Shown piece by piece: positions 1 to 64,000 of a DNA stretch of 64,000 bases. Each line of letters starts with the position of its first letter. Positions within the stretch are counted from its first letter, which is position 1. Source of the stretch: Dehalococcoidia bacterium (lineage in GTDB: Bacteria > Chloroflexota > Dehalococcoidia > Lucifugimonadales > CATOSD01); contig CBDBBO010000001.1 of the NCBI GenBank assembly GCA_965203135.1, positions 1,678,071 to 1,742,070 on the forward strand, in the 5' to 3' direction. Under the pieces are notes generated by a model. The model made no database searches and was not told the origin of the DNA. It saw nothing but the letters and a program-made list of their open reading frames with translations. The position numbers and the translations under genes are program-made.

Positions 1-1312
1 CTGGCAGCCGCCGGAGAGCGGGGCAGTGAACCGCTTCGGAATAACCCACTACCAGGTGGAGCGCAACGGGGTGGTGGTGGCGGACGACGTAACGGGAATC
101 ATGTACGTGGACCTGCGGGGCGGCGCCGTGAACCAGGCCTTCCGGGTACGGGCGGTGAACGACCAGGAAGTCCCCGGGCCGTGGTCGCGGCCCATCGGAA
201 CCAGCGGGCCGCTGGAGCGGCCGGGTGAGCTGGCCGCTCCCAACGGACTGACCGCCACGCCGGGCGTCGGTGTGGGCCGCATCGACCTGCGCTGGTTCGC
301 CCCGTCCGCAGACAACAGCCTGCGCTACGTCATCGAGCACGCCACCGACGGCGCCGGCCCCTGGACGACGCTGGCCAGCCGCCACAGCGGCACCACCTAC
401 TCCCACACCGGCGCCATCCTGTTGCCGAGCACCACTCACTACTACCGAGTGGCCACAGTGCGGGGCAATGACATCAGCGCATGGGCCTACGCCCAGGCGA
501 CCACGGAGGCCGTGGACGAGGACGGCGAACCGGCGTGGTTCGACCCGCCCGGCTGGCCGATGAACCTGCGGTTCACCAGGATAGACCGCACCGCGGTGAC
601 CCTGGCCTGGGACCCGCCGGCGGACGACGGCGGCAGCCGGATAACAGGCTACGAGTACCGCGTGTTCGGCCCCTGCGCGTCCGGCGCCGACGCGGTGTGC
701 GACATAGTCGCTCCCACCCGTGTCAGCGGCACCTCGCGGAGCATCTCCGGGCTGAACCGGGAAGGGCCTTACGAGTTCCAGGTGCGCGCGCTGAACGCCG
801 TGGGCGCCGGGGACTGGTCCCAGTCCATCCAGAAGGACGTCGGCCCCGCGACCGCCGGCGGCGGCCGGGTCATCCTCAGCCCCTCCCGGCTGACGGTAGC
901 CGAGGGCGGCGAGGCCACCTACCGGGTGAAGCTGAGCACCAGCCCGACCATGCCGTTGTTCGTGACTTTGCACTGGGACGGGACCGGCGCCGAGAACCTG
1001 GGTGGGGAGTTGCCCTTCCAGCAGTTCAAGATACTGCTGCCCAGCGGCTACGACGCCGCCGGCCTGCCGGAGTGGTGCAGCGGCATCCGCCTCGACTGGG
1101 AGGACGAAGCCTACGCCTGGAACGTGGGCGTGCCCATCACAGTGGTGGCCGCGGAGGACGACGACTCGGACCACGACTCGCTGACCATCCTGCACTCCAT
1201 CTACACGCTGTCGGCGGAGTGCCTGAACAACCCGGCCGATTACGCGCTGGACCCGGTGTACGACGGGATGTTCGGCCTGGCCCTGGAGGTCACCGAGCGG
1301 GACAACGACTAG
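1..1312 (+). CDS. Fibronectin type III repeat protein, 5' end truncated by window edge
   Basis: The frame is open from nt 2, and the GTG at 26 is probably internal. Repeated FN3 signatures are present ('LRWFAPSADNSLRYVIEH', 'LAWDPPADDGGSRITGYEYRV', 'YEFQVRALNAVGAGDWS'). Stop at 1310-1312. Confidence 0.75.
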   Translation, partial: WQPPESGAVNRFGITHYQVERNGVVVADDVTGIMYVDLRGGAVNQAFRVRAVNDQEVPGPWSRPIGTSGPLERPGELAAPNGLTATPGVGVGRIDLRWFAPSADNSLRYVIEHATDGAGPWTTLASRHSGTTYSHTGAILLPSTTHYYRVATVRGNDISAWAYAQATTEAVDEDGEPAWFDPPGWPMNLRFTRIDRTAVTLAWDPPADDGGSRITGYEYRVFGPCASGADAVCDIVAPTRVSGTSRSISGLNREGPYEFQVRALNAVGAGDWSQSIQKDVGPATAGGGRVILSPSRLTVAEGGEATYRVKLSTSPTMPLFVTLHWDGTGAENLGGELPFQQFKILLPSGYDAAGLPEWCSGIRLDWEDEAYAWNVGVPITVVAAEDDDSDHDSLTILHSIYTLSAECLNNPADYALDPVYDGMFGLALEVTERDND

Positions 1313-1469
1313 GGGGGCGAGTGGTCAGTGGCCGGCGGTTAGGGGACGGCGGCCAGTGGCCGTCGCCCGGCCAACCCACTTTGACATCACCCGCACGCGT
1401 GTGCTACGCTTTCCTCAACAAAGGACCGACCTACCACGCCAGTAGTCCCAGGGTCTTTCGATTGTCCCT

Positions 1470-1513
1470 TTCTGCCACCCTGAGCGTAGCCTTCTGCCAC
1501 CCTGAGCGTAGCC
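1470..1513 (+). repeat. Perfect 22-nt tandem duplication (ttctgccaccctgagcgtagcc x2) in an intergenic region
   Basis: Read directly: unit 1 at 1470-1491 and unit 2 at 1492-1513. It is followed by the 'cttcgacaggctcagcatgaca' motif. Related motifs occur at about 12425 and about 31240. Confidence 0.8.
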
Positions 1514-1996
1514 GAAGGGTCTAAGATGCTTCGACAGGCTCAGCATGACAAGGCGAGAAAACGTCGCAGCGGCACGATAACCGAAAGACCCTGCGGTAGT
1601 CCCTTCCGCCTTGATTTGGGGAGAGCCTGCCCTGATTCTGCCGAACAGGTTAGTGCCTACCCCGTGCTTGACACGGGGACTGGGGGGTTAACCGCCCCCG
1701 CGCGCCTGTGTCATCCCCGCGACATTCGCGCCTGTTATCGTGCTCCCAGGCGCCCCCGGCCATGCCCCGCCGGCGCTCCGTCCAGCTACGAAATGTCCCC
1801 AAAAGTCCCCGTTTGACACACATTTCGCCAAGCTCCCGGCAACCTTCCCGGCTACGAATATAGAGTCACGGCGAATTCACATTTCCTTTACAATACTGTG
1901 ATAGCGTTGGGCAGGTGGTCCGTTGACTCGTCGGAAAAATGACTGCTGAAGCGCACCCTTCGGACGGCGGTTTTCGTCAACTCGGGCAGGAGGTGT

Positions 1997-4465
1997 ATGA
2001 GCAGCATCGTGAGAAGGGCGCTGGGCGCACTGAAGAGGCTCCTCCGCTGGCGCACAGTTCTGGTGGCCGTCTTTGTGCTGGTCGCCATCGCCGTGGGCTA
2101 CGGCGCTTACACGCTGCTGGGCGGCTCATCGCAGACCGCGTTGGAGGAGAACCAGCGTGAGCTTCCCGTGCGGATGGGGGTGCTGACCAGAGAGATCTCA
2201 ATCGACGGCAGCATCGTGTTTCCGGAGAAGGAGACGCTGACGTTCGCGTCCCGCGGATTCGTCGATGAAATCCTGGTCAGCGAAGGCGAGGAAGTGAAGG
2301 CGGGCCAAACACTCGCGAGGCTGGACGCCGAGAGCGTTGCCGCGCTGCGCCAGGCCGCCGCCCAGGCGGAGTTGGACCTGCTGAAGGCGCGAGACGACCT
2401 CGCCGCCGCCGAGAATCCGACTTTGCTACTTGCGGAGTCCAGGCAGGCGGTGCTGGACGTCAGGGCGGCGCTGCGGGCAGCACAGCGGGAACTGGACACG
2501 CTGCTCAATCCCCCGGCTCACGCGCTGGCTCAGGCCAGGGCAGCAGAGGTGGATGCGAGGGCAGCGCTGCGGGCAGCACAGCGGGAACTGGACACGCTGC
2601 TCGATCCCCCGGCTCACGCGCTGGCTCAGGCCAGTGCAGAGGTGGTGGACGCTAGGGCCGCCGTTCGTGCGGCCTGGCGGGAACTGGACACGCTGCTGAA
2701 TCCTTCGGATCATACGATCGCTCAGGCCGAGAGCATGGTCGTCGAGGCCGAGGCGGCTCTGCGAGATGCCCGGGAGAGGCTGACCAACGAGCGTGGTGAC
2801 GCCCAAGCCCAGGTTGACGCCGCGCTGGAGGACCTGGACCTCGCCAAGCGTCGCCTGGTGGACGCCAGAGACGACAGCGGCTACCAGGAACACCGAAAGG
2901 CCATCGCCGACGCGGAGCGGAAGTACGCGCAGGCGGTCCGCAAGTGGACGGGCGCCGACCTCACCGAAGATGAGCTTGCCCTGTCTCCGAGTGCCCTGTT
3001 CGAAGCCTGGCGGCTCGATCCCGACGCGGCCTACGAGCGGGGCTACGACCCATTTGCCGGTGGTGAGCCGAGAGACGATCCCGCGACCAGATGGAACGAG
3101 ATCACGGTCTACGCGTGGACGGCGTTTTACCCAGCACCCGACTCGATACGAGCCACGTGCGGCGATTCCGAGCTGCTGCCGGTCGGAGCCGGCGGGGGTG
3201 AACCACTATGCGTTCTGAGGGAGATCAACAGCGCATGGGAGTCCTTGGACGAGGCGAGAGGCAGGCTCAGCAGGGCATTGGTCCAGCACGAGACCGGCAT
3301 CGCGGAGGCAGAGGTGGCCGTGCTCCGGTCTGAGAGGTCTCTAGCTGAGGCGGAGAAGGCGCTGGCGGGCCTCGACGGTGGTCCCAGGGTCAAACTGCTG
3401 CTGGGGCGGCTGGACCTCGCCGAGTCCAACCTGGCGAAAGCGGAGGCGGACCTTGATAAGCTGAGCGCGCCCGACCCCGTCGAGGTGGAGGCCATGCGCG
3501 ATCGGGCGGCCCTTGCCGAGGCGAACCTGGCGCAGGCGGAGGCGGACCTAACCAGGCTGAGCGCGCCCGACCCCGTGGAGGTGGAGGCCAAGCGCGACCG
3601 GGCGGCCCTCGCCGAGGCGAGCCTGGCGCAGGCGGAGTCGGACCTAGCGAGGTTGAGCGCACCCGACCCCGTGGAGGTGGAGACCAGACGCGGCAGGGTG
3701 GCTGTCGCCGAGGCGAGCCTGGCGGAAGCGGAGGTGGACCTGGAGAGGCTGACTGCGCGCCGGGAGCTGGAGGTTACGCTGCGGGAAACCGCGCTGATCG
3801 CGGCGCAGGCGAATCTGGACGGCGCGGTGTCCAGGCTCGAGAACTCGACGCTCAAAGCCCCCTGGGACGGCTACGTGTCCAAGATACTGGTGGAGAAGAA
3901 CGAGGAGATAAGCGCCGCAGACGCGGTGCTCGAGCTGATTGATTACGTCGTCGTCGAGGTGGACGGGCGCGTGGACGAATTCGAGGTGCTCGAGTTGGAG
4001 CGCGGCGCGGTTGCGTCGGTCAGGCTGGACGCGCTGCCCGACCAGATGTTGGAAGGCGTGGTCTCCAACATAAGCACAGATGCCAGCAATGAGCGTGGGT
4101 CGGCGACATTCAATGCCAAGGTGAAGTTTGTATTGCCGGACGGGCTGCGCATCCAGGAGGGTCTCCGCGCGACGGCCAAGGTGTCGCTGGGAGAGGAGCG
4201 CGGCCTGTTGGTTCCAAATCCGGCCATCCGCGGCACATACGACCACCCCGCCGTGCTCGTGGTCGGCGGCGTTGAAGTCGAGGAGCGCGCCGTGGTACTG
4301 GGTAGCACCGACGGCTTCTGGACAGTGGTCAGGGAAGGGCTTGCGGAAGGGGAACTGGTCGCCGTCGAATTGGGTCGTCCGGGGGAGGGAGTCTTTGGGA
4401 CGGAAGTGACCGTTGGGGGACCGCAGCCTGAAGAAGAAGAGACCATTGTTGTCGAGGAGCCGTAG
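1997..4465 (+). CDS. HlyD/MacA-family periplasmic adaptor (membrane fusion protein), unusually long at 822 aa
   Basis: GGAGG lies upstream of the ATG. There is an N-terminal TM helix and very long Ala/Leu/Glu coiled-coil segments. The C-terminal beta-barrel/lipoyl-like region ('LKAPWDGYVSKILVEKNEEI', 'ATAKVSLGEERGLLVPNPAI') is typical of HlyD_D23 adaptors. A MacB-type permease gene lies directly downstream. Confidence 0.85.
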   Translation: MSSIVRRALGALKRLLRWRTVLVAVFVLVAIAVGYGAYTLLGGSSQTALEENQRELPVRMGVLTREISIDGSIVFPEKETLTFASRGFVDEILVSEGEEVKAGQTLARLDAESVAALRQAAAQAELDLLKARDDLAAAENPTLLLAESRQAVLDVRAALRAAQRELDTLLNPPAHALAQARAAEVDARAALRAAQRELDTLLDPPAHALAQASAEVVDARAAVRAAWRELDTLLNPSDHTIAQAESMVVEAEAALRDARERLTNERGDAQAQVDAALEDLDLAKRRLVDARDDSGYQEHRKAIADAERKYAQAVRKWTGADLTEDELALSPSALFEAWRLDPDAAYERGYDPFAGGEPRDDPATRWNEITVYAWTAFYPAPDSIRATCGDSELLPVGAGGGEPLCVLREINSAWESLDEARGRLSRALVQHETGIAEAEVAVLRSERSLAEAEKALAGLDGGPRVKLLLGRLDLAESNLAKAEADLDKLSAPDPVEVEAMRDRAALAEANLAQAEADLTRLSAPDPVEVEAKRDRAALAEASLAQAESDLARLSAPDPVEVETRRGRVAVAEASLAEAEVDLERLTARRELEVTLRETALIAAQANLDGAVSRLENSTLKAPWDGYVSKILVEKNEEISAADAVLELIDYVVVEVDGRVDEFEVLELERGAVASVRLDALPDQMLEGVVSNISTDASNERGSATFNAKVKFVLPDGLRIQEGLRATAKVSLGEERGLLVPNPAIRGTYDHPAVLVVGGVEVEERAVVLGSTDGFWTVVREGLAEGELVAVELGRPGEGVFGTEVTVGGPQPEEEETIVVEEP
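2450..2740 (+). repeat. In-frame tandem repeat, about 3 copies of a roughly 96-nt (32-aa) unit inside the adaptor gene
   Basis: 'gctgcgggcagcacagcgggaactggacacgctgctc' recurs at about 2470 and about 2566, with a diverged copy at about 2659. The peptide unit is 'RAALRAAQRELDTLL(N/D)PPAHALAQA'. Confidence 0.75.
3410..3760 (+). repeat. Second in-frame tandem repeat family, about 3.5 copies of a 96-nt unit
   Basis: '(c/t)tgagcgc(g/a)cccgaccccgt' occurs at 3461, 3557 and 3653, an exact 96-nt period. The peptide unit is 'LSAPDPVEVEAxRDRAALAEAxLAQAEADLxR'. Confidence 0.8.
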
Positions 4466-4489
4466 AGCGCCAGCGAGAGCGAGTTAGCC

Positions 4490-5815
4490 TTGAGCGCCAT
4501 AGACGTCCTGAGAACAGCTTTAGGGTCTGTGAGAAGCAACAAGCTCAGGTCCGTGTTGACGCTGCTGGGCATAATCATCGGCATAACCGCCGTTACGGTG
4601 CTGATGACCATCGGCAGGGGCGTTCAGCGCGGCATCACTGCGCAGATCGAGGCACAGGGGACTAACCTGCTGTTCGTCTCCGCAACGTTCAGGGGGCCGG
4701 ACCTGGCGCCGCCCGCGCGGGAGGGCGGCTCGTTTGGCTACGCCGCCGCGTCCAGCCTACGGCCACTTCCGCTTACGCTGGAGGACGCCTATGCGCTGAT
4801 CGACCCCGTGCTCGCGCCGTCGGTCAAGTCGAGCGTACCGTACAAACACGTCAGCGCCCGGATAGTGCCGGCGGGAGGAGCGCACCCGGGCGGCTGGGTG
4901 GAGACCCAGGCGGCGGGTGTGACGCCGGAGTACGCGCGGATGCGCAACGTAGAAATGGCGCAGGGAGAGTTCATCACGGACGCCCACCTGAGGAATCGCG
5001 CGCTTGTGGCGGTCATAGAAGAGTCGATGGCCGAGCGTCTGTTCACCACCCGGAACCCCGTGGGCCAGCCGATAAGATTCAACGGGCGCCTGTTCACGAT
5101 CATTGGAGTGAGTGAAAGTACGGGAATAAGCTTCTTCGGCGGCGGCGGCGAAGAGGTTCTCATACCCATAACGACGGCGCTGTACCGGTTGGACGAGCCG
5201 TCGCCGTTCGGCGATCCCGGGTCCGTGGACACCATCTACGCGGAGGCTGTCAGCCCGGAAGCGGTGGAGGACGCCAAGGAGGAGATTCGCCTCATACTGC
5301 GGCTGCGGCACCGCCTGACCGGGCAGGACGACTTCGAGATCGACACGCTCCAGGAGCTTATCGAGTCCCTCAACCAGATAATCGCGGTGTTCGTGCTGTT
5401 TCTGGGCACCATAGCCGGTATCTCGCTCCTGGTGGGCGGGATAGGGGTTATGAACATCATGCTGGTCTCGGTTACAGAGAGGACGCGAGAGATAGGCATA
5501 CGCAAGGCGATGGGGGCGAAGCGGCGGGACGTGCTGTTTCAGTTCGTTGCTGAGGCGGTGCTGCTGACGATAGGAGGTGGAGCCATCGGGCTGCTGCTGA
5601 GCCTCTCTCTCACGCCCGCCATCAACCTGCTGGTGAGGTTCATCGTGACGGAGGGGGACCCGAGTTCGACGGCGGCCGCTCCGGGCGTGGGGTTCGACCC
5701 CGGAATCGCGGCGGTGGCGCTGCTGGTGTCGGCGACTATCGGGCTGTGCTCCGGTATCTACCCTGCGCTGCGCGCCTCCAGGATGCACCCTATCGAGGCG
5801 CTGCGGTACGAGTAG
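4490..5815 (+). CDS. ABC transporter permease, MacB/FtsX family (MacB periplasmic domain plus FtsX domain), no ATPase domain
   Basis: TTG start. The N-terminus 'LRTALGSVRSNKLRSVLTLLGIIIGITAV' and C-terminal 'TREIGIRKAMGAKRRDVLFQFVAEAVLL...YPALRASRMHPIEALRYE' are hallmark FtsX/MacB motifs. Confidence 0.88.
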   Translation: MSAIDVLRTALGSVRSNKLRSVLTLLGIIIGITAVTVLMTIGRGVQRGITAQIEAQGTNLLFVSATFRGPDLAPPAREGGSFGYAAASSLRPLPLTLEDAYALIDPVLAPSVKSSVPYKHVSARIVPAGGAHPGGWVETQAAGVTPEYARMRNVEMAQGEFITDAHLRNRALVAVIEESMAERLFTTRNPVGQPIRFNGRLFTIIGVSESTGISFFGGGGEEVLIPITTALYRLDEPSPFGDPGSVDTIYAEAVSPEAVEDAKEEIRLILRLRHRLTGQDDFEIDTLQELIESLNQIIAVFVLFLGTIAGISLLVGGIGVMNIMLVSVTERTREIGIRKAMGAKRRDVLFQFVAEAVLLTIGGGAIGLLLSLSLTPAINLLVRFIVTEGDPSSTAAAPGVGFDPGIAAVALLVSATIGLCSGIYPALRASRMHPIEALRYE

Positions 5816-5845
5816 ACGGGGCAGGCCGTACGCCAACGGCGGCCG

Positions 5846-6226
5846 CTAGACGCCCAGCAGATCGCGAATGTGGTCTCGCAGGGGCATGAAGTAGTTGTCG
5901 CGAATGTCGAGAACATCCGCCTCGGTGAACGTGGAGATGCCGTATCGTGCCTCAAGGCTGATCAGGTACAGTGTAGTGTAGAGCCTTTCAATAGAGCGCA
6001 GTTGGTGAACCCTCGCAACCAATCCTCTGCGTTGAATGTGTGACTCGGGGTGAAGTCCAAGACCCACGTCCAGATAAGCATCAATGTAGTGTAGGCTCGA
6101 ATAGAACAGTCCAGTCACAGCCCAGTCGTGATAATGCTCCTGAGATGATGCCAAGTTCCGCGTTACGCTGTTGCAGAATCGCTCATTTCTTTCGGCTTTG
6201 GTGATGTGAGCCGCTTCACTTGGCAT
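5846..6226 (-). CDS. Hypothetical all-helical protein, tentatively HEPN-like
   Basis: The ORF lies in a lower-GC patch. The start at ATG 6226 overlaps the upstream gene by 11 nt. There is a possible R-x6-H motif ('RGLVARVH'). No firm family recognition. Confidence 0.45.
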   Translation of the reverse strand: MPSEAAHITKAERNERFCNSVTRNLASSQEHYHDWAVTGLFYSSLHYIDAYLDVGLGLHPESHIQRRGLVARVHQLRSIERLYTTLYLISLEARYGISTFTEADVLDIRDNYFMPLRDHIRDLLGV

Positions 6227-6590
6227 CCGGTTTCTTCCAGAGTGACGAACTTCCACTAAACGCGTTCTCGTAATCTACGCTCTCGATATTGATTATCCTG
6301 AAACCCAGAGTCAGGTCTTCTATTCTACGCAGTACATCGCCCTCGATCTCGATTATCGGGGACATAAGCTCGTATTCGCCACGCGGAGCGGTGATTATCG
6401 TCCACACCTCGTGGCAGCCGCCGCGCTGGTAGCACCTGACCTCGTCGACGTAATCGATCTTCTGGACGTGTTTGACAAATATCTCGATCGCTTCGTCAAT
6501 CCCTATCGGGTTTTCAGGTTTCGGAAGCAGGCGGTAGGCGTCGCGCTCGGACTCGTCGTGCTTGTGGTATTTCTTTCGTTCGGTCTGCAT
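6216..6590 (-). CDS. Hypothetical 124-aa protein, first gene of a small two-gene module
   Basis: Only the last 124 codons of track ORF 6216..7289 have normal composition ('MQTERKKYHKHDESERDAYRLL...'). The ATG at 6588-6590 was confirmed in the sequence. The rest of that ORF is Arg/Ala/Pro-rich antisense of the Ldh_2 gene. Confidence 0.5.
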   Translation of the reverse strand: MQTERKKYHKHDESERDAYRLLPKPENPIGIDEAIEIFVKHVQKIDYVDEVRCYQRGGCHEVWTIITAPRGEYELMSPIIEIEGDVLRRIEDLTLGFRIINIESVDYENAFSGSSSLWKKPDAK

Positions 6591-6640
6591 CTGAGAAGAA
6601 CCTCTGCACCACTGATTCCATGTTGGATTCGCCAAGGGGC

Positions 6641-7732
6641 CTACGCGAGGACGAGCCCCGGCACGGCGAGCTCGTTGGTGATGTCTTCGAACCACTCGAC
6701 GACTTCGTTGTGGAGGGGGATGCCGTTGGCGCGGCGGTCCTGCTCCTCCTCGTACTCGGAGAGGCCGGGGAAGAGAACGCGCTCGTGGCCGGGCGCGGGG
6801 GGCGTCTCGCGGAGCGTCTTGAGCATGCGGTCCATGTCGCGCTTGAACTGGTCGACGTCGGTGAAGGCGGCGATGTTGTAGGCCGCGAAGTAGTGCTTGG
6901 AGCCGGTGGTGGCCGGGTCGACCATGGTTGGCGCGACGCCGGAGAGCATGGTGGCGAGCACCTCGGGCATGAGGCCGAACCCGTAGCCCTTGTGCGAGCC
7001 CTGCTCGCGGGTGCCACCGAGCGGTAGATGGTAGTACTCGCCGCGCGGGCGCACCGGCGTTTCCTCCATGATGGGCGTGCCGTCGACGTCGGATATCCAA
7101 CCGGGCAGCAGGTCGGCGCCCACGCGCATGGCGAGGCCCTGCTTGTTGCCGGCGATGGCGGACGTGGCGGCGTCGAACAGCAGCGGCGGCTCGGTGGCGG
7201 CGGGCGCGGCGATGGCGATGGGGTTGGTGCCCAGCCGCGGCTCGGCGGCGAAGGTGGGCAGCACCATCATCCCGCCGGCTGTCATGCACATGCCGACCAT
7301 GTCCTGCTCGGCGGCGAGCATGGCGTGGTGGCCGATGCCGCCGGAGTGGCCGGCGTTGTGCATGGACACGACACCCATGCCGACGACGCGGGCCTTGTCG
7401 ATGGCCATGCGCATGGCTTTGGGGCCCAAAATGACCGCTAGGCCCTTGTCGGCGTCGATGGTGGCGGTGGCGGGCGACTCGCGCAGGATGCGCCAGTTGG
7501 GGCGCGGGTTGAGGTTGCCCTCGTTGTACTGCTGGACGTAGGAGCGCAGCATGTTGGAGACGCCGTGGGTCTCGACGCCGCGCAGGTCGGACATGACGAG
7601 GGTGTTGGCGCCCTCGGCGGCGTCTTCCGGCGAGACGCCCATCTTCTCGAATATGGCGGCGACGGAGAGTCGCAGCGACGGTTCGGTTATGCGTACCTGG
7701 TCTTCCTCGCGGGGCTTGAAGCGTTCGAGCAT
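6641..7732 (-). CDS. Ldh_2 family oxidoreductase (malate/L-lactate/sulfolactate dehydrogenase family 2)
   Basis: 'DLRGVETHGVSNMLRSYV', 'VVSMHNAGHSGGIGHHAM' and 'NPIAIAAPA' are typical of the Ldh_2 family. The start was chosen at MLERF (ATG 7732) rather than the track start at 7849. Confidence 0.85.
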   Translation of the reverse strand: MLERFKPREEDQVRITEPSLRLSVAAIFEKMGVSPEDAAEGANTLVMSDLRGVETHGVSNMLRSYVQQYNEGNLNPRPNWRILRESPATATIDADKGLAVILGPKAMRMAIDKARVVGMGVVSMHNAGHSGGIGHHAMLAAEQDMVGMCMTAGGMMVLPTFAAEPRLGTNPIAIAAPAATEPPLLFDAATSAIAGNKQGLAMRVGADLLPGWISDVDGTPIMEETPVRPRGEYYHLPLGGTREQGSHKGYGFGLMPEVLATMLSGVAPTMVDPATTGSKHYFAAYNIAAFTDVDQFKRDMDRMLKTLRETPPAPGHERVLFPGLSEYEEEQDRRANGIPLHNEVVEWFEDITNELAVPGLVLA

Positions 7733-7870
7733 GCGTCTTCCTCTCGAATCCTGGCTAAGGTCAGGGCCGATAGAGCGAATGGTTTTGGGGAATTGTAGCA
7801 CTTTCACGGCACTGAGATAGCCCTCTATTGCTTGACGCATATATACCATAAAAGATATATTCCATTGACA

Positions 7871-8221
7871 ATGTTGGAAATCATCATATTCAGAACACCA
7901 AGAGGCAGATCTCCAGTCACGCGGTTCATCGACCGGCTACCGCGGCGCTTGAGAACTAGAGTAGCCAAGGACGTTGAGCTGCTAGAGAGGTATGGTCTCG
8001 AGATGGGTATGCCATACATCAAGAAGTTGAGAGGTGCCACAAATATCTGGGAATTGAGAACTAGGCTTGGAAGCGACCAGGTGCGGATACTCTTTGGAGT
8101 ATTGACTGGTCGGCGGGTCGTTCTGTTGCACGGGTTTATGAAGAGGAGCGGACGTCTGCCGCCGAGAGAGATCAGGACTGCGGAACAGAGATTGAGGACC
8201 TATCTTGGGGGTGTCCAATGA
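7871..8221 (+). CDS. Type II toxin, RelE/ParE superfamily (HigB / phage Gp49-like)
   Basis: 'PRGRSPVTRFIDRL...IKKLRGATNIWELRTRLGSDQVRILFGVLTGRRVVLLHGFMKRSGRLPPREI' matches the Gp49/HigB-like pattern. There is a 4-nt ATGA overlap with the downstream HTH gene. The toxin-first order is typical of HigBA. Confidence 0.8.
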   Translation: MLEIIIFRTPRGRSPVTRFIDRLPRRLRTRVAKDVELLERYGLEMGMPYIKKLRGATNIWELRTRLGSDQVRILFGVLTGRRVVLLHGFMKRSGRLPPREIRTAEQRLRTYLGGVQ

Positions 8222-8499
8222 GCATGGGTATTCCATGGAGCGAGTACAGGCAGGAGTTGATGAAGGACCCCGAATTTGTGAAAGAGTATGAGGCTCTCGA
8301 ACCTGAGTACGAGTTGACCAGATTGCTCATTTCGCAGCGGATCAAGCGGGGTCTGACTCAGAAGGAACTGGCCGAGCGCATGAATACCACCCAGTCGGTC
8401 ATCTCCCGGCTGGAGAACGGTTCGGCGAACCCGTCGCTGGCTACGCTCAAACGCCTGGCCGACGCGCTGGATGCGCGCCTGGTCGTCCGGTTCGAATAG
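8218..8499 (+). CDS. XRE-family HTH antitoxin (HigA-like)
   Basis: 'RIKRGLTQKELAERMNTTQSVISRLENGSANPSLATLKRLADAL' is a classical XRE helix-turn-helix. It is translationally coupled to the toxin gene. Confidence 0.85.
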   Translation: MSMGIPWSEYRQELMKDPEFVKEYEALEPEYELTRLLISQRIKRGLTQKELAERMNTTQSVISRLENGSANPSLATLKRLADALDARLVVRFE

Positions 8500-8506
8500 A
8501 CAGGCG

Positions 8507-10177
8507 CTATTGGCCGGTGTAGAGCTCGGTGTCGGGGTGGAAGGCGTACCAGCCGAACCAGTAGGCCTCGTGGGAGGGGACGCGCGGCAGTACGGTCTCC
8601 GGCTCCAGCGGGCGGAACAGCCCGTGCTCGGCTATGTGCCACACGTTGCCGGCGGAGTCGCGCAGTTCCTGGGGCGGCGGACCGTTGGGGTCGCTCACCA
8701 CGTAGCCGTCCGGCACGGTGAACACCTCGTCGCCGCGCTCGTAGGCAGCCGCGCCGAGCGTGGTGGCCGAACCCGATACGAGGACGACGTTTACGCCGCC
8801 GACCTGGTCGTTGACCACGCGCTCGGTCTGCAGCGCATCCAGGGAGTAGGCCTTGCTGACGTCGCCCACACGGACGATGATGACGTAGGCCTTGGTGTCC
8901 AGCCTGTCGTCGCGCTGCCAGATGGGGAACATCGTGAGGGGGGAGGTCCGGTATTCGAAGTAGAACGACTGCGGGTTGTTCTCAGACTGGTACACCTCTG
9001 GCGGATAGATGCCGGTGTTGCGTGTGATAACCGTGGTGTCCGGGTGCTCCTCGCGCCACTCCTGCCAGGTTGTGAGGTTGACGGGGAAGAAATCGAGCTT
9101 GATGCCGCTGTCGGCCAGCTCGCCGATTACCGGCTCACCCAGAAGCTGGCTCCAGATGCTGCGCGTGGTCCTGTCGTACATCAGCTTGTTGCTACGGTAC
9201 AGCAGGCCGGAGGTGCCGAAGGTTGTCGGCTCCCCATCTATCTTCGCGGAATACACGATTCCGGCGCCGCAGAGCGTTCACCACGCCAGGGCGATGGGTT
9301 CGCCTCCCAGCACGTCGTTCACCATCTCGTGCGGGTTGGTGATGCGCAGCGGGTAGGCGCGGTGCTCGCCGTTTATGGACACACCGAAAACCCTGTCGCG
9401 CGCCAGTAGGTAGGGGGCCTCGTCCGCGGGGACCGCTTCGGGATCGCGCAGGTCGGGTATGCCGTCTATGGCGACGCCGCCCCAGGTGACCTCTGTGAGG
9501 TCTATCCGAGAGGTCTCCCCGGAGTCGGCGAGCAGCTCGATGTAGCCCTCGTCTATGAAGGACAGCAGGTTGGCCTTCCAGGCGGCGTAGCCCTCGGGCG
9601 GGCGGTAGCTTTCGCGGTTCGGGCCGTACCACTCCATCCACTTGTCCCACTCCTGCCGATCGAAGTCCTGACCGGTGAGCGAGCGGAGGGTCGACGCGGC
9701 AAGCTCCTGTTTTTCTTCGTCGAAGAAGAAGCGGAGCGACTCGATGAGGACCGGGACCTGGGAGACGTCTCGCTCGCGCAGGATGTCGGCCAGGGCCTGT
9801 TCGGTTTCGGGCTTTTCGAATCCAACCTTCGGAAACACCCTGTACATGGTGGCGGTCGGGTCGTAGTTCGGGTCGGGGGATGCCGGGGGCGCGGGGGTGA
9901 GCGCCGCGCTCGGGGCCGGCGGGGTGGTGGACGCAGCGGGGGCGATGGCGGCGGTGGGTGCGGGCTGCGCCGTGGGCGCCGTCGATCCGCCAAGCGCAGG
10001 CGGGGTTGTGGGCGCGGCTGGCGCGACCGCAGAAGTTGGCGGCGGCGGCGATGCCACAGGCACAGCCGGGATCGTGGGTTGCGGAGGCGCGGCGGTATCG
10101 CCTCCGCAGCCATAGGCCGCCACCGCGATCGCGGCGGCGGCCAGCACGAGGAGCAGACGTATCGGGCGAGGCGTCAA
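8507..10177 (-). CDS. DUF3179-family lipoprotein interrupted by a single in-frame TGA (9278-9280) at the first Cys of its CxxC motif. This is either a selenocysteine candidate or a nonsense pseudogene.
   Basis: Track ORFs 9278..10177 and 8507..9256 are in the same frame. The read-through peptide is '...GGEPIALAW-[TGA]-TLCGAGIVYSAKIDGEPTTFGTSGLLYRSNKLMYDRTTRSIW...'. From memory, DUF3179 proteins carry 'YCPLC...FGVSGLL...MYDRxT'. The N-terminus is a lipoprotein signal ('LAAAAIAVAAYGC') followed by a Pro/Ala/Thr linker. TTG start lies 6 nt after the upstream gene's stop. Confidence 0.7.
9245..9266 (-). promoter_or_regulatory. Candidate bacterial SECIS-like hairpin downstream of the in-frame UGA
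   Basis: The mRNA reads 5'-CGCCGGAAU CGUGU AUUCCGCG-3' and starts 12 nt after the UGA. There is a 6-bp stem (CCGGAA-U / A-UUCCG region) extendable by 2 bp across a bulged C. The 5-nt apical loop contains GU. The fold was done by eye only. Confidence 0.4.
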
Positions 10178-10183
10178 CCGCGC

Positions 10184-11317
10184 CTACTTGAGAAGCTCTT
10201 GGTGGAGCCTCTCGATGACGATGCCGAGCTCTTCCTCACTGAGGTTGAAAGGATCGATCACCAGCGAGTCGGGGTCGCCGACGTTGTGCAGGTAGATGGC
10301 GGGGTCGCCCTCGGTAAGCGAGTTCCAGATATCGTCGCGGCTGCGGCCGTTCCACTCGTCGGTGAGCTGCATCACCGCGTGAGGGATGAGGTAGTTGTAG
10401 GGGTCGTGCTCCACCGAAGCCTGGAGGCCGGGCACCTCGATGAATGCGTCGACCGCCTGCTGGCACATCTGGGTGTAGCGCTCGTTCTCTGCGTCCTCGT
10501 CCTCTTCGACGAAAATCTGCAGGGCGCTGACAAGCCCGATAATCTCTTCCTTGGCCACTTTCATGCCGCGTCCGAAGAACTGGTGCGGGCTGCCGTTGGC
10601 GAAGGCCGCCTCGATGAGGTCGGCGCGTCCGGCGAGGATGCCGGTGCCCTGCGGACCGCGCACGGCCTTGCCGCCGCTGTAGACCACCATGTCGGCGCCC
10701 TCGGCGGTGAACCGGCGCAGGTTGCTGCGGGGCGGGATGAACGAGGCGGCGTCCACGATGACGGGCACGCCTCGGGCGTGGGCAATCTCGCAGACCTGTG
10801 GGAACGGGATGGACCGGCGGGTGACGAACGGGGAGAAGAGGTAGGCCACCGCGGCGGTATTCTCGGTGAACGCGGCCTCGAGCTGCCAGGGCTGGCAGCG
10901 GCGGCCGTCGCCGATCTCCACGAACTTGGCGCCTACGGACAGGTAGCACTGGTCGTAGGGGAATCGGTGGCTCTTGTGGATGATTATCTCGTTCTTCATG
11001 CCGTCGGTGTTGGGCAGTCGGGCCATCTTGGCCGGATCGGAACCCGCGACGACCGCTGCCGCCTGAAGCACGAGGCCGCCGGCGGCGCCGCTGCAGACGA
11101 AGCCGGCCTCAGCGCCGGTGATGTCGGCGAGCACCTGGCCCGCGGCCCTGTTGAGCTCGTCCATGTTGACCATGGCGTTGGACGCGCGGTTCATGGCGTC
11201 CATCACCTCGGGCCGCAGCTTGCTGCCGCCGTAGGCGGTGGTCGAGCCGGAAGCCGAGATTATCGAGTTCACCCCGATGCTGCGATAGAAGTCTGGAGAC
11301 TCGCCGCTCCAAGTCAT
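10184..11317 (-). CDS. SelA-like (COG1921-type) PLP-dependent enzyme, short form (377 aa)
   Basis: 'VVYSGGKAVRGPQGTGILAG' resembles the SelA PLP-lysine motif (SGDKLLGGPQAG). A short SelA-like/DgaE-like architecture is plausible. Its stop lies 6 nt upstream of the DUF3179 gene start. Confidence 0.75.
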   Translation of the reverse strand: MTWSGESPDFYRSIGVNSIISASGSTTAYGGSKLRPEVMDAMNRASNAMVNMDELNRAAGQVLADITGAEAGFVCSGAAGGLVLQAAAVVAGSDPAKMARLPNTDGMKNEIIIHKSHRFPYDQCYLSVGAKFVEIGDGRRCQPWQLEAAFTENTAAVAYLFSPFVTRRSIPFPQVCEIAHARGVPVIVDAASFIPPRSNLRRFTAEGADMVVYSGGKAVRGPQGTGILAGRADLIEAAFANGSPHQFFGRGMKVAKEEIIGLVSALQIFVEEDEDAENERYTQMCQQAVDAFIEVPGLQASVEHDPYNYLIPHAVMQLTDEWNGRSRDDIWNSLTEGDPAIYLHNVGDPDSLVIDPFNLSEEELGIVIERLHQELLK

Positions 11318-11390
11318 ATGATGACCCCCTGATTGTGTTTGCTGATTTTACTTGGGCAGGCCGGCTGCTCTTGCGGCACCCCCATCCTAA

Positions 11391-11413
11391 CCTTCCCCCA
11401 TCAAGGGGGAAGG
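11391..11413. terminator. Palindromic hairpin (ccttccccc-atcaa-gggggaagg), member of a dispersed hairpin family; likely terminator of the dienelactone hydrolase gene
   Basis: A perfect 9-bp stem lies 11 nt beyond the stop at 11424-11426. Related hairpins occur at 21426, 47838 and 59350. Confidence 0.55.
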
Positions 11414-11423
11414 GACAAGGGAG

Positions 11424-12185
11424 CTAGCCGCTGAGGTGGCGGCCCAGGAAGTCCCAGATCTTGTTCCAGCCGTCCACGGCTTGATCTATACGGTATGCGC
11501 CGCGGTCGTGGTAGAAGAAGCCGTGGCCCGCGCCCTCGTACATGTGGAACTCGTAGTCCTTGCCGTGGTCCTTGAGGGCCTGCTCGTGCTGGTCGACCTG
11601 GGCCGGAGTGGGGCTCATGTCGTCGGCGCCGAACAGTCCCAGCAGGGGGCAGGAGAGGTCCGCGGTGTAGTCGATTGGCGCTACGGGCTGGGCGGGAGAG
11701 AGCTGCTCCTGCGACATGACCACGTTGCCGCCCCAGCACTCGATTGCGGCGTCGAACGTGGTGGTGCGGCATGCGGCCAGGAACACGTGGCGTCCGCCGG
11801 AGCAGGTGCCGAACACGCCCACCTTGCCGTTGCTGTAGGGCAGGGAGCGGATGTAGTCGGCGGCGGCGGCGACGTCGCCCACGACCTGGTCGTCCGGCGC
11901 GCCACCCTCGGCGCGCACCTTGGCCGCGACATCGTCGGGAGTGCCGTGGCCGGAGCGGTGGTAGAGGTCCGGGGAGATGGCGAGGTAGCCGTGGTGGGCG
12001 TAGCGGCGGGCGAACTCGCGGTATAGCTCGTCCCAGCCCGGCAGGTGGTGGATGAGCACCACAGCGGGGAACGGGCCGGCGCCGAGCGGCCTGGCGAAGT
12101 AGGTGTTGATGGCGTCGCCGCCGTGTCCGTTGATGGAGATGGTCTCAGCGATCATCCCTTCGTACATGTCGGTGGTGTAGGTCAC
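11424..12185 (-). CDS. Dienelactone hydrolase family protein
   Basis: 'GPFPAVVLIHHLPGWDELYREFARRYAHHGYLAISPDLY', 'VGVFGTCSGG' (nucleophile elbow with Cys) and 'YEGAGHGFF' are typical DLH motifs. Confidence 0.9.
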   Translation of the reverse strand: MTYTTDMYEGMIAETISINGHGGDAINTYFARPLGAGPFPAVVLIHHLPGWDELYREFARRYAHHGYLAISPDLYHRSGHGTPDDVAAKVRAEGGAPDDQVVGDVAAAADYIRSLPYSNGKVGVFGTCSGGRHVFLAACRTTTFDAAIECWGGNVVMSQEQLSPAQPVAPIDYTADLSCPLLGLFGADDMSPTPAQVDQHEQALKDHGKDYEFHMYEGAGHGFFYHDRGAYRIDQAVDGWNKIWDFLGRHLSG

Positions 12186-12289
12186 GTTTGCCTCCTGGAT
12201 TCGATGTGAGCTCAGGCGCGTTCGCGCCCGTGTTGAGCTAGTGGCGAGTGTAGCAATTTTGGCGTGTGAGCGTCAAATTGAGGGGGTAC

Positions 12290-12726
12290 GAAAAAATCTG
12301 CTCGATTCTGCTACATTCCGCTCATTCCGTAGCTGGGCGGCCCGATGTTTCTGTCACTTTCTGTGAGCCAGGTTGTTAAGGTTCGTCACGCGCATTGCGC
12401 AGGATGTGGCAGAACGCGACCCGTTCGACAAGCTCAAGGCAGGCTCCGGCCCTATTCCGCGACTGGCGGTGATGGAGTCTATGGGATGGATAGTAGCACG
12501 TGCGTGCTATAGAATCAAGAGGGTGGTTCAGGGCTGCGGGAGGGGGTCGGTCACTCGCGTGGGCGACGGTAGTACGAATGTGCATATATTGCAATCAATA
12601 AGGTTGGCGAAAATGCGGTTTTGGGGCGGATTTGTGGGGAGAAATGGCACACGAATGGGAACCGGTGGGACGTGGATGAGAATGGGTGTGGCGTTTGGGT
12701 TACGCGGTTGGGGTGCGATGGGACAG
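12290..12726 (-). repeat. Left copy of a roughly 450-500 bp imperfect inverted repeat (partner at 31031-31530), carrying a promoter-like TTGATT-N17-TACTAT on the minus strand
   Basis: The reverse complement aligns collinearly with 31031-31530. Shared perfect blocks include 'cgcgtaacccaaacgccacac' (21 nt), 'caccctcttgattctatag' (19 nt), 'gtcgcgttctgc' and 'ccgcccagctacgg'. The alignment was done by eye. Confidence 0.65.
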
Positions 12727-12971
12727 CGGTCTTGAGCCTTCAGATGTGAAGGCACACTTGTTTTGGGGCGAGGAGTCAGTATGTGATAGCCCTGCCCGTG
12801 TTAGGCCCTATTGGTGCTATGTTGCTACAGTTTGGAATATGTTAATCTGGTGGCCGCAAAGTGGTCATGTATGCACTTCCAGTCTAATTCATAACTGTAG
12901 TGCTGACATAGGAAAGCAAAGTTATGAATAGGGTACCTGTGGATAGAGAAGAGGTGTGGTAAGGGGCGCCA

Positions 12972-13997
12972 ATGGATCAAGAACGGGCGAAAAGGACCGT
13001 CGGCTGCTTGTTCAGTGGGATGGGAGGATTCGCCTCTGGGCTTGCAAAGTCGGGCTTTGAGATCAGTTGGGCTACCGACAACGACAAGTACGCCTGCGCG
13101 ACATTCCGACACCGATTCCCAGACGTAAACTTGGTCGAGAAAGATGTTCGCAGTCTGTCTGTGTTTGGCGACAGCCTAACTGCGGTTGATGTGCTGACCG
13201 CCGGATTCCCCTGCCAAAGTTTCTCTCAAGCAGGTACGCGACGAGGCCTAGATGACCCACGTGGCAGACTATTTTATGAGATACCGCGTCTCCTGTCAGA
13301 GTACGAACCGGAAGCGCGGCCTCCTCTGGTAATCTTGGAGAATGTGCCGCACCTACTTTATGGAGCAGGAAAGGCTTGGTTCGATAGCGTCCGCCGTGCA
13401 ATTCGGCGTGCGGGGTATTGGTTCAGGGAGCAGTCGTGCTGGACGGTAAACGTGAAAGACGCAACAAGTCTTCCCCAAGACCGAGAACGACTGTTTTTGG
13501 TCGCCGCATCGCGCGCACACTTCAGCTTCAACCCCTTCACTCCTCCCTCTTTGGCCGACACTGGAAACGGGCATCTAAGGGCCCTCAGCGAATTTGTTGA
13601 CCGCACCAAGCCAGGGGCCCCAGAGGCATACTTGCCCAAGGACAACCGCTATTACAAGATGATCGACCGAGAGATGGCATCTGGGGAGTCAGTTTCAAAT
13701 ATATTCCAGTTGAGGCGGTCATACGTCCGTGAAAAGAAAAATGGGTTGTGTCCAACGCTTACTGCCAACATGGGCATTGGAGGACACAATGTGCCATTTG
13801 TGCGAGACTCTTGGGGAATTCGCCGGCTCAGCGTAGAAGAGGTGGCTCGACTACAAGGATTCGACGAGACGGAGTCGCTCTTCCCTGACATGCCGGCGGC
13901 AGAGAAGTATCGACTCTTAGGTAACGCGGTGTGTGTCCACCTAGCTCGTCTAGTGGGGCAGGCCTGCGCAGATATTCTTGACGGGCAAACAGCATGA
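12972..13997 (+). CDS. dcm: DNA (cytosine-5)-methyltransferase
   Basis: Canonical C5-MTase motifs are present. These are I 'FSGMGGF', IV 'GFPCQSFS', VI 'ILENVPHLL', VIII 'QDRERLFLV', IX 'RRLSVEEVARLQGF' and X 'GNAVCV'. Confidence 0.93.
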   Translation: MDQERAKRTVGCLFSGMGGFASGLAKSGFEISWATDNDKYACATFRHRFPDVNLVEKDVRSLSVFGDSLTAVDVLTAGFPCQSFSQAGTRRGLDDPRGRLFYEIPRLLSEYEPEARPPLVILENVPHLLYGAGKAWFDSVRRAIRRAGYWFREQSCWTVNVKDATSLPQDRERLFLVAASRAHFSFNPFTPPSLADTGNGHLRALSEFVDRTKPGAPEAYLPKDNRYYKMIDREMASGESVSNIFQLRRSYVREKKNGLCPTLTANMGIGGHNVPFVRDSWGIRRLSVEEVARLQGFDETESLFPDMPAAEKYRLLGNAVCVHLARLVGQACADILDGQTA

Positions 13998-15949
13998 CTT
14001 CAGACAATTCCGGCATCGGCTGGAACTTTCCACCCACCAATGGAGGGCGCGTCGACGGCTTTAACGATCCCGGTATCGCGCACTTTAGCGGTTCTCCGTA
14101 CTCTAGCCTCGCTCGAGAGACAATACAGAACTCGCTAGATGCGAGAGATAGATATGATCAGCCCGTGCATGTGTCTTTTGAAATGGTCGAGTTGCCGCCG
14201 GCCGACATGGGGCGAGCCGAACTTTCCCTCGCTATAGACGCTAGTCGCGGAGAGGTAGAGCCTGATGACCCTGCGCAACCTGAGCTAATCCGTGCTCAAG
14301 AAGTGCTCGCAAGGGAGAGGGTTCCGTTCTTACGTGTATCGGACCGGAATACGACCGGATTACGAGATAAGCAATGGCGGACTCTGGTCAAAATGCAGGG
14401 CGCGAGCTTTAAGGCAGACCTTGAAGGTGCGGGAGGCTCCTTTGGCATAGGCAAATACGCACCATTTGCCGTATCGACACTCCGCACAGTGTTCTATTGG
14501 ACTTGTTTTAGGGAGAACGGCAGGAATGTCGAACGGTTCCAGGGCAAGTGCGTTCTTATGTCGCACCATCAAGCAGGTACAGAAGTTCAGGGTACCGGGT
14601 TCTTCGGTCTGAGGGACGGCTGTGTCGAAATGACGACCTCCATTCCCGAGTGCTTCCGGCTGACTACGCAAGATTCGCTTCCTATACACGGCACGAGTCT
14701 CGCCATCGCTGGCTTCATGGAAGCCCAGGATTGGCGCAGACGGGTTGCCTCAAGTGTAATCGAGAACTTCTTCTATGCTATTGACCGGGGTCAACTTACG
14801 GTACTCATTGAGCCTGGTGACAAAGACGGAGACTTGTTTGAAATTGATGACGCTACCCTAGGTGATTGCTTCGCGACACTGCTGGACGACAACTCAGACT
14901 CCGAGGAAGACCAGGCTGAAGGGGGAACATCACTTAGTCAGGCTAGAGCGTTCTGGGAGATTTCAGACGCCGATGTGGTCCCAATCGAGAAACAGGACCA
15001 AGACCTCGGACACTGCCGGCTATGGATTCGTGTTCAAGATGGCCTCCCGAGCAGAGTAGGGTTTGTAAGGCGGACAGGCATGCTTGTCACGACGCAACAA
15101 CGCAACTTGATTCGCTTCCCAGGGTTTCGGGACTTCGCGGCTCTGTGCGTCTTTGAGGACCCTGCCGGCAACGAACTCTTGCGACGAATGGAGAACCCAA
15201 GACATGATCAATTCGAGCCGGACCGACTGCCGGAAGCAGATAGACAGCGAGGCAGACGGGCTCTGAAACGAATTACAGATTGGATACGGAGTGAAGTGCG
15301 AAAGTTAGCAGGTCCGCCTGAGGGTGGCAGATCCACAGTGCTGTCGGAGCTAGCTGTCTACCTGCCAGACTTGCAGCCTGATGAACCGTTTGAAGATGCT
15401 GGCAGCGAGAACGGAGGCACGGGGGAACCGGGTTTTGGGGAACGTGTCACCCTTGCACTTAAGCCCGTTCGTCGACCTACTCCGCCTACTTTACCCGCTA
15501 GCGAAGAATCGAACGAGGACGGAGACAGCCCCGGGGACGACGTAGGCAATGCTGGCGGGGGAGGTACTGGTGAAGGGGAAGGTGGAGGGGGCACAGACGG
15601 TACTGGTGAAGGGGAAGGTGAAGGCGGTACAGGGAGCCGTGGCGGCCGTCGAGCCAGAGTGAGAGGGATTCCCATATCTGGAGTCCGCATTTTGTCGATA
15701 CCTGGCCAAGAGAACTGCTACCAATTGAGCTTTCGCTCCAGCACCGGCGGTGAGGCGAGTCTTGAATTAGAAGAAGCCGGAGACTCGACTACTATCCGGC
15801 GCGACGACATCCGGCCTGTTGCTGAAGGTGTCTCCCTTGGGTGTGTACCACTGTTGGAAGGTCAGAGAACAACGATAGACATCACCGCCGACAGACCTAT
15901 CGGAGAAAGGGCGTGGCGTCTACGCGCCGTAGCCAACGACGGCGACTAA
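13994..15949 (+). CDS. GHKL-superfamily ATPase-like protein (paraMORC/MutL-like head) with a large uncharacterised C-terminal region and a Gly/Glu-rich linker
   Basis: ATGA overlap with dcm. N-box 'RETIQNSLDA', G1-like 'VSDRNTTGL' and G2 box 'GGSFGIGKYAPF' are present. The remaining roughly 450 aa are unassignable by eye. Confidence 0.7.
   Translation: MTSDNSGIGWNFPPTNGGRVDGFNDPGIAHFSGSPYSSLARETIQNSLDARDRYDQPVHVSFEMVELPPADMGRAELSLAIDASRGEVEPDDPAQPELIRAQEVLARERVPFLRVSDRNTTGLRDKQWRTLVKMQGASFKADLEGAGGSFGIGKYAPFAVSTLRTVFYWTCFRENGRNVERFQGKCVLMSHHQAGTEVQGTGFFGLRDGCVEMTTSIPECFRLTTQDSLPIHGTSLAIAGFMEAQDWRRRVASSVIENFFYAIDRGQLTVLIEPGDKDGDLFEIDDATLGDCFATLLDDNSDSEEDQAEGGTSLSQARAFWEISDADVVPIEKQDQDLGHCRLWIRVQDGLPSRVGFVRRTGMLVTTQQRNLIRFPGFRDFAALCVFEDPAGNELLRRMENPRHDQFEPDRLPEADRQRGRRALKRITDWIRSEVRKLAGPPEGGRSTVLSELAVYLPDLQPDEPFEDAGSENGGTGEPGFGERVTLALKPVRRPTPPTLPASEESNEDGDSPGDDVGNAGGGGTGEGEGGGGTDGTGEGEGEGGTGSRGGRRARVRGIPISGVRILSIPGQENCYQLSFRSSTGGEASLELEEAGDSTTIRRDDIRPVAEGVSLGCVPLLEGQRTTIDITADRPIGERAWRLRAVANDGD
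15563..15620 (+). repeat. In-frame 22-nt perfect repeat at a 36-nt period encoding the G/E-rich linker
   Basis: 'ggtactggtgaaggggaaggtg' occurs at 15563-15584 and 15599-15620. The peptide is 'GTGEGEGGGGTDGTGEGEGEGGTG'. Confidence 0.85.
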
Positions 15950-15951
15950 CC

Positions 15952-16809
15952 ATGAGGTTTGATCCAGGAAAGGCTTGGCCCCATCCCGTGCTCCGTCCGC
16001 CAACTTATGGAGACGATTATCCGCGTGCGGAGTTTGAGGTTGAAATAGAAGTTGAGCGTATCCAAGGCAGCACATCCGTAGACGTCACAGCAGAGTTTGA
16101 GCTCAGCGACCAAGACCTGCTCGGTCTCGTTGTGGATGGAGCGGCTCAGTATGTCTTGCTAATCAAGGCGTCAAGAACCCACTTCCGAGAGATGATCTCT
16201 GCGGAAGAACCGCTCATTGAGAGGATCTTTTCGGGAGGGGACTTGTCTGGTCGTGTGGAGTTCGCGCCCTTTCTGATATGCACAAAGGATCTGACCGACT
16301 TTCGTGCTGAAGGGTGGCACTCAGATTTCACAGGGCGGACATTTAACATATCCGCTGGCTCAGTGCTGGCAGAGGATGTGCCGAAGGACTATTGGGTCGA
16401 CACGGCTGATGAGGCGCCCCTCGGTTCGATCTTTGGGCACAAGTTCCGGCCGGACGTGCCCAACGGGCGCTGGGAACTTGAGCTGGCGGAAGAGCGGGTC
16501 TGGATCGTGATGTCCAAATCGGATTCGGAGTTGTACGCGGAGGCGCGAGAGCGGGCTAGACGTAGTCCTGAAGGTCAGAATTTGATGAATGGCCTGTACT
16601 TGCCTGCTCTGATTGCAGTACTGAACGAAGTGGACAGGAACATCGGAGACTACAGTGACTACCGATGGTTCGCGTCGCTTGACCATCGCCTACAGACGGT
16701 TGATTGCAAGGAGTTGGGGGTCTCGGACGCCAATCGTGTGGTCGATGCTCAAAGAGTCCTCGACATGCCCTTCACCAAGATGCCCATGATTGCAGAAGCA
16801 GGGACTTAG
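15952..16809 (+). CDS. Hypothetical protein (285 aa), no recognisable family
   Basis: The ATG at 15952 lies 2 nt after the upstream stop and has normal amino-acid composition. The track ORF start at 15841 overlaps the upstream gene and was rejected. I could not find a clean PD-(D/E)xK, HNH or P-loop motif. Confidence 0.7.
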   Translation: MRFDPGKAWPHPVLRPPTYGDDYPRAEFEVEIEVERIQGSTSVDVTAEFELSDQDLLGLVVDGAAQYVLLIKASRTHFREMISAEEPLIERIFSGGDLSGRVEFAPFLICTKDLTDFRAEGWHSDFTGRTFNISAGSVLAEDVPKDYWVDTADEAPLGSIFGHKFRPDVPNGRWELELAEERVWIVMSKSDSELYAEARERARRSPEGQNLMNGLYLPALIAVLNEVDRNIGDYSDYRWFASLDHRLQTVDCKELGVSDANRVVDAQRVLDMPFTKMPMIAEAGT

Positions 16810-16814
16810 GACGT

Positions 16815-17576
16815 ATGCCCAACCTGAGGTATTACACGTCTGCGGTCGTTGAGGACCTTCGAACAAGAGTCGCGGAGCACCTTGACTGGTACTATGCACC
16901 AGAGGGCAGTCCTTTTTCTGTTGCGCCTGTAGGAGGCGTAAGGGAATCGAGCATAACAGCCCCTAAGCTCGCTGGGCTCTTGGCTGTGAACGAAGAGCGC
17001 CCATTTGCCACTGACGTCGAAAACGCACTCGCAGTGTATGAGGCTCTATCCGCATTGACGCCGCACCAAGCCTCAATAGAGCGGATGTGGGTGTATCTGT
17101 GCCACCACGATTGCCCTCAGTACGTCGCCGCGCGTTGGCTGAACCGACGGCCAGAGTCGGATGAGGACGCAGTTCGCGAGGTTCGGAATCACTTTTTTGC
17201 GGTCGGCAATCGAGCGCTCATACGGGATAATGCGGTCTCAAGGCTTTGGTGGCTCGGAAAAATCGCCTATGACGTTGATCCTAACGCCCCGCGTGAGTTT
17301 CTGACGATTCTCCTCCACCGGCAGGATGTGCGTTCTGCTTTAATTGAGCGTCCGTCAGTGTCGACGAATCGGCGAGTGTTGCGCGGAATATATGAGGTAA
17401 TGGCGGAGTACTGGTCAGACGGCGGAGCACTGTTCACTCGGGAGATTTTTCGGTCGTGGATGATCGCTTTGAACCGTCGCGGCGGAGTAATTCTCTTAGA
17501 CGCACTCCCCGAAGACGCGTTGAGACAGCTATTGCGTGAAGAGGCGCGTGTGGCTATAGAAGAGTATTCGGCTTAG
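16815..17576 (+). CDS. Hypothetical protein (253 aa), no recognisable family
   Basis: The ATG at 16815 lies 5 nt after the upstream stop. The protein is helical-looking ('ERMWVYLCHHDCPQYVAARWLNRR', 'AVSRLWWLGKIAY'). No catalytic motif was recognised. Confidence 0.7.
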   Translation: MPNLRYYTSAVVEDLRTRVAEHLDWYYAPEGSPFSVAPVGGVRESSITAPKLAGLLAVNEERPFATDVENALAVYEALSALTPHQASIERMWVYLCHHDCPQYVAARWLNRRPESDEDAVREVRNHFFAVGNRALIRDNAVSRLWWLGKIAYDVDPNAPREFLTILLHRQDVRSALIERPSVSTNRRVLRGIYEVMAEYWSDGGALFTREIFRSWMIALNRRGGVILLDALPEDALRQLLREEARVAIEEYSA

Positions 17577-17590
17577 ATTAGTAGGCTGCA

Positions 17591-18043
17591 TTGACTGATA
17601 ACCTGAGTCCTGAAGACCGTTCATGGTGCATGTCGCGGATACGCTCTCGCGATATGAAACCAGAGTTGGCCGTCCGCTCGATGGTACATCGACTTGGATA
17701 TAGGTTCCGCCTGCATAGGCGCGATTTGCCCGGTTCACCCGACTTGGTGCTGCCACGCCATGGGGCGGTGATTTTCGTCAATGGTTGTTTCTGGCACTGG
17801 CACCCCGATCCTGACTGTCCGATCGCAGGGTTGCCAAAATCGAATCTGGACTACTGGGAACCAAAGTTGACTCGAACCCGGATCAGAGACCAAGAACATA
17901 CAGACAATCTTGAGGCAGATGGGTGGAGGGTATTGGTAGTTTGGGAATGTCAGTTGAGGAGCCCTGTTGCAGCCCTTGAGATGATAGCCGAGTTCCTCGA
18001 GGCTACAGACGCCAAGATTCTCAGGCCTGTAGCAGTACGGTGA
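17591..18043 (+). CDS. vsr: Very-short-patch repair endonuclease
   Basis: 'SPEDRSWCMSRIRSRDMKPELAVRSMVHRLGYRFRLHRRDLPGSPDLVLPRHGAVIFVNGCFWHWH' is the canonical Vsr pattern. TTG start lies 14 nt after the upstream stop. Confidence 0.92.
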   Translation: MTDNLSPEDRSWCMSRIRSRDMKPELAVRSMVHRLGYRFRLHRRDLPGSPDLVLPRHGAVIFVNGCFWHWHPDPDCPIAGLPKSNLDYWEPKLTRTRIRDQEHTDNLEADGWRVLVVWECQLRSPVAALEMIAEFLEATDAKILRPVAVR

Positions 18044-18165
18044 CCGCTCTCGGCAAGAACCCCTTCGACCCTAGATAAGCTGCTCGCGTTGACACCGTGC
18101 GGAGTGCCGCCTTACACTCGCGGCATCTTGCGGCGGTGTTTGCCGCTGCCCAGGAGGCTACCGAT

Positions 18166-19218
18166 ATGGCCAGTGAAATGACCGGATTGGCGCAGACGGT
18201 TACCGGCCCCGTAGACCCCAGTGAGCTTGGCGTTACGCTTACGCATGAGCATCTGCTGGTGGACGGCACGCACATGTCCGAGCCCCCGGAGGAGGCGAGC
18301 GCGAGGGAGTTTTACAACCGGCCGCTGTCCATGGAGATCATGGGGTACATCCGGCACCACGGGATGCTCAATGTCAACAACGGTCACGTGAACAGCGTGG
18401 AGACGGCCATCGACGAGACGATGCTGTACAAGCAGTACGGCGGCGACACCATCGTGGACGCCACGAGCCTGGGCATAGGCCGCGATCCGGTCGGGCTGGC
18501 GCGCATATCGCGGGCCACGGGGGTGAACGTCATCATGGGCGGCTCGCACTACGTGGACCAGGCGCACCCGGAGGACATGGACGAACGCTCGGAGGACGAA
18601 ATCTTCGGGAAGATCGTCGAGGACGTGATGGTGGGCGTGGACGGCACCGGCATCAAGTGCGGCATCATCGGCGAGGTGGGCTGCACGTGGCCGCTCACGG
18701 ACAACGAACGCAAGGTGCTGAGGGCGTCGGCTCGCGCCCAGCAGGCCACCGGAGCGCCCATCCTGATTCACCCCGGACGTGACGAGGTGGCGCCGCTGGA
18801 GATAGTCGAGGTGCTGAGCGAGGCGGGGGCTGACCTGGGCAACACAATCGTCGGCCACCTGGACCGCACCATCTTCGAGCGGCGGACGCTGAAGATGCTG
18901 GCCGAGAGCGGATGCTACATGGAATGGGACCTGTTCGGGCAGGAGCAGTCGTACTATTCGGCCAACACGAACATCGACATGCCGAGCGACGCCAAGCGGA
19001 TGGACGATATCGCGTGGATAAGCTCGGAGGGCTACGGCGACAAGATAGTGGTGGCGCACGACATCTGCCAGAACCACCGGCTGGTGAAGTACGGCGGCCA
19101 CGGCTACTTCTACATCCTGAACCACATAGTGCCCCGGATGAGGGACCGCGGTTTTTCCGGCGAGGCTATCGACAAGATACTCGTCGACAATCCGAAGGAG
19201 GCGCTGGCTTTCCGGTAG
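18166..19218 (+). CDS. Phosphotriesterase-related (PTER/PHP family) amidohydrolase-fold metal hydrolase
   Basis: 'GVTLTHEHLLVD' is present with later His/Asp ligand motifs ('ILIHPGR', 'VVAHDI'). CAGGAGG lies 8 nt upstream of ATG 18166. Confidence 0.88.
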   Translation: MASEMTGLAQTVTGPVDPSELGVTLTHEHLLVDGTHMSEPPEEASAREFYNRPLSMEIMGYIRHHGMLNVNNGHVNSVETAIDETMLYKQYGGDTIVDATSLGIGRDPVGLARISRATGVNVIMGGSHYVDQAHPEDMDERSEDEIFGKIVEDVMVGVDGTGIKCGIIGEVGCTWPLTDNERKVLRASARAQQATGAPILIHPGRDEVAPLEIVEVLSEAGADLGNTIVGHLDRTIFERRTLKMLAESGCYMEWDLFGQEQSYYSANTNIDMPSDAKRMDDIAWISSEGYGDKIVVAHDICQNHRLVKYGGHGYFYILNHIVPRMRDRGFSGEAIDKILVDNPKEALAFR

Positions 19219-19233
19219 GGTTGCGGCTTGGGC

Positions 19234-19677
19234 CTAGCGCCGTCCCAGGACCATGCGCAGCAGCGGGTTGATCACCATGGTGAAGGCGATGAACACCGCC
19301 ATGACCGCGCCGCCCGCCGAGAGCGCGTCCGCCCAGATGCGGTCGTCCGGGAGAGCGGCGTTGGCCGACAGCAGGCTGAGCACGAACGACACCCAGACGA
19401 AGAAGCCGAGCGCGGGCACGAACGGCACGGCCTTGTTCAGCGCCCAGCTTCGGAGCGGCGGTAGTATCGAGGCCGCCGCCAGCGCGAGGGACGACGCCAG
19501 CAGGAAGCTGACGATGGCGACGTAGACGGCGTCCAGCACGTCCGGGATGGTGTGGCCGAAGGGTAGCTGAATCGCGCCGCCGGACAGCCTCCACGACTGG
19601 GCCAGCAGCAGCGCGCCGCCGAGGGCGACCACGCTGTTTCCGGCGAGCCAGTCTTTCTTCAAATCGGATTGGTTCAT
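19234..19677 (-). CDS. Hypothetical integral membrane protein (about 4 TM helices)
   Basis: Hydrophobic segments are seen throughout. It is convergent with the PTER gene. No family was recognised. Confidence 0.6.
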   Translation of the reverse strand: MNQSDLKKDWLAGNSVVALGGALLLAQSWRLSGGAIQLPFGHTIPDVLDAVYVAIVSFLLASSLALAAASILPPLRSWALNKAVPFVPALGFFVWVSFVLSLLSANAALPDDRIWADALSAGGAVMAVFIAFTMVINPLLRMVLGRR

Positions 19678-19971
19678 GGCGATCCTCGACAGGCGTTCGC
19701 CCGTAGTGTGGGCAGGCTACCATGCGGCCTGTGCAGGGGCGTAGGCTAACGGGGGCGTGGTACTCGGGGCTTTCACCCTGACCCATTCGGCAGGCTCAGG
19801 GCAGGCACACTAGATTCCTCGGCTACGCTCGGAATGGCAGAGGTGGGAGGGGGAAGGGAACAAACGGCTTGTTTCCCATGCGGGCCGGGCTGTTGTACAC
19901 TACGCCGCAGCCGTTGCGTTGGCCCTGTTTTGTATTTGGACAGTATTCGTAGCACCCGACGAGGCGGAGCG

Positions 19972-21402
19972 ATGGACTTCGACGCATACGACCTCGACCC
20001 CACCATATATGACGAGATGTTCCTGCCCGGCGGCGAGCCGCGCGAGCACGTCCGGCTTCTCCACGACGAGATGCTGGAACTCACCGCCGAGGACCTGGAG
20101 AGCATCCAGGAGAGGGTTACCCGCTCGTTCTCCACCGAGGGCATTACGTTCACGGTGTACGGAGACGACGAGGCGGACGAGCGGATCATCCCAATCGACT
20201 GCGTTCCGCGCGTGCTTTCGGGCGAGGAGTGGAACGGCCTGGAGGCCGGGCTGACCCAGCGGCTCAAGGCGCTCAATATGTTCCTGGAGGACGCCTACGG
20301 CCCGGCGCGCATAATCGAGGACGGCGTGATTCCGGTGGACGTGGTGAGGGGCTGTCCCCAGTACCGCCTGGAGATGCGCGGGTTCTCCGCGCCCCATGGC
20401 ACGTGGGTCGCCATCTGCGGCACCGACATCGTGCGCACCAACGACGGCTTCATGGTGCTGGAGGACAACCTGCGCGTGCCGTCCGGGGTGTCCTACATGC
20501 TGGCGAACCGCAAGGCCGCCAAGGCGAGCCTGCGCAGACTGTACCGCAACTCCCGCGTGCGCGACGTGGAGCACTACGGCCGGATGCTGGTGGAGACGCT
20601 GCGGGAGCTCGCACCGCGTGGGCAGTCCGATCCTTCCATCGCGCTGCTGACGCCGGGCGTGTACAACTCCGCCTTCTACGAGCACATGTTCCTGGCCCAC
20701 GAGCTGGGCGCGGAGCTGGTGGAGGGCCGCGACCTGCTGGTGAACGACGGGTTCGTTTACATGCGCACCACTTCCGGTCTGAGGCGGGTGGACGTGATAT
20801 ACCGCCGCGTGGACGACGACTTCATCGACCCGCTGGTGTTCCGTCCCGACTCGCTGCTGGGCGTGCCGGGGCTGATGCACGCCTACAAGCAGGGCAACGT
20901 GACACTGGTGAACGCGCCGGGCACGGGCGTGGCCGACGACAAGAGCGTGTACGCCTACGTGCCCGACATGATCCGCTACTACCTGTCCGAGGAGCCGCTG
21001 CTGGCCAGCGTGGAGACTTACCTGTGCCGGCGGCCGGAGGACCTGGAGTACACGCTGGACAACCTGGCGAACCTGGTGGTCAAGCGCGTGGGCGAGTCGG
21101 GCGGCTACGGGATGCTGATAGGCCCCCACGCCACGCCCGAGGAGCGGGATGAGTACGCGAAGGGGGTACGGGCGGACCCGGCGGACTTCATTTCGCAGCC
21201 GGTGCTGTCGCTGTCGCGCTCGCCGTGCGTCATCGACGGCCAGTTCGAGCCGCGCCACGTGGACCTGCGCCCGTTCGTGCTGCACGGACGGGAGACGCGC
21301 ATAGTGCCGGGCGCGTTCTGCCGGGTCGCGCTGCGCAGGGGCAGCCTGGTGGTGAACTCCAGCCAGGGCGGCGGCGGCAAGGACCTGTGGGTGCTGGAGT
21401 AG
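19972..21402 (+). CDS. Circularly permuted type-2 ATP-grasp protein (DUF404/DUF407)
   Basis: 'YDEMF...PREH...', 'ITFTVYGDDEADERIIPIDCVPRVL', 'VLEDNLRVPSGVSYMLANR' and 'VNAPGTGVADDKSVYAYVP' are characteristic. The start is at MDFDAY (ATG 19972) with an upstream GAGGCGGAG. Confidence 0.88.
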   Translation: MDFDAYDLDPTIYDEMFLPGGEPREHVRLLHDEMLELTAEDLESIQERVTRSFSTEGITFTVYGDDEADERIIPIDCVPRVLSGEEWNGLEAGLTQRLKALNMFLEDAYGPARIIEDGVIPVDVVRGCPQYRLEMRGFSAPHGTWVAICGTDIVRTNDGFMVLEDNLRVPSGVSYMLANRKAAKASLRRLYRNSRVRDVEHYGRMLVETLRELAPRGQSDPSIALLTPGVYNSAFYEHMFLAHELGAELVEGRDLLVNDGFVYMRTTSGLRRVDVIYRRVDDDFIDPLVFRPDSLLGVPGLMHAYKQGNVTLVNAPGTGVADDKSVYAYVPDMIRYYLSEEPLLASVETYLCRRPEDLEYTLDNLANLVVKRVGESGGYGMLIGPHATPEERDEYAKGVRADPADFISQPVLSLSRSPCVIDGQFEPRHVDLRPFVLHGRETRIVPGAFCRVALRRGSLVVNSSQGGGGKDLWVLE

Positions 21403-21425
21403 GGATTCTTTCGCCCTCACCCTAA

Positions 21426-21446
21426 CCCTCTCCCTGAGGGAGAGGG
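21426..21446. terminator. Palindromic hairpin (ccctctccc-tga-gggagaggg), dispersed hairpin family
   Basis: A perfect 9-bp stem lies 24 nt after the ATP-grasp stop. It is preceded by 'cctcaccctaacc', as in the 11391 copy. Confidence 0.55.
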
Positions 21447-21563
21447 GACTTTAGAGAAGGCCCGTCTATGCGTTGCCGTTGCCGCGGGGTATGCGCTAAA
21501 ATGCCAACGTGCGGCGTTTGCCGCAAGACCGGGTTTCCAGCCCGTGACGACGGAGGTTCCACA

Positions 21564-22967
21564 GTGCCGAACGACAACATTGCTCTCACCGCTCACCTCA
21601 TGCGCCGCGCGGGGTTCGGCGCGACTCGTGGCGAGCTCGAACGGCTGGACGCGATTGGCTATGAGGCCGTGGTCGAACAGCTACTTCACCCCGAAGACGC
21701 CCCCGACGTCGACGAGGACGTGCTGAGGCGCTACTACCCCGAACTGACGTATCCCGACTCGCTGCCCATCTGGGTGGGCCGCTGGATGTACCGCATGATA
21801 AACAGCCAGCGTCCGCTGGAGGAGAAAATCGCGCTCTTCTGGCATCACGTGTTCGCCACCGCCTGGTACAAGGGCGAGCACACGCCCAGCAACATCAAGC
21901 AGATCGACTGGTTCCGGGAACTGGGTCTATCCAACGTCCGCACCATTCTGGTGGAATTGTCCAGGGATCCGTCGATGAACTACTGGCTGGACAACTGCGA
22001 GAACCACAGCACGCAGCCCAACGAGAACTGGGGCCGCGAACTGCTTGAGTTGTTCTCGATGGGGGTGGGCAACTACACCGAGGACGACATCAAAAACGCC
22101 GCCCGCGCGTTCACGGGCTGGACGTTCACGCAGCCGATACCGCTGTATCCCTACGGCCACCACGACACCGAGTTCGTGTACCTGGAGCAGGACCACGACG
22201 ACGGTGAGAAGGAGTTCCTGGGCGAGGTGGGCCACTTCGATGGCGAGGACATCATCGCCATCATCGTGAAGCAGCCCGCCACCGCGCGCTTCATCTCGCG
22301 GCACCTGTACAACTTCTTCGTCGCTGACGAGCCGCAGGTGCCGGCTTGGGAGTTGGAGCCGCCGCAGGACCCGGAGGCGATAGACGCGCTGGTGGACGCC
22401 TACTTCGAGTCCGACGGCGACATGCGGGTGATACTGCGGACGCTGTTCAACTCCGACTTCTTCAAGAACGCGCGCTCCGCAAAGGTGAAGAGTCCCGCGG
22501 AGTTGGTCGCGGGCACCATCAAGCTGGCGGGCACGCACACGTTCCCCGAGCTTGGGCTGACGCAGGTGGGCGGCGCGCCGGGGCTGATGGGCCAGGAGCT
22601 TATGAACCCGCCGACGGTGGAGGGCTGGCACACCGGCAAGGAGTGGATAGACGGCGGCACGCTCAACCAGCGCGTGAACTTCGCGGTCAACCAGATCGGC
22701 GACGCGTCCAAGCCGGGCGTCCGGGACATCATCGACAGGCTGGCCGCCGAGGGCGGGCCGATTGCGCCGGAGTTGTTCGTCGAGCGGTGCCTCGACCTGG
22801 CCGGTCCGGTCGACGCGGGCGAGGAGACCCGCGCCGGCCTGCTCAACTTCGCGAGCAAGGGCGGCGACCTGCGGTTCGACAGCGACGAGGAGCGGGAGGT
22901 CAGCGAAGCCCGAATCGCGCGGATGCTGCAACTGATCGTCGCGACGCGGGAGTACCAGTTCGCTTAG
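21564..22967 (+). CDS. DUF1800 domain-containing protein
   Basis: 'LTAHLMRRAGFGATRGELE', 'LALFWHHVFAT' and 'NENWGRELLELFSMGVGNYTEDDI' are typical DUF1800 motifs. The start was chosen at GTG 21564, which is 7 nt after GGAGG, and remains uncertain. Confidence 0.85.
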   Translation: MPNDNIALTAHLMRRAGFGATRGELERLDAIGYEAVVEQLLHPEDAPDVDEDVLRRYYPELTYPDSLPIWVGRWMYRMINSQRPLEEKIALFWHHVFATAWYKGEHTPSNIKQIDWFRELGLSNVRTILVELSRDPSMNYWLDNCENHSTQPNENWGRELLELFSMGVGNYTEDDIKNAARAFTGWTFTQPIPLYPYGHHDTEFVYLEQDHDDGEKEFLGEVGHFDGEDIIAIIVKQPATARFISRHLYNFFVADEPQVPAWELEPPQDPEAIDALVDAYFESDGDMRVILRTLFNSDFFKNARSAKVKSPAELVAGTIKLAGTHTFPELGLTQVGGAPGLMGQELMNPPTVEGWHTGKEWIDGGTLNQRVNFAVNQIGDASKPGVRDIIDRLAAEGGPIAPELFVERCLDLAGPVDAGEETRAGLLNFASKGGDLRFDSDEEREVSEARIARMLQLIVATREYQFA

Positions 22968-23069
22968 GGGGATTATCCACGAAGGGCACGAATAAGTGGT
23001 CAGATCAAAGACGCGACAAACGCGCTCTTGTTCAGTCTTGATAAGAAGTAGGGTAGAGACGACACGAAA

Positions 23070-23897
23070 ATGCCCCAAAGTTACACACTGCACGAAGATT
23101 ACCTGCCCTGTGGGGTTTGTGGCGTAGACATATCTGACCAACCCCGCGGAGATAAGCGCTGCCGCGCCTGCGCACGGATGTATCCATTTGTCTGTCTAGA
23201 GTGCGGTGCAAACACGTCACAATTGACTCCGTGGTGGAATCGGTCAAATCGGTTAAAGCTGTCCCCCAGCGATCTGGAATACGAGGAGGTTATGCTGCAA
23301 AGCCCTATGTACTGTCCTATGTACTGTCCTGAGTGTGCCCAAAAGAACCCACACTTCTGTCTTTACTGCGGAGCAGACATGTCTGGCGAACACCGAGAAT
23401 TTGTGCGCTGTAGCGGATGCAGCCGTAGCCGCGTGGCAATGCCCAAGTTCGTTCAAGGGAGATCCATCCGATCCGGTAGCTTTTGTACAGCCTGTGGAAA
23501 ACGCCTTCCCTATTCGCGGAGAGCCAGTGTGGACTGTCTAGAATGTGAGCAGAAACGGGAGAGCCAGCCAGCCCCCCGCTTTTGCTTACTCTGTGACGCG
23601 GACATAGCGTACCTACACGATGACACTAGGCACTGCCCCCAGTGCGACGGTAAGCGTCGGGAAGACGCTGTAGACAAGTGGCACGAGTGGGTGGACGGGT
23701 GGCATGACGTCAGTATAGAAGTGGATGTGGCATATTATAAAATACTGAGATCCTGCATAATCGAAGGCTGTACGCCGTGGTTCGACCCGAGCCACGAGGA
23801 AGAGGCAGGGCACAGGCCAATGGATGAGATTGAAATGGCGAAAGCAACAAAGGAAATACTTGAGCTTGTGAAAGTAAGAAATGCAGCCCAAGCCTAG
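23070..23897 (+). CDS. Cys-rich multi-zinc-ribbon protein (about 10 CxxC pairs), orphan
   Basis: Repeated 'C-x2-C ... C-x2-C' knuckles are present (CGVC/CRAC, CLEC, CPEC/CLYC, CSGC, CTAC, CLEC, CLLC, CPQC). The gene is visibly AT-richer and sits between DUF1800 and DUF1501 genes, which are normally adjacent. Confidence 0.65.
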   Translation: MPQSYTLHEDYLPCGVCGVDISDQPRGDKRCRACARMYPFVCLECGANTSQLTPWWNRSNRLKLSPSDLEYEEVMLQSPMYCPMYCPECAQKNPHFCLYCGADMSGEHREFVRCSGCSRSRVAMPKFVQGRSIRSGSFCTACGKRLPYSRRASVDCLECEQKRESQPAPRFCLLCDADIAYLHDDTRHCPQCDGKRREDAVDKWHEWVDGWHDVSIEVDVAYYKILRSCIIEGCTPWFDPSHEEEAGHRPMDEIEMAKATKEILELVKVRNAAQA

Positions 23898-23952
23898 ACT
23901 CTGACCTGGTGGCGGCGTAGACATCTCGCATAGGAATGGAGGTCCATCCGAT

Positions 23953-25089
23953 ATGGTAGCCATCAAGAAGCCCCCGGTGCTGGTGATAGTGCAGCTTACG
24001 GGCGGCAACGACTTCATGAATACGCTCATCCCCTACACCAACCCGGTGTACCACGACAACCGGCCGCTGGTGGGCATCCCGCAGGAGCAGGTCATACCCA
24101 TCGACGACACGCTGGGCTTTCACCCGAACTTCGGTCCGGTGAAGGAGCTTTACGACCAGGGGAAGGTCGCCATAGTGCAGGGCATCGGCTACCCCAACTC
24201 CAGCCGCTCGCACTTCCGGGGCATGGACATCATGCACACGTGCGAGCCGGAACGCGTGGCCACGGAGGGTTGGGTTGGCAAGACGATACGCGAGCTTGAC
24301 CCGAACGGCGACAACGTGCTGACGGGCATCAACTTCGGCGTGGGGCTGCCGCGCGCCATGGCGGTGCCCGGGGTGCCGGTGACGTCGGTGAGCGACCTGG
24401 ACAACTACGGGCTGATGACGGGCATATCGGACGTGGACCAGCGCGACCAGGCGCTGCAGATATTCAAGGACATGTACGGTCCGGCCATAGGCACGGGGCC
24501 GGTGATGGAGTACCTGGCGCAGACCGGAAATGACGTGCTGAAGGGCGCGGACAGGCTGAAGGAGGCGCCCGCGGCCTACTCGTCCAACGTGGAGTACGCG
24601 GCCACGCCAATCGCGCGCGCGCTGCGCGACGTGGCGCGTGTGCATTTGGCGGGCCTGGGGACGCGCATCTTCTACACGAGCCAGGGCGGCTACGACACCC
24701 ACGCCAACGAGGTGCCCACGCACCCCAAGCTGGTGGACGAGCTTTCGCGCGCGATAATGGACTTCTTCCAGGACCTGCGCGAGCACGACGCCTCGGAAGA
24801 GGTGGTGATGTACGTGTTCACCGAGTTCGGGCGGCGCATCTACGACAACGGAAGCGGCACGGACCACGGGTCCGGCGGCGGCGCGTTCATCATCGGCGAA
24901 CGGGTCGAGGGCGGCCTGTACGCGGAGTATCCGTCGCTGGAGCCGGACAAGTGGCTGAACGGCGAGGACCTGGCGCACACCATCGACTTCCGCGGCATCT
25001 ACGGCACGCTGCTGGAGCAGTGGCTGGGAGTCGAGGCGGCGCCGATAGTGGGCGGCCAGTTCGAGCAGGTGAATCCGTTCGCCAACTAA
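23953..25089 (+). CDS. DUF1501 domain-containing protein (sulfatase-like fold)
   Basis: 'LTGGNDFMNTLIPY', 'QGGYDTHANE' and 'GSGTDHGSGG' are hallmark DUF1501 motifs. Confidence 0.88.
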   Translation: MVAIKKPPVLVIVQLTGGNDFMNTLIPYTNPVYHDNRPLVGIPQEQVIPIDDTLGFHPNFGPVKELYDQGKVAIVQGIGYPNSSRSHFRGMDIMHTCEPERVATEGWVGKTIRELDPNGDNVLTGINFGVGLPRAMAVPGVPVTSVSDLDNYGLMTGISDVDQRDQALQIFKDMYGPAIGTGPVMEYLAQTGNDVLKGADRLKEAPAAYSSNVEYAATPIARALRDVARVHLAGLGTRIFYTSQGGYDTHANEVPTHPKLVDELSRAIMDFFQDLREHDASEEVVMYVFTEFGRRIYDNGSGTDHGSGGGAFIIGERVEGGLYAEYPSLEPDKWLNGEDLAHTIDFRGIYGTLLEQWLGVEAAPIVGGQFEQVNPFAN

Positions 25090-25100
25090 AGGGGGTTCCC

Positions 25101-26114
25101 ATGGGCAGACCATACGCTTTGCTGAGATCGGGATTTCCGTACCACATGACGCTGGGGATGCGGCGCGTGACCTCCAACGCCGTGGACGTGGCGCTGGGTG
25201 ACGGCGGCATCGTGTACGTGCTGTGCCGCGGCGGGCTGGGCACGGAGATACGGGTCATCAACTTCGACGACGAGAACCTGGGCACCATTGGCGGCGCGGG
25301 CGGGGGCGAGGGCCAGTTCACCTGGCCGGCGTGCCTGATACGGGACGCGGAGGAGAACCTGTACGTGTCCGACGAGGCGCTGCACCGCGTATCGGTGTTC
25401 AGCAAGGAGCGCGAGTTCCTGGCAAGCTGGGGCGAGCACGGCAGCGGAGAGGGACAGCTCGACAGGCCGTCGGGCATCGCGTTCGACGCCGACGAGAACG
25501 TGTACGTGTCGGATACGCTGAACCACCGCGTGCAGAAGTTCACCAAGGAGGGCGAGTACCTGGGCGGTTGGGGTAGCCGGGGCAGTGGCGAGGGCGAGTT
25601 CGACATGCCGTGGGGCATCACGGTGGACGAGCTGGGAGACGTGTACGTGGCGGACTGGCGCAACGACCGGGTGCAGAAGTTCTCGGCGGACGGTGAGTTC
25701 CTGGCGGTGTTCGGCGAGTCCGGCTGCGGCGACGGCCAGTTCAGCCGGCCGTCGGGCGTGTGCGTGGACGCGGATGGGGACGTGTACGTGGCGGACTGGG
25801 GGAACGACCGGGTGCAGCTCTTCAACGAGCACGGCCAGTACGTGGAGAAGTTCATCGGCGACGCCAGCCTGTCCAAGTCCGGCTTGCAGTACGTGCTGTC
25901 CAACCAGATAACGCTGAGGCTGCGGGACATGAGCCGGCTGGAGGCGGGTCGGCGACTGCGCGGTCCGATCAGCGTGCGGGTGGACGACGAGGGGCGGCTG
26001 TACATCCCGGACTTTGGTTCGCACCGGGTCCAGATCTACAAGAAAGAGGCGTACCCGCTCACCGAGAGCCAGATAGCGCCGCTGCCGCGCAACCCGATGT
26101 TGTTGACGACGTAG
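25101..26114 (+). CDS. NHL-repeat beta-propeller protein
   Basis: There are five to six repeats of 'G-x-G-x-G-(Q/E)-(F/L)-x-x-P-x-G-(I/V)-x-V-D-x-x-G-x-(V/L)-Y-V-(A/S)-D-x-x-N-(D/H)-R-V-Q-x-F'. The ATG at 25101 lies after GGGGG. Confidence 0.88.
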   Translation: MGRPYALLRSGFPYHMTLGMRRVTSNAVDVALGDGGIVYVLCRGGLGTEIRVINFDDENLGTIGGAGGGEGQFTWPACLIRDAEENLYVSDEALHRVSVFSKEREFLASWGEHGSGEGQLDRPSGIAFDADENVYVSDTLNHRVQKFTKEGEYLGGWGSRGSGEGEFDMPWGITVDELGDVYVADWRNDRVQKFSADGEFLAVFGESGCGDGQFSRPSGVCVDADGDVYVADWGNDRVQLFNEHGQYVEKFIGDASLSKSGLQYVLSNQITLRLRDMSRLEAGRRLRGPISVRVDDEGRLYIPDFGSHRVQIYKKEAYPLTESQIAPLPRNPMLLTT

Positions 26115-26212
26115 GGGGTTGGCAGACGGCACTTCTGTAGCGGGCGGGTTTGATACCCGTCCGTTGTTGCGTCAAATGAAACGGACTGGCTAGTCGATTA
26201 GGTGAGACGGGA

Positions 26213-29200
26213 ATGTCCAAGCGTAGCAGGCGCAAGAAACAGCGACGCAAGGAAAAGCGGCGCAATGCTCCAGAGGTGCGGCTCGAAAGGGAGCCGTCGG
26301 TGAATTCGGGGCCACAGGCTTCGACCTCGCCGATTGGGAACGTCCGACGGCCGATTTTGAACCCATGGGGCTCGCCAGTGAGGTCTCAACCCAGTTCGAC
26401 CGAGAAGACCCAACGGAAGGACTGGACTCCCATGCGGCACGCCAGCGCGGACTTGGCCTACACCGACCGGAAAGGCCCGACGGAAGAACTGGACCCGATA
26501 CCGCCAACCATTGAGGACTCGACTCAGACTGAATGGGCAGGACCGTCAGGCCCGATCGGCGTATACATCGACGAGGAACGGCGAGGGACACTCAGCGCCT
26601 ACCGCAGCCAACCGAACCTTGTAGACGAACACGCCAATCACGAGCAAGACACGGCCCGGGGCGGCTACGCTTATCGGCAGCTGTTCGAGTTGGTGCAGAA
26701 TAGCGCCGACGCCCTGGCTGATTTGGACGGCGGGCGCATCGAATTGCGCCTGACCTCCGACTATCTCTACTGCGCCGATGATGGACGGGCCATCGACTCG
26801 GACGGCGTGAGAGCCCTCATGTTTTCCCACCTGTCTCCCAAGCGCGGAACAGCGGAAATCGGGAGATTTGGGCTAGGATTCAAGTCTGTCCCTGGCGTCA
26901 CCGATTCCCCCGAGTTTTTCAGCCGCTCCGGTTCATTCCGGTTCGACGTCGAAAGAGCGCGGGAAGAGATACGACGTGTCGCCCCTGACGCCGAGCGCTA
27001 CCCAGCGCTGCGGCTGCCTGTTGCTATCGACCCACTGCCGGAGATGGAGGCCGACACAGTTCTACGCGATTTGGCCGATTGGGCTACCAACATCGTGCGC
27101 CTGCCGCTCAAGCCAGGGGCCAGGGAGTCCCTGTTGCAGCAGGCCAAGGACTTCCCGCCGGAGTTTCTGCTGTTCGTCGAGCACGTGTCGGAACTGAACA
27201 TCCAAGCCGATAGCGATGCCCAGCGCTCCATCAGGCTGAGGCGCCTAGGCGACTTCCGTAAGCCCGCTAACGGTGATCAGCGACCTTCTATGAAAGTGGC
27301 AGTGCCGAAGCTGATCCGCGAAAGCGATTTCCATGTGCTCGCGGACGGTGATAAGGAAGCTCAGTGGATGGTCGTTAGTACCGTTCACAAGCTTTCCGAG
27401 GACGCTAGGGCCGACAGCCGAAGCCTCGATGACGCCACGGAAGTAGAGATCAAGTGGGCGGCCCCTGTAGAAAGGTTGAATGAGCCTGGCCGCTTCTGGG
27501 CATTCTTTCCCACGCAGACTTCGAGCTTGCTCGCCGGCATACTTAACGCGCCGTGGAAGACAAACGAGGACCGGCAGAACCTGCTGCCTGGGGTCTACAA
27601 CGACGAGCTGATTGACGCGGCGGCGGCAATGGTGGCCAAAGCTGTGCCACGGTTGTCCAACAAGAGCGTACCCGCTCGCCATCTTGACGCACTGCCTCGT
27701 CGAGAAGAAGCCGGTGACAGTGAACACAGCAAGAGACTTCGGGATCAACTGCAGGCGAACCTGCGTGGTGTGAGAATCGTTCCAGACCAGTTGGGCATAC
27801 TCCACAGGCCCACCGAGCTCATGTACGCTCCGACCGAAATCACTGACCCGAGACGGGGGGCTGCACGTGCGCTCGGGAGGTGGGGCGAGTACGAGGGCCG
27901 ACCCAAGAACTGGGCGCACCACAGCGCGCTCACTCGTAACAGGTTAGCGGCCATCAGATCGGTCATGCCAAACAGGGTTGTTCGTAGTTCCTACGGAGGG
28001 GTGACGTTTACGACTCAGCATGGTCCCGTGAAACTCGAGGTGGCAACGGTGGATGAGTGGCTGCAAGCGTTGGTAGACGATGCGGATATCCCGGAGAGGC
28101 ATCTCGAGAGATCGGCCACCGCGATCCAGACTGCGGCGCTGATACCAGAAGCGATCCGGCAGGGCAATAGCCTCGGTCGAATAGTGCTTACGACTAGGGG
28201 TAGCTGGGTCGAACCTGATCCCGAATCCGTGTTTCTCGGCGGCGGGTTTGGCGGCGGCTCAGCCACGGTGGTGCATCCGCAACTGGAGGCCGATCCGGAA
28301 ACACTGAGCGCGCTGAAGGCGCTCGGCATAGGGCCCGCTTCAGCGGAGACTGAGCTCAGTGCTGCGGCCGATAAACTGCTGGTTTACAGACCGTACTACA
28401 GGGGAACGCCGCCAGATGGCGACTGGCTCAGTTTCTGGCGTCTTGCACGGAACGTTGAGCATGACACCGCTTATGAGATCATTCAAGCCCATGAGCACTG
28501 GCAGAGTTCGCTGCGTGTTCGCACAATCGCAGAGGTGTGGCGCTCCCTGAACCATGCCTTGCTACCCGGACCAATCATTCCGGCAGACGGTAGTGGCGAT
28601 CCCGACATGGCAATAGACATACGCTTTCACGAGGCGGATCTTTCCTTGCTGAGGCAGCTTGGTGCGGTGGACACGCCCTCTGCGGGGCGCGAACTGTCAC
28701 TGGAGCATATGTGGAGATTTCGTGGGAAGTGCAGAAGCACTTTCATTAGATCCGCAGAGAGTGAAGTAGGGCATTCACCGCGTGACCATATGCTCAACTT
28801 TGAGATTCTCGCTACCACAAGCGGTCCTTTGGATGTGTTAGAGCTTCTTTCCGAATACCAGAACGCGGAGTACACGTGGCGTCTCCTCAGCTTGCGCGAC
28901 ACCTACTCACAGTGGACGATGCGTCATGACACCCGAGACATTTACCCGCCCATGGATTTCGATTCGCCAGCACTGGAAGTGCTTCGGGAACACGGGCGGA
29001 TCGTTACGGATGAGGGCATTCGACCGCTCTCTGACGGGCTGGGCAATCCACCAAAAGACATTGCAGTGTTGCGCAAGCTGCTTTCGCACCCTCAAGCCGA
29101 CAGAATTAGAGAAGCCTTCGGACTGCCGGACGACGAGGAGTTACCGGTCGAGCCGCTTGACGAGGACGCGCCCATACCGCTGCTCGACGAGTGGCCAGGT

Positions 29201-31021
29201 CTCAAGCCTCACATCACGGTACAGCAAGGCAGTCTCGATTTGGTTCGCTGTGACGGGTTTCGCACATTTGGCGGGGTTGAACCGGAATGTGTCCTGAGGG
29301 GCGGTATCGTGTACGTGGTTCGCCAATACGAGGAGGAGCGTGAGCTTCGGTCTGTGCTGCGGGAGATAGGCGTCAGTCTCAGAGAGAGCGAGATTAGACG
29401 GGTGCTCCTGGGTATCACTCCAGAAGACATACAGAAGGCACGGGCCAAGGTCAGGAACTGTGACACCGACGAGGAACGTCTTCTGGGGGCAGTGGGTGAA
29501 CGAGCATTGAGGCGTGGGTTGCCGTCGGGGCTTCTCGCGATACTCGAAGAAGAGAGCCTCGGAGCGCTTCCGGGTGTTGAGGTTGCGAAAGCCGCTATCG
29601 CCACGTATCACACCGGCGCGCTGCGAGAGTACCGCTACGCGATAGAGCACCTGGATCCTCCACGCCAGTGGGCAGGGCGATCCAGCGCAATCCAGTTCGT
29701 GCGCTCTCTCGGCTTCAGCGATGAGTGGGCCGGCGAATCAAACTCTCGGCAAGAGCCGTTCCTGGAAGTCGACGGCCCTCTCTCGCTTCCCAAACTCCAT
29801 CCATACCAGCGTGTCGTCGTTGACAACACGAGAAGCCTGCTGCGCTCCGGCGGCGCACTCGGAGAACGACGAGGTATGATAAGCATGCCCACAGGCTCGG
29901 GCAAGACTCGCGTCGCGGTGCAAGCGATCGTCGAGGCTATGCGGAAGGACGGGTTCAAGGGCGGAGTCATCTGGGTTGCCGACCGCCGGGAACTCTGTGA
30001 TCAGGCGGTGGAGGCTTGGAGGGAGGTATGGGCAAGCGAGGGCACTGAGAAGGCGCGGCTTCGAATCTCGAGGATGTGGGGAGGTCAGGCTAGACCGCGG
30101 CCAGACGCCGATATGCATGTTATTGTCGCGACGATTCAGACGCTTTACGCCAAGACCATGTCTCCGGGGAACGATTACGACTTTCTAGCAGACTTCAAGC
30201 TGCTTGTGTTTGACGAAGCCCACCGGTCAATATCGGCTTCATCTACCTCCGTAATGGAAGAATTGGGGCTGACACGGTGGCGAAGGGAGCATGAACCACT
30301 ACTCATCGGCCTGACCGCGACGCCGTACAGGGGGCGCGACGAAGATGAGACACGGCGGCTCGTGAATCGCTATGGACGGAACCGGCTGGACTCCGGTGCG
30401 TTCAAAAGCGACCGCCCGGAGGACGTGATATCGGAACTGCAATCCATGCGGGTGCTTGCGCGAGCCGACCACGACCTCATTGAGGGCGGCAAGTTTACAA
30501 TGTCTCCAGACGAGCTGAAGCAATCACTGGATACTCCTTGGTTGCCCCAAAGCGTCGAGAGCCGGATCGCCGGCAATGCCGAGCGGACCCGGCGCATCAT
30601 CAGAGCATACCATGAGCACATCGGCTCAGACTGGCCTGCCTTGGTGTTCGCGACGTCCGTAGAACACTCGCAGACGGTTGCTGCCTTGCTCACTCGCGAT
30701 GGAATCAGGGCCCGCGCCGTAAGCGCGAACACCGAAGCTTCAGTTCGTAGGCGAATCGTGGAAGAGTTTCGGGCGGGTGAAATCGACGCGCTGGTGAACT
30801 ACGGCATTTTCCGTGAGGGCTTCGACGCGCCGAGGACCAGGGCAATAGTTGTGGCTCGTCCGGTCTACAGCCCCAACCTGTACTTCCAGATGATTGGCAG
30901 GGGACTGAGGGGTGTGAAGAATGGTGGCAACGATAGGTGTCTCATCCTCAACGTGAGAGACAACATCGCCAACTACCGGCGCAGTCTGGCGTTTTCCGAA
31001 CTGGACTGGCTGTGGGACTGA
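26213..31021 (+). CDS. Giant (1602 aa) fusion protein: basic N-tail, sacsin-like GHKL ATPase domain, about 900 aa of unassigned sequence, and a C-terminal SF2 (DEAH, ResIII-like) helicase
   Basis: GHKL motifs are 'QLFELVQNSADALAD' (N box), 'CADDGRAID' and 'GRFGLGFKSV' (G2). Helicase motifs are 'LHPYQ', I 'SMPTGSGKT', II 'LLVFDEAHRS', III 'GLTATPYRG', V 'FREGFDAP' and VI 'QMIGRGLRG'. It is a single uninterrupted ORF with lower GC than its flanks by eye. Confidence 0.8.
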   Translation: MSKRSRRKKQRRKEKRRNAPEVRLEREPSVNSGPQASTSPIGNVRRPILNPWGSPVRSQPSSTEKTQRKDWTPMRHASADLAYTDRKGPTEELDPIPPTIEDSTQTEWAGPSGPIGVYIDEERRGTLSAYRSQPNLVDEHANHEQDTARGGYAYRQLFELVQNSADALADLDGGRIELRLTSDYLYCADDGRAIDSDGVRALMFSHLSPKRGTAEIGRFGLGFKSVPGVTDSPEFFSRSGSFRFDVERAREEIRRVAPDAERYPALRLPVAIDPLPEMEADTVLRDLADWATNIVRLPLKPGARESLLQQAKDFPPEFLLFVEHVSELNIQADSDAQRSIRLRRLGDFRKPANGDQRPSMKVAVPKLIRESDFHVLADGDKEAQWMVVSTVHKLSEDARADSRSLDDATEVEIKWAAPVERLNEPGRFWAFFPTQTSSLLAGILNAPWKTNEDRQNLLPGVYNDELIDAAAAMVAKAVPRLSNKSVPARHLDALPRREEAGDSEHSKRLRDQLQANLRGVRIVPDQLGILHRPTELMYAPTEITDPRRGAARALGRWGEYEGRPKNWAHHSALTRNRLAAIRSVMPNRVVRSSYGGVTFTTQHGPVKLEVATVDEWLQALVDDADIPERHLERSATAIQTAALIPEAIRQGNSLGRIVLTTRGSWVEPDPESVFLGGGFGGGSATVVHPQLEADPETLSALKALGIGPASAETELSAAADKLLVYRPYYRGTPPDGDWLSFWRLARNVEHDTAYEIIQAHEHWQSSLRVRTIAEVWRSLNHALLPGPIIPADGSGDPDMAIDIRFHEADLSLLRQLGAVDTPSAGRELSLEHMWRFRGKCRSTFIRSAESEVGHSPRDHMLNFEILATTSGPLDVLELLSEYQNAEYTWRLLSLRDTYSQWTMRHDTRDIYPPMDFDSPALEVLREHGRIVTDEGIRPLSDGLGNPPKDIAVLRKLLSHPQADRIREAFGLPDDEELPVEPLDEDAPIPLLDEWPGLKPHITVQQGSLDLVRCDGFRTFGGVEPECVLRGGIVYVVRQYEEERELRSVLREIGVSLRESEIRRVLLGITPEDIQKARAKVRNCDTDEERLLGAVGERALRRGLPSGLLAILEEESLGALPGVEVAKAAIATYHTGALREYRYAIEHLDPPRQWAGRSSAIQFVRSLGFSDEWAGESNSRQEPFLEVDGPLSLPKLHPYQRVVVDNTRSLLRSGGALGERRGMISMPTGSGKTRVAVQAIVEAMRKDGFKGGVIWVADRRELCDQAVEAWREVWASEGTEKARLRISRMWGGQARPRPDADMHVIVATIQTLYAKTMSPGNDYDFLADFKLLVFDEAHRSISASSTSVMEELGLTRWRREHEPLLIGLTATPYRGRDEDETRRLVNRYGRNRLDSGAFKSDRPEDVISELQSMRVLARADHDLIEGGKFTMSPDELKQSLDTPWLPQSVESRIAGNAERTRRIIRAYHEHIGSDWPALVFATSVEHSQTVAALLTRDGIRARAVSANTEASVRRRIVEEFRAGEIDALVNYGIFREGFDAPRTRAIVVARPVYSPNLYFQMIGRGLRGVKNGGNDRCLILNVRDNIANYRRSLAFSELDWLWD

Positions 31022-31030
31022 CCAAAACCC

Positions 31031-31530
31031 CTGTCCCAAAGCATCCCCAATCGCGTAACCCAAACGCCACACACTTGCTCTTCCACAGGCCCACTGCCGC
31101 CACCCATTTGCGCTACTCTGCCACACAAATTCCCGCTTTCAGGCCCACTCCCACCACATTATGTCAAGTGGCCCTGCCTCGCGCCGACAAGTCGGCGGAT
31201 TCACCCTGGCGTAGCGGCGAGTCTCCGACCCTTCCGTTCCGAGCGTAGCCGAGTAATCTGGGGCGTTTACCCGCGCCTATGACCCTGAACAACACCCTCT
31301 TGATTCTATAGTACGTGCGTGCTATTTTCTACTTGGCAGGCGCTGTGACCGCCCGTTGGCGGCATGGGAAAGCCAGAATCCGGCCCGGCACCACCGTCGC
31401 GTTCTGCGACATTATGGCGTCCTGCCAGTGACAGACCCTGACTCCGGTGTACTGCGCGAATGACAAGAGAATCGAACCGCCCAGCTACGGGATGCATCAA
31501 AATGCATCAGAATGCAACGAATTTTCGTAA
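31031..31530 (+). repeat. Right copy of the imperfect inverted repeat (partner at 12290-12726), carrying a promoter-like TTGATT-N17-TATTTT facing the amt gene
   Basis: It is collinear with the reverse complement of 12290-12726 (see that feature). It begins about 10 nt after the giant gene's stop. Confidence 0.65.
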
Positions 31531-31776
31531 AGCCACGCCCAAAGGCTCAATCGCAGATCGGATTCCTTCAATCCTGACCCTCTCTTCTGTCCGGAGGGGG
31601 GGAATGAAGAGGTCCTGCCATCTTCGGGGCGGCGTTGCGATTGATTTAGCTTTCCCTTATACTTGGCTCGGATTCCCCGCCAAGCCCTGCACGGCGCGGC
31701 TCGCGGTTCTCCGGTGGGCCGCCCCTCCCGGGTCTTTTGCGCGGTCATCCCCCAACCCAGGATTCGAGGTGAGGCT

Positions 31777-33222
31777 TTGAACGTCCCCGGCATTTCGCGA
31801 CACTTCCACTCTACCCTGTTCACCGACCTCTTGCGTCCTGGCAATCGTCGTTTTCGGGCGCTTGCCATCGTCGCCGTCGCGCTTGGCGCGGTGGGGTTGT
31901 TCGCGGCAAGGCCCGCCATCGCCAACGCCGCGACGGACGCCGAGACCGCGTTCGTCCTAAACACATTCGCCTTCCTTGTGTGGGGCGCGCTGGTGATGTG
32001 GATGTGCGCCGGCTTCACCATGCTCGAAGCGGGCTCGGTGCGTACCAAGAACGCGGCGATGATCTGCCTGAAGAACATCGGCCTGTACTCCATTGCGGGG
32101 CTGGCCTACTTCGTCATCGGCTACAACCTGATGTACGGCGATCTGATCGGCGGCTTCATCGGCGAATTCAAGCTGTTCTACGGCTCGACGGCGGGTGAGG
32201 TCACGCTGGTTGGAGCAGAGGGGGCCGCGGCCGCCGCCGCTGCCGCGGAGGTGGTCGGCGAACAGGACTACGCGACGATGTCCGACTGGTTCTTCCAGAT
32301 GGTGTTCGTGGCGACGACGGCGTCCATCATATCGGGCGCGATCGCAGAGCGCGTCAAGCTGTGGAGCTTCTTTATCTTCACACTCATTCTCACCGCGTTT
32401 CTGTACCCCGTGGTGGGCGCATGGACGTGGGGCGGCGGCTGGCTGAACGAGATGGGGTTCCAGGATTTCGCGGGCTCGACCATAGTGCACAGCACCGGCG
32501 GGTGGGCGGCGCTGGCCGGCATCATCGTCGCCGGTCCGCGGCTGGGCAGGTTCCGCCGGGACGGCAGCGTCCGCGCGAGGCCGCCCTCCAACGTGCTGGT
32601 GGTGACGCTCGGCGTGTTCATTCTCTGGTTCGGGTGGTTCGGATTCAACGGCGGCTCGGTGCTGAAGCTGGGAGACGCCGCCAGCGCGGTGAACATGGCC
32701 AACGTGCTGGTGAACACCAACCTGGCCGCCGCGGCGGGGGTGATAACGGCCATTGCGATTTCGAGGCCGATATTCGGGCGCATTGACCTGTTCGCCGGGT
32801 TGAACGGCGCACTCGCGGGCCTGGTCGCGATAACCGCCGGCCCCGACTTTACGGACCACTACTGGGCAATTATCATCGGCGCGATCGGCTCTGTCATCTG
32901 CACGCTTGGAATCAAGCTGCTCGAGGTGGTGAAGCTCGACGACGTGGTGGGGGCGATACCCGCGCACCTGTTCGCGGGCGTCTGGGGCACGCTGGCCGTG
33001 AGCATCGCGGCCGGCGGCGATCTGCTCGTGCAGTTGGTAGGAGTTCTCGCCATCGGAGCGCTGGTATTCGTCGTGTCGTACGCCGTGTGGCAGGTGCTGC
33101 ACTGGACGCTGAGCGTGCGCGTAACGGCCGACGTGGAGCGTCTTGGCCAGGACAGCGCGGAGCTTGGCATGGAGAGCTACCCCGAGTTCGTGCTGATGCC
33201 CGAAGAGGACGACGAGGAGTAG
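31777..33222 (+). CDS. amt: Ammonium transporter (Amt family)
   Basis: 'CAGFTMLEAGSVRTKN', 'FAGSTIVHSTGGWAALAGIIVAGPRLGRF', 'WFGWFGFNGGS' and 'DDVVGAIPAHLFAGVWGTLAV' are canonical Amt motifs. The start is uncertain. TTG 31777 follows GAGGTGAGG, and the track start at 31663 gives an implausible Arg-rich leader. Confidence 0.9.
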   Translation: MNVPGISRHFHSTLFTDLLRPGNRRFRALAIVAVALGAVGLFAARPAIANAATDAETAFVLNTFAFLVWGALVMWMCAGFTMLEAGSVRTKNAAMICLKNIGLYSIAGLAYFVIGYNLMYGDLIGGFIGEFKLFYGSTAGEVTLVGAEGAAAAAAAAEVVGEQDYATMSDWFFQMVFVATTASIISGAIAERVKLWSFFIFTLILTAFLYPVVGAWTWGGGWLNEMGFQDFAGSTIVHSTGGWAALAGIIVAGPRLGRFRRDGSVRARPPSNVLVVTLGVFILWFGWFGFNGGSVLKLGDAASAVNMANVLVNTNLAAAAGVITAIAISRPIFGRIDLFAGLNGALAGLVAITAGPDFTDHYWAIIIGAIGSVICTLGIKLLEVVKLDDVVGAIPAHLFAGVWGTLAVSIAAGGDLLVQLVGVLAIGALVFVVSYAVWQVLHWTLSVRVTADVERLGQDSAELGMESYPEFVLMPEEDDEE

Positions 33223-33228
33223 CGGCGG

Positions 33229-34197
33229 ATGCTGTCCCGCAGCGCCCAGGGACTCTACTGGCTGGGCCGCTACCTGGAGCGGGCGGAGCACCTGTGCCGC
33301 CTGCTCCAGCTCCAGACCGAGGCGCTCGTGGACAGGCCCATCCAGGAGATTTATCACGGCTGGCGCCGGATATACCGCTGCATCGGAGCCCAGCCGACGG
33401 TCGGCCTGTTCGATCCGGGGGCAGATGACAACTACACCCTGGCCGACTCGTACACGCTGGCCGACGAGTTGACGTTCGAGCGCTCGAATCCCGCGTCGGT
33501 GTGGAGTTGCTTCGCGCTGGGCCGGGAGAACGCCCGGCAGATGCGGCACTGCATCAGCGCGGAGATGTGGACGTCGCTGAACGTCCCATACCTGCGGCTG
33601 CGGGAGATGTCGATCCAGAATATATGGGCGACCTCGCCGGAGAGCTTCTACGCGCAGACCGCCGCGGACGTCAACACCTTCAATGGCGTCGCCGGAGCGA
33701 CGATGTATCGCGACGAGGGCTGGCGCTTTCTGCAGCTCGGGCAGTTCGTCGAACGCTCGCAACTCACGGCTTCGCTGCTGCTGGCTCAGATGGGCATAGA
33801 CGCCCCTGAGCTGGAAGACACCTACGCCGGCTGGAACGGCCTGCTGCGGATTTACCATGCCTCCGAGATTTACGCGAGCAACTACGGTGTGGAGGTGCAG
33901 CCCGGCCAGGTTCTGGACCTGCTCGCCACAGACCCGCAACTGCCAAACTCGCTATGCCGTTCCATCGACAAGGTGTCGGAGGAGATTGGTCACCTGGCGG
34001 CCGGTCCCGACCAGGCGTCCAACGGCGCCGCGCGGCGCCTGACGGGTCGTGCGCGGGCCATGGTCCACTACGATTGGGCCGACGTGGACGACCATCGGGG
34101 TCTGCTGGAGCGCGTGCGGGGATTCTGCCGCGATCTGCACGGCCTGGTGGTTACCGCCTACTTCGACTATCCCATAGGGGATTGGCCCGCGCGCTGA
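33229..34197 (+). CDS. Alpha-E domain protein (DUF403)
   Basis: 'MLSRSAQGLYWLGRYLERAEHLCRLL' and 'YRDEGWRFLQLGQFVERSQ' are characteristic of the alpha-E family. Confidence 0.85.
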   Translation: MLSRSAQGLYWLGRYLERAEHLCRLLQLQTEALVDRPIQEIYHGWRRIYRCIGAQPTVGLFDPGADDNYTLADSYTLADELTFERSNPASVWSCFALGRENARQMRHCISAEMWTSLNVPYLRLREMSIQNIWATSPESFYAQTAADVNTFNGVAGATMYRDEGWRFLQLGQFVERSQLTASLLLAQMGIDAPELEDTYAGWNGLLRIYHASEIYASNYGVEVQPGQVLDLLATDPQLPNSLCRSIDKVSEEIGHLAAGPDQASNGAARRLTGRARAMVHYDWADVDDHRGLLERVRGFCRDLHGLVVTAYFDYPIGDWPAR

Positions 34198-34219
34198 CCA
34201 GGCGGGACGGTGTGCGTAA

Positions 34220-34816
34220 GTGAAGACCGCCTCGCAAATAGTCCTGGCGCTGGCCGCCGTCCTGGCTTTGGCCGGAGGCGTGTTCCTGGCTGTGAGAAGC
34301 CTGCCCCAAGACGACCAACCGGTCAGGATAGTGCTGCCCGACGAGTCCGAGACCGCTGAGGTCAAGGTGTACGTTACCGGCGCGGTGAACGCCCCGGGGG
34401 TGTACACGCTGTTCGAGGGCGCACGGCTGGCCGACGCCGTCGAGGCGGCCGGAGGCGGAACGGACCGGGCCGACATGCAGGCCGTCAACCTTGCCCTGCG
34501 CGTGAAGGACGAGGACTACTGGCACATTCCGGAGCTGCGCGATGACGCCGTGACGTCCGAGCCCGTGCCGCGGGCCGGCGCCTCCGGACAGGCCGCGCCG
34601 GACCCACATTCGCGGCCCGGGGCCAAGCTGGACATCAACTCCGCGCAGGTCGACGCGCTGATGGCACTGCCCGGCATCGGCGAGGTCCGGGCAAATGCGA
34701 TAGTGCGCCACAGGGAGCAGTACGGCGACTACGCGAGCGTCGACGACCTGCTGGGCGTGCCGGGTATAGGCCCCGCTACGCTGAACGCCGTGCGGGACCT
34801 GGTGGAGGTGCGATGA
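34220..34816 (+). CDS. comEA: ComEA-family DNA-binding protein (SLBB plus tandem helix-hairpin-helix)
   Basis: 'VYVTGAVNAPGVYTLFEGARLADAVEAAGG' (SLBB) and 'LDINSAQVDALMALPGIGEVRANAIVRHREQYGDYASVDDLLGVPGIGPATL' (HhH) are present. GTG start. Confidence 0.85.
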   Translation: MKTASQIVLALAAVLALAGGVFLAVRSLPQDDQPVRIVLPDESETAEVKVYVTGAVNAPGVYTLFEGARLADAVEAAGGGTDRADMQAVNLALRVKDEDYWHIPELRDDAVTSEPVPRAGASGQAAPDPHSRPGAKLDINSAQVDALMALPGIGEVRANAIVRHREQYGDYASVDDLLGVPGIGPATLNAVRDLVEVR

Positions 34817-34850
34817 CGTGAGGGAATGACGATGAGTCACGGAACGAGCC

Positions 34851-36029
34851 ATGCTGCCTGACGTTATAACGGACTCCCACCTGTACAGCGCGCTGGCGGT
34901 GGTCGCCGTCTTCGTGGTGCTGCAGGTCGGCGCGCTGATCGCCAATCTCGTGCTCAAGGCGCTCATCCGGCGCGCGGAAGGACGGGCGCCAGGCGGATAC
35001 GCCGCGCAGGTGCTCTCCTCGATTCGCGGGCCGGTGGTGCTGGGGATGGTGGCGCTGGGGTTCTTCGCCGCGACCTTCGTGGTCGATCAGCTCGAACTGC
35101 CTCCGTTCACCGCGCTGGAGGGACTGACGACGTGGGTCACCAACTTCTGGCTCGTGGCGACCATATTGATGGTGACCTACGCCGCGGCCAAGGTAGTCGA
35201 GGTGGCGATAACGTGGTACGGCCACAACGTGATGAGCCGTACCGAGACCAACCTGGACGACAGGCTACTGGGGCCGCTGAGGCGTGTTGTTCCCTGGATC
35301 ATCTACGTGGTCGGGCTACTCGTTGCGCTGGACAGCATCGGCGTGTCCATAAGTCCACTGCTCGCCGGCCTGGGCATAGCCGGCCTGGCGGTCGCGTTGG
35401 CCATTCAGCCGACGTTGAACAATTTCCTCTCCGGCACGTACATAGTCGCGGAGGACATTTTCGAGGAGGGAGACTTCATCGAGTTGGAGAGCGGCTTTTC
35501 GGGCTTTGTGATAGACGTGGGTTGGCGTAGCACGAAGCTGCGCAGCTTCATGAACAACTTCGTGGTCATCCCGAACGCCAAGCTCGTGGACAGCATCATC
35601 ACGAACCTCAACCGGCCCCAGCCTCCGGTGAACGTGATCGTCTACTGCGGCGTGAGCTACGATGAGGACCTGGATGAGGTGGAGCGCATAGCCACAGAGG
35701 CGTCGGCGCATGTAATCCAAGAGTCCGAGCACGCCATCAAGACTGAGGCGCCCTTCTTCGGATTCGAGACGTTCGGAGAATCGAACGTCGTATTCTGGGT
35801 GTTCGTGCAGGCCACGGACCGCCTGGGCAGCTTCGTGTTGCAGCACGAGATCGTAAAGGGCCTGCACGCGCGATTCAGGCGTGAGGGCATAGTCATCAAC
35901 TACCCGGTGCGCAAGCTGGTATACTCGCCCGACGGCGCGGACCTTCCGCCGCGTGCGGCCTGGGCCGCCCGGGAGGCGGCGCGAGCCAGGGAGGAAGCGG
36001 GGCGGCCGCGACCGGAAAGCGAGGCGTAG
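34851..36029 (+). CDS. Mechanosensitive ion channel family protein (MscS-like)
   Basis: 'LLAGLGIAGLAVALAIQPTLNNFLSGTYIVAEDIFEEGDFIEL...GFVIDVGWRSTKLRSFMNNFVVIPNAKL' is the MscS TM3/beta-domain signature. Confidence 0.88.
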   Translation: MLPDVITDSHLYSALAVVAVFVVLQVGALIANLVLKALIRRAEGRAPGGYAAQVLSSIRGPVVLGMVALGFFAATFVVDQLELPPFTALEGLTTWVTNFWLVATILMVTYAAAKVVEVAITWYGHNVMSRTETNLDDRLLGPLRRVVPWIIYVVGLLVALDSIGVSISPLLAGLGIAGLAVALAIQPTLNNFLSGTYIVAEDIFEEGDFIELESGFSGFVIDVGWRSTKLRSFMNNFVVIPNAKLVDSIITNLNRPQPPVNVIVYCGVSYDEDLDEVERIATEASAHVIQESEHAIKTEAPFFGFETFGESNVVFWVFVQATDRLGSFVLQHEIVKGLHARFRREGIVINYPVRKLVYSPDGADLPPRAAWAAREAARAREEAGRPRPESEA

Positions 36030-36034
36030 CTGAC

Positions 36035-37266
36035 GTGGGCCAGGTGCTGTTCGACAACTGTACGCTGCTGGACACGCCTACGGGGCAGATGCTCGAGGGG
36101 CGTCGGGTCCTCGTGGTGGACGACCGGGTGGAGGAGGTGTCGGACTCGCCGATTTCGGCGCCCAATGCCAGGCGCATAGACGTTGGCGGCAGGACGCTGA
36201 TGCCCGGCATGATAGACGCGCACGTGCACTGCACCGCGGCGACCATGAACCTGGCGAACATGGCTTACATGCCCGCGACGCTAATGGCGCACGAGGCGGC
36301 CGCGATTCTGCGCGGCATGCTGGCGCGGGGATTCACCACGATACGTGACGCGGCGGGCGCGGACCGGGGCCTTGCGGCAGCCGTGGACAAGGGACTGGTG
36401 CACGGCCCGCGCATATATTACGCGGGTCGGGCGCTGAGCCAGACAGGGGGACACGGAGACCTCGCGTCCATCCCGGACGAGCCGGAGCTGTGCGCCTGCT
36501 CGATCAAGTCCACCTGGATGGCGCACGTGGTGGATGGAGTGGACGGGGTTCGCAGGGCCGCGCGCGAGGAGCTGCGCCGGGGGGCGCACGCCATCAAGAT
36601 CATGGCGTCGGGGGGCGTGGCCTCGCCGACAGACCCAGTCAGGAACACGCAGTACTCGCGCGAGGAGCTACGCGCCATCGTGGAGGAGACCGAGGCGTTC
36701 CACACCTACGCCTTCGCGCACGCTTACAGCGCGGAGGCCATCACCCGCGCGATCGAGGCGGGGGTGCGCACTATCGAGCACGGCAATCTCATCGACGACG
36801 ACGCGGCGCGACTGATGGCGCAGCGCGGCGCGTTCATCGTGCCCACGCTGGTCACGTACCACACCATCAGTGAGTTCGGCCCTCTTTTGGCTTCCCGGAG
36901 GTCAGCCTGCGCAAGACCGACGAGGTGCTGGACATAGGTCTGGCCTCTCTGGAGATATGCAAGCGTGCGGGCGTGAGCATGGGGTTCGGCACCGACCTCC
37001 TGGGCGAGATGCACCCGCACCAGTCGCGGGAGTTCCTGATACGCTCGGAGGTGTTCAGTCCCTGGGAGATCATCCGGGACGCGACCGTCACCAACGCCCG
37101 CATCCTGCGCATGGAGGGGCAGCTCGGCGTGGTGGCGCCCGGCGCGCTCGCCGACGTGCTGATCGTCGACGGCGACCCCACGCGCGATCTGGGCGTGCTC
37201 CAGGGCCAGGGGGAGCACATACCCTTCGTGATGAAGGCGGGCGAGATCCTCATCGACAGGCTGTAG
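36035..37266 (+). pseudogene. Amidohydrolase-family metal hydrolase with a frameshift near 36878-36890 (real pseudogene or assembly error)
   Basis: The N-terminal part (36035..36870) contains 'LMPGMIDAHVHC' and 'KIMASGGV'. The protein continues in the -1 frame as '...FGFPEVSLRKTDEVLDIGLASLEICKRAGVSMGFGTDLLG...VDGDP' to 37266. The break lies at a C/T homopolymer patch 'ggccctcttttgg'. Confidence 0.75.
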
Positions 37267-37298
37267 ACGAGCCAGTAAGGGCTTAGCAAGGAGGACCC

Positions 37299-38672
37299 AT
37301 GGTCCAGGTCAAAGGTATGCAGGCCGCCGTCAGCCTGATGCACGGCGGATTCAGCGGCCCCAATCGCGCAGCGGAGGAGGCGCTGGACATGGCGCCGGAC
37401 TTCCTGGCCGCGGACGCGGGCAGCACGGACGCCGGGCCGGCGTTCTTGGGCGGTGAGCGCGGCATGACGCACCGCGGCGGCATCAAGGCATCGATGGAGT
37501 ACATACTGCCGCAGGCCGTGGGGCGCAGCATACCCTTCATCATCGGCTCGGCGGGACTGGGCGGCAACCGGACGACGGTGGCCCATTTCCGCGAGATCAT
37601 CGAAGAGGTGGCGCGTGAGAAGGGTCTGAACTTCCGGCTGGCGGTCATCAATTCCGAGCAGGACAAGGACTACCTTCGAGAGAGGCTGCGCGCCGGCAAA
37701 ATCAAACCGCTGGCGCCGTCCGAGCCGCTGACCGAGGACGCGATAGACCGGGCGACGCACGTGGTGGGCATGATGGGCACGGAGCCTGTCGAGGAGGCGA
37801 TCAGGCGGGGCGCCGACGTGGTGCTGTGCGGGCGGATAAGTGACTCGGCCATGTTCGCGGCGGTGCCGATCATGCGGGGCGTGCCGCCGGAGCAGGCGTG
37901 GCACATGGCCAAGGTGATCGACCACTCCGGCACCAACATCGAGCCGACCAGGGGCGTGAGCACTCACGTAATCGGCATCGCGTCCGACGATCACTTCATC
38001 ATCAAGGCCACCGACCCGAACGGCAGGGTGAGCGCGCACAGGGCCGCGCACGCGACCACCTACGAGAACAACAGCCCCAACTACCTGCTGGAGCCGCCGG
38101 GTATGCTCGACATCTCCGACTCCCAGTACGAGCAGTTGGATCCGCGCACCATCAAGGTGACCGGCAGCCGGTTCGTGGAGCGACCCTACACCATCAAGCT
38201 GGAGGGCGCGGAGCGAATCGGATACCGCACCATCACGCTGGGCGGCACGCGCGACCCCGTGCTCATAAGTGTGCTGGACGAGTTCCTGGAGATCTGCAAG
38301 CGGCGCACAATCGACCACGCCTCTGCGCAGGGCATAGGCGAGGACGACTTCAAGCTGCTGTTCCGCGTGTACGGGCGCAACGAGGTGATGCGCGAGTGGG
38401 ACCCTGAACAGGACTTCGTGCCCAAGGAGGTCGGCATCGTGGCCGACTGCGTGGCCGAGACCCAGGAGACGGCGAACGCGATAATGAACATGTGCCACGC
38501 CCAGCTTCTGCACTACAACTACCCGGGCCGAATCCACACGACGGGCAATTTCGCGTTCCCCTACTCGCCCTCCGACATCGAGTGCGGTCCGGTCTTCAGG
38601 TTCAGCGTGTGGCATCTGCTGGAGCCGGACGACCCGTTGGAGTGCTGCGAAATCGAGATTGTGGACCTATAG
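37299..38672 (+). CDS. AtuA-family (DUF1446) protein
   Basis: Length and motifs ('FLAADAGSTDAGPAFLG', 'VVLCGRISDSAMF') fit the family. It is followed by its usual DUF4387 partner. Confidence 0.78.
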   Translation: MVQVKGMQAAVSLMHGGFSGPNRAAEEALDMAPDFLAADAGSTDAGPAFLGGERGMTHRGGIKASMEYILPQAVGRSIPFIIGSAGLGGNRTTVAHFREIIEEVAREKGLNFRLAVINSEQDKDYLRERLRAGKIKPLAPSEPLTEDAIDRATHVVGMMGTEPVEEAIRRGADVVLCGRISDSAMFAAVPIMRGVPPEQAWHMAKVIDHSGTNIEPTRGVSTHVIGIASDDHFIIKATDPNGRVSAHRAAHATTYENNSPNYLLEPPGMLDISDSQYEQLDPRTIKVTGSRFVERPYTIKLEGAERIGYRTITLGGTRDPVLISVLDEFLEICKRRTIDHASAQGIGEDDFKLLFRVYGRNEVMREWDPEQDFVPKEVGIVADCVAETQETANAIMNMCHAQLLHYNYPGRIHTTGNFAFPYSPSDIECGPVFRFSVWHLLEPDDPLECCEIEIVDL

Positions 38673-38684
38673 GAGGCTGAGCGC

Positions 38685-39002
38685 ATGGCAAAGCTCAAGG
38701 ACCTCGCGTACGTCATCCGAAGCAAGAACGCCGGGCCGTTCGAGGTCACGCTCGACATACTGTTCGAGAACGAGACGATATACCGGCGCGTCCGCGACAC
38801 GGGCGCGATAGACGTAGGGCTGTTCGCGCGGCTGTACGGCATACCGGAGTCGCAGTGCAACTTCATCGCGTTCGACAAGGGGTGGTCGTTCAAGTGCACG
38901 CTTGTGCGGCCGATAGCGGCGGGCGAGTTCGAGGACATGGACGTCTACGGCTGCCAGCAGTACGCGGGCCTGCTCGAGGTGGAAGTGCCGCTGGAGGAGT
39001 AG
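38685..39002 (+). CDS. DUF4387 domain protein (AtuA partner)
   Basis: 'LAYVIRSKNAGPFEVTLDILFENETIYRRV' is a typical DUF4387 N-terminus. It is adjacent to the AtuA-like gene. Confidence 0.75.
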   Translation: MAKLKDLAYVIRSKNAGPFEVTLDILFENETIYRRVRDTGAIDVGLFARLYGIPESQCNFIAFDKGWSFKCTLVRPIAAGEFEDMDVYGCQQYAGLLEVEVPLEE

Positions 39003-39006
39003 GCGG

Positions 39007-40416
39007 TTGCGAGGCGGCAGCGTGCCTGCCACGATCGTCAACGACGTCCACTCGCGACTGAACGAGACGGCGGTCTCCGAGGTCGTGCGGCCCCGGTCCG
39101 TTGCCGATGTGCGGGACGCGGTGCGGCGGGTGCGGGACAGGCGCGGCCGGCTGGCGATTGCCGGCGGCCGACACTCCATGGGTGGGCAGCAGTTTCTGAG
39201 CGGAGGGACGCTGCTCGACGTGCGCTCGATGAATCGGGTGCTGGGCCTGGACTCCGAGCGCGGTATCGTGGACGTGGAGGCGGGCGCGCTGTGGTCGGAC
39301 CTGGTGCCGGAATTGCGCGCGATGCAATCCCGCGACGGGCCGGGCTGGAGCACCGTGCAGAAGCAGACGGGCGCGGACCGCCTGAGCCTGGGCGGGGCGC
39401 TCGCCGCGAACGGCCATGGGCGCGGCCTGACCTTTCGGCCCATCGTGCAGGACGTGGAGTCGTTCACGCTCGTCGACTGCGACGGGGAATTGCGGGAGTG
39501 CAGCCGGTCGGAGAACTCCGAGTTGTTCCGGGCGGCCATTGGGGGATACGGGCTGTTCGGCGTCATCACATCGGTGCGGCTGCGGCTTCAGCCGCGGCAC
39601 CGGCTGGAGCGTGTGGTCGAGGTCTTCGACGTGGAAGGGCTGCCCGACGCCTTTCGCTCGCGCATCGACGAGGGGTTCACCTACGGGGACTTCCAGTACA
39701 TGACGGACGAGTCGTCCGCGGACTTCCTGCGCAAGGGTGTCTTTTCGTGCTACCGACCCACCGATGCGGCGCGCGCGAGCGACGCCGGGTCGAAAGTGGC
39801 ACTCTCCGACGAGGACTGGACGAAACTCATCCACCTGGCCCACGTCGATAAGGCGAGGGCTTTCGAGGAGTACGCCGGTTTCTACATGGCCACGAGCGGC
39901 CAGACATACGACAGCGACGACTTCCAGATGAGCACGTACATCGACGGCTACCACGCCGTCCTAGACGCCGCGACCGGCTCCGCGAGTCCCGGCTCGGAGA
40001 CTATCACGGAACTGTACGTGCCCCCTGAGGCGCTCGTCGGCTTCATGGGTGCCGCCAGGCAGGTGCTGCTGGCCCATGGCTCGAACGTCATATACGGCAC
40101 TATCCGTATCATCGAGCCCGACGAAGAAACGCTGCTGGCCTGGGCCTCGCGCCGGTATGCGTGCATCGTCTTCAACCTGCACGTCGAACACACGCCGCGC
40201 GGCGTAGAGGGCGTGGCGAACGCGCTGAGGGGCTTGATCGATGTCGCGCTGTCGTTCGGCGGGAGCTACTTCCTGACCTACAACCGCTTCGCCAGCAGGG
40301 ACCAGCTTCTGCGTGCGTATCCTACGTTCCCCCAGTTCGTCGGTGAGAAGCGCAGAAGCGACCCGGAAGGCGTGTTTTCCAGCGACTGGTTCGAGCACTA
40401 CGTCGATGCCGTCTGA
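39007..40416 (+). CDS. FAD-binding oxidoreductase (FAD_binding_4 / PCMH type)
   Basis: 'VRPRSVADVRDAVRRVRDRRGRLAIAGGRHSMGGQQF' and 'GGYGLFGVITSVRLRL' are present. The start is uncertain (TTG 39007 or GTG 39022). Confidence 0.8.
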   Translation: MRGGSVPATIVNDVHSRLNETAVSEVVRPRSVADVRDAVRRVRDRRGRLAIAGGRHSMGGQQFLSGGTLLDVRSMNRVLGLDSERGIVDVEAGALWSDLVPELRAMQSRDGPGWSTVQKQTGADRLSLGGALAANGHGRGLTFRPIVQDVESFTLVDCDGELRECSRSENSELFRAAIGGYGLFGVITSVRLRLQPRHRLERVVEVFDVEGLPDAFRSRIDEGFTYGDFQYMTDESSADFLRKGVFSCYRPTDAARASDAGSKVALSDEDWTKLIHLAHVDKARAFEEYAGFYMATSGQTYDSDDFQMSTYIDGYHAVLDAATGSASPGSETITELYVPPEALVGFMGAARQVLLAHGSNVIYGTIRIIEPDEETLLAWASRRYACIVFNLHVEHTPRGVEGVANALRGLIDVALSFGGSYFLTYNRFASRDQLLRAYPTFPQFVGEKRRSDPEGVFSSDWFEHYVDAV

Positions 40417-42855
40417 ATGAGGCTGCCCCTGCTGTCCGCGGCTTTCGCTGCGGGCGTACTGATCGGGGCGCGCTGGGATGCCGCTCCGGCAGCGCTGGTC
40501 CTGTTCGCGCTCGCGGCGGTGCTGGCGACCGCGCTGCTCGCCTCCGCCCGCCGATCCGTTCTGCCCGGACTGGTGGCGCTCGCGCTGGTCGTGGGCGCGC
40601 TGCGGGCCGATGCCGCCGCTCCGGCCGCCGCCGACGCACTCACGCCGTACCAGGGCGCGGGCACACTGCTGGTGCGCGGCACGGTGGAGAGCGCGCCGGA
40701 GCCGGCGGGGGCGCACACCCGCCTGAGGTTTCGCGTCGACGGCGTGGACGGCGGCGGCTGGGCGGCGGTCGACGCGGCCGCGCTGGTTACGCTGCGCGAG
40801 TCTCAACGCATCGTGGAACTGCGGGACAGGCCCTACTTCCGGTACGGCGACAGGCTGCTGCTGGAAGGCGAACTGGAGGCGCCCCAGCCGTTCGAGGACT
40901 TCGACTATCCCGCCTACCTGGCGCGGCAGGGTATTCGCACCGTCATGCTCTTCCCTCGCGCGGAGCTGATTGGAGAGGGGGAAGGCTCGCCGTTCTACCG
41001 GGCGCTCCACGCCGTGCGCTGGCGGCTGGCGCGCTCGCTCGCGGCATCCGTCCCCGAGCCGCAGGCCGCCATGGGGCAGGCGCTGCTGTTGGGAATGCGC
41101 GACGGGCTGCCGGACGACCTCGTGGAGGATTTCCGCGCGACCGGGACGGCCCACGTGCTGGCCATATCGGGGCTGCACGTGGGAGTTCTGCTCGGCATCG
41201 GAATGTCGGCGGCGGCGTGGCTGTTCGGACGCCGCCACCGGCTATACTTGGTGGCGCCGTTCGCGCTGGTGTGGATGTACGCGCTGCTGGCCGGAGGGTC
41301 GCCCTCGGTGATAAGGGCGGCCACCATGGGCAGCGTGTTCCTGGCCGCGCGTGTGCTGGGCCGGCCCGGCACGGTGATGCCGGCGCTGGGACTTGCAGCG
41401 GCGGTGATGGTCGCGCTCAGCCCCGGCGTTCTCTGGAGTGTCTCGTTCCAGCTCAGCTTTGCCGCCGTGGCCGGAATCGCGCTGCTCAGGCCGCGGCTGG
41501 GGGAGTGGACGCTGGGTGGGCGGGACGAGCGAGGCGAGTCCGGCGGGGCGCTGGCGTGGCTCGCGGACGCGGTGGCCGTGTCGGTCGCTGCCACGCTCGC
41601 CACGCTGCCGCTCATCGCATTCTACTTCGAGCGCGTGTCGCTGGTGGGCATACTGGCGACGCCGCTGGTGCTTCCGGCGCTGCCGCTGGCGCTGGTGCTG
41701 TACGCGATGACTGCCGCGGTGGGGCTGGTCGTGGCGCTGCCCGCGCAGGTCGTGGGATTGCTGTCGTGGGTCGTCGGCGGCTACGTCTCCCTGGTGGTGG
41801 GACTGTTCGCGCGGCTGCCCGCGGCCTCGGTGGAGGTGGGCCGCGTCGCGCCCTACCTGGTGTGGGGTTACTACGGCGTGTTGACGCTGCTCGTCTCGCG
41901 TCGCGCGCTCGGACGGACGCTTGGGCACCTGGCGGGGTGGTTGCGCGCCGTTGCCGCGACCGTGCCCGGCGGCATGAGTCCCCTCGGCGGCGTGCGCGTG
42001 CCGTGGTGGGTTAGCGGACTCGCGCTGTCGGTCGCCGCGCTGGTGTGGGCACTGGTGCTGCTGCGGCCCGGCGACGGGCTGGAGGTGGTGTTTCTGGACG
42101 TGGGACAGGGCGACGCGGCGTTCATCTCCACGCCGGCCGGTCGCCAGATTGTGGTGGACGGCGGACCGGGCCGGCTGGACATGGTGCGCTTTCTGGGCGA
42201 GCACATGCCGCCGGGCGACCGGACGCTGGACCTTGTGGTGCTGACGCACCCGCACGCCGACCACCTGACCGGCCTGCTGGAGACGATGGAGCGGTACGAG
42301 GTCGGCGCGGTGCTGGAGCGTCGGGTCGACTACGATGGCCCAGGTTACGCCGCGTGGCGGGAACTGGTGGAGGCGGAGGGCGCGCTGGTGGTGGATGCGG
42401 TCCCCGGCCAGCGAATCGAGATGGGCGACGGCGCGGTCGTGCAGGTGCTGGGGCCGCCGTCGCGACTGCTGGTCGGCACCGAGTCCGACGTGGACAACGC
42501 CTCGGTGGTGGTGAGGATAGGCTACGGGGAGGTTAGCTTTCTGCTAACGGGCGACATGTTCAGAGAGGCCGAGGCTGCGTTAGTGTCCAGCGGCCAGCAC
42601 GTGCAGAGCGACGTCCTGAAGGTGGGCCACCACGGGAGCCGCACCTCGTCGTCGTGGGCGTTCCTGGACGCGGTGCGGCCCGCCGTGGCGGTCATCTCGG
42701 CCGGCGCGGACAATCAGTTCGGGCACCCTCACCCGGAGACGCTGGGGGCGCTGGGCCGCCACGTCGGCCCCGGCATGGTGCTGACGACGTTCGAGCGCGG
42801 AGACGTGCGGTTCGTGACGGACGGGGAGGAGCTGTACGTGTCGACGGAGCGGTGA
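40417..42855 (+). CDS. comEC: ComEC/Rec2 DNA internalisation protein with a C-terminal metallo-beta-lactamase domain
   Basis: A polytopic competence domain is present ('FRATGTAHVLAISGLHVG', 'SFQLSFAAVAGI'). The MBL motifs are 'VVFLDVGQGDA', 'LVVLTHPHADH' and 'LKVGHHGS'. Confidence 0.9.
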   Translation: MRLPLLSAAFAAGVLIGARWDAAPAALVLFALAAVLATALLASARRSVLPGLVALALVVGALRADAAAPAAADALTPYQGAGTLLVRGTVESAPEPAGAHTRLRFRVDGVDGGGWAAVDAAALVTLRESQRIVELRDRPYFRYGDRLLLEGELEAPQPFEDFDYPAYLARQGIRTVMLFPRAELIGEGEGSPFYRALHAVRWRLARSLAASVPEPQAAMGQALLLGMRDGLPDDLVEDFRATGTAHVLAISGLHVGVLLGIGMSAAAWLFGRRHRLYLVAPFALVWMYALLAGGSPSVIRAATMGSVFLAARVLGRPGTVMPALGLAAAVMVALSPGVLWSVSFQLSFAAVAGIALLRPRLGEWTLGGRDERGESGGALAWLADAVAVSVAATLATLPLIAFYFERVSLVGILATPLVLPALPLALVLYAMTAAVGLVVALPAQVVGLLSWVVGGYVSLVVGLFARLPAASVEVGRVAPYLVWGYYGVLTLLVSRRALGRTLGHLAGWLRAVAATVPGGMSPLGGVRVPWWVSGLALSVAALVWALVLLRPGDGLEVVFLDVGQGDAAFISTPAGRQIVVDGGPGRLDMVRFLGEHMPPGDRTLDLVVLTHPHADHLTGLLETMERYEVGAVLERRVDYDGPGYAAWRELVEAEGALVVDAVPGQRIEMGDGAVVQVLGPPSRLLVGTESDVDNASVVVRIGYGEVSFLLTGDMFREAEAALVSSGQHVQSDVLKVGHHGSRTSSSWAFLDAVRPAVAVISAGADNQFGHPHPETLGALGRHVGPGMVLTTFERGDVRFVTDGEELYVSTER

Positions 42856-42942
42856 TGGGGGTGTGGGGTGACAGGCGCATTGATGTATTTCTGTATTTGC
42901 GCTATTCTGGCTCCAGGCAATCTAAAGGAGAGGGGATCACCT

Positions 42943-43221
42943 ATGAAGGCGCAGAAGAAGCGACTTACCCTGGATCTCGACGCACCGGTGCAACGGCGGT
43001 TGAAAGCGGTGGCCGCGCTCAAAGGCGTAAGCATGAGGTTGTACTGCCAGGCGGCGATAGAACAGGAGTTGGCTAAGGACGAGACGAGTGGCCTGCTCTC
43101 GGGCAGGTTCTCGTTCGCGAAGTTGGAGGCGAGTCGAAACGAGATCGTCGGGGATAGAGAATTCAAGGGAGACTCGGTCGAGTTCATTCGACAAGCCCGT
43201 GAGTCCAGACGCATACTGTGA
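42943..43221 (+). CDS. Ribbon-helix-helix (CopG/VapB-like) antitoxin
   Basis: 'KKRLTLDLDAPVQRRLKAVAALKGVSMRLYCQAAIEQEL' is an RHH pattern. AAGGAGAGGGG lies upstream of ATG 42943. There is a 4-nt overlap with the PIN gene. Confidence 0.72.
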   Translation: MKAQKKRLTLDLDAPVQRRLKAVAALKGVSMRLYCQAAIEQELAKDETSGLLSGRFSFAKLEASRNEIVGDREFKGDSVEFIRQARESRRIL

Positions 43222-43661
43222 ACGGCTGTGTTGTGGTGGACGCGAGCGTTGTCGTGAAGTGGCTTGTAAGAGAAGAGCGCTCTGATGAAGCTCGAGAGAT
43301 GGCCCGCTCGTGGCAAGGCGAGGGGGTTCGCATAGCCGCGCCCTGCTACATGCCGGTGGAAGTGACCAACGCACTTCACAGACGAGTCGTCGGGAATGAA
43401 ATGAGCGTAGAGGAGGCGGTCGCTCTTGTCAGTGCGCTATTGGCGTCCGGGATAGAACTGCACGACTCACCTGACGTTCATAGCAGGGCCCTTGAATTGG
43501 CAAGTCTGCTGAGACAGGGTGCGGCCTACGACGTCCACTACCTGGCTCTTGCGGAATCTCTAGGTTGTGAACTCTGGACCGCCGACGAGCGGTTCTACCG
43601 CGCGGTAACCGCGGCCGCTCGCGCCGTGCGCTGGATTGGAGAACGGGCCACGCCCGGTTAG
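43218..43661 (+). CDS. vapC: PIN-domain toxin (VapC family)
   Basis: 'VVVDASVVVKW' contains the first acidic residue, with further conserved acidic positions ('...AYDVHYLALAESLGCELWTADERF'). GTG start overlaps the antitoxin stop. Confidence 0.85.
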   Translation: MNGCVVVDASVVVKWLVREERSDEAREMARSWQGEGVRIAAPCYMPVEVTNALHRRVVGNEMSVEEAVALVSALLASGIELHDSPDVHSRALELASLLRQGAAYDVHYLALAESLGCELWTADERFYRAVTAAARAVRWIGERATPG

Positions 43662-43750
43662 CGCCGCGCCTTGACGCATCTCGCAAGCGCCCTGTAATCT
43701 TCAGGGTATTCGCACGTGTTCTGACAATCGTCCTGAGGAGGGCTCCCGCG

Positions 43751-44536
43751 ATGCCGCGCTTGGCCGCAAACCTGTCCATGCTGTTCACCGAGGTCGACTT
43801 TCTGGACCGCTTTGAGGCCGCCGCGAGCGCGGGCTTTCGGGGCGTCGAGTTCCAGTCGCCCTACGAGTACGACAAGAACGACATCGCCGACAGGCTGCGC
43901 GAGCACGGGCTGACGCTCGCGCTCCACAACATGCCCGCCGGCGACTGGAACGCTGGGGACAGGGGCATCGCCTGCCTGCCGGACCGGGTGGACGAGTTCC
44001 GGGAGAGCGTGGCGCTGGCCGCCGAGTACGCCTCCACGCTGGGATGCGAGCGCGTGAACTGCCTGGCGGGCATAGCGCCGCCCGACGCGCCGGAAGAGGC
44101 GCTCCGCGAGACGTTCGTGGCGAACCTGCGCTTCGCAGCCGAAAGGATGGCCGAGGTCGGGGTGCTGGTGATCACCGAGCCTATCAACAACGCCGTCGAC
44201 ATACCGGGATTCTTCCTCAACTACTCGGCGCAGGCGCGCTCCATAATCGAGGAGGTCGGCTCCGACAATCTCGCTCTCCAGCACGACGTCTACCACATGC
44301 AGATCATGGAGGGCGACCTGGCGCGGGGCATCCAGGCGAACCTGGACATCATCCGCCACGTTCAGATAGCGGACAACCCCGGTCGAAACGAGCCGGGCAC
44401 CGGCGAGATCAACTACCCGTTCATTCTCAGCCTGCTCGACGAGGTGGGCTACGCCGGCTGGGTAGGCTGCGAGTACCGGCCACTGGCCTCGACGAGCGAG
44501 GGCCTGGGCTGGGCCGCGCCGTATCTCGGGAAGTAG
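43751..44536 (+). CDS. hyi: Hydroxypyruvate isomerase family protein (xylose-isomerase-like TIM barrel)
   Basis: 'LAANLSMLFTEVDFLDRFEAAASAGFRGVEF', 'HNMPAGDW' and 'HVQIADNPGRNEPGTGEINY' are characteristic. Confidence 0.88.
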   Translation: MPRLAANLSMLFTEVDFLDRFEAAASAGFRGVEFQSPYEYDKNDIADRLREHGLTLALHNMPAGDWNAGDRGIACLPDRVDEFRESVALAAEYASTLGCERVNCLAGIAPPDAPEEALRETFVANLRFAAERMAEVGVLVITEPINNAVDIPGFFLNYSAQARSIIEEVGSDNLALQHDVYHMQIMEGDLARGIQANLDIIRHVQIADNPGRNEPGTGEINYPFILSLLDEVGYAGWVGCEYRPLASTSEGLGWAAPYLGK

Positions 44537-44590
44537 CCGGTTTCCCAACAGGGGAGCAGTGGACATAGCGCAGACCGACAGGAGCGTCGA

Positions 44591-46978
44591 ATGGCAACAC
44601 AGGTGACTCAGGAGGCTCCAGCCGACATTATCGAGCGCGACCGCGCGCTCACCGAGATACAGGACAAGGTGTTGTGGCTGGCCATGCAGATGGTCTACCA
44701 CGCCAACGAGGTGCGACCAAGCCCGGACGAGGGCAAGGTGGGCGGCCACCAGGCGTCCAGTTCGTCCATCGTGACGCTGATGACCTCGCTCTTCTTCGAC
44801 TTTATGAGCGCGGGCGACAGGATTTCGGTAAAGCCCCACGCCTCGCCGGTGTTTCACGCGATCCAGTACCTGCTGGGCAACCTGGACCGCGAGCACCTGA
44901 CGCAACTGCGGGCCTTCCACGGCCTGCAGGCGTACCCCAGCCGCACCAAGGACCCGGACCCGGTCGACTTTTCCACCGGCTCGGTGGGTCTTGGGGCCGT
45001 CGCCCCCAACTTCGCCGCGCTGACGCACGAGTACGCCCAGACGCGGATGCACGTGGTGGATCTGCACAAGGTGCGCTACATCAGCGTGGTGGGCGACGCG
45101 GAGCTGGACGAGGGATCGGTGTGGGAGGCGATCGCCGAGCCGGCGATGCACGATCTGTCCCACGTGCTGTGGGTGGTGGACCTGAACCGGCAGAGCCTGG
45201 ACAGGGTCATCCCCGGCATACGCGTGCGCGCCTGGCGGGATATGTTTGCCGCCAACGGCTGGAACGTGGTGGACGCCAAGTACGGCAGCCGGCTGGAATC
45301 GGCGTACCAGGAGCCGAACGGCGAGCTGCTGCGCGTGTGCATAGACGAGATGCCCAACGAGCTTTACCAGCGGCTGCTGCGCCTGTCGCCGAGGGCGCTG
45401 CGGGAATGGCTTCCCCAGTCGAGCCGCTACCCCAAGGACATGAGCCGGTTCCTGGGTCGCTGGAGCGACCGCGAGCTGCGCGAGCTGTTCCACAACCTGG
45501 GAGGCCACGACTTTTCCACGCTGCGCGAGGCGTTCTCCAAGGCGGATGTCGATAGCGGACCCAACGTCGTATTCGCCTATACGCTCAAGGGCTGGAGGCT
45601 CCCCTCGGTGGGCGATCCGCAGAACCACACGGTCACACTGTCGAACCTGCAAATGGAACAGCTACGCCAGGAGCTGGGCATCGGCGAGGCGGAGATATGG
45701 GACGGGCTGGAGCCGAACAGCCCGGGCGGCAGGCTGTGCGCCGAAACGAGGATCCGCCTCGAGCCGCCGAAGCGCCGCCGCGCGACCACGGCGCCCTCGC
45801 CCATTCCACCCGACTTCGAGCGGCCCCACCGCGGCAACATCTCCACGCAGCAGATATTCGGGTTGATTCTTACGGACATCGCCAGGAACCTGCCAGAGGT
45901 CTCGGAGCGCATCGTCACCGTAAGCCCCGACGTGGCAAGCTCGACCAACCTCGGCGGTTGGATCAACAAGGCCGGCGTGTGGGCGCGCGGTGATTCCGGA
46001 CCGCTGCCGGAGGAGGGCATTCTGCGGGCGCTCAAGTGGGAGGAGTTGCCACACGGCCAGCACATAGAGCTGGGCATATCCGAAAACAACCTGTTCATGA
46101 TGCTGGGTCAGTTGGGACTCGCCTACGAGATGGACGGCGAGATGCTGTACCCGATAGGCACGCTCTACGACCCGTTCGTGAGGCGGGGTCTCGACGCGTT
46201 CGTGTACAGCGTCTACTCCGGCGCAAAGTTCATCGCCGTTGGCACTCCCTCCGGAATAACTCTCGCTCCGGAGGGCGGCGCGCACCAGTCGCTGATAACG
46301 CCGTCGATAGGCGTGGAGATGCCGGAGGTCGCCTTCTACGAGCCTTGCTTCGGCCAGGAGCTGGAGTGGATTATGCTCGACGCGCTAGAGAACGTGCGCA
46401 CGCGCCGGAACTCCACCTACCTCCGGCTAACGAGCAAGCGGGTCGACCAGAGCCTGTTCACCGTGCCCGCAGAACACACGCCCGCGCGCGAGCGGCTGCG
46501 CAAGCAAGTTCTCGGCGGCGCGCACCGGCTGCTGGACAGGAGCGGCGCGCCAGATTACCGGCCGGACGAGAACGTCGTACACCTGGTGGCCTGCGGCGCG
46601 ATGGTGCCGGAGGCTGTGAAGGCGAGCGAGCTCCTGCTGGAAGAGGGTGTGTACGCGAACGTCGTAAGCGTGACAGGTCCCGGGCCGCTGTACCGGCGCT
46701 ACCAGGAGGCCGTGCGAGCGGAGATGCAGTCCGGCCCCGACAGGTCGACGTTCATGGCCGACGTGGTGCCGCTGGCGGAGCGCGCAGCGCCCCTGGTCAC
46801 GGTTGTGGACGCTCACCCCCACTCGCTGGCGTGGCTCGGCGGTGCGATCAACACGAGGTCGCTGCCGCTGGGAGTCAGCGGCTTCGGGCAGTCGGGCAGC
46901 CGCGCCGAGTTGTACAAAGAGTACGAGATCGATGTAGACAGCATCATGTCGGCGGCTTACACTTGCCTGGGCGTGTAG
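44591..46978 (+). CDS. Transketolase-superfamily ThDP enzyme, homodimeric pyruvate dehydrogenase E1 (AceE)-like
   Basis: 'GGHQASSSSIVTLMTSLFF', 'ISVVGDAELDEGSVWEA' (the GDG-like ThDP motif) and the C-terminal 'GVSGFGQSGSRAELYKEY' are present. At 795 aa it is shorter than E. coli AceE. Confidence 0.78.
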   Translation: MATQVTQEAPADIIERDRALTEIQDKVLWLAMQMVYHANEVRPSPDEGKVGGHQASSSSIVTLMTSLFFDFMSAGDRISVKPHASPVFHAIQYLLGNLDREHLTQLRAFHGLQAYPSRTKDPDPVDFSTGSVGLGAVAPNFAALTHEYAQTRMHVVDLHKVRYISVVGDAELDEGSVWEAIAEPAMHDLSHVLWVVDLNRQSLDRVIPGIRVRAWRDMFAANGWNVVDAKYGSRLESAYQEPNGELLRVCIDEMPNELYQRLLRLSPRALREWLPQSSRYPKDMSRFLGRWSDRELRELFHNLGGHDFSTLREAFSKADVDSGPNVVFAYTLKGWRLPSVGDPQNHTVTLSNLQMEQLRQELGIGEAEIWDGLEPNSPGGRLCAETRIRLEPPKRRRATTAPSPIPPDFERPHRGNISTQQIFGLILTDIARNLPEVSERIVTVSPDVASSTNLGGWINKAGVWARGDSGPLPEEGILRALKWEELPHGQHIELGISENNLFMMLGQLGLAYEMDGEMLYPIGTLYDPFVRRGLDAFVYSVYSGAKFIAVGTPSGITLAPEGGAHQSLITPSIGVEMPEVAFYEPCFGQELEWIMLDALENVRTRRNSTYLRLTSKRVDQSLFTVPAEHTPARERLRKQVLGGAHRLLDRSGAPDYRPDENVVHLVACGAMVPEAVKASELLLEEGVYANVVSVTGPGPLYRRYQEAVRAEMQSGPDRSTFMADVVPLAERAAPLVTVVDAHPHSLAWLGGAINTRSLPLGVSGFGQSGSRAELYKEYEIDVDSIMSAAYTCLGV

Positions 46979-47000
46979 CGCAGCGCCGCAGCTCACATCA

Positions 47001-47813
47001 ATGCACGGAGGAACACAGACGCCAATGGTAGACAACAAGACCGCGCCCGCCGGGCGCAAGCAATCTGTCGCAGCCGTCAGCCGGCTCGCGCGCACTGCGG
47101 CCTGGGCCGCTGGTCTGCTGCTCGCGCTGGTCGCGGCCGTCGCCTGCTCGGCTGAGGCCGAGCCAACGCCCACGTCGCAACCGCCGCCAGCGCCCGCCGC
47201 GGCCACGGCGCCACCACCACAGCCAACGGAGGCCTCGATGACCCAAAAGCAGTACGACTCCCCGCCCGCCATGGCGATAGACACGTCCAAGAGCTACACC
47301 GCCACCATCGAGTTGGAGAAGGGCGGCGAAATAGTAATCGAACTCTACGCCGACAAGGCGCCCATGACGGTCAACAACTTCGTGTTCCTGGCGCGCGAGG
47401 GCTACTACGACGGCGTGACGTTCCACCGCGTCATTCCCGGCTTTATGGCCCAGACGGGCGACCCGACGGGGACCGGTATGGGCGGCCCGGGCTACCGTTT
47501 CGACGACGAGTTTCACCCCGATCTGCGCCACGACTCGCCGGGCATCGTGTCCATGGCCAACGCCGGCATACAAAGCGGGCGCGGCACCAACGGCAGCCAG
47601 ATATTCCTGACCTTCGTGGCGACACCTACCCTGGACGGCCTCAACCCCGACGGCTCCGAGAAAAACTGCGCGGATCGAATGGTGTCCTGCCACTCGGTGT
47701 TCGGCAAGGTGGTGGAGGGCATGGACGTGCTGCTGGGAATCTCAGAGCGCGACCCGCAGACGGCAAGGACTCCCGGCGACGCGATGAAGACCATCACCAT
47801 CAGCGAGCAGTAG
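47001..47813 (+). CDS. Cyclophilin-type peptidyl-prolyl isomerase, probable lipoprotein
   Basis: 'NNFVFLAREGYYDGVTFHRVIPGFMAQTGDPTGTGMGGPGYRFDDEF' is the cyclophilin core. The N-terminal 'LLLALVAAVAC' is lipobox-like. Confidence 0.9.
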   Translation: MHGGTQTPMVDNKTAPAGRKQSVAAVSRLARTAAWAAGLLLALVAAVACSAEAEPTPTSQPPPAPAAATAPPPQPTEASMTQKQYDSPPAMAIDTSKSYTATIELEKGGEIVIELYADKAPMTVNNFVFLAREGYYDGVTFHRVIPGFMAQTGDPTGTGMGGPGYRFDDEFHPDLRHDSPGIVSMANAGIQSGRGTNGSQIFLTFVATPTLDGLNPDGSEKNCADRMVSCHSVFGKVVEGMDVLLGISERDPQTARTPGDAMKTITISEQ

Positions 47814-47837
47814 AAGGTCTGGCCAGGGCTCAGTAGT

Positions 47838-47863
47838 CCCTTCCCCCATCGATGGGGGAAGGG
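47838..47863. terminator. Palindromic hairpin (cccttccccca-tcga-tgggggaaggg), dispersed hairpin family
   Basis: A perfect 11-bp stem lies between two convergent genes (PPIase and the small membrane ORF). Confidence 0.55.
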
Positions 47864-47884
47864 AAGGATGGAGGCGGCGTCCCG

Positions 47885-48103
47885 CTACGCGCCGCCGCGG
47901 CTTTGCCGCGCGCGCGTGGCCCAGTAGGCGATGCCTATACCCACGGGAATGGCCAGAATCACCATGCCCAGCAGCAGGGCTATCGCGGCTGGCCCCAAGC
48001 CAACCATCGCGTCTATCTGGTGGCTCATCCACTCGAACATGGACTCGAACAGGGCGGGATCGCCCGGCTCCGAGTGGTGAAGGGGGATCGACAGCGGCGG
48101 CAT
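47885..48103 (-). CDS. Hypothetical small membrane protein (72 aa)
   Basis: It has a single C-terminal TM helix ('GPAAIALLLGMVILAIPVGIGIAYW'). It starts 10 nt downstream of the MFS gene's stop. No homology was recognised. Confidence 0.4.
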   Translation of the reverse strand: MPPLSIPLHHSEPGDPALFESMFEWMSHQIDAMVGLGPAAIALLLGMVILAIPVGIGIAYWATRARQSRGGA

Positions 48104-48113
48104 GGGTCCGCCG

Positions 48114-49520
48114 TCAGCCGCCGGCCGCGGTAGGCAGAGGCTGTTGTGTGGCCGCCGTCTGGAATTTGGCCGAGTACTTCTTTTCCCGGACGCTGAACGC
48201 CGCGATGGTCGCGCCGATGAGCATGATGCCTGCTATGGCGAAGGGCACGGTGTACGAGCCGAACACGTCGTACAGCGCGCCGCCCAGGTAGATGCTCACC
48301 GCTCCGCCTATCTGGTGCGCGAACGTGGAGGTTCCGCCGAGCGTGCCCATGGTTCGGAGGCCGTAGATGTCGGCGGTGAGCGACGACGTGAGAGCTGCCG
48401 ACGCTATCCACGAGAATCCGGCGACGACGGCGAAGAACCAGATGCCCCACGCGCCGGGAAGCGTGAGAAGCGCCACGTAGGCCACGCCGCGACCCGCGTA
48501 GATGAAGGCCAGCACGTTTTTGCGGCCTACCTTGTCCGAAATCCAGCCCGCCGCGAGCACACCGGCGATGTTGAGCGCGCTCATCACGCCGAACGCCACC
48601 GCCGCGACGCGGGCGTCGACGCCCCGCTCCACCGCGAACGGTATGTAGTGCGCGGAAATGATTGCCGTGGTCATGCCACAAACGAAGTAGGCGCCGGTCA
48701 GCTGCCAGATGGGGGCCGACTTGAGCGCATCCCGCCAGTAGTCCACCTCCAGCGGACCCCTCCGCGTCCCACCACGTCCGTCCGCGCCCGCACCCTCACC
48801 AGGCGCCGGGCCGCCGTCCTGCTGCTCACCCATATCGCTGGGGTCGTTCCTTACCAGCATCCAGGCCAGGGGCAGCGCCAAGAATACGACGAACACGCCC
48901 AAAACGGTCCAGGTCGTGCGCCAACCAACGGACTCGATCATGAACGCTGCGAACGGCACAAGCAGCAGCGAACCAGCGGACGCGCCCGCCGTGCTTATGC
49001 TGATGGCGAGGCCGCGCTTGCGCGAGAACCACCTGGCGAGGACTGCGTGGATGGTCACGAGCGACGCGCCGCCGGACGCGACCGAGATTACGAACCCGTA
49101 GACGATCACCAGGAACCAGAACCGGTCCAGCACGAAGAGTCCGAACACGGAAATGTCGTTGACCAGGCTCAGCACCATGGTGCATCCGCCCACCACCAAG
49201 AGGCTGACGGAGATTACGGTGCGGCCACCGAAGCGGTCGTATATCCTGCCGATGAAGGGCTGGCTTACGCCGTTGCACAGCCAGCCGATGGCGATGGCGA
49301 GCGAAATGGTGCCCCTGTCCCACTCCAGCTCGTCGCCCATGGGGATGACGAACGTGCCGAATCCGTTGCGCGCGCCGGTGACCATGAACATGGCGAAGAA
49401 GGTCGCGGCCAGCACGAACCAGCCGTAGAAGATGCCGTTTCTGCGCACGGACTCCGCCAACACGCCCTCCGATACGCGACCAATACTCCGCCGAGAGGTG
49501 AATTCAGGCGAGTCTAACAC
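48114..49520 (-). CDS. MFS transporter (oxalate/formate antiporter-like)
   Basis: It has 12 TM-like hydrophobic segments. 'GRIYDRFGGR' and 'SDKVGRKN' are MFS loop 2-3 and 8-9 motifs. Confidence 0.85.
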   Translation of the reverse strand: MLDSPEFTSRRSIGRVSEGVLAESVRRNGIFYGWFVLAATFFAMFMVTGARNGFGTFVIPMGDELEWDRGTISLAIAIGWLCNGVSQPFIGRIYDRFGGRTVISVSLLVVGGCTMVLSLVNDISVFGLFVLDRFWFLVIVYGFVISVASGGASLVTIHAVLARWFSRKRGLAISISTAGASAGSLLLVPFAAFMIESVGWRTTWTVLGVFVVFLALPLAWMLVRNDPSDMGEQQDGGPAPGEGAGADGRGGTRRGPLEVDYWRDALKSAPIWQLTGAYFVCGMTTAIISAHYIPFAVERGVDARVAAVAFGVMSALNIAGVLAAGWISDKVGRKNVLAFIYAGRGVAYVALLTLPGAWGIWFFAVVAGFSWIASAALTSSLTADIYGLRTMGTLGGTSTFAHQIGGAVSIYLGGALYDVFGSYTVPFAIAGIMLIGATIAAFSVREKKYSAKFQTAATQQPLPTAAGG

Positions 49521-49573
49521 CGAGTGCGGCCAATGGCAACGCGATTGGCGCGCGCCAGCGCCGAACTCGGCGC

Positions 49574-50155
49574 CTATGCGCCCTGGTTAGTGAGTAGCCT
49601 GAAGATGACTATCCGCAGTGCGAATTCGCCGACGAGCCAGCCGACGGCGGCCGGGATGATCGCCTTCGCCCAGCCCTCGCCCTGGATTTCTCGCACGGCC
49701 ACGATGGCCGCCAGCAGCATCCAGCCCATGGTGACGAACAGGTATATGAACGAGACGACCTCGGGAAGGCCAAGCGAAATGGGGAGGCCGGTGAAGACCA
49801 GCATCACGCCGGGCGCGTGCGCGAGGCCGATGCCTCTTTGCAGCATCCGGCTGCTCGCCTGGGCGCCCAGCAGGACGGAGACGCCGAATGCGGTGTATGA
49901 CCAGACTATCCAGCCGATGATGGTGGTGCTGGCGGGAATGAGCACGGCCAGCCACCGCGGTCCCCCGCCGTCCACCGGCAGCGTGTTCTGCACGCCGATG
50001 CCGAAGGCCAGCGCGACGATCAGCACCACGCCCAGCGCGCGCATCATGTGCTCGGGGGCCTCGGTCAGCCCCCTGTAGACGGCGCCGTCCAGCACCGCCG
50101 CCCGTATGGCGGCAACGGCGAATCCGGGGCGATCTTCGTCCGATCGGTCTGCCAT
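49574..50155 (-). CDS. Yip1-domain membrane protein
   Basis: The N-terminal cytosolic segment followed by 5 TM helices has typical Yip1-family layout. Recognition is moderate. Confidence 0.65.
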   Translation of the reverse strand: MADRSDEDRPGFAVAAIRAAVLDGAVYRGLTEAPEHMMRALGVVLIVALAFGIGVQNTLPVDGGGPRWLAVLIPASTTIIGWIVWSYTAFGVSVLLGAQASSRMLQRGIGLAHAPGVMLVFTGLPISLGLPEVVSFIYLFVTMGWMLLAAIVAVREIQGEGWAKAIIPAAVGWLVGEFALRIVIFRLLTNQGA

Positions 50156-50217
50156 CAGCGGCTAATCCAGGTCAGATCTGAGCAAAGGTCGTGTAGAGTG
50201 CGCGCATAGAGCTTTGT

Positions 50218-50448
50218 TCACGGAAATTTGTCCAGATCCTGCCCGGACCGATACATGAAGTATGACCCCAACAGAGTGAATGTGCCCCCGACGGCAATGA
50301 ACCAGGCGCTGCCGGTCACGAAGGACGCGAACCACCCATCGAAATCCCAATACGGCGAACGTAAAGCGATGTACCAGCAGCTCGCTCCAACGACGAGCCG
50401 CCGAATCCTCATTCCTCTGAACGTCGGGTTACTCCAGACAACCGCCAT
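50218..50448 (-). CDS. Hypothetical small membrane protein (start uncertain)
   Basis: This is the 3' part of track ORF 50218..50700 with plausible composition ('WFASFVTGSAWFIAVGGTFTLLGSYF'). It lies in an AT-richer patch. Confidence 0.3.
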   Translation of the reverse strand: MAVVWSNPTFRGMRIRRLVVGASCWYIALRSPYWDFDGWFASFVTGSAWFIAVGGTFTLLGSYFMYRSGQDLDKFP

Positions 50449-50509
50449 GAGGATGAGGTGTCCAAGGCCGGACAGTATCAGCCAGACGTCAGTACGGTGT
50501 TGGCGTCCA

Positions 50510-50935
50510 CTACCGTTGGGGCTCGTTTGCGCTGGGCGGCGGCTCGTTGAATTCTCGCCCTTCGCTTTCGGCTCTCTCCTTGCGTTGCAGCCAGGCCTCC
50601 CACAGCCTTTGATTCTCTTCTTTGCCCTCTTCCCTGCCCTCTTCTCTGCCCCTCTCCATTGCTCTCTCCAGCATCTTCCTGGCAAGTACCACGACCGCAA
50701 TTCCTCCTTCCACTATTGCGACGGTAATCGCCGCGCTCGCCACCCCAACATAGCTCGTGCCGACAATGGTAGCGTACACGCTGTCGGCGACGTCATCATC
50801 CACTCGTACCGCGCTCTGATACCATATCACGAACACCGTTCCCGCAATCATCAGAGTCAGATATATTGCGCCGTATACCGACTCCAATTGGGGGAACATC
50901 GACTCGGCCACACGGCTGCGAAGCCTGGTGTTCAC
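50510..50935 (-). CDS. Hypothetical membrane protein with a charged C-terminal tail
   Basis: It has two or three TM helices followed by 'ERGREEGREEGKEENQRLWEAWLQRKERAESEGREFNEPPP'. It lies in an AT-richer patch immediately downstream of leuC. Confidence 0.5.
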   Translation of the reverse strand: MNTRLRSRVAESMFPQLESVYGAIYLTLMIAGTVFVIWYQSAVRVDDDVADSVYATIVGTSYVGVASAAITVAIVEGGIAVVVLARKMLERAMERGREEGREEGKEENQRLWEAWLQRKERAESEGREFNEPPPSANEPQR

Positions 50936-50963
50936 TTGTGGTTCCCCCGATCTCCAGGAGAAT

Positions 50964-52364
50964 CTACCACTCCCGTACGTCGACGAAGTGGCCCGCGATC
51001 GCCGCGGCGGCCGCCATCGCGGGGCTGACCAGGTGCGTGCGTCCGCCCTTGCCCTGCCGGCCCTCGAAGTTGCGGTTGGACGTGGACGCGCAGCGCTCGC
51101 CCGGCTGGAGTATGTCGGGGTTCATGCCCAGGCACATCGAGCAGCCCGCGACGCGCCAGTCGAAGCCGGCGTCCGTGAAGATGGCGTCCAAGCCCTCGTC
51201 TTCGGCCTGCTTCTTTATCGCCGCCGATCCCGGCACCACCATCGCGTACACGCTGTCGCTCACCTTGCGGCCCTTCGCGATCTCGGCCGCGACGCGCAGG
51301 TCCTCGATGCGGGAGTTGGTGCACGAGCCTATGAACACGCGGTCCAGCGAGATGTTCTGTATGGGCGTGTCCGGCTCGAGGTCCATGTACTCCAGCGCGC
51401 GCGCCGCCGACCTCTGCTCCGCCTCGTCGTCGAACGAGTTGGGGTCGGGCACGCGGCCGGAAACCGGCGCTACCATGCCGGGGTTGGTGCCCCAGCTCAC
51501 GTGCGGCTCGAGCGTAGCGCCGTCGATTTCCACGACCTTGTCGTAGACGGCGCCCTCGTCGGTGGCGAGGTTGCGCCACTGCTCGACGGCGGCCTCGAAG
51601 TCATCGCCCTGCGGCGCCTGCGGCCTTCCGCGCACGTACTCGAACGTGGTGTCGTCGGGCGCGACCATGCCGGCGCGTCCGCCGCCCTCGATTGACATGT
51701 TGCAGACGGTCATCCGGCCCTCCATCGACAGCGAGCGTATCGCCTCGCCGGTGTACTCGATGACGTGGCCGGTCGCGCCCGCGACGCCGATTTCGCCGAT
51801 GATGCCCAGTATCACGTCCTTGGCGGTGACGCCGGTCTGGAGCGCGCCGTCGACGCGCACCTCCATGGTCTTGGGCTTGAACTGCCGCAGCGTCTGCGTG
51901 GCCAGCACGTGCTCCACCTCGCTCGTGCCGATGCCGATGGCGAACGCGCCGAACGCGCCGTGCGTGGAGGTGTGGCTGTCGCCGCACACGATCACCTTGC
52001 CCGGCTGGGTGTAGCCCTGCTCCGGCCCGATTACGTGGACTATGCCCTGCAGCGGGCTGAACCTGTCGTAGAGCGTTACGCCGAACTCCTCGCAGTTCTT
52101 CGACAGCGCGTCGAGCTGCTGCTTGGCTATGGGGTCGGTGATGGGCAGCGCCAGGTCCCAGGTGGGCGTGTTGTGGTCGGCGGTGGCTACGGTCAGGTCG
52201 GTGCGGCGTACACCGCGGCCCGCCATGCGGAGGCCGTCGAACGCCTGGGGCGACGTGACCTCGTGCACCAGGTGCAGGTCCACGTACAGGATTGTGGGCT
52301 GTCCGGGCTCGTCGTGGACGACGTGGCTGTCCCAGATCTTCTCGAACATAGTCTTCGGGGCCAT
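50964..52364 (-). CDS. leuC: 3-isopropylmalate dehydratase large subunit
   Basis: '[11 protein letters not shown]...[17 protein letters not shown]', '[15 protein letters not shown]' and '[11 protein letters not shown]' are the aconitase-family Fe-S ligand motifs. Confidence 0.95.
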
Positions 52365-52398
52365 CTCTTCTCCTTTGGCTTTGAGAGTGATTGGGCGG

Positions 52399-53301
52399 TC
52401 AGCGTATCTCTATGCTGGACGCGCCCGCGTCGATTTCCAGGTCTACTCGGTTGGCGGACGTTTCGAAGTCGCGGGACTGGTACACGTCGCCCGTCCTGGG
52501 AAAGCGCGCCTCGTCGATGTCCAGGTCGGATAGACCCACGTCGGCATCGATTCTGGCGCCGACGTGGTCGGGGATGATGACGACGATGCTGGCGGCTCCC
52601 ACGTCTATGTTTATGTTCACGTGCCCGGCGTCCACCGGCGCCAGGATCTCGATGTCCGCCGCGCCGCCGTCGACCGAGACGACGCTGACGTTCATGTCAC
52701 GGAGGTCCAGATACAGGTCGGACGCGCCCGCGTCCACGTCGATGGATGCCCTGGGCAGCGTCGACAGCCTTACGTCCCAGCGGCGATCGCCGTCGCCGAA
52801 GAAGTCGAGGCTGAATCCATCCGTCGAGAGGCCGATCTCCGCGTGGCCTCCGGAGCGTGTGATGGAAGTCTGCCCCTCCGAAACGCCAAAGCTCCTCAGT
52901 TCTCCCTCGACGAGGCTGGTCGAGCCCGCGGGCAGCGAGCCGACCCAGAGAGTGCCTACGCCGATGTCTATGTCTACGTTGGCGGTCTCCGCGTCCAACA
53001 GCGGTTCGTCAAGCGAATGGACGGACTCGACGCCGAAATCGGACTGGAAGTAGAAGGCGAACAGCACCAGGGCCAGCACTGCTATCGCAATCGCTGTAAG
53101 CGCGCCTGAAAGCCATGTCATGCGGCCGCCGAAGGCAATGTTGATGCCCAGTACGATGATGAGTGCCGGCCACCACCGCCAGATATCGCCCCAGAGGTGC
53201 CAGGGAAGGACGCCGGTCGTCTGGAGCAGCAGCACGACTCCCAGCGCGATGAGGAGGACAGCGAACAGCGGAAAGCCCCGCCTCCGCGCCTCGCTAGCCA
53301 T
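52399..53301 (-). CDS. Membrane protein with a LiaI/LiaF-like TM region and a DUF4097 ('toastrack')-like beta-repeat domain
   Basis: The N-terminal TM pair is '[18 protein letters not shown]...[11 protein letters not shown]'. The C-terminal repetitive '[14 protein letters not shown]...[10 protein letters not shown]...[10 protein letters not shown]' pattern is typical of toastrack domains. Confidence 0.68.
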
Positions 53302-53752
53302 CGTCCCTTCCGGCCATGCGACTGGCGAGGATGGCGACCCCGACCGCGATGATGACCACGGGCCAGAAGATGTCCCACCGCCACCAGAACAGCGCTCCCA
53401 GGCTGTTCAGAAGGAACAGAACGCCCATGGCTATGAGGACGCCTCCTAAGAGGGTGCGGCCCCGGCCCCACCGTGATCTTGCAGGCGTCGCGTCATACTC
53501 CGGGTCGCTCGATTCGGCGCTCACCTCGGCGTTGGGGGTGGGTGCGTGCTGGGGCAAAGCGTGCTTTGGCATGATGATCGCGAGAATCAGGTAGGCGATC
53601 AGGGCGATTCCCGCAGACGCGAATGTCAGCACCACCCAGGCTATCCGGACCAGCGTAGGGTCGACGTCGAAGTACTCGGCCATTCCGCCGGCGACGCCGA
53701 ACAGCATGGATTCGTTTGTGCTTCTGTGGAGCCTCTTGGGTTCGACGTTCAT
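53294..53752 (-). CDS. PspC domain-containing protein
   Basis: 'RLHRSTNESMLFGVAGGMAEYFDVDPTLVRIAWVVL' is the canonical PspC domain. There is an 8-nt overlap with the downstream gene. Confidence 0.85.
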   Translation of the reverse strand: MNVEPKRLHRSTNESMLFGVAGGMAEYFDVDPTLVRIAWVVLTFASAGIALIAYLILAIIMPKHALPQHAPTPNAEVSAESSDPEYDATPARSRWGRGRTLLGGVLIAMGVLFLLNSLGALFWWRWDIFWPVVIIAVGVAILASRMAGRDDG

Positions 53753-53769
53753 GGCGACACCCCCAGCGG

Positions 53770-54474
53770 TCAGTCGTCTATCTTCAGGCTGCCCATCACC
53801 ACCTGGCCAGTTATGATCAGGTCGGGCGCGCCGTCTTTGCTCTCCTGGTTGGAACGTTCGTCCTTTGCCTCGCCCATCACGGTCGTGTTCTCCAGCCGCA
53901 CGCTCCAGTCCCGGGGTACTCTGAGTCTGGCTTCACCCATCACTACGGTCACCTCCAGTGTGGCAGGCCGTTCCTCGACCGCCGAGTCCCGAAGGTCCAC
54001 GTGCGACGAGCCCATGACCGTCGTGGCCTGGCCGCCCCTGAAGTCGCCCGAGATTACGTTCTCCCTGTTGGAACTGAAGATGTTGAAGGCGTCGACTTGG
54101 CCGCCCTCCGCCGTGAACCGGCTTGTCTCGGGCGATCCGACCGTCTCGGGCTGCGGACGCCTCCCGGGGCCACGGCCCAGAATTATGGCGACGCCTGCCG
54201 CGATGAGCACGACCGGCCAGAAGATGGCTCCGTCCACACCAAGCCAACTCAGCTGGACGATCAGGGCTATGGTGATTATCAGCACGGGCCAGAACACGCG
54301 CCGGAAGCCGTTGGCAACGAGCCGCCACAGGCCGAACAGGATGAAAAGCGAAGGAGCCCATCGCACAACGTTGTCGAAAGCGGTGACTCCGGTGTTCTGC
54401 AGAAGGAGCAGCACGCCCACGGCTACTATCAGCAGCCCTATGACTATCCGGCTGGAATTCCTGCTTCCGTTCAT
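53770..54474 (-). CDS. LiaF-like cell-envelope stress protein (DUF2154-type C-terminus)
   Basis: An N-terminal LiaI/LiaF TM region is followed by C-terminal 'TTVMGSSHVDLRD...LEVTVVMGEARLRVP...ENTTVMGE' repeats, as in LiaF. Confidence 0.72.
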   Translation of the reverse strand: MNGSRNSSRIVIGLLIVAVGVLLLLQNTGVTAFDNVVRWAPSLFILFGLWRLVANGFRRVFWPVLIITIALIVQLSWLGVDGAIFWPVVLIAAGVAIILGRGPGRRPQPETVGSPETSRFTAEGGQVDAFNIFSSNRENVISGDFRGGQATTVMGSSHVDLRDSAVEERPATLEVTVVMGEARLRVPRDWSVRLENTTVMGEAKDERSNQESKDGAPDLIITGQVVMGSLKIDD

Positions 54475-54558
54475 GTGGACATCGACCTTTGAGTTGCGCG
54501 GTCGCGCCTGTAAGACGGCGGAGCGCGCATAAGGCGCCCCGCCGTCCGGTAATCCGGC

Positions 54559-56112
54559 CTACGAGGTGGGCACGTCGAAGGTCGGGCGCGTGTCCTGCGT
54601 CGCCAGCAGCCGGTTGAGGGCGTTCATGTACGCCTTGGCGCTGGCCACGATGATGTCGGTGTCCGAGCCGCGGCCCACGTAGGTTTTCTCGTCTTTCTCG
54701 ATGCGTATGGTCACGTCGCCGAGCGCGTCGATGCCCTCCGTCACGGCGTCCACCCTGTACTCGGTCAGCCTGTTGGGCACGTTCACCAGGCGGTTGATCG
54801 CCTTGTACACGGCGTCCACGGGGCCGGTGCCCGTCGCGGCGTCCGTGACCTCACGGTCGTCCGGGTCTCGCAGCGTGACTGTGGCAGTCGGCACCTCGTG
54901 ATTGCCGCACGACACCTGGATGTGCTCCAGACTGAACACGGAGGGAATGTCGGTGGTGCGGCGCTGGCTCGACATGAGCGCGCTCAGGTCCGCGTCGGTG
55001 ACCTCCGGCTTGCGGTCGGCGAGGCTCTTGAACGCCTCGAACGCCTCGTTCAGCTCGTCCTGCTCCAGGTTGTAGCCCAGCTCGCTCAGCCGCGCCCTCA
55101 GGCCGGCCCTACCGCTCAGCTTGCCGAGCACCAGCTCGTTGCTGGGCCAGCCGATGGACTGCGGGTCCATGATCTCGAACGTGGTGCGCTCCTTCAGCAC
55201 GCCGTCCTGGTGGATGCCGGAGGCGTGGCGGAAGGCGTTTGCGCCCACCACGGCCTTGTTTGGCTGCACCATGAAGCCGGTGATGTCGCTCACCAGCTTG
55301 CTGGTGCGGTATATCTGGCGGGTGTCGATTCCGGTCTCGACGCCGTAGTGGTCCTTGCGCGTCTCCAGCGCCATGATGACCTCTTCGAGCGCGGCGTTGC
55401 CCGCCCGCTCGCCGAGGCCGTTGATGCAGCCCTCGACCTGCCGGGCGCCCTCGGCCACGGCGGCGAGGCTGTTGCCCGACGCCTGGCCCAGGTCGTTGTG
55501 GCAGTGCACGCTCAGCACGGCCTTGTCGATGTTGGGCACGTTCTCCTTGATGAGCCGGATGCGCTCGCGGAACTCCCAGGGCATGACGTAGCCCACCGTG
55601 TCCGGGATGTTGATGGTGGTGGCGCCCGCGTCGATGGCGGCCTCCAGCATCCTGTACAGGTACTCGATGTCCGTGCGCGTGGCGTCCATCGGAGAGAACT
55701 CCACGTCGTCGCAGTAGCTCTTGGCGCGCTCGACCGAGGCGATGGCCATTTCCATGACCTCTTCCGGGTTGCGGCGGAGCTGGTGCATGATCTGCACGTC
55801 CGAGCTCGAGATGAAGACATGGATGCGCGGCCTATCGGCATCCTTGATCGCCTCCCATGCGGCGTCGACGTCCGGCAGCACGCAGCGGGCGAGCGAGGCG
55901 ATGACGGGTCTGCGCACCTCGCGCGCGATGGTCTGCACCGCCTCGAAGTCTCCGGGCGAGCTGGCGGCGAATCCGGCCTCGATCACGTCCACGCCCAGCC
56001 TGTCGAGCTGCCTGGCGATCTCCAGCTTCTCCTGGGTGGTCAGGCCGATGCCCGCGGACTGCTCGCCGTCCCTCAGCGTGGTATCGAAGATTATTACTCG
56101 GTCATCCGACAT
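54559..56112 (-). CDS. leuA: 2-isopropylmalate synthase
   Basis: '[19 protein letters not shown]', '[20 protein letters not shown]' and a C-terminal LeuA dimerisation/regulatory domain are present. The start is at MSDDRV (ATG 56112), not the track start at 56316. Confidence 0.95.
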
Positions 56113-56279
56113 TGTGTGTCTCCTGTGTGGGTCTGAAATTCGTAGGTCGGCTTCGGGTGTGATGGCGCCGCCTATCGAAGGGCAACGCAGTCCGCCGAGC
56201 CGAGCCTCGCCAGGACCCGGCCTGTGCGGCGAACTACGTGTGGTGTCTCCTTGTGGTTCATGTCGTCGTCTGTCCTTTG

Positions 56280-56480
56280 CTACTTCAAAAGCAACGCTAC
56301 GATCAGCGTTACCCACATAGTTATGATGACTCCAAGTGTCACAACCATGTTCCGGTTTACAACCGAGCGGAGTTCCCTTATGTCTTGCTTGGTGTCGCTA
56401 ACTTCGCGGACGAGCGACTCCACGACGGCTTCGATTCTTGCTAGTCGTTCGCCTTCCGGAGCCTGCTGAGTTGTAGTCAT
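56280..56480 (-). CDS. Small tail-anchored protein (66 aa), paralog of 56538..56774
   Basis: '[38 protein letters not shown]' forms a coiled coil, followed by a C-terminal TM '[20 protein letters not shown]'. The N-terminal about 40 aa are clearly homologous to the neighbouring 78-aa ORF. Confidence 0.55.
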
Positions 56481-56537
56481 TGTTCACTTCTCCAAGTCCA
56501 GAAACGGCGACATAGACTGCGCGGTCTGAATGTACAG

Positions 56538-56774
56538 CTAAGCCTTGAGTATGAGCGTAACGATTAGGCCAATCAATGAGGGCGCCAATATCCCAATCAG
56601 TGTTGCCAGCATCCAAAGAAAGTAGGTGCGCACCTTGCTGTCGAGATCGCGAATGGCGGTTCGGATGTCCCTGACATCCGCCTTTAGGTCTCCCACTTCG
56701 CGCACGAGGTAGTCGACGGTGGCTTCCAGTCTTGCCAGCCTTTCGCCTTCTGGAACTTCTTGAACTGTGGTCAC
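56538..56774 (-). CDS. Small tail-anchored protein (78 aa), XhlA-like architecture (tentative)
   Basis: '[48 protein letters not shown]' is followed by the C-terminal TM 'FLWMLATLIGILAPSLIGLIVTLIL'. There is a 4-nt overlap with the upstream Mrr-like gene. Confidence 0.6.
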   Translation of the reverse strand: MTTVQEVPEGERLARLEATVDYLVREVGDLKADVRDIRTAIRDLDSKVRTYFLWMLATLIGILAPSLIGLIVTLILKA

Positions 56775-57583
56775 TGTTTGTTCTCCAAGTCACCGAAGAA
56801 GTCTTCGTCCACTTCCTGCGTAACGACCGGAACGACCTTTACACCCAGACTAAGCCGTATCATCTCTTCTACTAGGTCGCTGCCGTCGATCAGCGTAATC
56901 GGCGCCTGCCTCTCTTCGACCCAGCCCTTTGCTGCCGGAGTGTAGCTTGACGTGGTGACGAGCACTCCTCTGTCGAATCTACCAGTCATACTACCCGACA
57001 GCCGTTGAACAGGCTCGATGCCCACGCTGTTCGAGGCTGCATATCGCTTCGCCTGAAACGCAACCTTTACACTAATGAATGGGATCTCGCATTGTCCGTC
57101 GATACCGCCGTCGTTTGTACGGCCCGTCACCGTTACGTTCTCAAGACCCTTGGCCCTGAAAAACTCGCCTACCAGCGCCTCGAAATCGCTAGGCGTGAGG
57201 TTCATTATGCGCTCGCGCAACTTTGCCGAGAAGTCGCCTTCCGAGTCATCGACTGTTTCAGGGCCAGAGATAGGCAACTGGGATTCTTCAGTGGGTCTCT
57301 TTGCATCTTCAAACTTCTGACGAAAAGAGGCTAGTGCTTCTCCTCTCGCTATAACATTGTCCCAGCCATTGCTGCTACGGCCCTTCACATCTCTTGCCCA
57401 CCCAGAAGGAGTGCCAAATGCCTTGCCACTCTCGTCCATGATTGAACCGTCAGACTGAAGACGCGCTCTTTGAGTCCCCCCGACGTGCACGGGTGGCACA
57501 CATATCAACTCCTCACCAACAGATAGAAGTCCAGCTTCAATCAGGTCCTTCATTTTTGCTTTGTGGATTGCCTTTCGTGGCAT
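56771..57583 (-). CDS. Mrr-like restriction endonuclease (Mrr_cat PD-(D/E)xK domain) with an N-terminal RAMA/DUF4357-like domain (tentative)
   Basis: The C-terminal 'LTPSDFEALVGEFFRAKGLENVTVTGRTNDGGIDGQCE...VAFQAKRY...VLVTTSSYTPAA' is the Mrr_cat pattern (D...D-x-Q-x-K). The N-terminal '...ARLQSDGSIMDESGKAFGTPSGWARDVKGRSSNGWDNV' resembles RAMA-type domains. Confidence 0.82.
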   Translation of the reverse strand: MPRKAIHKAKMKDLIEAGLLSVGEELICVPPVHVGGTQRARLQSDGSIMDESGKAFGTPSGWARDVKGRSSNGWDNVIARGEALASFRQKFEDAKRPTEESQLPISGPETVDDSEGDFSAKLRERIMNLTPSDFEALVGEFFRAKGLENVTVTGRTNDGGIDGQCEIPFISVKVAFQAKRYAASNSVGIEPVQRLSGSMTGRFDRGVLVTTSSYTPAAKGWVEERQAPITLIDGSDLVEEMIRLSLGVKVVPVVTQEVDEDFFGDLENKQ

Positions 57584-57610
57584 GGTTCAAACGCTTTCCG
57601 TACGGTCGTC

Positions 57611-57793
57611 CTAGTCTGGATCAGAACTAGAACCTATCGTATCTCGCAATCCGCTGTGTGTCTCTTCCACAGGATGATTGTCGTCTTGGGCGCGCAACTC
57701 GGCGCGCATTTTCGCCGTCATCTCAGCAATCCGCCGCTTATCCTCGAGCGAGAAGCTCTTCGTGAGTTCACTAAACTTGCGGTGTCCGCTCAT
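57611..57793 (-). CDS. Hypothetical 60-aa protein (antitoxin-like helical peptide?)
   Basis: The ORF overlaps the end of the DUF2283 gene by 23 nt. 'FSELTKSFSLEDKRRIAEMTAKMRAEL' resembles segments of small antitoxin/HTH partners. Evidence is weak. Confidence 0.35.
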   Translation of the reverse strand: MSGHRKFSELTKSFSLEDKRRIAEMTAKMRAELRAQDDNHPVEETHSGLRDTIGSSSDPD

Positions 57794-58022
57794 GGATGAA
57801 TCCTGTATCGAGCTCAGCGCCAGCCAGTTCCACGTCCAGCCAGCCCTCGATGTCTGAAAGGCCCTCGACCATGAAGCCTATCACCTTGCCGTTTTCGTCG
57901 TACCTCGCCTGAACGTTGTCGCCGCCGGGTAGCGCGTCGTAGTAACCCGCCTTGGACTCGAAGTGGACGAAGAGCATGTCAGCATCCCCAAGATAAGAGA
58001 TTCTCACGTTTCTCTTTCCCAT
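57771..58022 (-). CDS. DUF2283 domain-containing protein
   Basis: 'VRISYLGDADMLFVHFES...ARYDENGKVIGFMVEGLS' fits the DUF2283 pattern (xxYDxEADxLYI...G.I.GIEI). The start was chosen at ATG 58022. Confidence 0.68.
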   Translation of the reverse strand: MGKRNVRISYLGDADMLFVHFESKAGYYDALPGGDNVQARYDENGKVIGFMVEGLSDIEGWLDVELAGAELDTGFIHERTPQV

Positions 58023-58053
58023 TCCACTCCCTTCCCGGTGAACCACTCCTTAG

Positions 58054-58317
58054 TCAATATAGAATCTTGAACAGAAAGGCGGAATCCAGACTTTGCCCAG
58101 AGCCTACCTTGTCCAGGCACTCTACTTGTGCCCGCTCTCGAAACTTCTGAGTCTCAAGCACTTGGCCGACGTCGATAGCAGCATCGCCATATGTCAGTCC
58201 CAAAACGCAACGCACATTTCCTATACGGAAACAGATCCACGCTCTTCCCTCACGCCGAGACTTCTCAACTTGTTCGCACAGGTAGGTCCGAATCTGATAT
58301 GCACTCCCTTGTGGCAT
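58054..58317 (-). CDS. Hypothetical 87-aa protein
   Basis: The ORF is of normal composition in the AT-richer islet, and starts 10 nt after the ilvC stop. No family was recognised. Confidence 0.45.
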   Translation of the reverse strand: MPQGSAYQIRTYLCEQVEKSRREGRAWICFRIGNVRCVLGLTYGDAAIDVGQVLETQKFRERAQVECLDKVGSGQSLDSAFLFKILY

Positions 58318-58327
58318 TTCGTTGCCC

Positions 58328-59326
58328 CTAGTCCGCGTCCTTGAGGAAGCTCATCATGCCGCGCAGGTCTTCGCCCACCTGCTCGATCTGGTGCTCGGCG
58401 TTCTCGCGGCGCAGCCGGTCGAAGCGCGGGCGGCCCTCGTCGTTCTCGGCGATCCATTCGCGGGCGAAGCTGCCGTCCTGGATGCGGGCCAGCACCTCGC
58501 GCATGTTGTCCTTCACCCGCTCGTCCACCACCACTGGGCCGCGGGTGTAGTCGCCGTACTCGGCGGTGTCGCTGACCGAGTAGCGCATGTAGCCCATGCC
58601 GCCCTGGTAGAGCAGGTCCACGATGAGCTTGAGTTCGTGCATGCACTCGAAGTAGGCGGACTCCGGCTGGTAGCCCGCCTCGACCAGCGTCTCGTACGCC
58701 GCTTTGACGAGCGCCGTGACGCCGCCGCACAGCACGGCTTGTTCGCCGAACAGGTCCGTCTCGGTCTCCTCTTTGAACGTGGTGTCGAGCACGCCCGCCC
58801 GCGTGCAGCCGATGCCGCGTGCGTAGGCCAGGCTCAGGCCGTGGGCGTTTCCGGTAGCGTCCTGGTGTACGGCCAACAAGCCGGGCACGCCGGAGCCCCT
58901 GGTGAACACCTCTCTCATGCGGTGGCCCGGCGCCTTGGGCGCGACCATGGAGACGTCTATGCTGTCGGCGGGCTTGATGGTGTCGTAGTGGATGTTGAAG
59001 CCGTGGGCGAACATCAGCGTCTGCCCCGGCAGCAGGTGGGGCGCGACGGACTCGCGGTACACCTCGGCCTGCAGGTGGTCGGGGATCAGCATCATCACGA
59101 TGTCGGAGTCGCGGGCCACGTCGGCGACAAGCCCCACCTCCAGGCCGTCCTCCTCCGCCTTGGCGATGCTGCGGCTGCCCTCGTACAGCCCCACCTTGAC
59201 GCTGACGCCGCTGTCATCCAGGTTCAGCGCGTGGGCGTGACCCTGGCTGCCGTACCCGATTATGCCGACCGTCTTGCCGTCCAGCAGGGACATGTCGGCG
59301 TCGTTTTCGTAGTACATCTTTACCAT
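58328..59326 (-). CDS. ilvC: Ketol-acid reductoisomerase (class I)
   Basis: '[22 protein letters not shown]', '[11 protein letters not shown]' and '[17 protein letters not shown]' are canonical IlvC motifs. Confidence 0.95.
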
Positions 59327-59349
59327 TGTTGTTTCACCTTCACCTCAAT

Positions 59350-59370
59350 CCTCTCCCATCGAGGGAGAGG
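59350..59370. repeat. Palindromic hairpin (cctctccc-atcga-gggagagg) between ilvN and ilvC, dispersed hairpin family
   Basis: It has an 8-bp perfect stem. It lies inside the operon, between the ilvN stop at 59390 and the ilvC start at 59326. Confidence 0.5.
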
Positions 59371-59389
59371 AGGCCTTCTGGGAACTGCG

Positions 59390-59956
59390 TTACACACTAC
59401 CCGTTTCCAGGGGCTTGCGTGCTCTTGCCTGGGCCCCGTTACGCTGCGCGGTCGGGACGCTCATGCCGCGAGCCAACGCGATCTTGCCGGTGCGCATCAC
59501 CTCCAGGACGCCGAAGGCGCTTAGCAGGTGTTGCAGCGAGTCTATCTTGTCCTCGTCCCCGGTCACCTCGATTATGAGCGAGTCCGGCGCCAGGTCCACG
59601 ATGTGCGCGCGGAAGATGTCCGCGATCTGCATGATCTCCCCGCGCGTCTGGAAGTTGGAGCGCACCCGTATCAGGCCCAGCTCCCGCGTCACCGTGTTCT
59701 CGTCGGACATGTCGGTGACCTTGACGACGTCGATGAGCTTGTGCAGGTGCTTGGTGACCTGCTCCACCACGGCCTGGTCGCCCTCGACCACGAACGTCAT
59801 GCGGGAGAGTTCGGGCAACTCGCTCTGCCCCACCGCCAGGCTGGAGATGTTGAAGCCGCGCCTCCGGAACATGCTCGACACGCGGTTGAGCACGCCCGGC
59901 CTGTCGTTGACCAGCGCGGTGATGGTGTGTCTGGACATGGAATCGGTCATCGTCAT
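59390..59956 (-). CDS. ilvN: Acetolactate synthase small (regulatory) subunit
   Basis: 'HTITALVNDRPGVLNRVSSMFRRRGFNISSLAVGQSE' is the ACT domain, followed by an ALS_ss_C domain. The ATGA overlap with the ilvB stop was confirmed at 59953-59956. The track ORF extension to 60478 is antisense-like noise. Confidence 0.93.
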   Translation of the reverse strand: MTMTDSMSRHTITALVNDRPGVLNRVSSMFRRRGFNISSLAVGQSELPELSRMTFVVEGDQAVVEQVTKHLHKLIDVVKVTDMSDENTVTRELGLIRVRSNFQTRGEIMQIADIFRAHIVDLAPDSLIIEVTGDEDKIDSLQHLLSAFGVLEVMRTGKIALARGMSVPTAQRNGAQARARKPLETGSV

Positions 59957-61647
59957 CGGTTCACCCTCTGGAGCGTGGGCTCTTCCATAAGCTGCTCGAC
60001 GGTGGTGCCCGCCGGAATCATCGGGTACACGTTGTCTTCCTGCTCGACGACGAAGTCCACCACGGCGGGGCCGTCGTAGCTCATCGCCTCCTCGATGGCC
60101 GGTCTGACCTGGAGCTTGTCGGTCACTCTCAATCCCAGCATTCCGAATGCGTCGGCCAGCTTCACGAAATCCGGGTTGTGGGTGTACTTGGTGGCCACGT
60201 AGCTCTTCTCGTAGAAGAGTTGCTGCCACTGCCGCACCATTCCCAGGCAGTTGTTGTTCATGATGGCGAACTTCACGGGTATGCGGTTCTCCACCAGGGT
60301 GGCGAGTTCGGCCATCGTCATCTGGAAGCCGCCGTCGCCCGCGACGGACCACACCACCTTGTCGGGGCGGCCCACCTGCGCGCCCATCGCGCCGGGCACC
60401 TCGTAGCCCATCGCGCCGGAGCCGCAGGACGAGATGAGCGAGCTGCGGTGCTTGAACGGGTAGTGCTGCGCTGCCCACATCTGGTGCTGGCCCACGCCGG
60501 TCACTATCAGCGCCTCGCCGTCCGTGGCCTCGGCGATCTGCTGGATGATGTAGCGGATCTGCAGCGCCTGGGCGTCGTTGGGGTCCACCAGCGGATGCTC
60601 GCGCTTGAGCTGGTCGATGCGGCCCAGCCAGTCTAGGTGCGAGCCCTGCTCGACCTGGCGGGTCAGCGCCGCCAGCGTCAGCCGCAGGTCGCCCACAATC
60701 GGCAGGTCGGCGGGCACGTTCTTGCCTATCTCCGACGGGTCGATGTCCACGTGTATCTTCTTGGAGTTGAGCGCGAACAGCGCGGGGTTGCCCGTGATGC
60801 GGTCGTCGAAACGCATGCCCAGCGCTATCAGCAGGTCGGCCTCTTCGATGGCGAGGCTCGCGTAGGCCATGCCGTGCATCCCCGGCCAGCCGGAGTAGAG
60901 CACGTGGCTGGTGGGGAAGCAGCTCACGCCCATGAGCGTGGTGATGACGGGTATCTGCGTCTTCTCGGCGAACTCGCGCAGCTCATCGTAGGCGTGCGAC
61001 AGGATCACGCCGTGTCCGGCGATAATGACGGGACGCTTCGCCTCCTTGATGAGCTTCGCGGCCCTTCTTACCTGCCCGGAGTGGGGGGCCAGATTGGGCT
61101 TGTAGCTCTCCATTTCGGGCGTGTCGGGGTAGACGAACTCGCCCTCCTCCGTGAACACGTCCTTGGGTATGTCGACGAGCACAGGCCCCGGCCTGCCGGT
61201 GGAGGCGATGTAGAAGGCCTCGCGAATCACCGACGGTATCTCTTCCGCGGTCATCACCAGGTAGTTGTGCTTGGTGATGGGCAGGGTTATGCCGGTGATG
61301 TCGGTTTCCTGGAAGGCGTCGCTGCCGATAGCCGCGCGCCCCACCTGTCCGGTGATGGCGACCATCGGGATCGAGTCCATCTGCGCGGTGGCGATGCCGG
61401 TCACCAGGTTGGTTGCGCCGGGGCCGGACGTGGCCCAGCACACGCCGGGGCGTCCGGTGGCGCGGGCGTATCCGTCGGCGGCGTGCGCGGCGCCCTGCTC
61501 GTGGCGCACCAGGATGTGGCGCAGGCCCGGAAACTCGGGCAGCGTCTGGTATAGGGGAAGGATGGCTCCGCCCGGGAGGCCGAAGATCGTGTCCACGCCC
61601 TCTCGCAGCAGGCTTTCGCAAACCATCTGTCCGCCATTCATCTTCAT
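59953..61647 (-). CDS. ilvB: Acetolactate synthase large subunit, biosynthetic type
   Basis: 'GGQMVCESLLREGVDTIFGLPGGAILPLY', 'GATNLVTGIATAQMDSIPMV' and 'GDGGFQMTMAELAT' (ThDP motif) are present. GGAGG lies upstream of ATG 61647. Confidence 0.95.
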   Translation of the reverse strand: MKMNGGQMVCESLLREGVDTIFGLPGGAILPLYQTLPEFPGLRHILVRHEQGAAHAADGYARATGRPGVCWATSGPGATNLVTGIATAQMDSIPMVAITGQVGRAAIGSDAFQETDITGITLPITKHNYLVMTAEEIPSVIREAFYIASTGRPGPVLVDIPKDVFTEEGEFVYPDTPEMESYKPNLAPHSGQVRRAAKLIKEAKRPVIIAGHGVILSHAYDELREFAEKTQIPVITTLMGVSCFPTSHVLYSGWPGMHGMAYASLAIEEADLLIALGMRFDDRITGNPALFALNSKKIHVDIDPSEIGKNVPADLPIVGDLRLTLAALTRQVEQGSHLDWLGRIDQLKREHPLVDPNDAQALQIRYIIQQIAEATDGEALIVTGVGQHQMWAAQHYPFKHRSSLISSCGSGAMGYEVPGAMGAQVGRPDKVVWSVAGDGGFQMTMAELATLVENRIPVKFAIMNNNCLGMVRQWQQLFYEKSYVATKYTHNPDFVKLADAFGMLGLRVTDKLQVRPAIEEAMSYDGPAVVDFVVEQEDNVYPMIPAGTTVEQLMEEPTLQRVNR

Positions 61648-62050
61648 TATGTAGCTAACCTCCGTGGGCTTCGAGGGTGGCGCTTGGAGTCGTATACAAA
61701 AAAACCCGCCCCTGCGCAAAGGGACGGGATTGCTAATCTCGTGGTACCACCCAATTTACCCCGGCGGGCGCTACCTGACAGGCGCGCTACGCGGGGCCAC
61801 TTGTGGGCTGTATAACGGCGGCCAACCGCCCGACCCTAAGCGGAGAGGAGGGGCTAAATTACCAAGCGCGCAGAGCGCGTGATATGAACGCTAGAGCTCT
61901 GCAACGTCTGGACTCCTCTGTGCTTCAGGCCGGGTGCTCCGGGGCGAGTTCTCGAAGGTCCTGGCGCCGGCTCACACCACCGCCGGCTCTCTGGGGCCGG
62001 TATCTCCGGTACTACTCCCCTTCGACGCATCTGACTGTATTTCAGTTAGG
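61648..62050 (-). promoter_or_regulatory. T-box riboswitch leader upstream of ilvB, probable Leu (CUC) specifier
   Basis: Read on the minus strand, the T-box sequence is 'AAAUUGGGUGGUACCACGAG' (61738-61757). The F-box-like element is 'GCCGUUA'. Stem I elements are 'GGAGUAGUACC', 'CCAGAGAGCCGG' and 'GGUGGUGUGA'. The specifier-loop context 'GAGAA-CUC-G' places CUC at 61946-61948. Confidence 0.8.
61698..61728 (-). terminator. Intrinsic terminator of the T-box leader
   Basis: On the minus strand it reads CCCGUCCC-UUUGCGCA-GGGGCGGG followed by U7. It lies immediately 3' of the T-box sequence. Confidence 0.8.
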
Positions 62051-62056
62051 AGTAGG

Positions 62057-62085
62057 ATGGTAACAAACAGGGCAGTTGTTGTCAA
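62057..62085 (-). promoter_or_regulatory. Sigma-70-like promoter for the T-box/ilv transcript
   Basis: On the minus strand, TTGACA (62080-62085) is followed by 17 nt and then TACCAT (62057-62062). Confidence 0.55.
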
Positions 62086-62601
62086 ATTGCGCGGCCCGGC
62101 GCCGACAGTCCGGGGGAAGCTGCGAGTGGGTGTCCGGCTTGGCCCGCATCGCCGCCGAAACTGGTGCAAGATAGTATCGCTTTTGGACAAGATTCGGTCT
62201 AGAATAGTGGCCCATCGTTTTCGACTCGCATTCAGAGTCCCGGACCTAAGCTAGGAGTTGCCTCCAAAGCGTCCCTTCAGGGGACGGCCGTACTCGAACC
62301 GCCGCCTTCCGCGGCGTCCGTCTTCAGTTTCGGTTTCTGCCTTGGCCGCCTCCCGGCGGCCCCGACAGCCCGGTTGCAGGTAGAAGTGACAGGCCCAACT
62401 CAAGAACTCCAGGACTCCGGCTCCCCCACCCGGCTCGCCGCTTCCCATGCGCCGTCCGAGACCGCGTCCGCGCCCGGGCCAGTGACCGGCGCCCCGGCCG
62501 CCGCGCCGCCGGAAGTCCCGGCCACCCGTCGGCCGGCGCGAGGTGTAGGCTCCACGCTGCGCTCCATCCGGGACTCCGGCTCCCGCATCCCGCGGCCGCA
62601 C

Positions 62602-63861
62602 ATGCCCCGGCCGCACGTGCCGCGCATCCGGCCGTCCAGCATTCGCGCGCGGGTGCACACCTTCGAGTCGTTCAAGTACCGCAACTACCGGCTCATGTGG
62701 GGAGCCACCGCCTTCTCCAGCGGCGCCTTCTGGTTGCAGCAGGTCATCATCGGTTGGATCGCCTACGAACTCACGAGGTCGCCGTTCCTCACCACCGTCG
62801 CCATGGGCCTGGACGCGCTGCCGATTCTCATTGTCGGCCCGTTGGGAGGACTGCTCGCGGACTCATGGGACAGGCGAAAGCTGCTGGCGGGTATGCTGGC
62901 CTACCAGTGCGCGGCCACGGCAGTGTTCGGTGTGGTGGTCATGTTGGGGATGCTGGAGACGTGGCACATATTCGCCTACATTCTGGCCATGGGGCTCGCC
63001 TTCGTCATCCTGGACCCGACGCGCATGACTATCATAGCGAGCTCGGTGCCCGCCAACAGCATTGTGAACGCCTTTGCCCTGAACTCGCTCGGGTTCAGCG
63101 TCATGCGGCTGGCCGCGCCGGCGGTGGGCGGTGGCGTGCTGGCGCTGTGGGGCGCATGGCCGGCGCTGATGCTGGAGGCTACGTTACATCTCGTCGCCGT
63201 CGGGTTCGCCCTGGGGCTCAGGCTCCCCGTCGTGGAGCAGGTGCCGCTGCGCTTCCGCTCCGGGTTCGCGCGCATCGCCGAGGGCGCGCGCTACGTCAAG
63301 GGCGAGCCGGTGATCCTGGGCATATGCCTGATGGGCGTGCTCATGCCGCTCCTGGGGTTCACGTTCGTCAACGGACTGATGCCCGTCTACGCGGCGGAGG
63401 TGTTCTTCGTGGACTCGGTGGGCCTGGGTCTGCTGATGGCGTCTATTGGGGCGGGCTCGACGCTTGGGACTCTGGTGCTGGCGTCTTTCACGACCATAGG
63501 CAGCCGGGGGCGGCTTCTGGTGCTGGCGGTGTTCCTGACCGGCGTCACGATGATGTTATTTTCTCGGACGCCGACCATGCACACGGCCATACCGCTGTTG
63601 ATGCTGGTGAGCGCGTTCACGATGCTGTTCTTCTCTACCGCGAGCGCCACCATCCAGAGCCTGGCGCCGGAGAAGTTCCGTGGCAGGGTGGCGTCGATCT
63701 ACGCGCTCACGTTCGGGACGCTGCCCGTGGGCAGCCTGCTTGCGGGGGCGCTGGCGCAGCAACTGGGCGCGCCGATGGCAACGCTGGTGGCGGGGGCGTT
63801 CATGCTGGCGGCGCTGCTGGTGCTGGGGGTGCTGTTCCGGTCGCTGTGGCGGCTGCGGTAG
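62602..63861 (+). CDS. MFS transporter (MFS_3/EntS-like layout)
   Basis: 'FESFKYRNYRLMWGATAFSSGAFWLQQV' is a typical N-terminus, followed by 12 TM-like segments. The start is uncertain. ATG 62602 was chosen, and the track start at 62374 adds a Pro/Arg/Ala-rich extension. Confidence 0.8.
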   Translation: MPRPHVPRIRPSSIRARVHTFESFKYRNYRLMWGATAFSSGAFWLQQVIIGWIAYELTRSPFLTTVAMGLDALPILIVGPLGGLLADSWDRRKLLAGMLAYQCAATAVFGVVVMLGMLETWHIFAYILAMGLAFVILDPTRMTIIASSVPANSIVNAFALNSLGFSVMRLAAPAVGGGVLALWGAWPALMLEATLHLVAVGFALGLRLPVVEQVPLRFRSGFARIAEGARYVKGEPVILGICLMGVLMPLLGFTFVNGLMPVYAAEVFFVDSVGLGLLMASIGAGSTLGTLVLASFTTIGSRGRLLVLAVFLTGVTMMLFSRTPTMHTAIPLLMLVSAFTMLFFSTASATIQSLAPEKFRGRVASIYALTFGTLPVGSLLAGALAQQLGAPMATLVAGAFMLAALLVLGVLFRSLWRLR

Positions 63862-63879
63862 GTAGGCTACACTAGTCGC

Positions 63880-64000
63880 TCACAGCTTGCGCAGTATCTC
63901 GTCCGCTACGTGCTCGCGGCCCTGGGGCACCAGCACGCGGAAGGGCACGCGCTCGCCCCAGGTGGTGATGTCGCCCTCCGGCAGGATCTTGGTGGGCAGG
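63880..64000 (-). CDS. 3' end of an unidentified gene (partial at window edge)
   Basis: The minus frame is open to the window end. The peptide '...LPTKILPEGDITTWGERVPFRVLVPQGREHVADEILRKL*' has normal composition, with a TGA stop at 63880-63882. Confidence 0.4.
   Translation of the reverse strand, partial: LPTKILPEGDITTWGERVPFRVLVPQGREHVADEILRKL

Follow-up and report, generated by a model that had tools for sequence, protein, structure and literature searches.

In Escherichia coli, the immigration control region is a variable defence hotspot between core genes and carries mrr, mcrBC, and hsd. E. coli Mrr and the Mrr-like Type IV enzymes are single polypeptides that comprise a reader and a nuclease, the latter a C-terminal Mrr_cat domain with a D...(Q/E)xK motif, and they have no adjoining methyltransferase. 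The Type IIM/IV enzymes MspJI and AspBHI (PDB 4f0q, 4oc8) are assembled from a reader, a linker, and a nuclease, and their reader is an SRA-like domain binding 5mC/5hmC. RAMA (PF18755) is known from human MPND (PDB 7ydt/7ydw), a eukaryotic deubiquitinase-like protein. Prokaryotic RAMA-Mrr_cat fusions have been described as three-domain proteins with an NTPase, and RAMA-nuclease fusions have been proposed as uncharacterised readers of 6mA in Type IV systems, although the 6mA preference of RAMA is disputed and is unconfirmed for MPND (PMC11037411). Furthermore, 6mA-dependent Type IV enzymes with a winged-helix fusion, DpnI-like or HhiV4I, combine a small reader with a nuclease (PMC11037411). Among small phage proteins, XhlA (PF10779) and the holin-like families PHROG 689/1193 comprise an N-terminal helical, coiled-coil-like part and a single transmembrane helix at the C-terminus.

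The locus considered here lies in a stretch of 64,000 nucleotides from a Dehalococcoidia bacterium (the window), where six ORFs, orfA to orfF, are found between ilvC and leuA. On balance, the locus is best explained as an old variable slot in which a solitary Type IV-like enzyme with exchangeable readers (orfD) resides beside conserved mini-membrane proteins (orfE, orfF) and the relic of a reader (orfA). Compared with the systems above, orfD has the single-polypeptide architecture of E. coli Mrr and likewise no adjoining methyltransferase, whereas its reader is RAMA and not Mrr_N, its gene lies inside a biosynthetic operon, and its activity is putative; in relatives, some alleles of this locus have an Mrr_N-like winged helix, on a weak match (E = 0.007). 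MspJI and AspBHI are the best matches of its catalytic half (Foldseek E = 8e-9 and 5e-8; HMM E = 2.8e-7) and have the same reader-linker-nuclease design, but with an identity of only 17–24% and with the SRA-like reader where orfD has RAMA. The N-terminal 90 residues match the RAMA of MPND (profile E = 3e-9), and their predicted fold resembles that in the MPND-DNA complex (TM 0.79, rmsd 2.4 Å), although MPND itself is eukaryotic and deubiquitinase-like. By contrast with the reported three-domain fusions, orfD has no NTPase. The logic of a small reader joined to a nuclease is common to orfD and the winged-helix fusions, and the type A and type W alleles of its relatives are winged-helix-like, whereas orfA, a free type A domain, has no detectable sequence match and no significant structural match to solved winged helices. 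As in the immigration control region, a fixed slot between conserved genes holds a varying restriction content with exchange of alleles and domains; unlike that region, the ilvC-leuA slot lies within one co-directional operon, lacks mobility genes, and has one nuclease gene whose catalytic half is kept while the reader is swapped. The layout of orfE and orfF (66–78 aa) is that of XhlA and the small holins, but orfE scores far below the family threshold, has no phage relatives, and is under housekeeping-like constraint.

Layout and probable transcription of the ilvC-leuA gap

All six ORFs lie on the minus strand and are numbered in transcription order from the ORF list of the window (Table 1). 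The flanking genes are conserved: ilvC is 69–99% identical to that of related loci, whose products carry KARI_N/KARI_C, and leuA is 67–98% identical, with HMGL-like/LeuA_dimer in the relatives' products. As originally described, the gap is AT-richer, with GC falling from 0.65–0.67 in the flanks to 0.50–0.56 and GC3 from 0.90–0.94 in ilvB, ilvN, ilvC, and leuA to 0.50–0.70 in the gap genes. Same-position homologues of orfC, orfD, orfE, and orfF, together with the dN/dS values of orfD, orfE, and orfF, indicate that the gap ORFs are more than chance.

Table 1. Features of the ilvBNC-leuA region, in positions of the window
Feature	Position	Strand	Basis or remark
T-box leader, ilvBNC-(gap)-leuA transcription unit	61717..62034	-	RF00230 in Rfam (110 bits; gathering score 93)
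ilvC (ketol-acid reductoisomerase)	58328..59326	-	ORF; upstream border of the variable slot
orfA, 87 aa	58054..58317	-	Free-standing 'type A' domain
orfB, DUF2283 protein	57771..58046, from GTG start	-	Pfam PF10049
orfC, helical peptide, 60 aa	57611..57793	-	tblastn homologues in relatives
orfD, RAMA-Mrr_cat, 270 aa	56771..57583	-	Pfam, PADLOC, PDB profiles, Foldseek
orfE, tail-anchored mini-protein, 78 aa, GTG start	56538..56774	-	ORF and peptide family
orfF, orfE paralogue, 66 aa	56280..56480	-	ORF and identity to orfE
Structured leuA leader, downstream slot border	56172..56262	-	Conservation and pair analysis
leuA (2-isopropylmalate synthase)	54559..56112, ATG at 56112	-	ORF

The T-box leader is located upstream of ilvB, its specifier reads as CUC (Leu) in the RF00230 alignment, and all operon and gap genes are co-directional, so that the predicted position of the ORFs downstream of a Leu T-box holds. 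A simple scan, which may miss Chloroflexi promoters, showed nothing resembling a promoter or terminator in the gap, and no terminator-like site within 55900–58500. The arrangement is that of a T-box-regulated ilv-leu operon and, since the six gap genes share a strand, are closely spaced, and show no such sites, their transcription probably arises as read-through from the ilv promoter/T-box.

A paired region at about 56178–56249 is observed just upstream of leuA. The leader is conserved in 14 loci, with 96% of cells paired compared with 30–46% when the pairing is slid (RNAalifold, pair counts), three pairs with compensatory changes, and an MFE z-score of -3.7; neither the leader nor the gap matched Rfam at E ≤ 10. 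By these predictions it is a conserved structured RNA element without an Rfam family. The leader sequence also allows a 29-aa ORF, and a leader peptide was considered and rejected because the ATG is missing in L048 and the amino-acid changes coincide with changes of stem G-U to G-C.

The RAMA-Mrr_cat protein and its alleles in relatives

The original prediction of an Mrr-like nuclease with a reader domain was borne out. Briefly, orfD comprises RAMA at residues 7–94 (about 57302–57565; Pfam E = 7e-18, 64.9 bits against a cut-off of 35.2), a disordered linker at residues 96–115, and Mrr_cat (PF04471) at residues 127–240 (about 56864–57205; E = 5.8e-28, 97.7 bits against a cut-off of 21), whereas DUF4357 scores below its Pfam cut-off. 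The PADLOC profiles mREase_IV (E = 4e-21) and PDC-S02 match the C-terminal half. The catalytic residues D162 and Q177-A-K179 are intact and invariant in 16 homologues, as are E135 and D158, and they align with the D...EAK of AspBHI in a search of PDB profiles, in which the RAMA of MPND and AspBHI were matched; the predicted model matched MspJI, AspBHI, and the MPND-DNA complex in Foldseek. None of the six gap ORFs matched a methyltransferase family in Pfam, NCBIfam, or PADLOC, and orfD is neighboured by ilvC and leuA, with no recognisable defence island around it. Having Mrr_cat, the D...QxK motif, an N-terminal reader, and no methyltransferase, as Mrr-family Type IV enzymes do, orfD is a probable solitary Type IV-like (modification-dependent) restriction endonuclease, as judged from sequence and predicted structure. 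Its dN/dS of 0.27–0.28 is three to four times that of the flanking genes (0.06–0.11 for ilvC/leuA). Relatives of its Mrr clade were absent from viral contigs, and plasmid relatives were distant only.

Mrr_cat homologues occupy the ilvC-leuA gap of at least 13 Dehalococcoidia/Chloroflexi loci (L001–L006, L009–L014, and L038) with ilvC 69–96% identical, and Mrr_cat and/or orfE homologues are found in the gap of all 19 related loci examined. Homologues at the same spot in relatives point to an old variable slot and not to a fresh insertion. Pairwise identity of Mrr_cat correlates with that of ilvC (Spearman 0.87) and leuA (0.94). The exception is L038, whose ilvC is 97–98% identical to those of L004, L006, and L010 and whose Mrr_cat is only 68–73% identical to theirs, a mismatch suggestive of occasional allele exchange. 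Six related loci lack the Mrr gene, among them L037, which shares 99% ilvC identity with the window, and in L010 the gene is truncated or frameshifted. Three types of N-terminal reader are present on the same-slot Mrr_cat, namely, RAMA (window, L001, and L004), the winged-helix-like, unclassified type A (L011), and the Mrr_N-like winged helix (type W, L038).

The original prediction regarded the ORFs as an inserted accessory islet. Of the marks of a recent insertion, only the deviant composition was found: the site is not empty in relatives, no border repeats beyond chance surround the gap, the window has no tRNA, and no integrase or transposase domain occurs among the six ORFs (Pfam). Low GC is common to every relative and therefore does not date a recent event. 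Comparison of the ilvC-leuA junctions showed no insertion borders and left the core gap genes as old residents, an outcome that the original prediction had itself named as refuting it. Only orfA and the DUF2283 gene are, at this position, particular to the window. Slot-gene GC3 is 25–45 points below the flanks in every genome compared, which is odd for long vertical inheritance, and replacement by transfer may have been more frequent than the identity correlation suggests.

The mini-proteins and the small ORFs

The orfE product begins with a conserved N-terminus of 18 residues, continues as a helical, coiled-coil-like stretch, and ends in a transmembrane segment; orfF has the same architecture, with a hydrophobic C-terminal segment in each, and the two are paralogues of approximately 48% identity. 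The GTG start of orfE overlaps the orfD stop by 4 nt (GTGA), as originally reported. An exhaustive profile search, from which family size was taken, gave 135 representatives at E ≤ 1e-3 and 19 at E ≤ 1e-10, compared with five clusters only in a word-indexed search. All close relatives with a readable context (14 loci) lie in the ilvC-leuA gap of Dehalococcoidia, and of the loci matched in a metagenome scan with a narrower alignment, L040 alone was informative, the six others being weak coiled-coil matches in unrelated surroundings. The dN/dS of orfE/orfF is 0.04–0.17, and an orfF orthologue in L003 is 95% identical (dN/dS 0.05). By these comparisons, orfE and orfF are predicted to be genuine small membrane proteins under purifying selection as strong as that on ilvC and leuA. 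Membership of XhlA is not indicated, as orfE scores E = 0.24 and 12 bits against a cut-off of 34.7 and orfF has no match; the match of orfE to a PHROG holin is at E = 0.0097, it was found in no viral contig and matched nothing in phage GenBank, and its PDB sequence search gave chance-level hits only (syntaxin-1A, E = 0.019).

The original prediction coupled the nuclease to the peptides as a sensor with a membrane effector. The ilvC-leuA gap holds both Mrr and peptide in seven genomes, Mrr only in five (L006, L009, L012, L013, and L014), and peptide only in six (L036, L037, L039, L040, L047, and L048), and none of 24 Mrr homologues fetched from outside the gap is accompanied by an orfE-like ORF. 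Since each gene is found without the other at the same locus, orfE and orfF are not obligate partners of the nuclease, and the expectation that Mrr_cat genes are recurrently followed by such peptides failed outside the gap. The Mrr stop and orfE start overlap or are adjacent in all seven genomes that have both, L038 contains a single fused Mrr-orfE ORF (P0021), and in L039 a type A reader is joined directly to an orfE-like tail (P0082). P0021 was rejected as firm Rosetta-stone evidence, as its long-read contig is labelled 2x and an indel error is possible. A functional link between Mrr and orfE is possible given the tight junctions and the fused ORF.

Profile searches of the six ORFs yielded families for orfB and orfD; orfA and orfC have none in Pfam, NCBIfam, PADLOC, or PHROGs, and neither orfE nor orfF has a Pfam family above cut-off. 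In BLASTP, orfA matches the N-terminus of P0027 (E = 1e-17, residues 1–86 to 1–87) and P0082 (E = 3e-17). Its AlphaFold model (pLDDT 92) has an H-S-H-H-S-S topology and no significant Foldseek match in the PDB (best E = 0.3), where sequence searches returned chance-level hits only (designed TIM barrels). Fragments are also present in the gap of L036, one of type A (67 aa) and the other the remnant of an Mrr_N-like domain. Thus placed among the readers of relatives, orfA is probably a detached copy of a type A reader and the relic of an exchanged allele.

DUF2283 proteins are known from toxin-antitoxin pairs with a partner toxin such as DUF4258. The assignment of orfB to DUF2283 stands (Pfam PF10049, E = 3e-7, 30.8 bits against a cut-off of 23), with an alternative ATG start at 58022 behind a GGGAG ribosome-binding site (57771..58022, 83 aa). 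The suggested toxin-antitoxin-like pair did not materialise, because its neighbours orfA and orfC match no toxin family in Pfam, NCBIfam, PADLOC, or PHROGs, and tblastn found DUF2283 in no related locus; orfB itself has no NCBIfam, PADLOC, or PHROG match. orfC overlaps the end of orfB and lies upstream of Mrr in close relatives, with tblastn matches in L001, L002, L003, and L005 (52–84% identity) and in L036. It is weakly constrained (over few sites, dN/dS 0.28 against L001 and 2.6 against L003), and a database of 5.8 billion sequences returned only itself, as one identical sequence. Judged by their distribution, the DUF2283 gene and orfC are strain-level extras.

Explanations of the slot and their significance

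In the explanation favoured above, the slot between ilvC and the conserved leuA leader, within the T-box-controlled ilvBNC-leuA operon, would be old and variable, with an Mrr-family nuclease and one or two orfE-family mini-proteins as long-term residents. By homology to Mrr, MspJI, and AspBHI, the RAMA of orfD would bind foreign modified DNA, possibly N6-methyladenine, and Mrr_cat would then cut it, with no need of a partner methyltransferase. The catalytic domain would have been inherited largely with the operon and the reader exchanged among at least three types, which is the pattern expected of a specificity module in an arms race. orfA would be a left-over free reader, the DUF2283 gene and orfC strain-level passengers, and orfE/orfF operon residents in their own right, translated right after Mrr when it is present, and not a dedicated nuclease effector. 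It is quite conceivable, and compatible with this explanation, though we lean against it, that orfA, orfB, and orfC are decaying, functionless fragments and that only orfD, orfE, and orfF are real genes: orfA is a domain of a protein intact elsewhere, with similar pieces in L036, orfC has weak or no constraint, and orfB is without counterpart in relatives. However, orfA spans a complete domain with a confident predicted fold, three genomes, the window, L036, and L039, have a type A domain that is free or fused anew, at least five loci retain orfC, and orfB is above its Pfam cut-off with a plausible ribosome-binding site.

Three further readings concern the nuclease and its neighbours. An ancestral functional pair of Mrr and orfE, such as a membrane-tethered or regulated nuclease whose coupling is real but dispensable and was repeatedly lost, is unlikely; both genes are ancient and, when together, always abut or overlap in the order Mrr-orfE across three reader types, and P0082 joins reader and tail, but each frequently occurs independently, loss of the nuclease domain or indels from sequencing would account for P0082 and P0021 equally well, and adjacency is trivial if both occupy a 1–2 kb slot in a fixed ancestral order. 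The original prediction, taken as a recent mini defence islet in which an Mrr-like sensor and membrane effector peptides form a new two-part system, is improbable, since the same tight junctions, the low GC, the fused ORF, and the weak likeness of orfE to holin and XhlA are outweighed by residence of both genes in the slot across the lineage, by the loci with only one of them and the 24 outside homologues with none, by the missing borders and the doubtful P0021 contig, and by a housekeeping-like constraint on orfE that is unlike typical fast-evolving defence effectors. That the Mrr-like protein was domesticated for a core operon role in DNA repair, recombination, or regulation is very improbable. 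It would agree with the one chromosomal position and a divergence that tracks the flanks down to 69% ilvC identity, with purifying selection on orfD, with the scarcity of viral and plasmid relatives, and with a fold weakly resembling that of the repair nucleases EndoMS/NucS (E about 1e-4), but the gene is missing or broken in several relatives, its readers are swapped in a manner typical of specificity change under conflict, its GC3 is atypically low, its dN/dS exceeds that of the flanks, and modification-dependent restriction enzymes match it best in structure and sequence. The most speculative proposal, to which we give the least credence, is a selected, starvation-coupled defence slot, in which read-through of the Leu T-box would tie a reader-swappable nuclease to amino-acid or tRNA-charging stress, for example, during phage take-over, and the translationally coupled orfE protein would hold the nuclease at the membrane or gate it there; if true, this would be, with the leuA leader RNA included, a previously undescribed regulatory and defence arrangement inside a biosynthetic operon.

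Should orfD prove to be one more Type IV enzyme, the finding would be ordinary. The comparison additionally provides two unannotated conserved elements, the orfE family and the structured leuA leader. Furthermore, it cautions that what seems a fresh, low-GC defence islet can have resided in a housekeeping operon for a long time, which matters for island-calling and 'defence hotspot' heuristics. For RAMA, one orthologous locus in which nearly the same Mrr_cat is joined to three readers may serve as a test bed, a natural series for the mapping of specificity.

Gene content of the ilvC–leuA slot

The original prediction accurately portrayed the slot between ilvC and leuA as six minus-strand open reading frames (ORFs) of low GC content in a T-box-led operon, in which the orfD stop codon and the GTG start codon of orfE share a 4-nt overlap (GTGA). 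The GC content declines from approximately 0.67 to 0.50–0.56 across positions 56200–58300, and the GC content at third codon positions (GC3) is 0.50–0.70 in the six ORFs compared with 0.90–0.94 in ilvB, ilvN, ilvC, and leuA of the window. The specifier of the T-box is read from the alignment as CUC (Leu). On inspection of the sequence, the alternative ATG of orfB is preceded by GGGAG. No tRNA genes were found in the window, and a scan of 55900–58500 revealed neither promoter-like nor terminator-like sites. Family searches of the six ORFs confirmed the predicted Pfam domains RAMA (residues 7–94, E = 7e-18) and Mrr_cat (residues 127–240, E = 6e-28) in orfD and DUF2283 (E = 3e-7) in orfB; no Pfam family was above the cut-off for orfA, orfC, orfE, and orfF, and NCBIfam and PHROGs searches of the gap ORFs added nothing reliable.

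Features of the ilv-leu operon and its slot in the window
Feature	Position	Strand	Remarks
T-box RF00230	61717–62034		upstream of ilvB; 110 bits
ilvC	58328–59326	minus	ORF list for 54000–60500 and sequence
orfA	58054–58317	minus	87 aa
orfB	57771–58046	minus	from GTG start; alternative ATG at 58022 gives 83 aa
orfC	57611–57793	minus	60 aa; overlaps the end of orfB
orfD	56771–57583	minus	270 aa
orfE	56538–56774	minus	78 aa; GTG start
orfF	56280–56480	minus	66 aa
leuA leader element	56172–56262	minus	approximately 90 nt; paired region approximately 56178–56249; immediately upstream of leuA
leuA	ATG at 56112	minus	ORF list
PspC/LiaF-like membrane protein gene	53770–54474	minus	downstream of leuA

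The orfD nuclease, its residence, and its reader domain

The Mrr family has a characteristic variant of the PD-(D/E)xK site, D...(Q/E)xK, and the catalytic residues of the Mrr-like protein are present on alignment, E135, D158, D162, and Q177-A-K179 being invariant across 16 aligned RAMA-Mrr_cat homologues. PADLOC assigned orfD to mREase_IV and PDC-S02 through the catalytic half only. Among solved structures, the alignment profile matched the RAMA domain of MPND (7ydt, E = 3e-9) and AspBHI (4oc8, E = 2.8e-7), the catalytic D...EAK of which faces D162...QAK of orfD. The AlphaFold model of orfD (mean pLDDT 80; linker residues 96–115 disordered) matched MspJI (E = 8e-9) and AspBHI (E = 5e-8), and its N-terminal domain matched the MPND RAMA–DNA complex (E = 1e-5, TM 0.79, rmsd 2.4 Å). 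RAMA–nuclease fusions are suspected, uncharacterized 6mA readers according to a study on winged-helix Type IV enzymes, which also states that a preference of MPND for 6mA could not be confirmed (PMC11037411). At the sequence level, orfD carries all the features of a solitary modification-dependent restriction enzyme, the activity and ligand of which we infer. Its dN/dS is 0.27–0.28 compared with 0.06–0.11 for ilvC and leuA.

Relatives were obtained by searching with orfD, by reading the contigs of the relatives, and by scanning one genome per GTDB species. Homologous Mrr_cat genes are located between ilvC and leuA in the related loci L001–L006, L009–L014, and L038, all of which are Dehalococcoidia/Chloroflexi metagenome-assembled genomes (MAGs) with 69–96% identity to the window in ilvC and 67–96% in leuA; the nuclease is therefore a conserved operon member in related genomes, an outcome that the original prediction itself had named as refuting it. 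Pairwise identity of the catalytic domain tracks that of ilvC (Spearman 0.87) and leuA (0.94), a plain trend, although the pairs are not independent and p-values are not meaningful. The insertion originally envisaged, if recent, conflicts with this shared position and parallel divergence, and the insertion borders sought at the ilvC–leuA junctions are not marked by flanking repeats, none of which were found. Judged from these comparisons, the nuclease of the window is not a recent insertion. One clear exception is L038, in which ilvC is 97–98% identical to that of L004, L006, and L010 and Mrr_cat only 68–73%, a mismatch that points to occasional allele replacement.

The nucleases of the slot have three kinds of N-terminus, i.e., RAMA (window and the homologous proteins P0001–P0013), type A, which comprises approximately 87 residues starting MPxGDADRIRxY...FRAGDIR without a Pfam family (P0016, P0017, P0020, P0023, P0024, P0027, L011, and L013), and type W, with a weak Mrr_N match at E = 0.007 (P0014, P0018, P0021, P0029, L012, and L014). 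A coiled-coil insert is present in some RAMA and some W forms. The alignment of the orfA product with the type A domain runs over the full length of both (P0027 residues 1–87, E = 1e-17; P0082, E = 3e-17), and the end of orfA coincides exactly with the start of the linker. Its confident model (pLDDT 92) has a winged-helix-like helix-strand-helix-helix-strand-strand order; no solved structure matched it significantly (best E = 0.3), the weak matches being mostly winged helices. Detached pieces also occur in L036, namely a type A fragment of 67 aa and a remnant resembling Mrr_N; in L039 a type A domain continues straight into an orfE-like tail. From these alignments orfA is read as a relic of allele exchange, which may have a function of its own. 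The L039 protein (P0082, 6001–6564) lacks the nuclease domain and lies on a 3.8-Mb contig.

Outside this lineage, RAMA-Mrr_cat follows an SLT-TPR transglycosylase gene in a Gemmatimonadota MAG (L007) and a Latescibacterota MAG (L008), and a nearly identical soluble protein of 123–129 aa, unassigned to a family, is encoded directly downstream (L007 2057–3342; L008 9983–11277). This sharing across two phyla suggests either recent cassette transfer or mis-binning. Plasmid relatives (85 records, at most 37% identity, annotated as restriction endonuclease) match the catalytic domain only, two phage GenBank records match, and no relatives of the Mrr clade were found in IMG/VR.

Tail-anchored proteins and their relation to the nuclease

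The mini-proteins orfE and orfF are paralogues with approximately 48% identity. Their dN/dS of 0.04–0.17, as low as that of the flanking enzymes, indicates that they are real and strongly constrained proteins. A word-indexed database search yielded only five clusters of the orfE family. When 1.84 billion representatives were searched exhaustively with a profile, 135 proteins scored E ≤ 1e-3, of which 19 reached E ≤ 1e-10. Close members share a common N-terminus, short helical repeats that vary in number, and a C-terminal hydrophobic helix, and all of those with readable context are located in the ilvC–leuA gap. The resemblance to XhlA or holins is far below threshold, and no phage relatives of orfE were found. 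The best PDB sequence match, syntaxin-1A, is non-significant (E = 0.019) and illustrates the architecture only.

The original prediction suggested that the nuclease and the peptides form a new nuclease-sensor/membrane-effector system, one that it did not match to any named system. Both genes occur in the gap of the window, L001, L002, L003, L004, L005, L010, L011, and L038; the peptide occurs without any Mrr_cat in L036, L037, L039, L040, L047, and L048, and Mrr without the peptide in L006, L009, L012, L013, and L014. L037 is a particularly informative case, since its ilvC is 99% and its leuA 98% identical to those of the window and the gap contains two orfE-like genes only. In L047, the peptide gene between ilvC and leuA is separated from the former by 3 nt and from the latter by 30 nt. 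Outside the gap, an HMM search of six-frame ORFs in all fetched loci detected an orfE-like ORF adjoining none of 24 Mrr homologues (0/24). Since each gene is found without the other and pairing is absent from the fetched loci outside the gap, orfE and orfF are, on their genomic distribution, residents of the operon slot rather than a dedicated arm of the nuclease, and the proposed system is unsupported as stated. A residual functional link between Mrr and orfE retains a modest probability, given that the Mrr stop and orfE start overlap or abut wherever both genes are present and that one fused ORF exists (P0021), although its contig is labelled 2x and the fusion is possibly an indel error. In P0021 (L038 4824–6062), a W-reader-Mrr_cat protein runs into an orfE-like coiled coil and transmembrane tail.

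Passengers, leuA leader, and overall interpretation

A toxin-antitoxin-like pairing had been suggested for the DUF2283 protein orfB; it has no recognizable partner and no DUF2283 counterpart in related loci. One study considers DUF2283 proteins to be transcriptional regulators that are carried by integrative elements (PMC4755241). The orfC gene recurs upstream of Mrr in L001, L002, L003, and L005 and also in L036, and is weakly constrained (dN/dS 0.28 and 2.6, few sites); no orfC relatives outside the clade turned up in the database search. Other slot passengers are a HAD hydrolase (L004, L006, and L038), a Gp49/HigB-like toxin (L010), a GIY-YIG protein (L009), and GNAT and DUF952 proteins (L039). 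In L010 (9711–10719), the toxin gene accompanies a reader-less Mrr_cat gene that is interrupted by a frameshift, and the orfE of this locus is frameshifted, as it is in L004 (7011–7260); these defects reflect either decay or long-read indel errors. Elsewhere in the operon, a 23S_rRNA_IVP four-helix-bundle gene lies between ilvN and ilvC (L001 2634–3008), a PaREP1 gene and an MNT/HepT toxin-antitoxin pair (L039 10627–11683) or unknown genes and a cytochrome c gene (L004 10715–11856) between leuC and leuD, and Uma2 between leuA and leuC (L048 6245–6802). The ilv-leu operon seems generally permissive to passengers in these Dehalococcoidia.

The leuA leader is retained in 14 loci (window, L001, L004, L006, L009–L013, L036, L038–L040, and L048) and comprises an 11-bp stem (CGYAGUYCGCC/GGCGGACUGCG) around an 8-bp hairpin with compensatory changes; the 5′ half of its outer helix (GGAG/CCUU) resembles the Shine-Dalgarno sequence of leuA itself. 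No Rfam match was obtained at E ≤ 10. The element is also readable as a 29-aa ORF, but the pattern of changes favours RNA. The element may be a new cis-regulatory leader of leuA. The PspC/LiaF-like gene next to leuA in the window has the same position in L001, and L036 carries a LiaF-like gene a few genes further downstream of leuA; leuCD thus do not follow leuA in the sub-clade of the window.

In every genome, GC3 of the slot genes is 25–45 points below that of their neighbours, at 0.45–0.70 compared with 0.72–0.94 in the flanking ilvC and leuA (window 56280–58317, L001, L004, L006, L009, L012–L014, L036, L040, and L048). It remains low despite apparent residence since the species diverged and housekeeping-like purifying selection on orfE; recurrent replacement from a lower-GC pool shared among relatives and selection on expression are possible causes.

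On balance, an old, variable slot of a T-box-controlled ilv-leu operon probably accommodates a solitary Type IV-like restriction enzyme beside conserved tail-anchored mini-proteins. The nuclease would be long resident there, with its reader domain exchanged between alleles, and in the window genome orfA would represent a relic reader domain and orfB and orfC two passengers. The kind of enzyme encoded by orfD is already known; its context in a biosynthetic operon is unusual and instructive.
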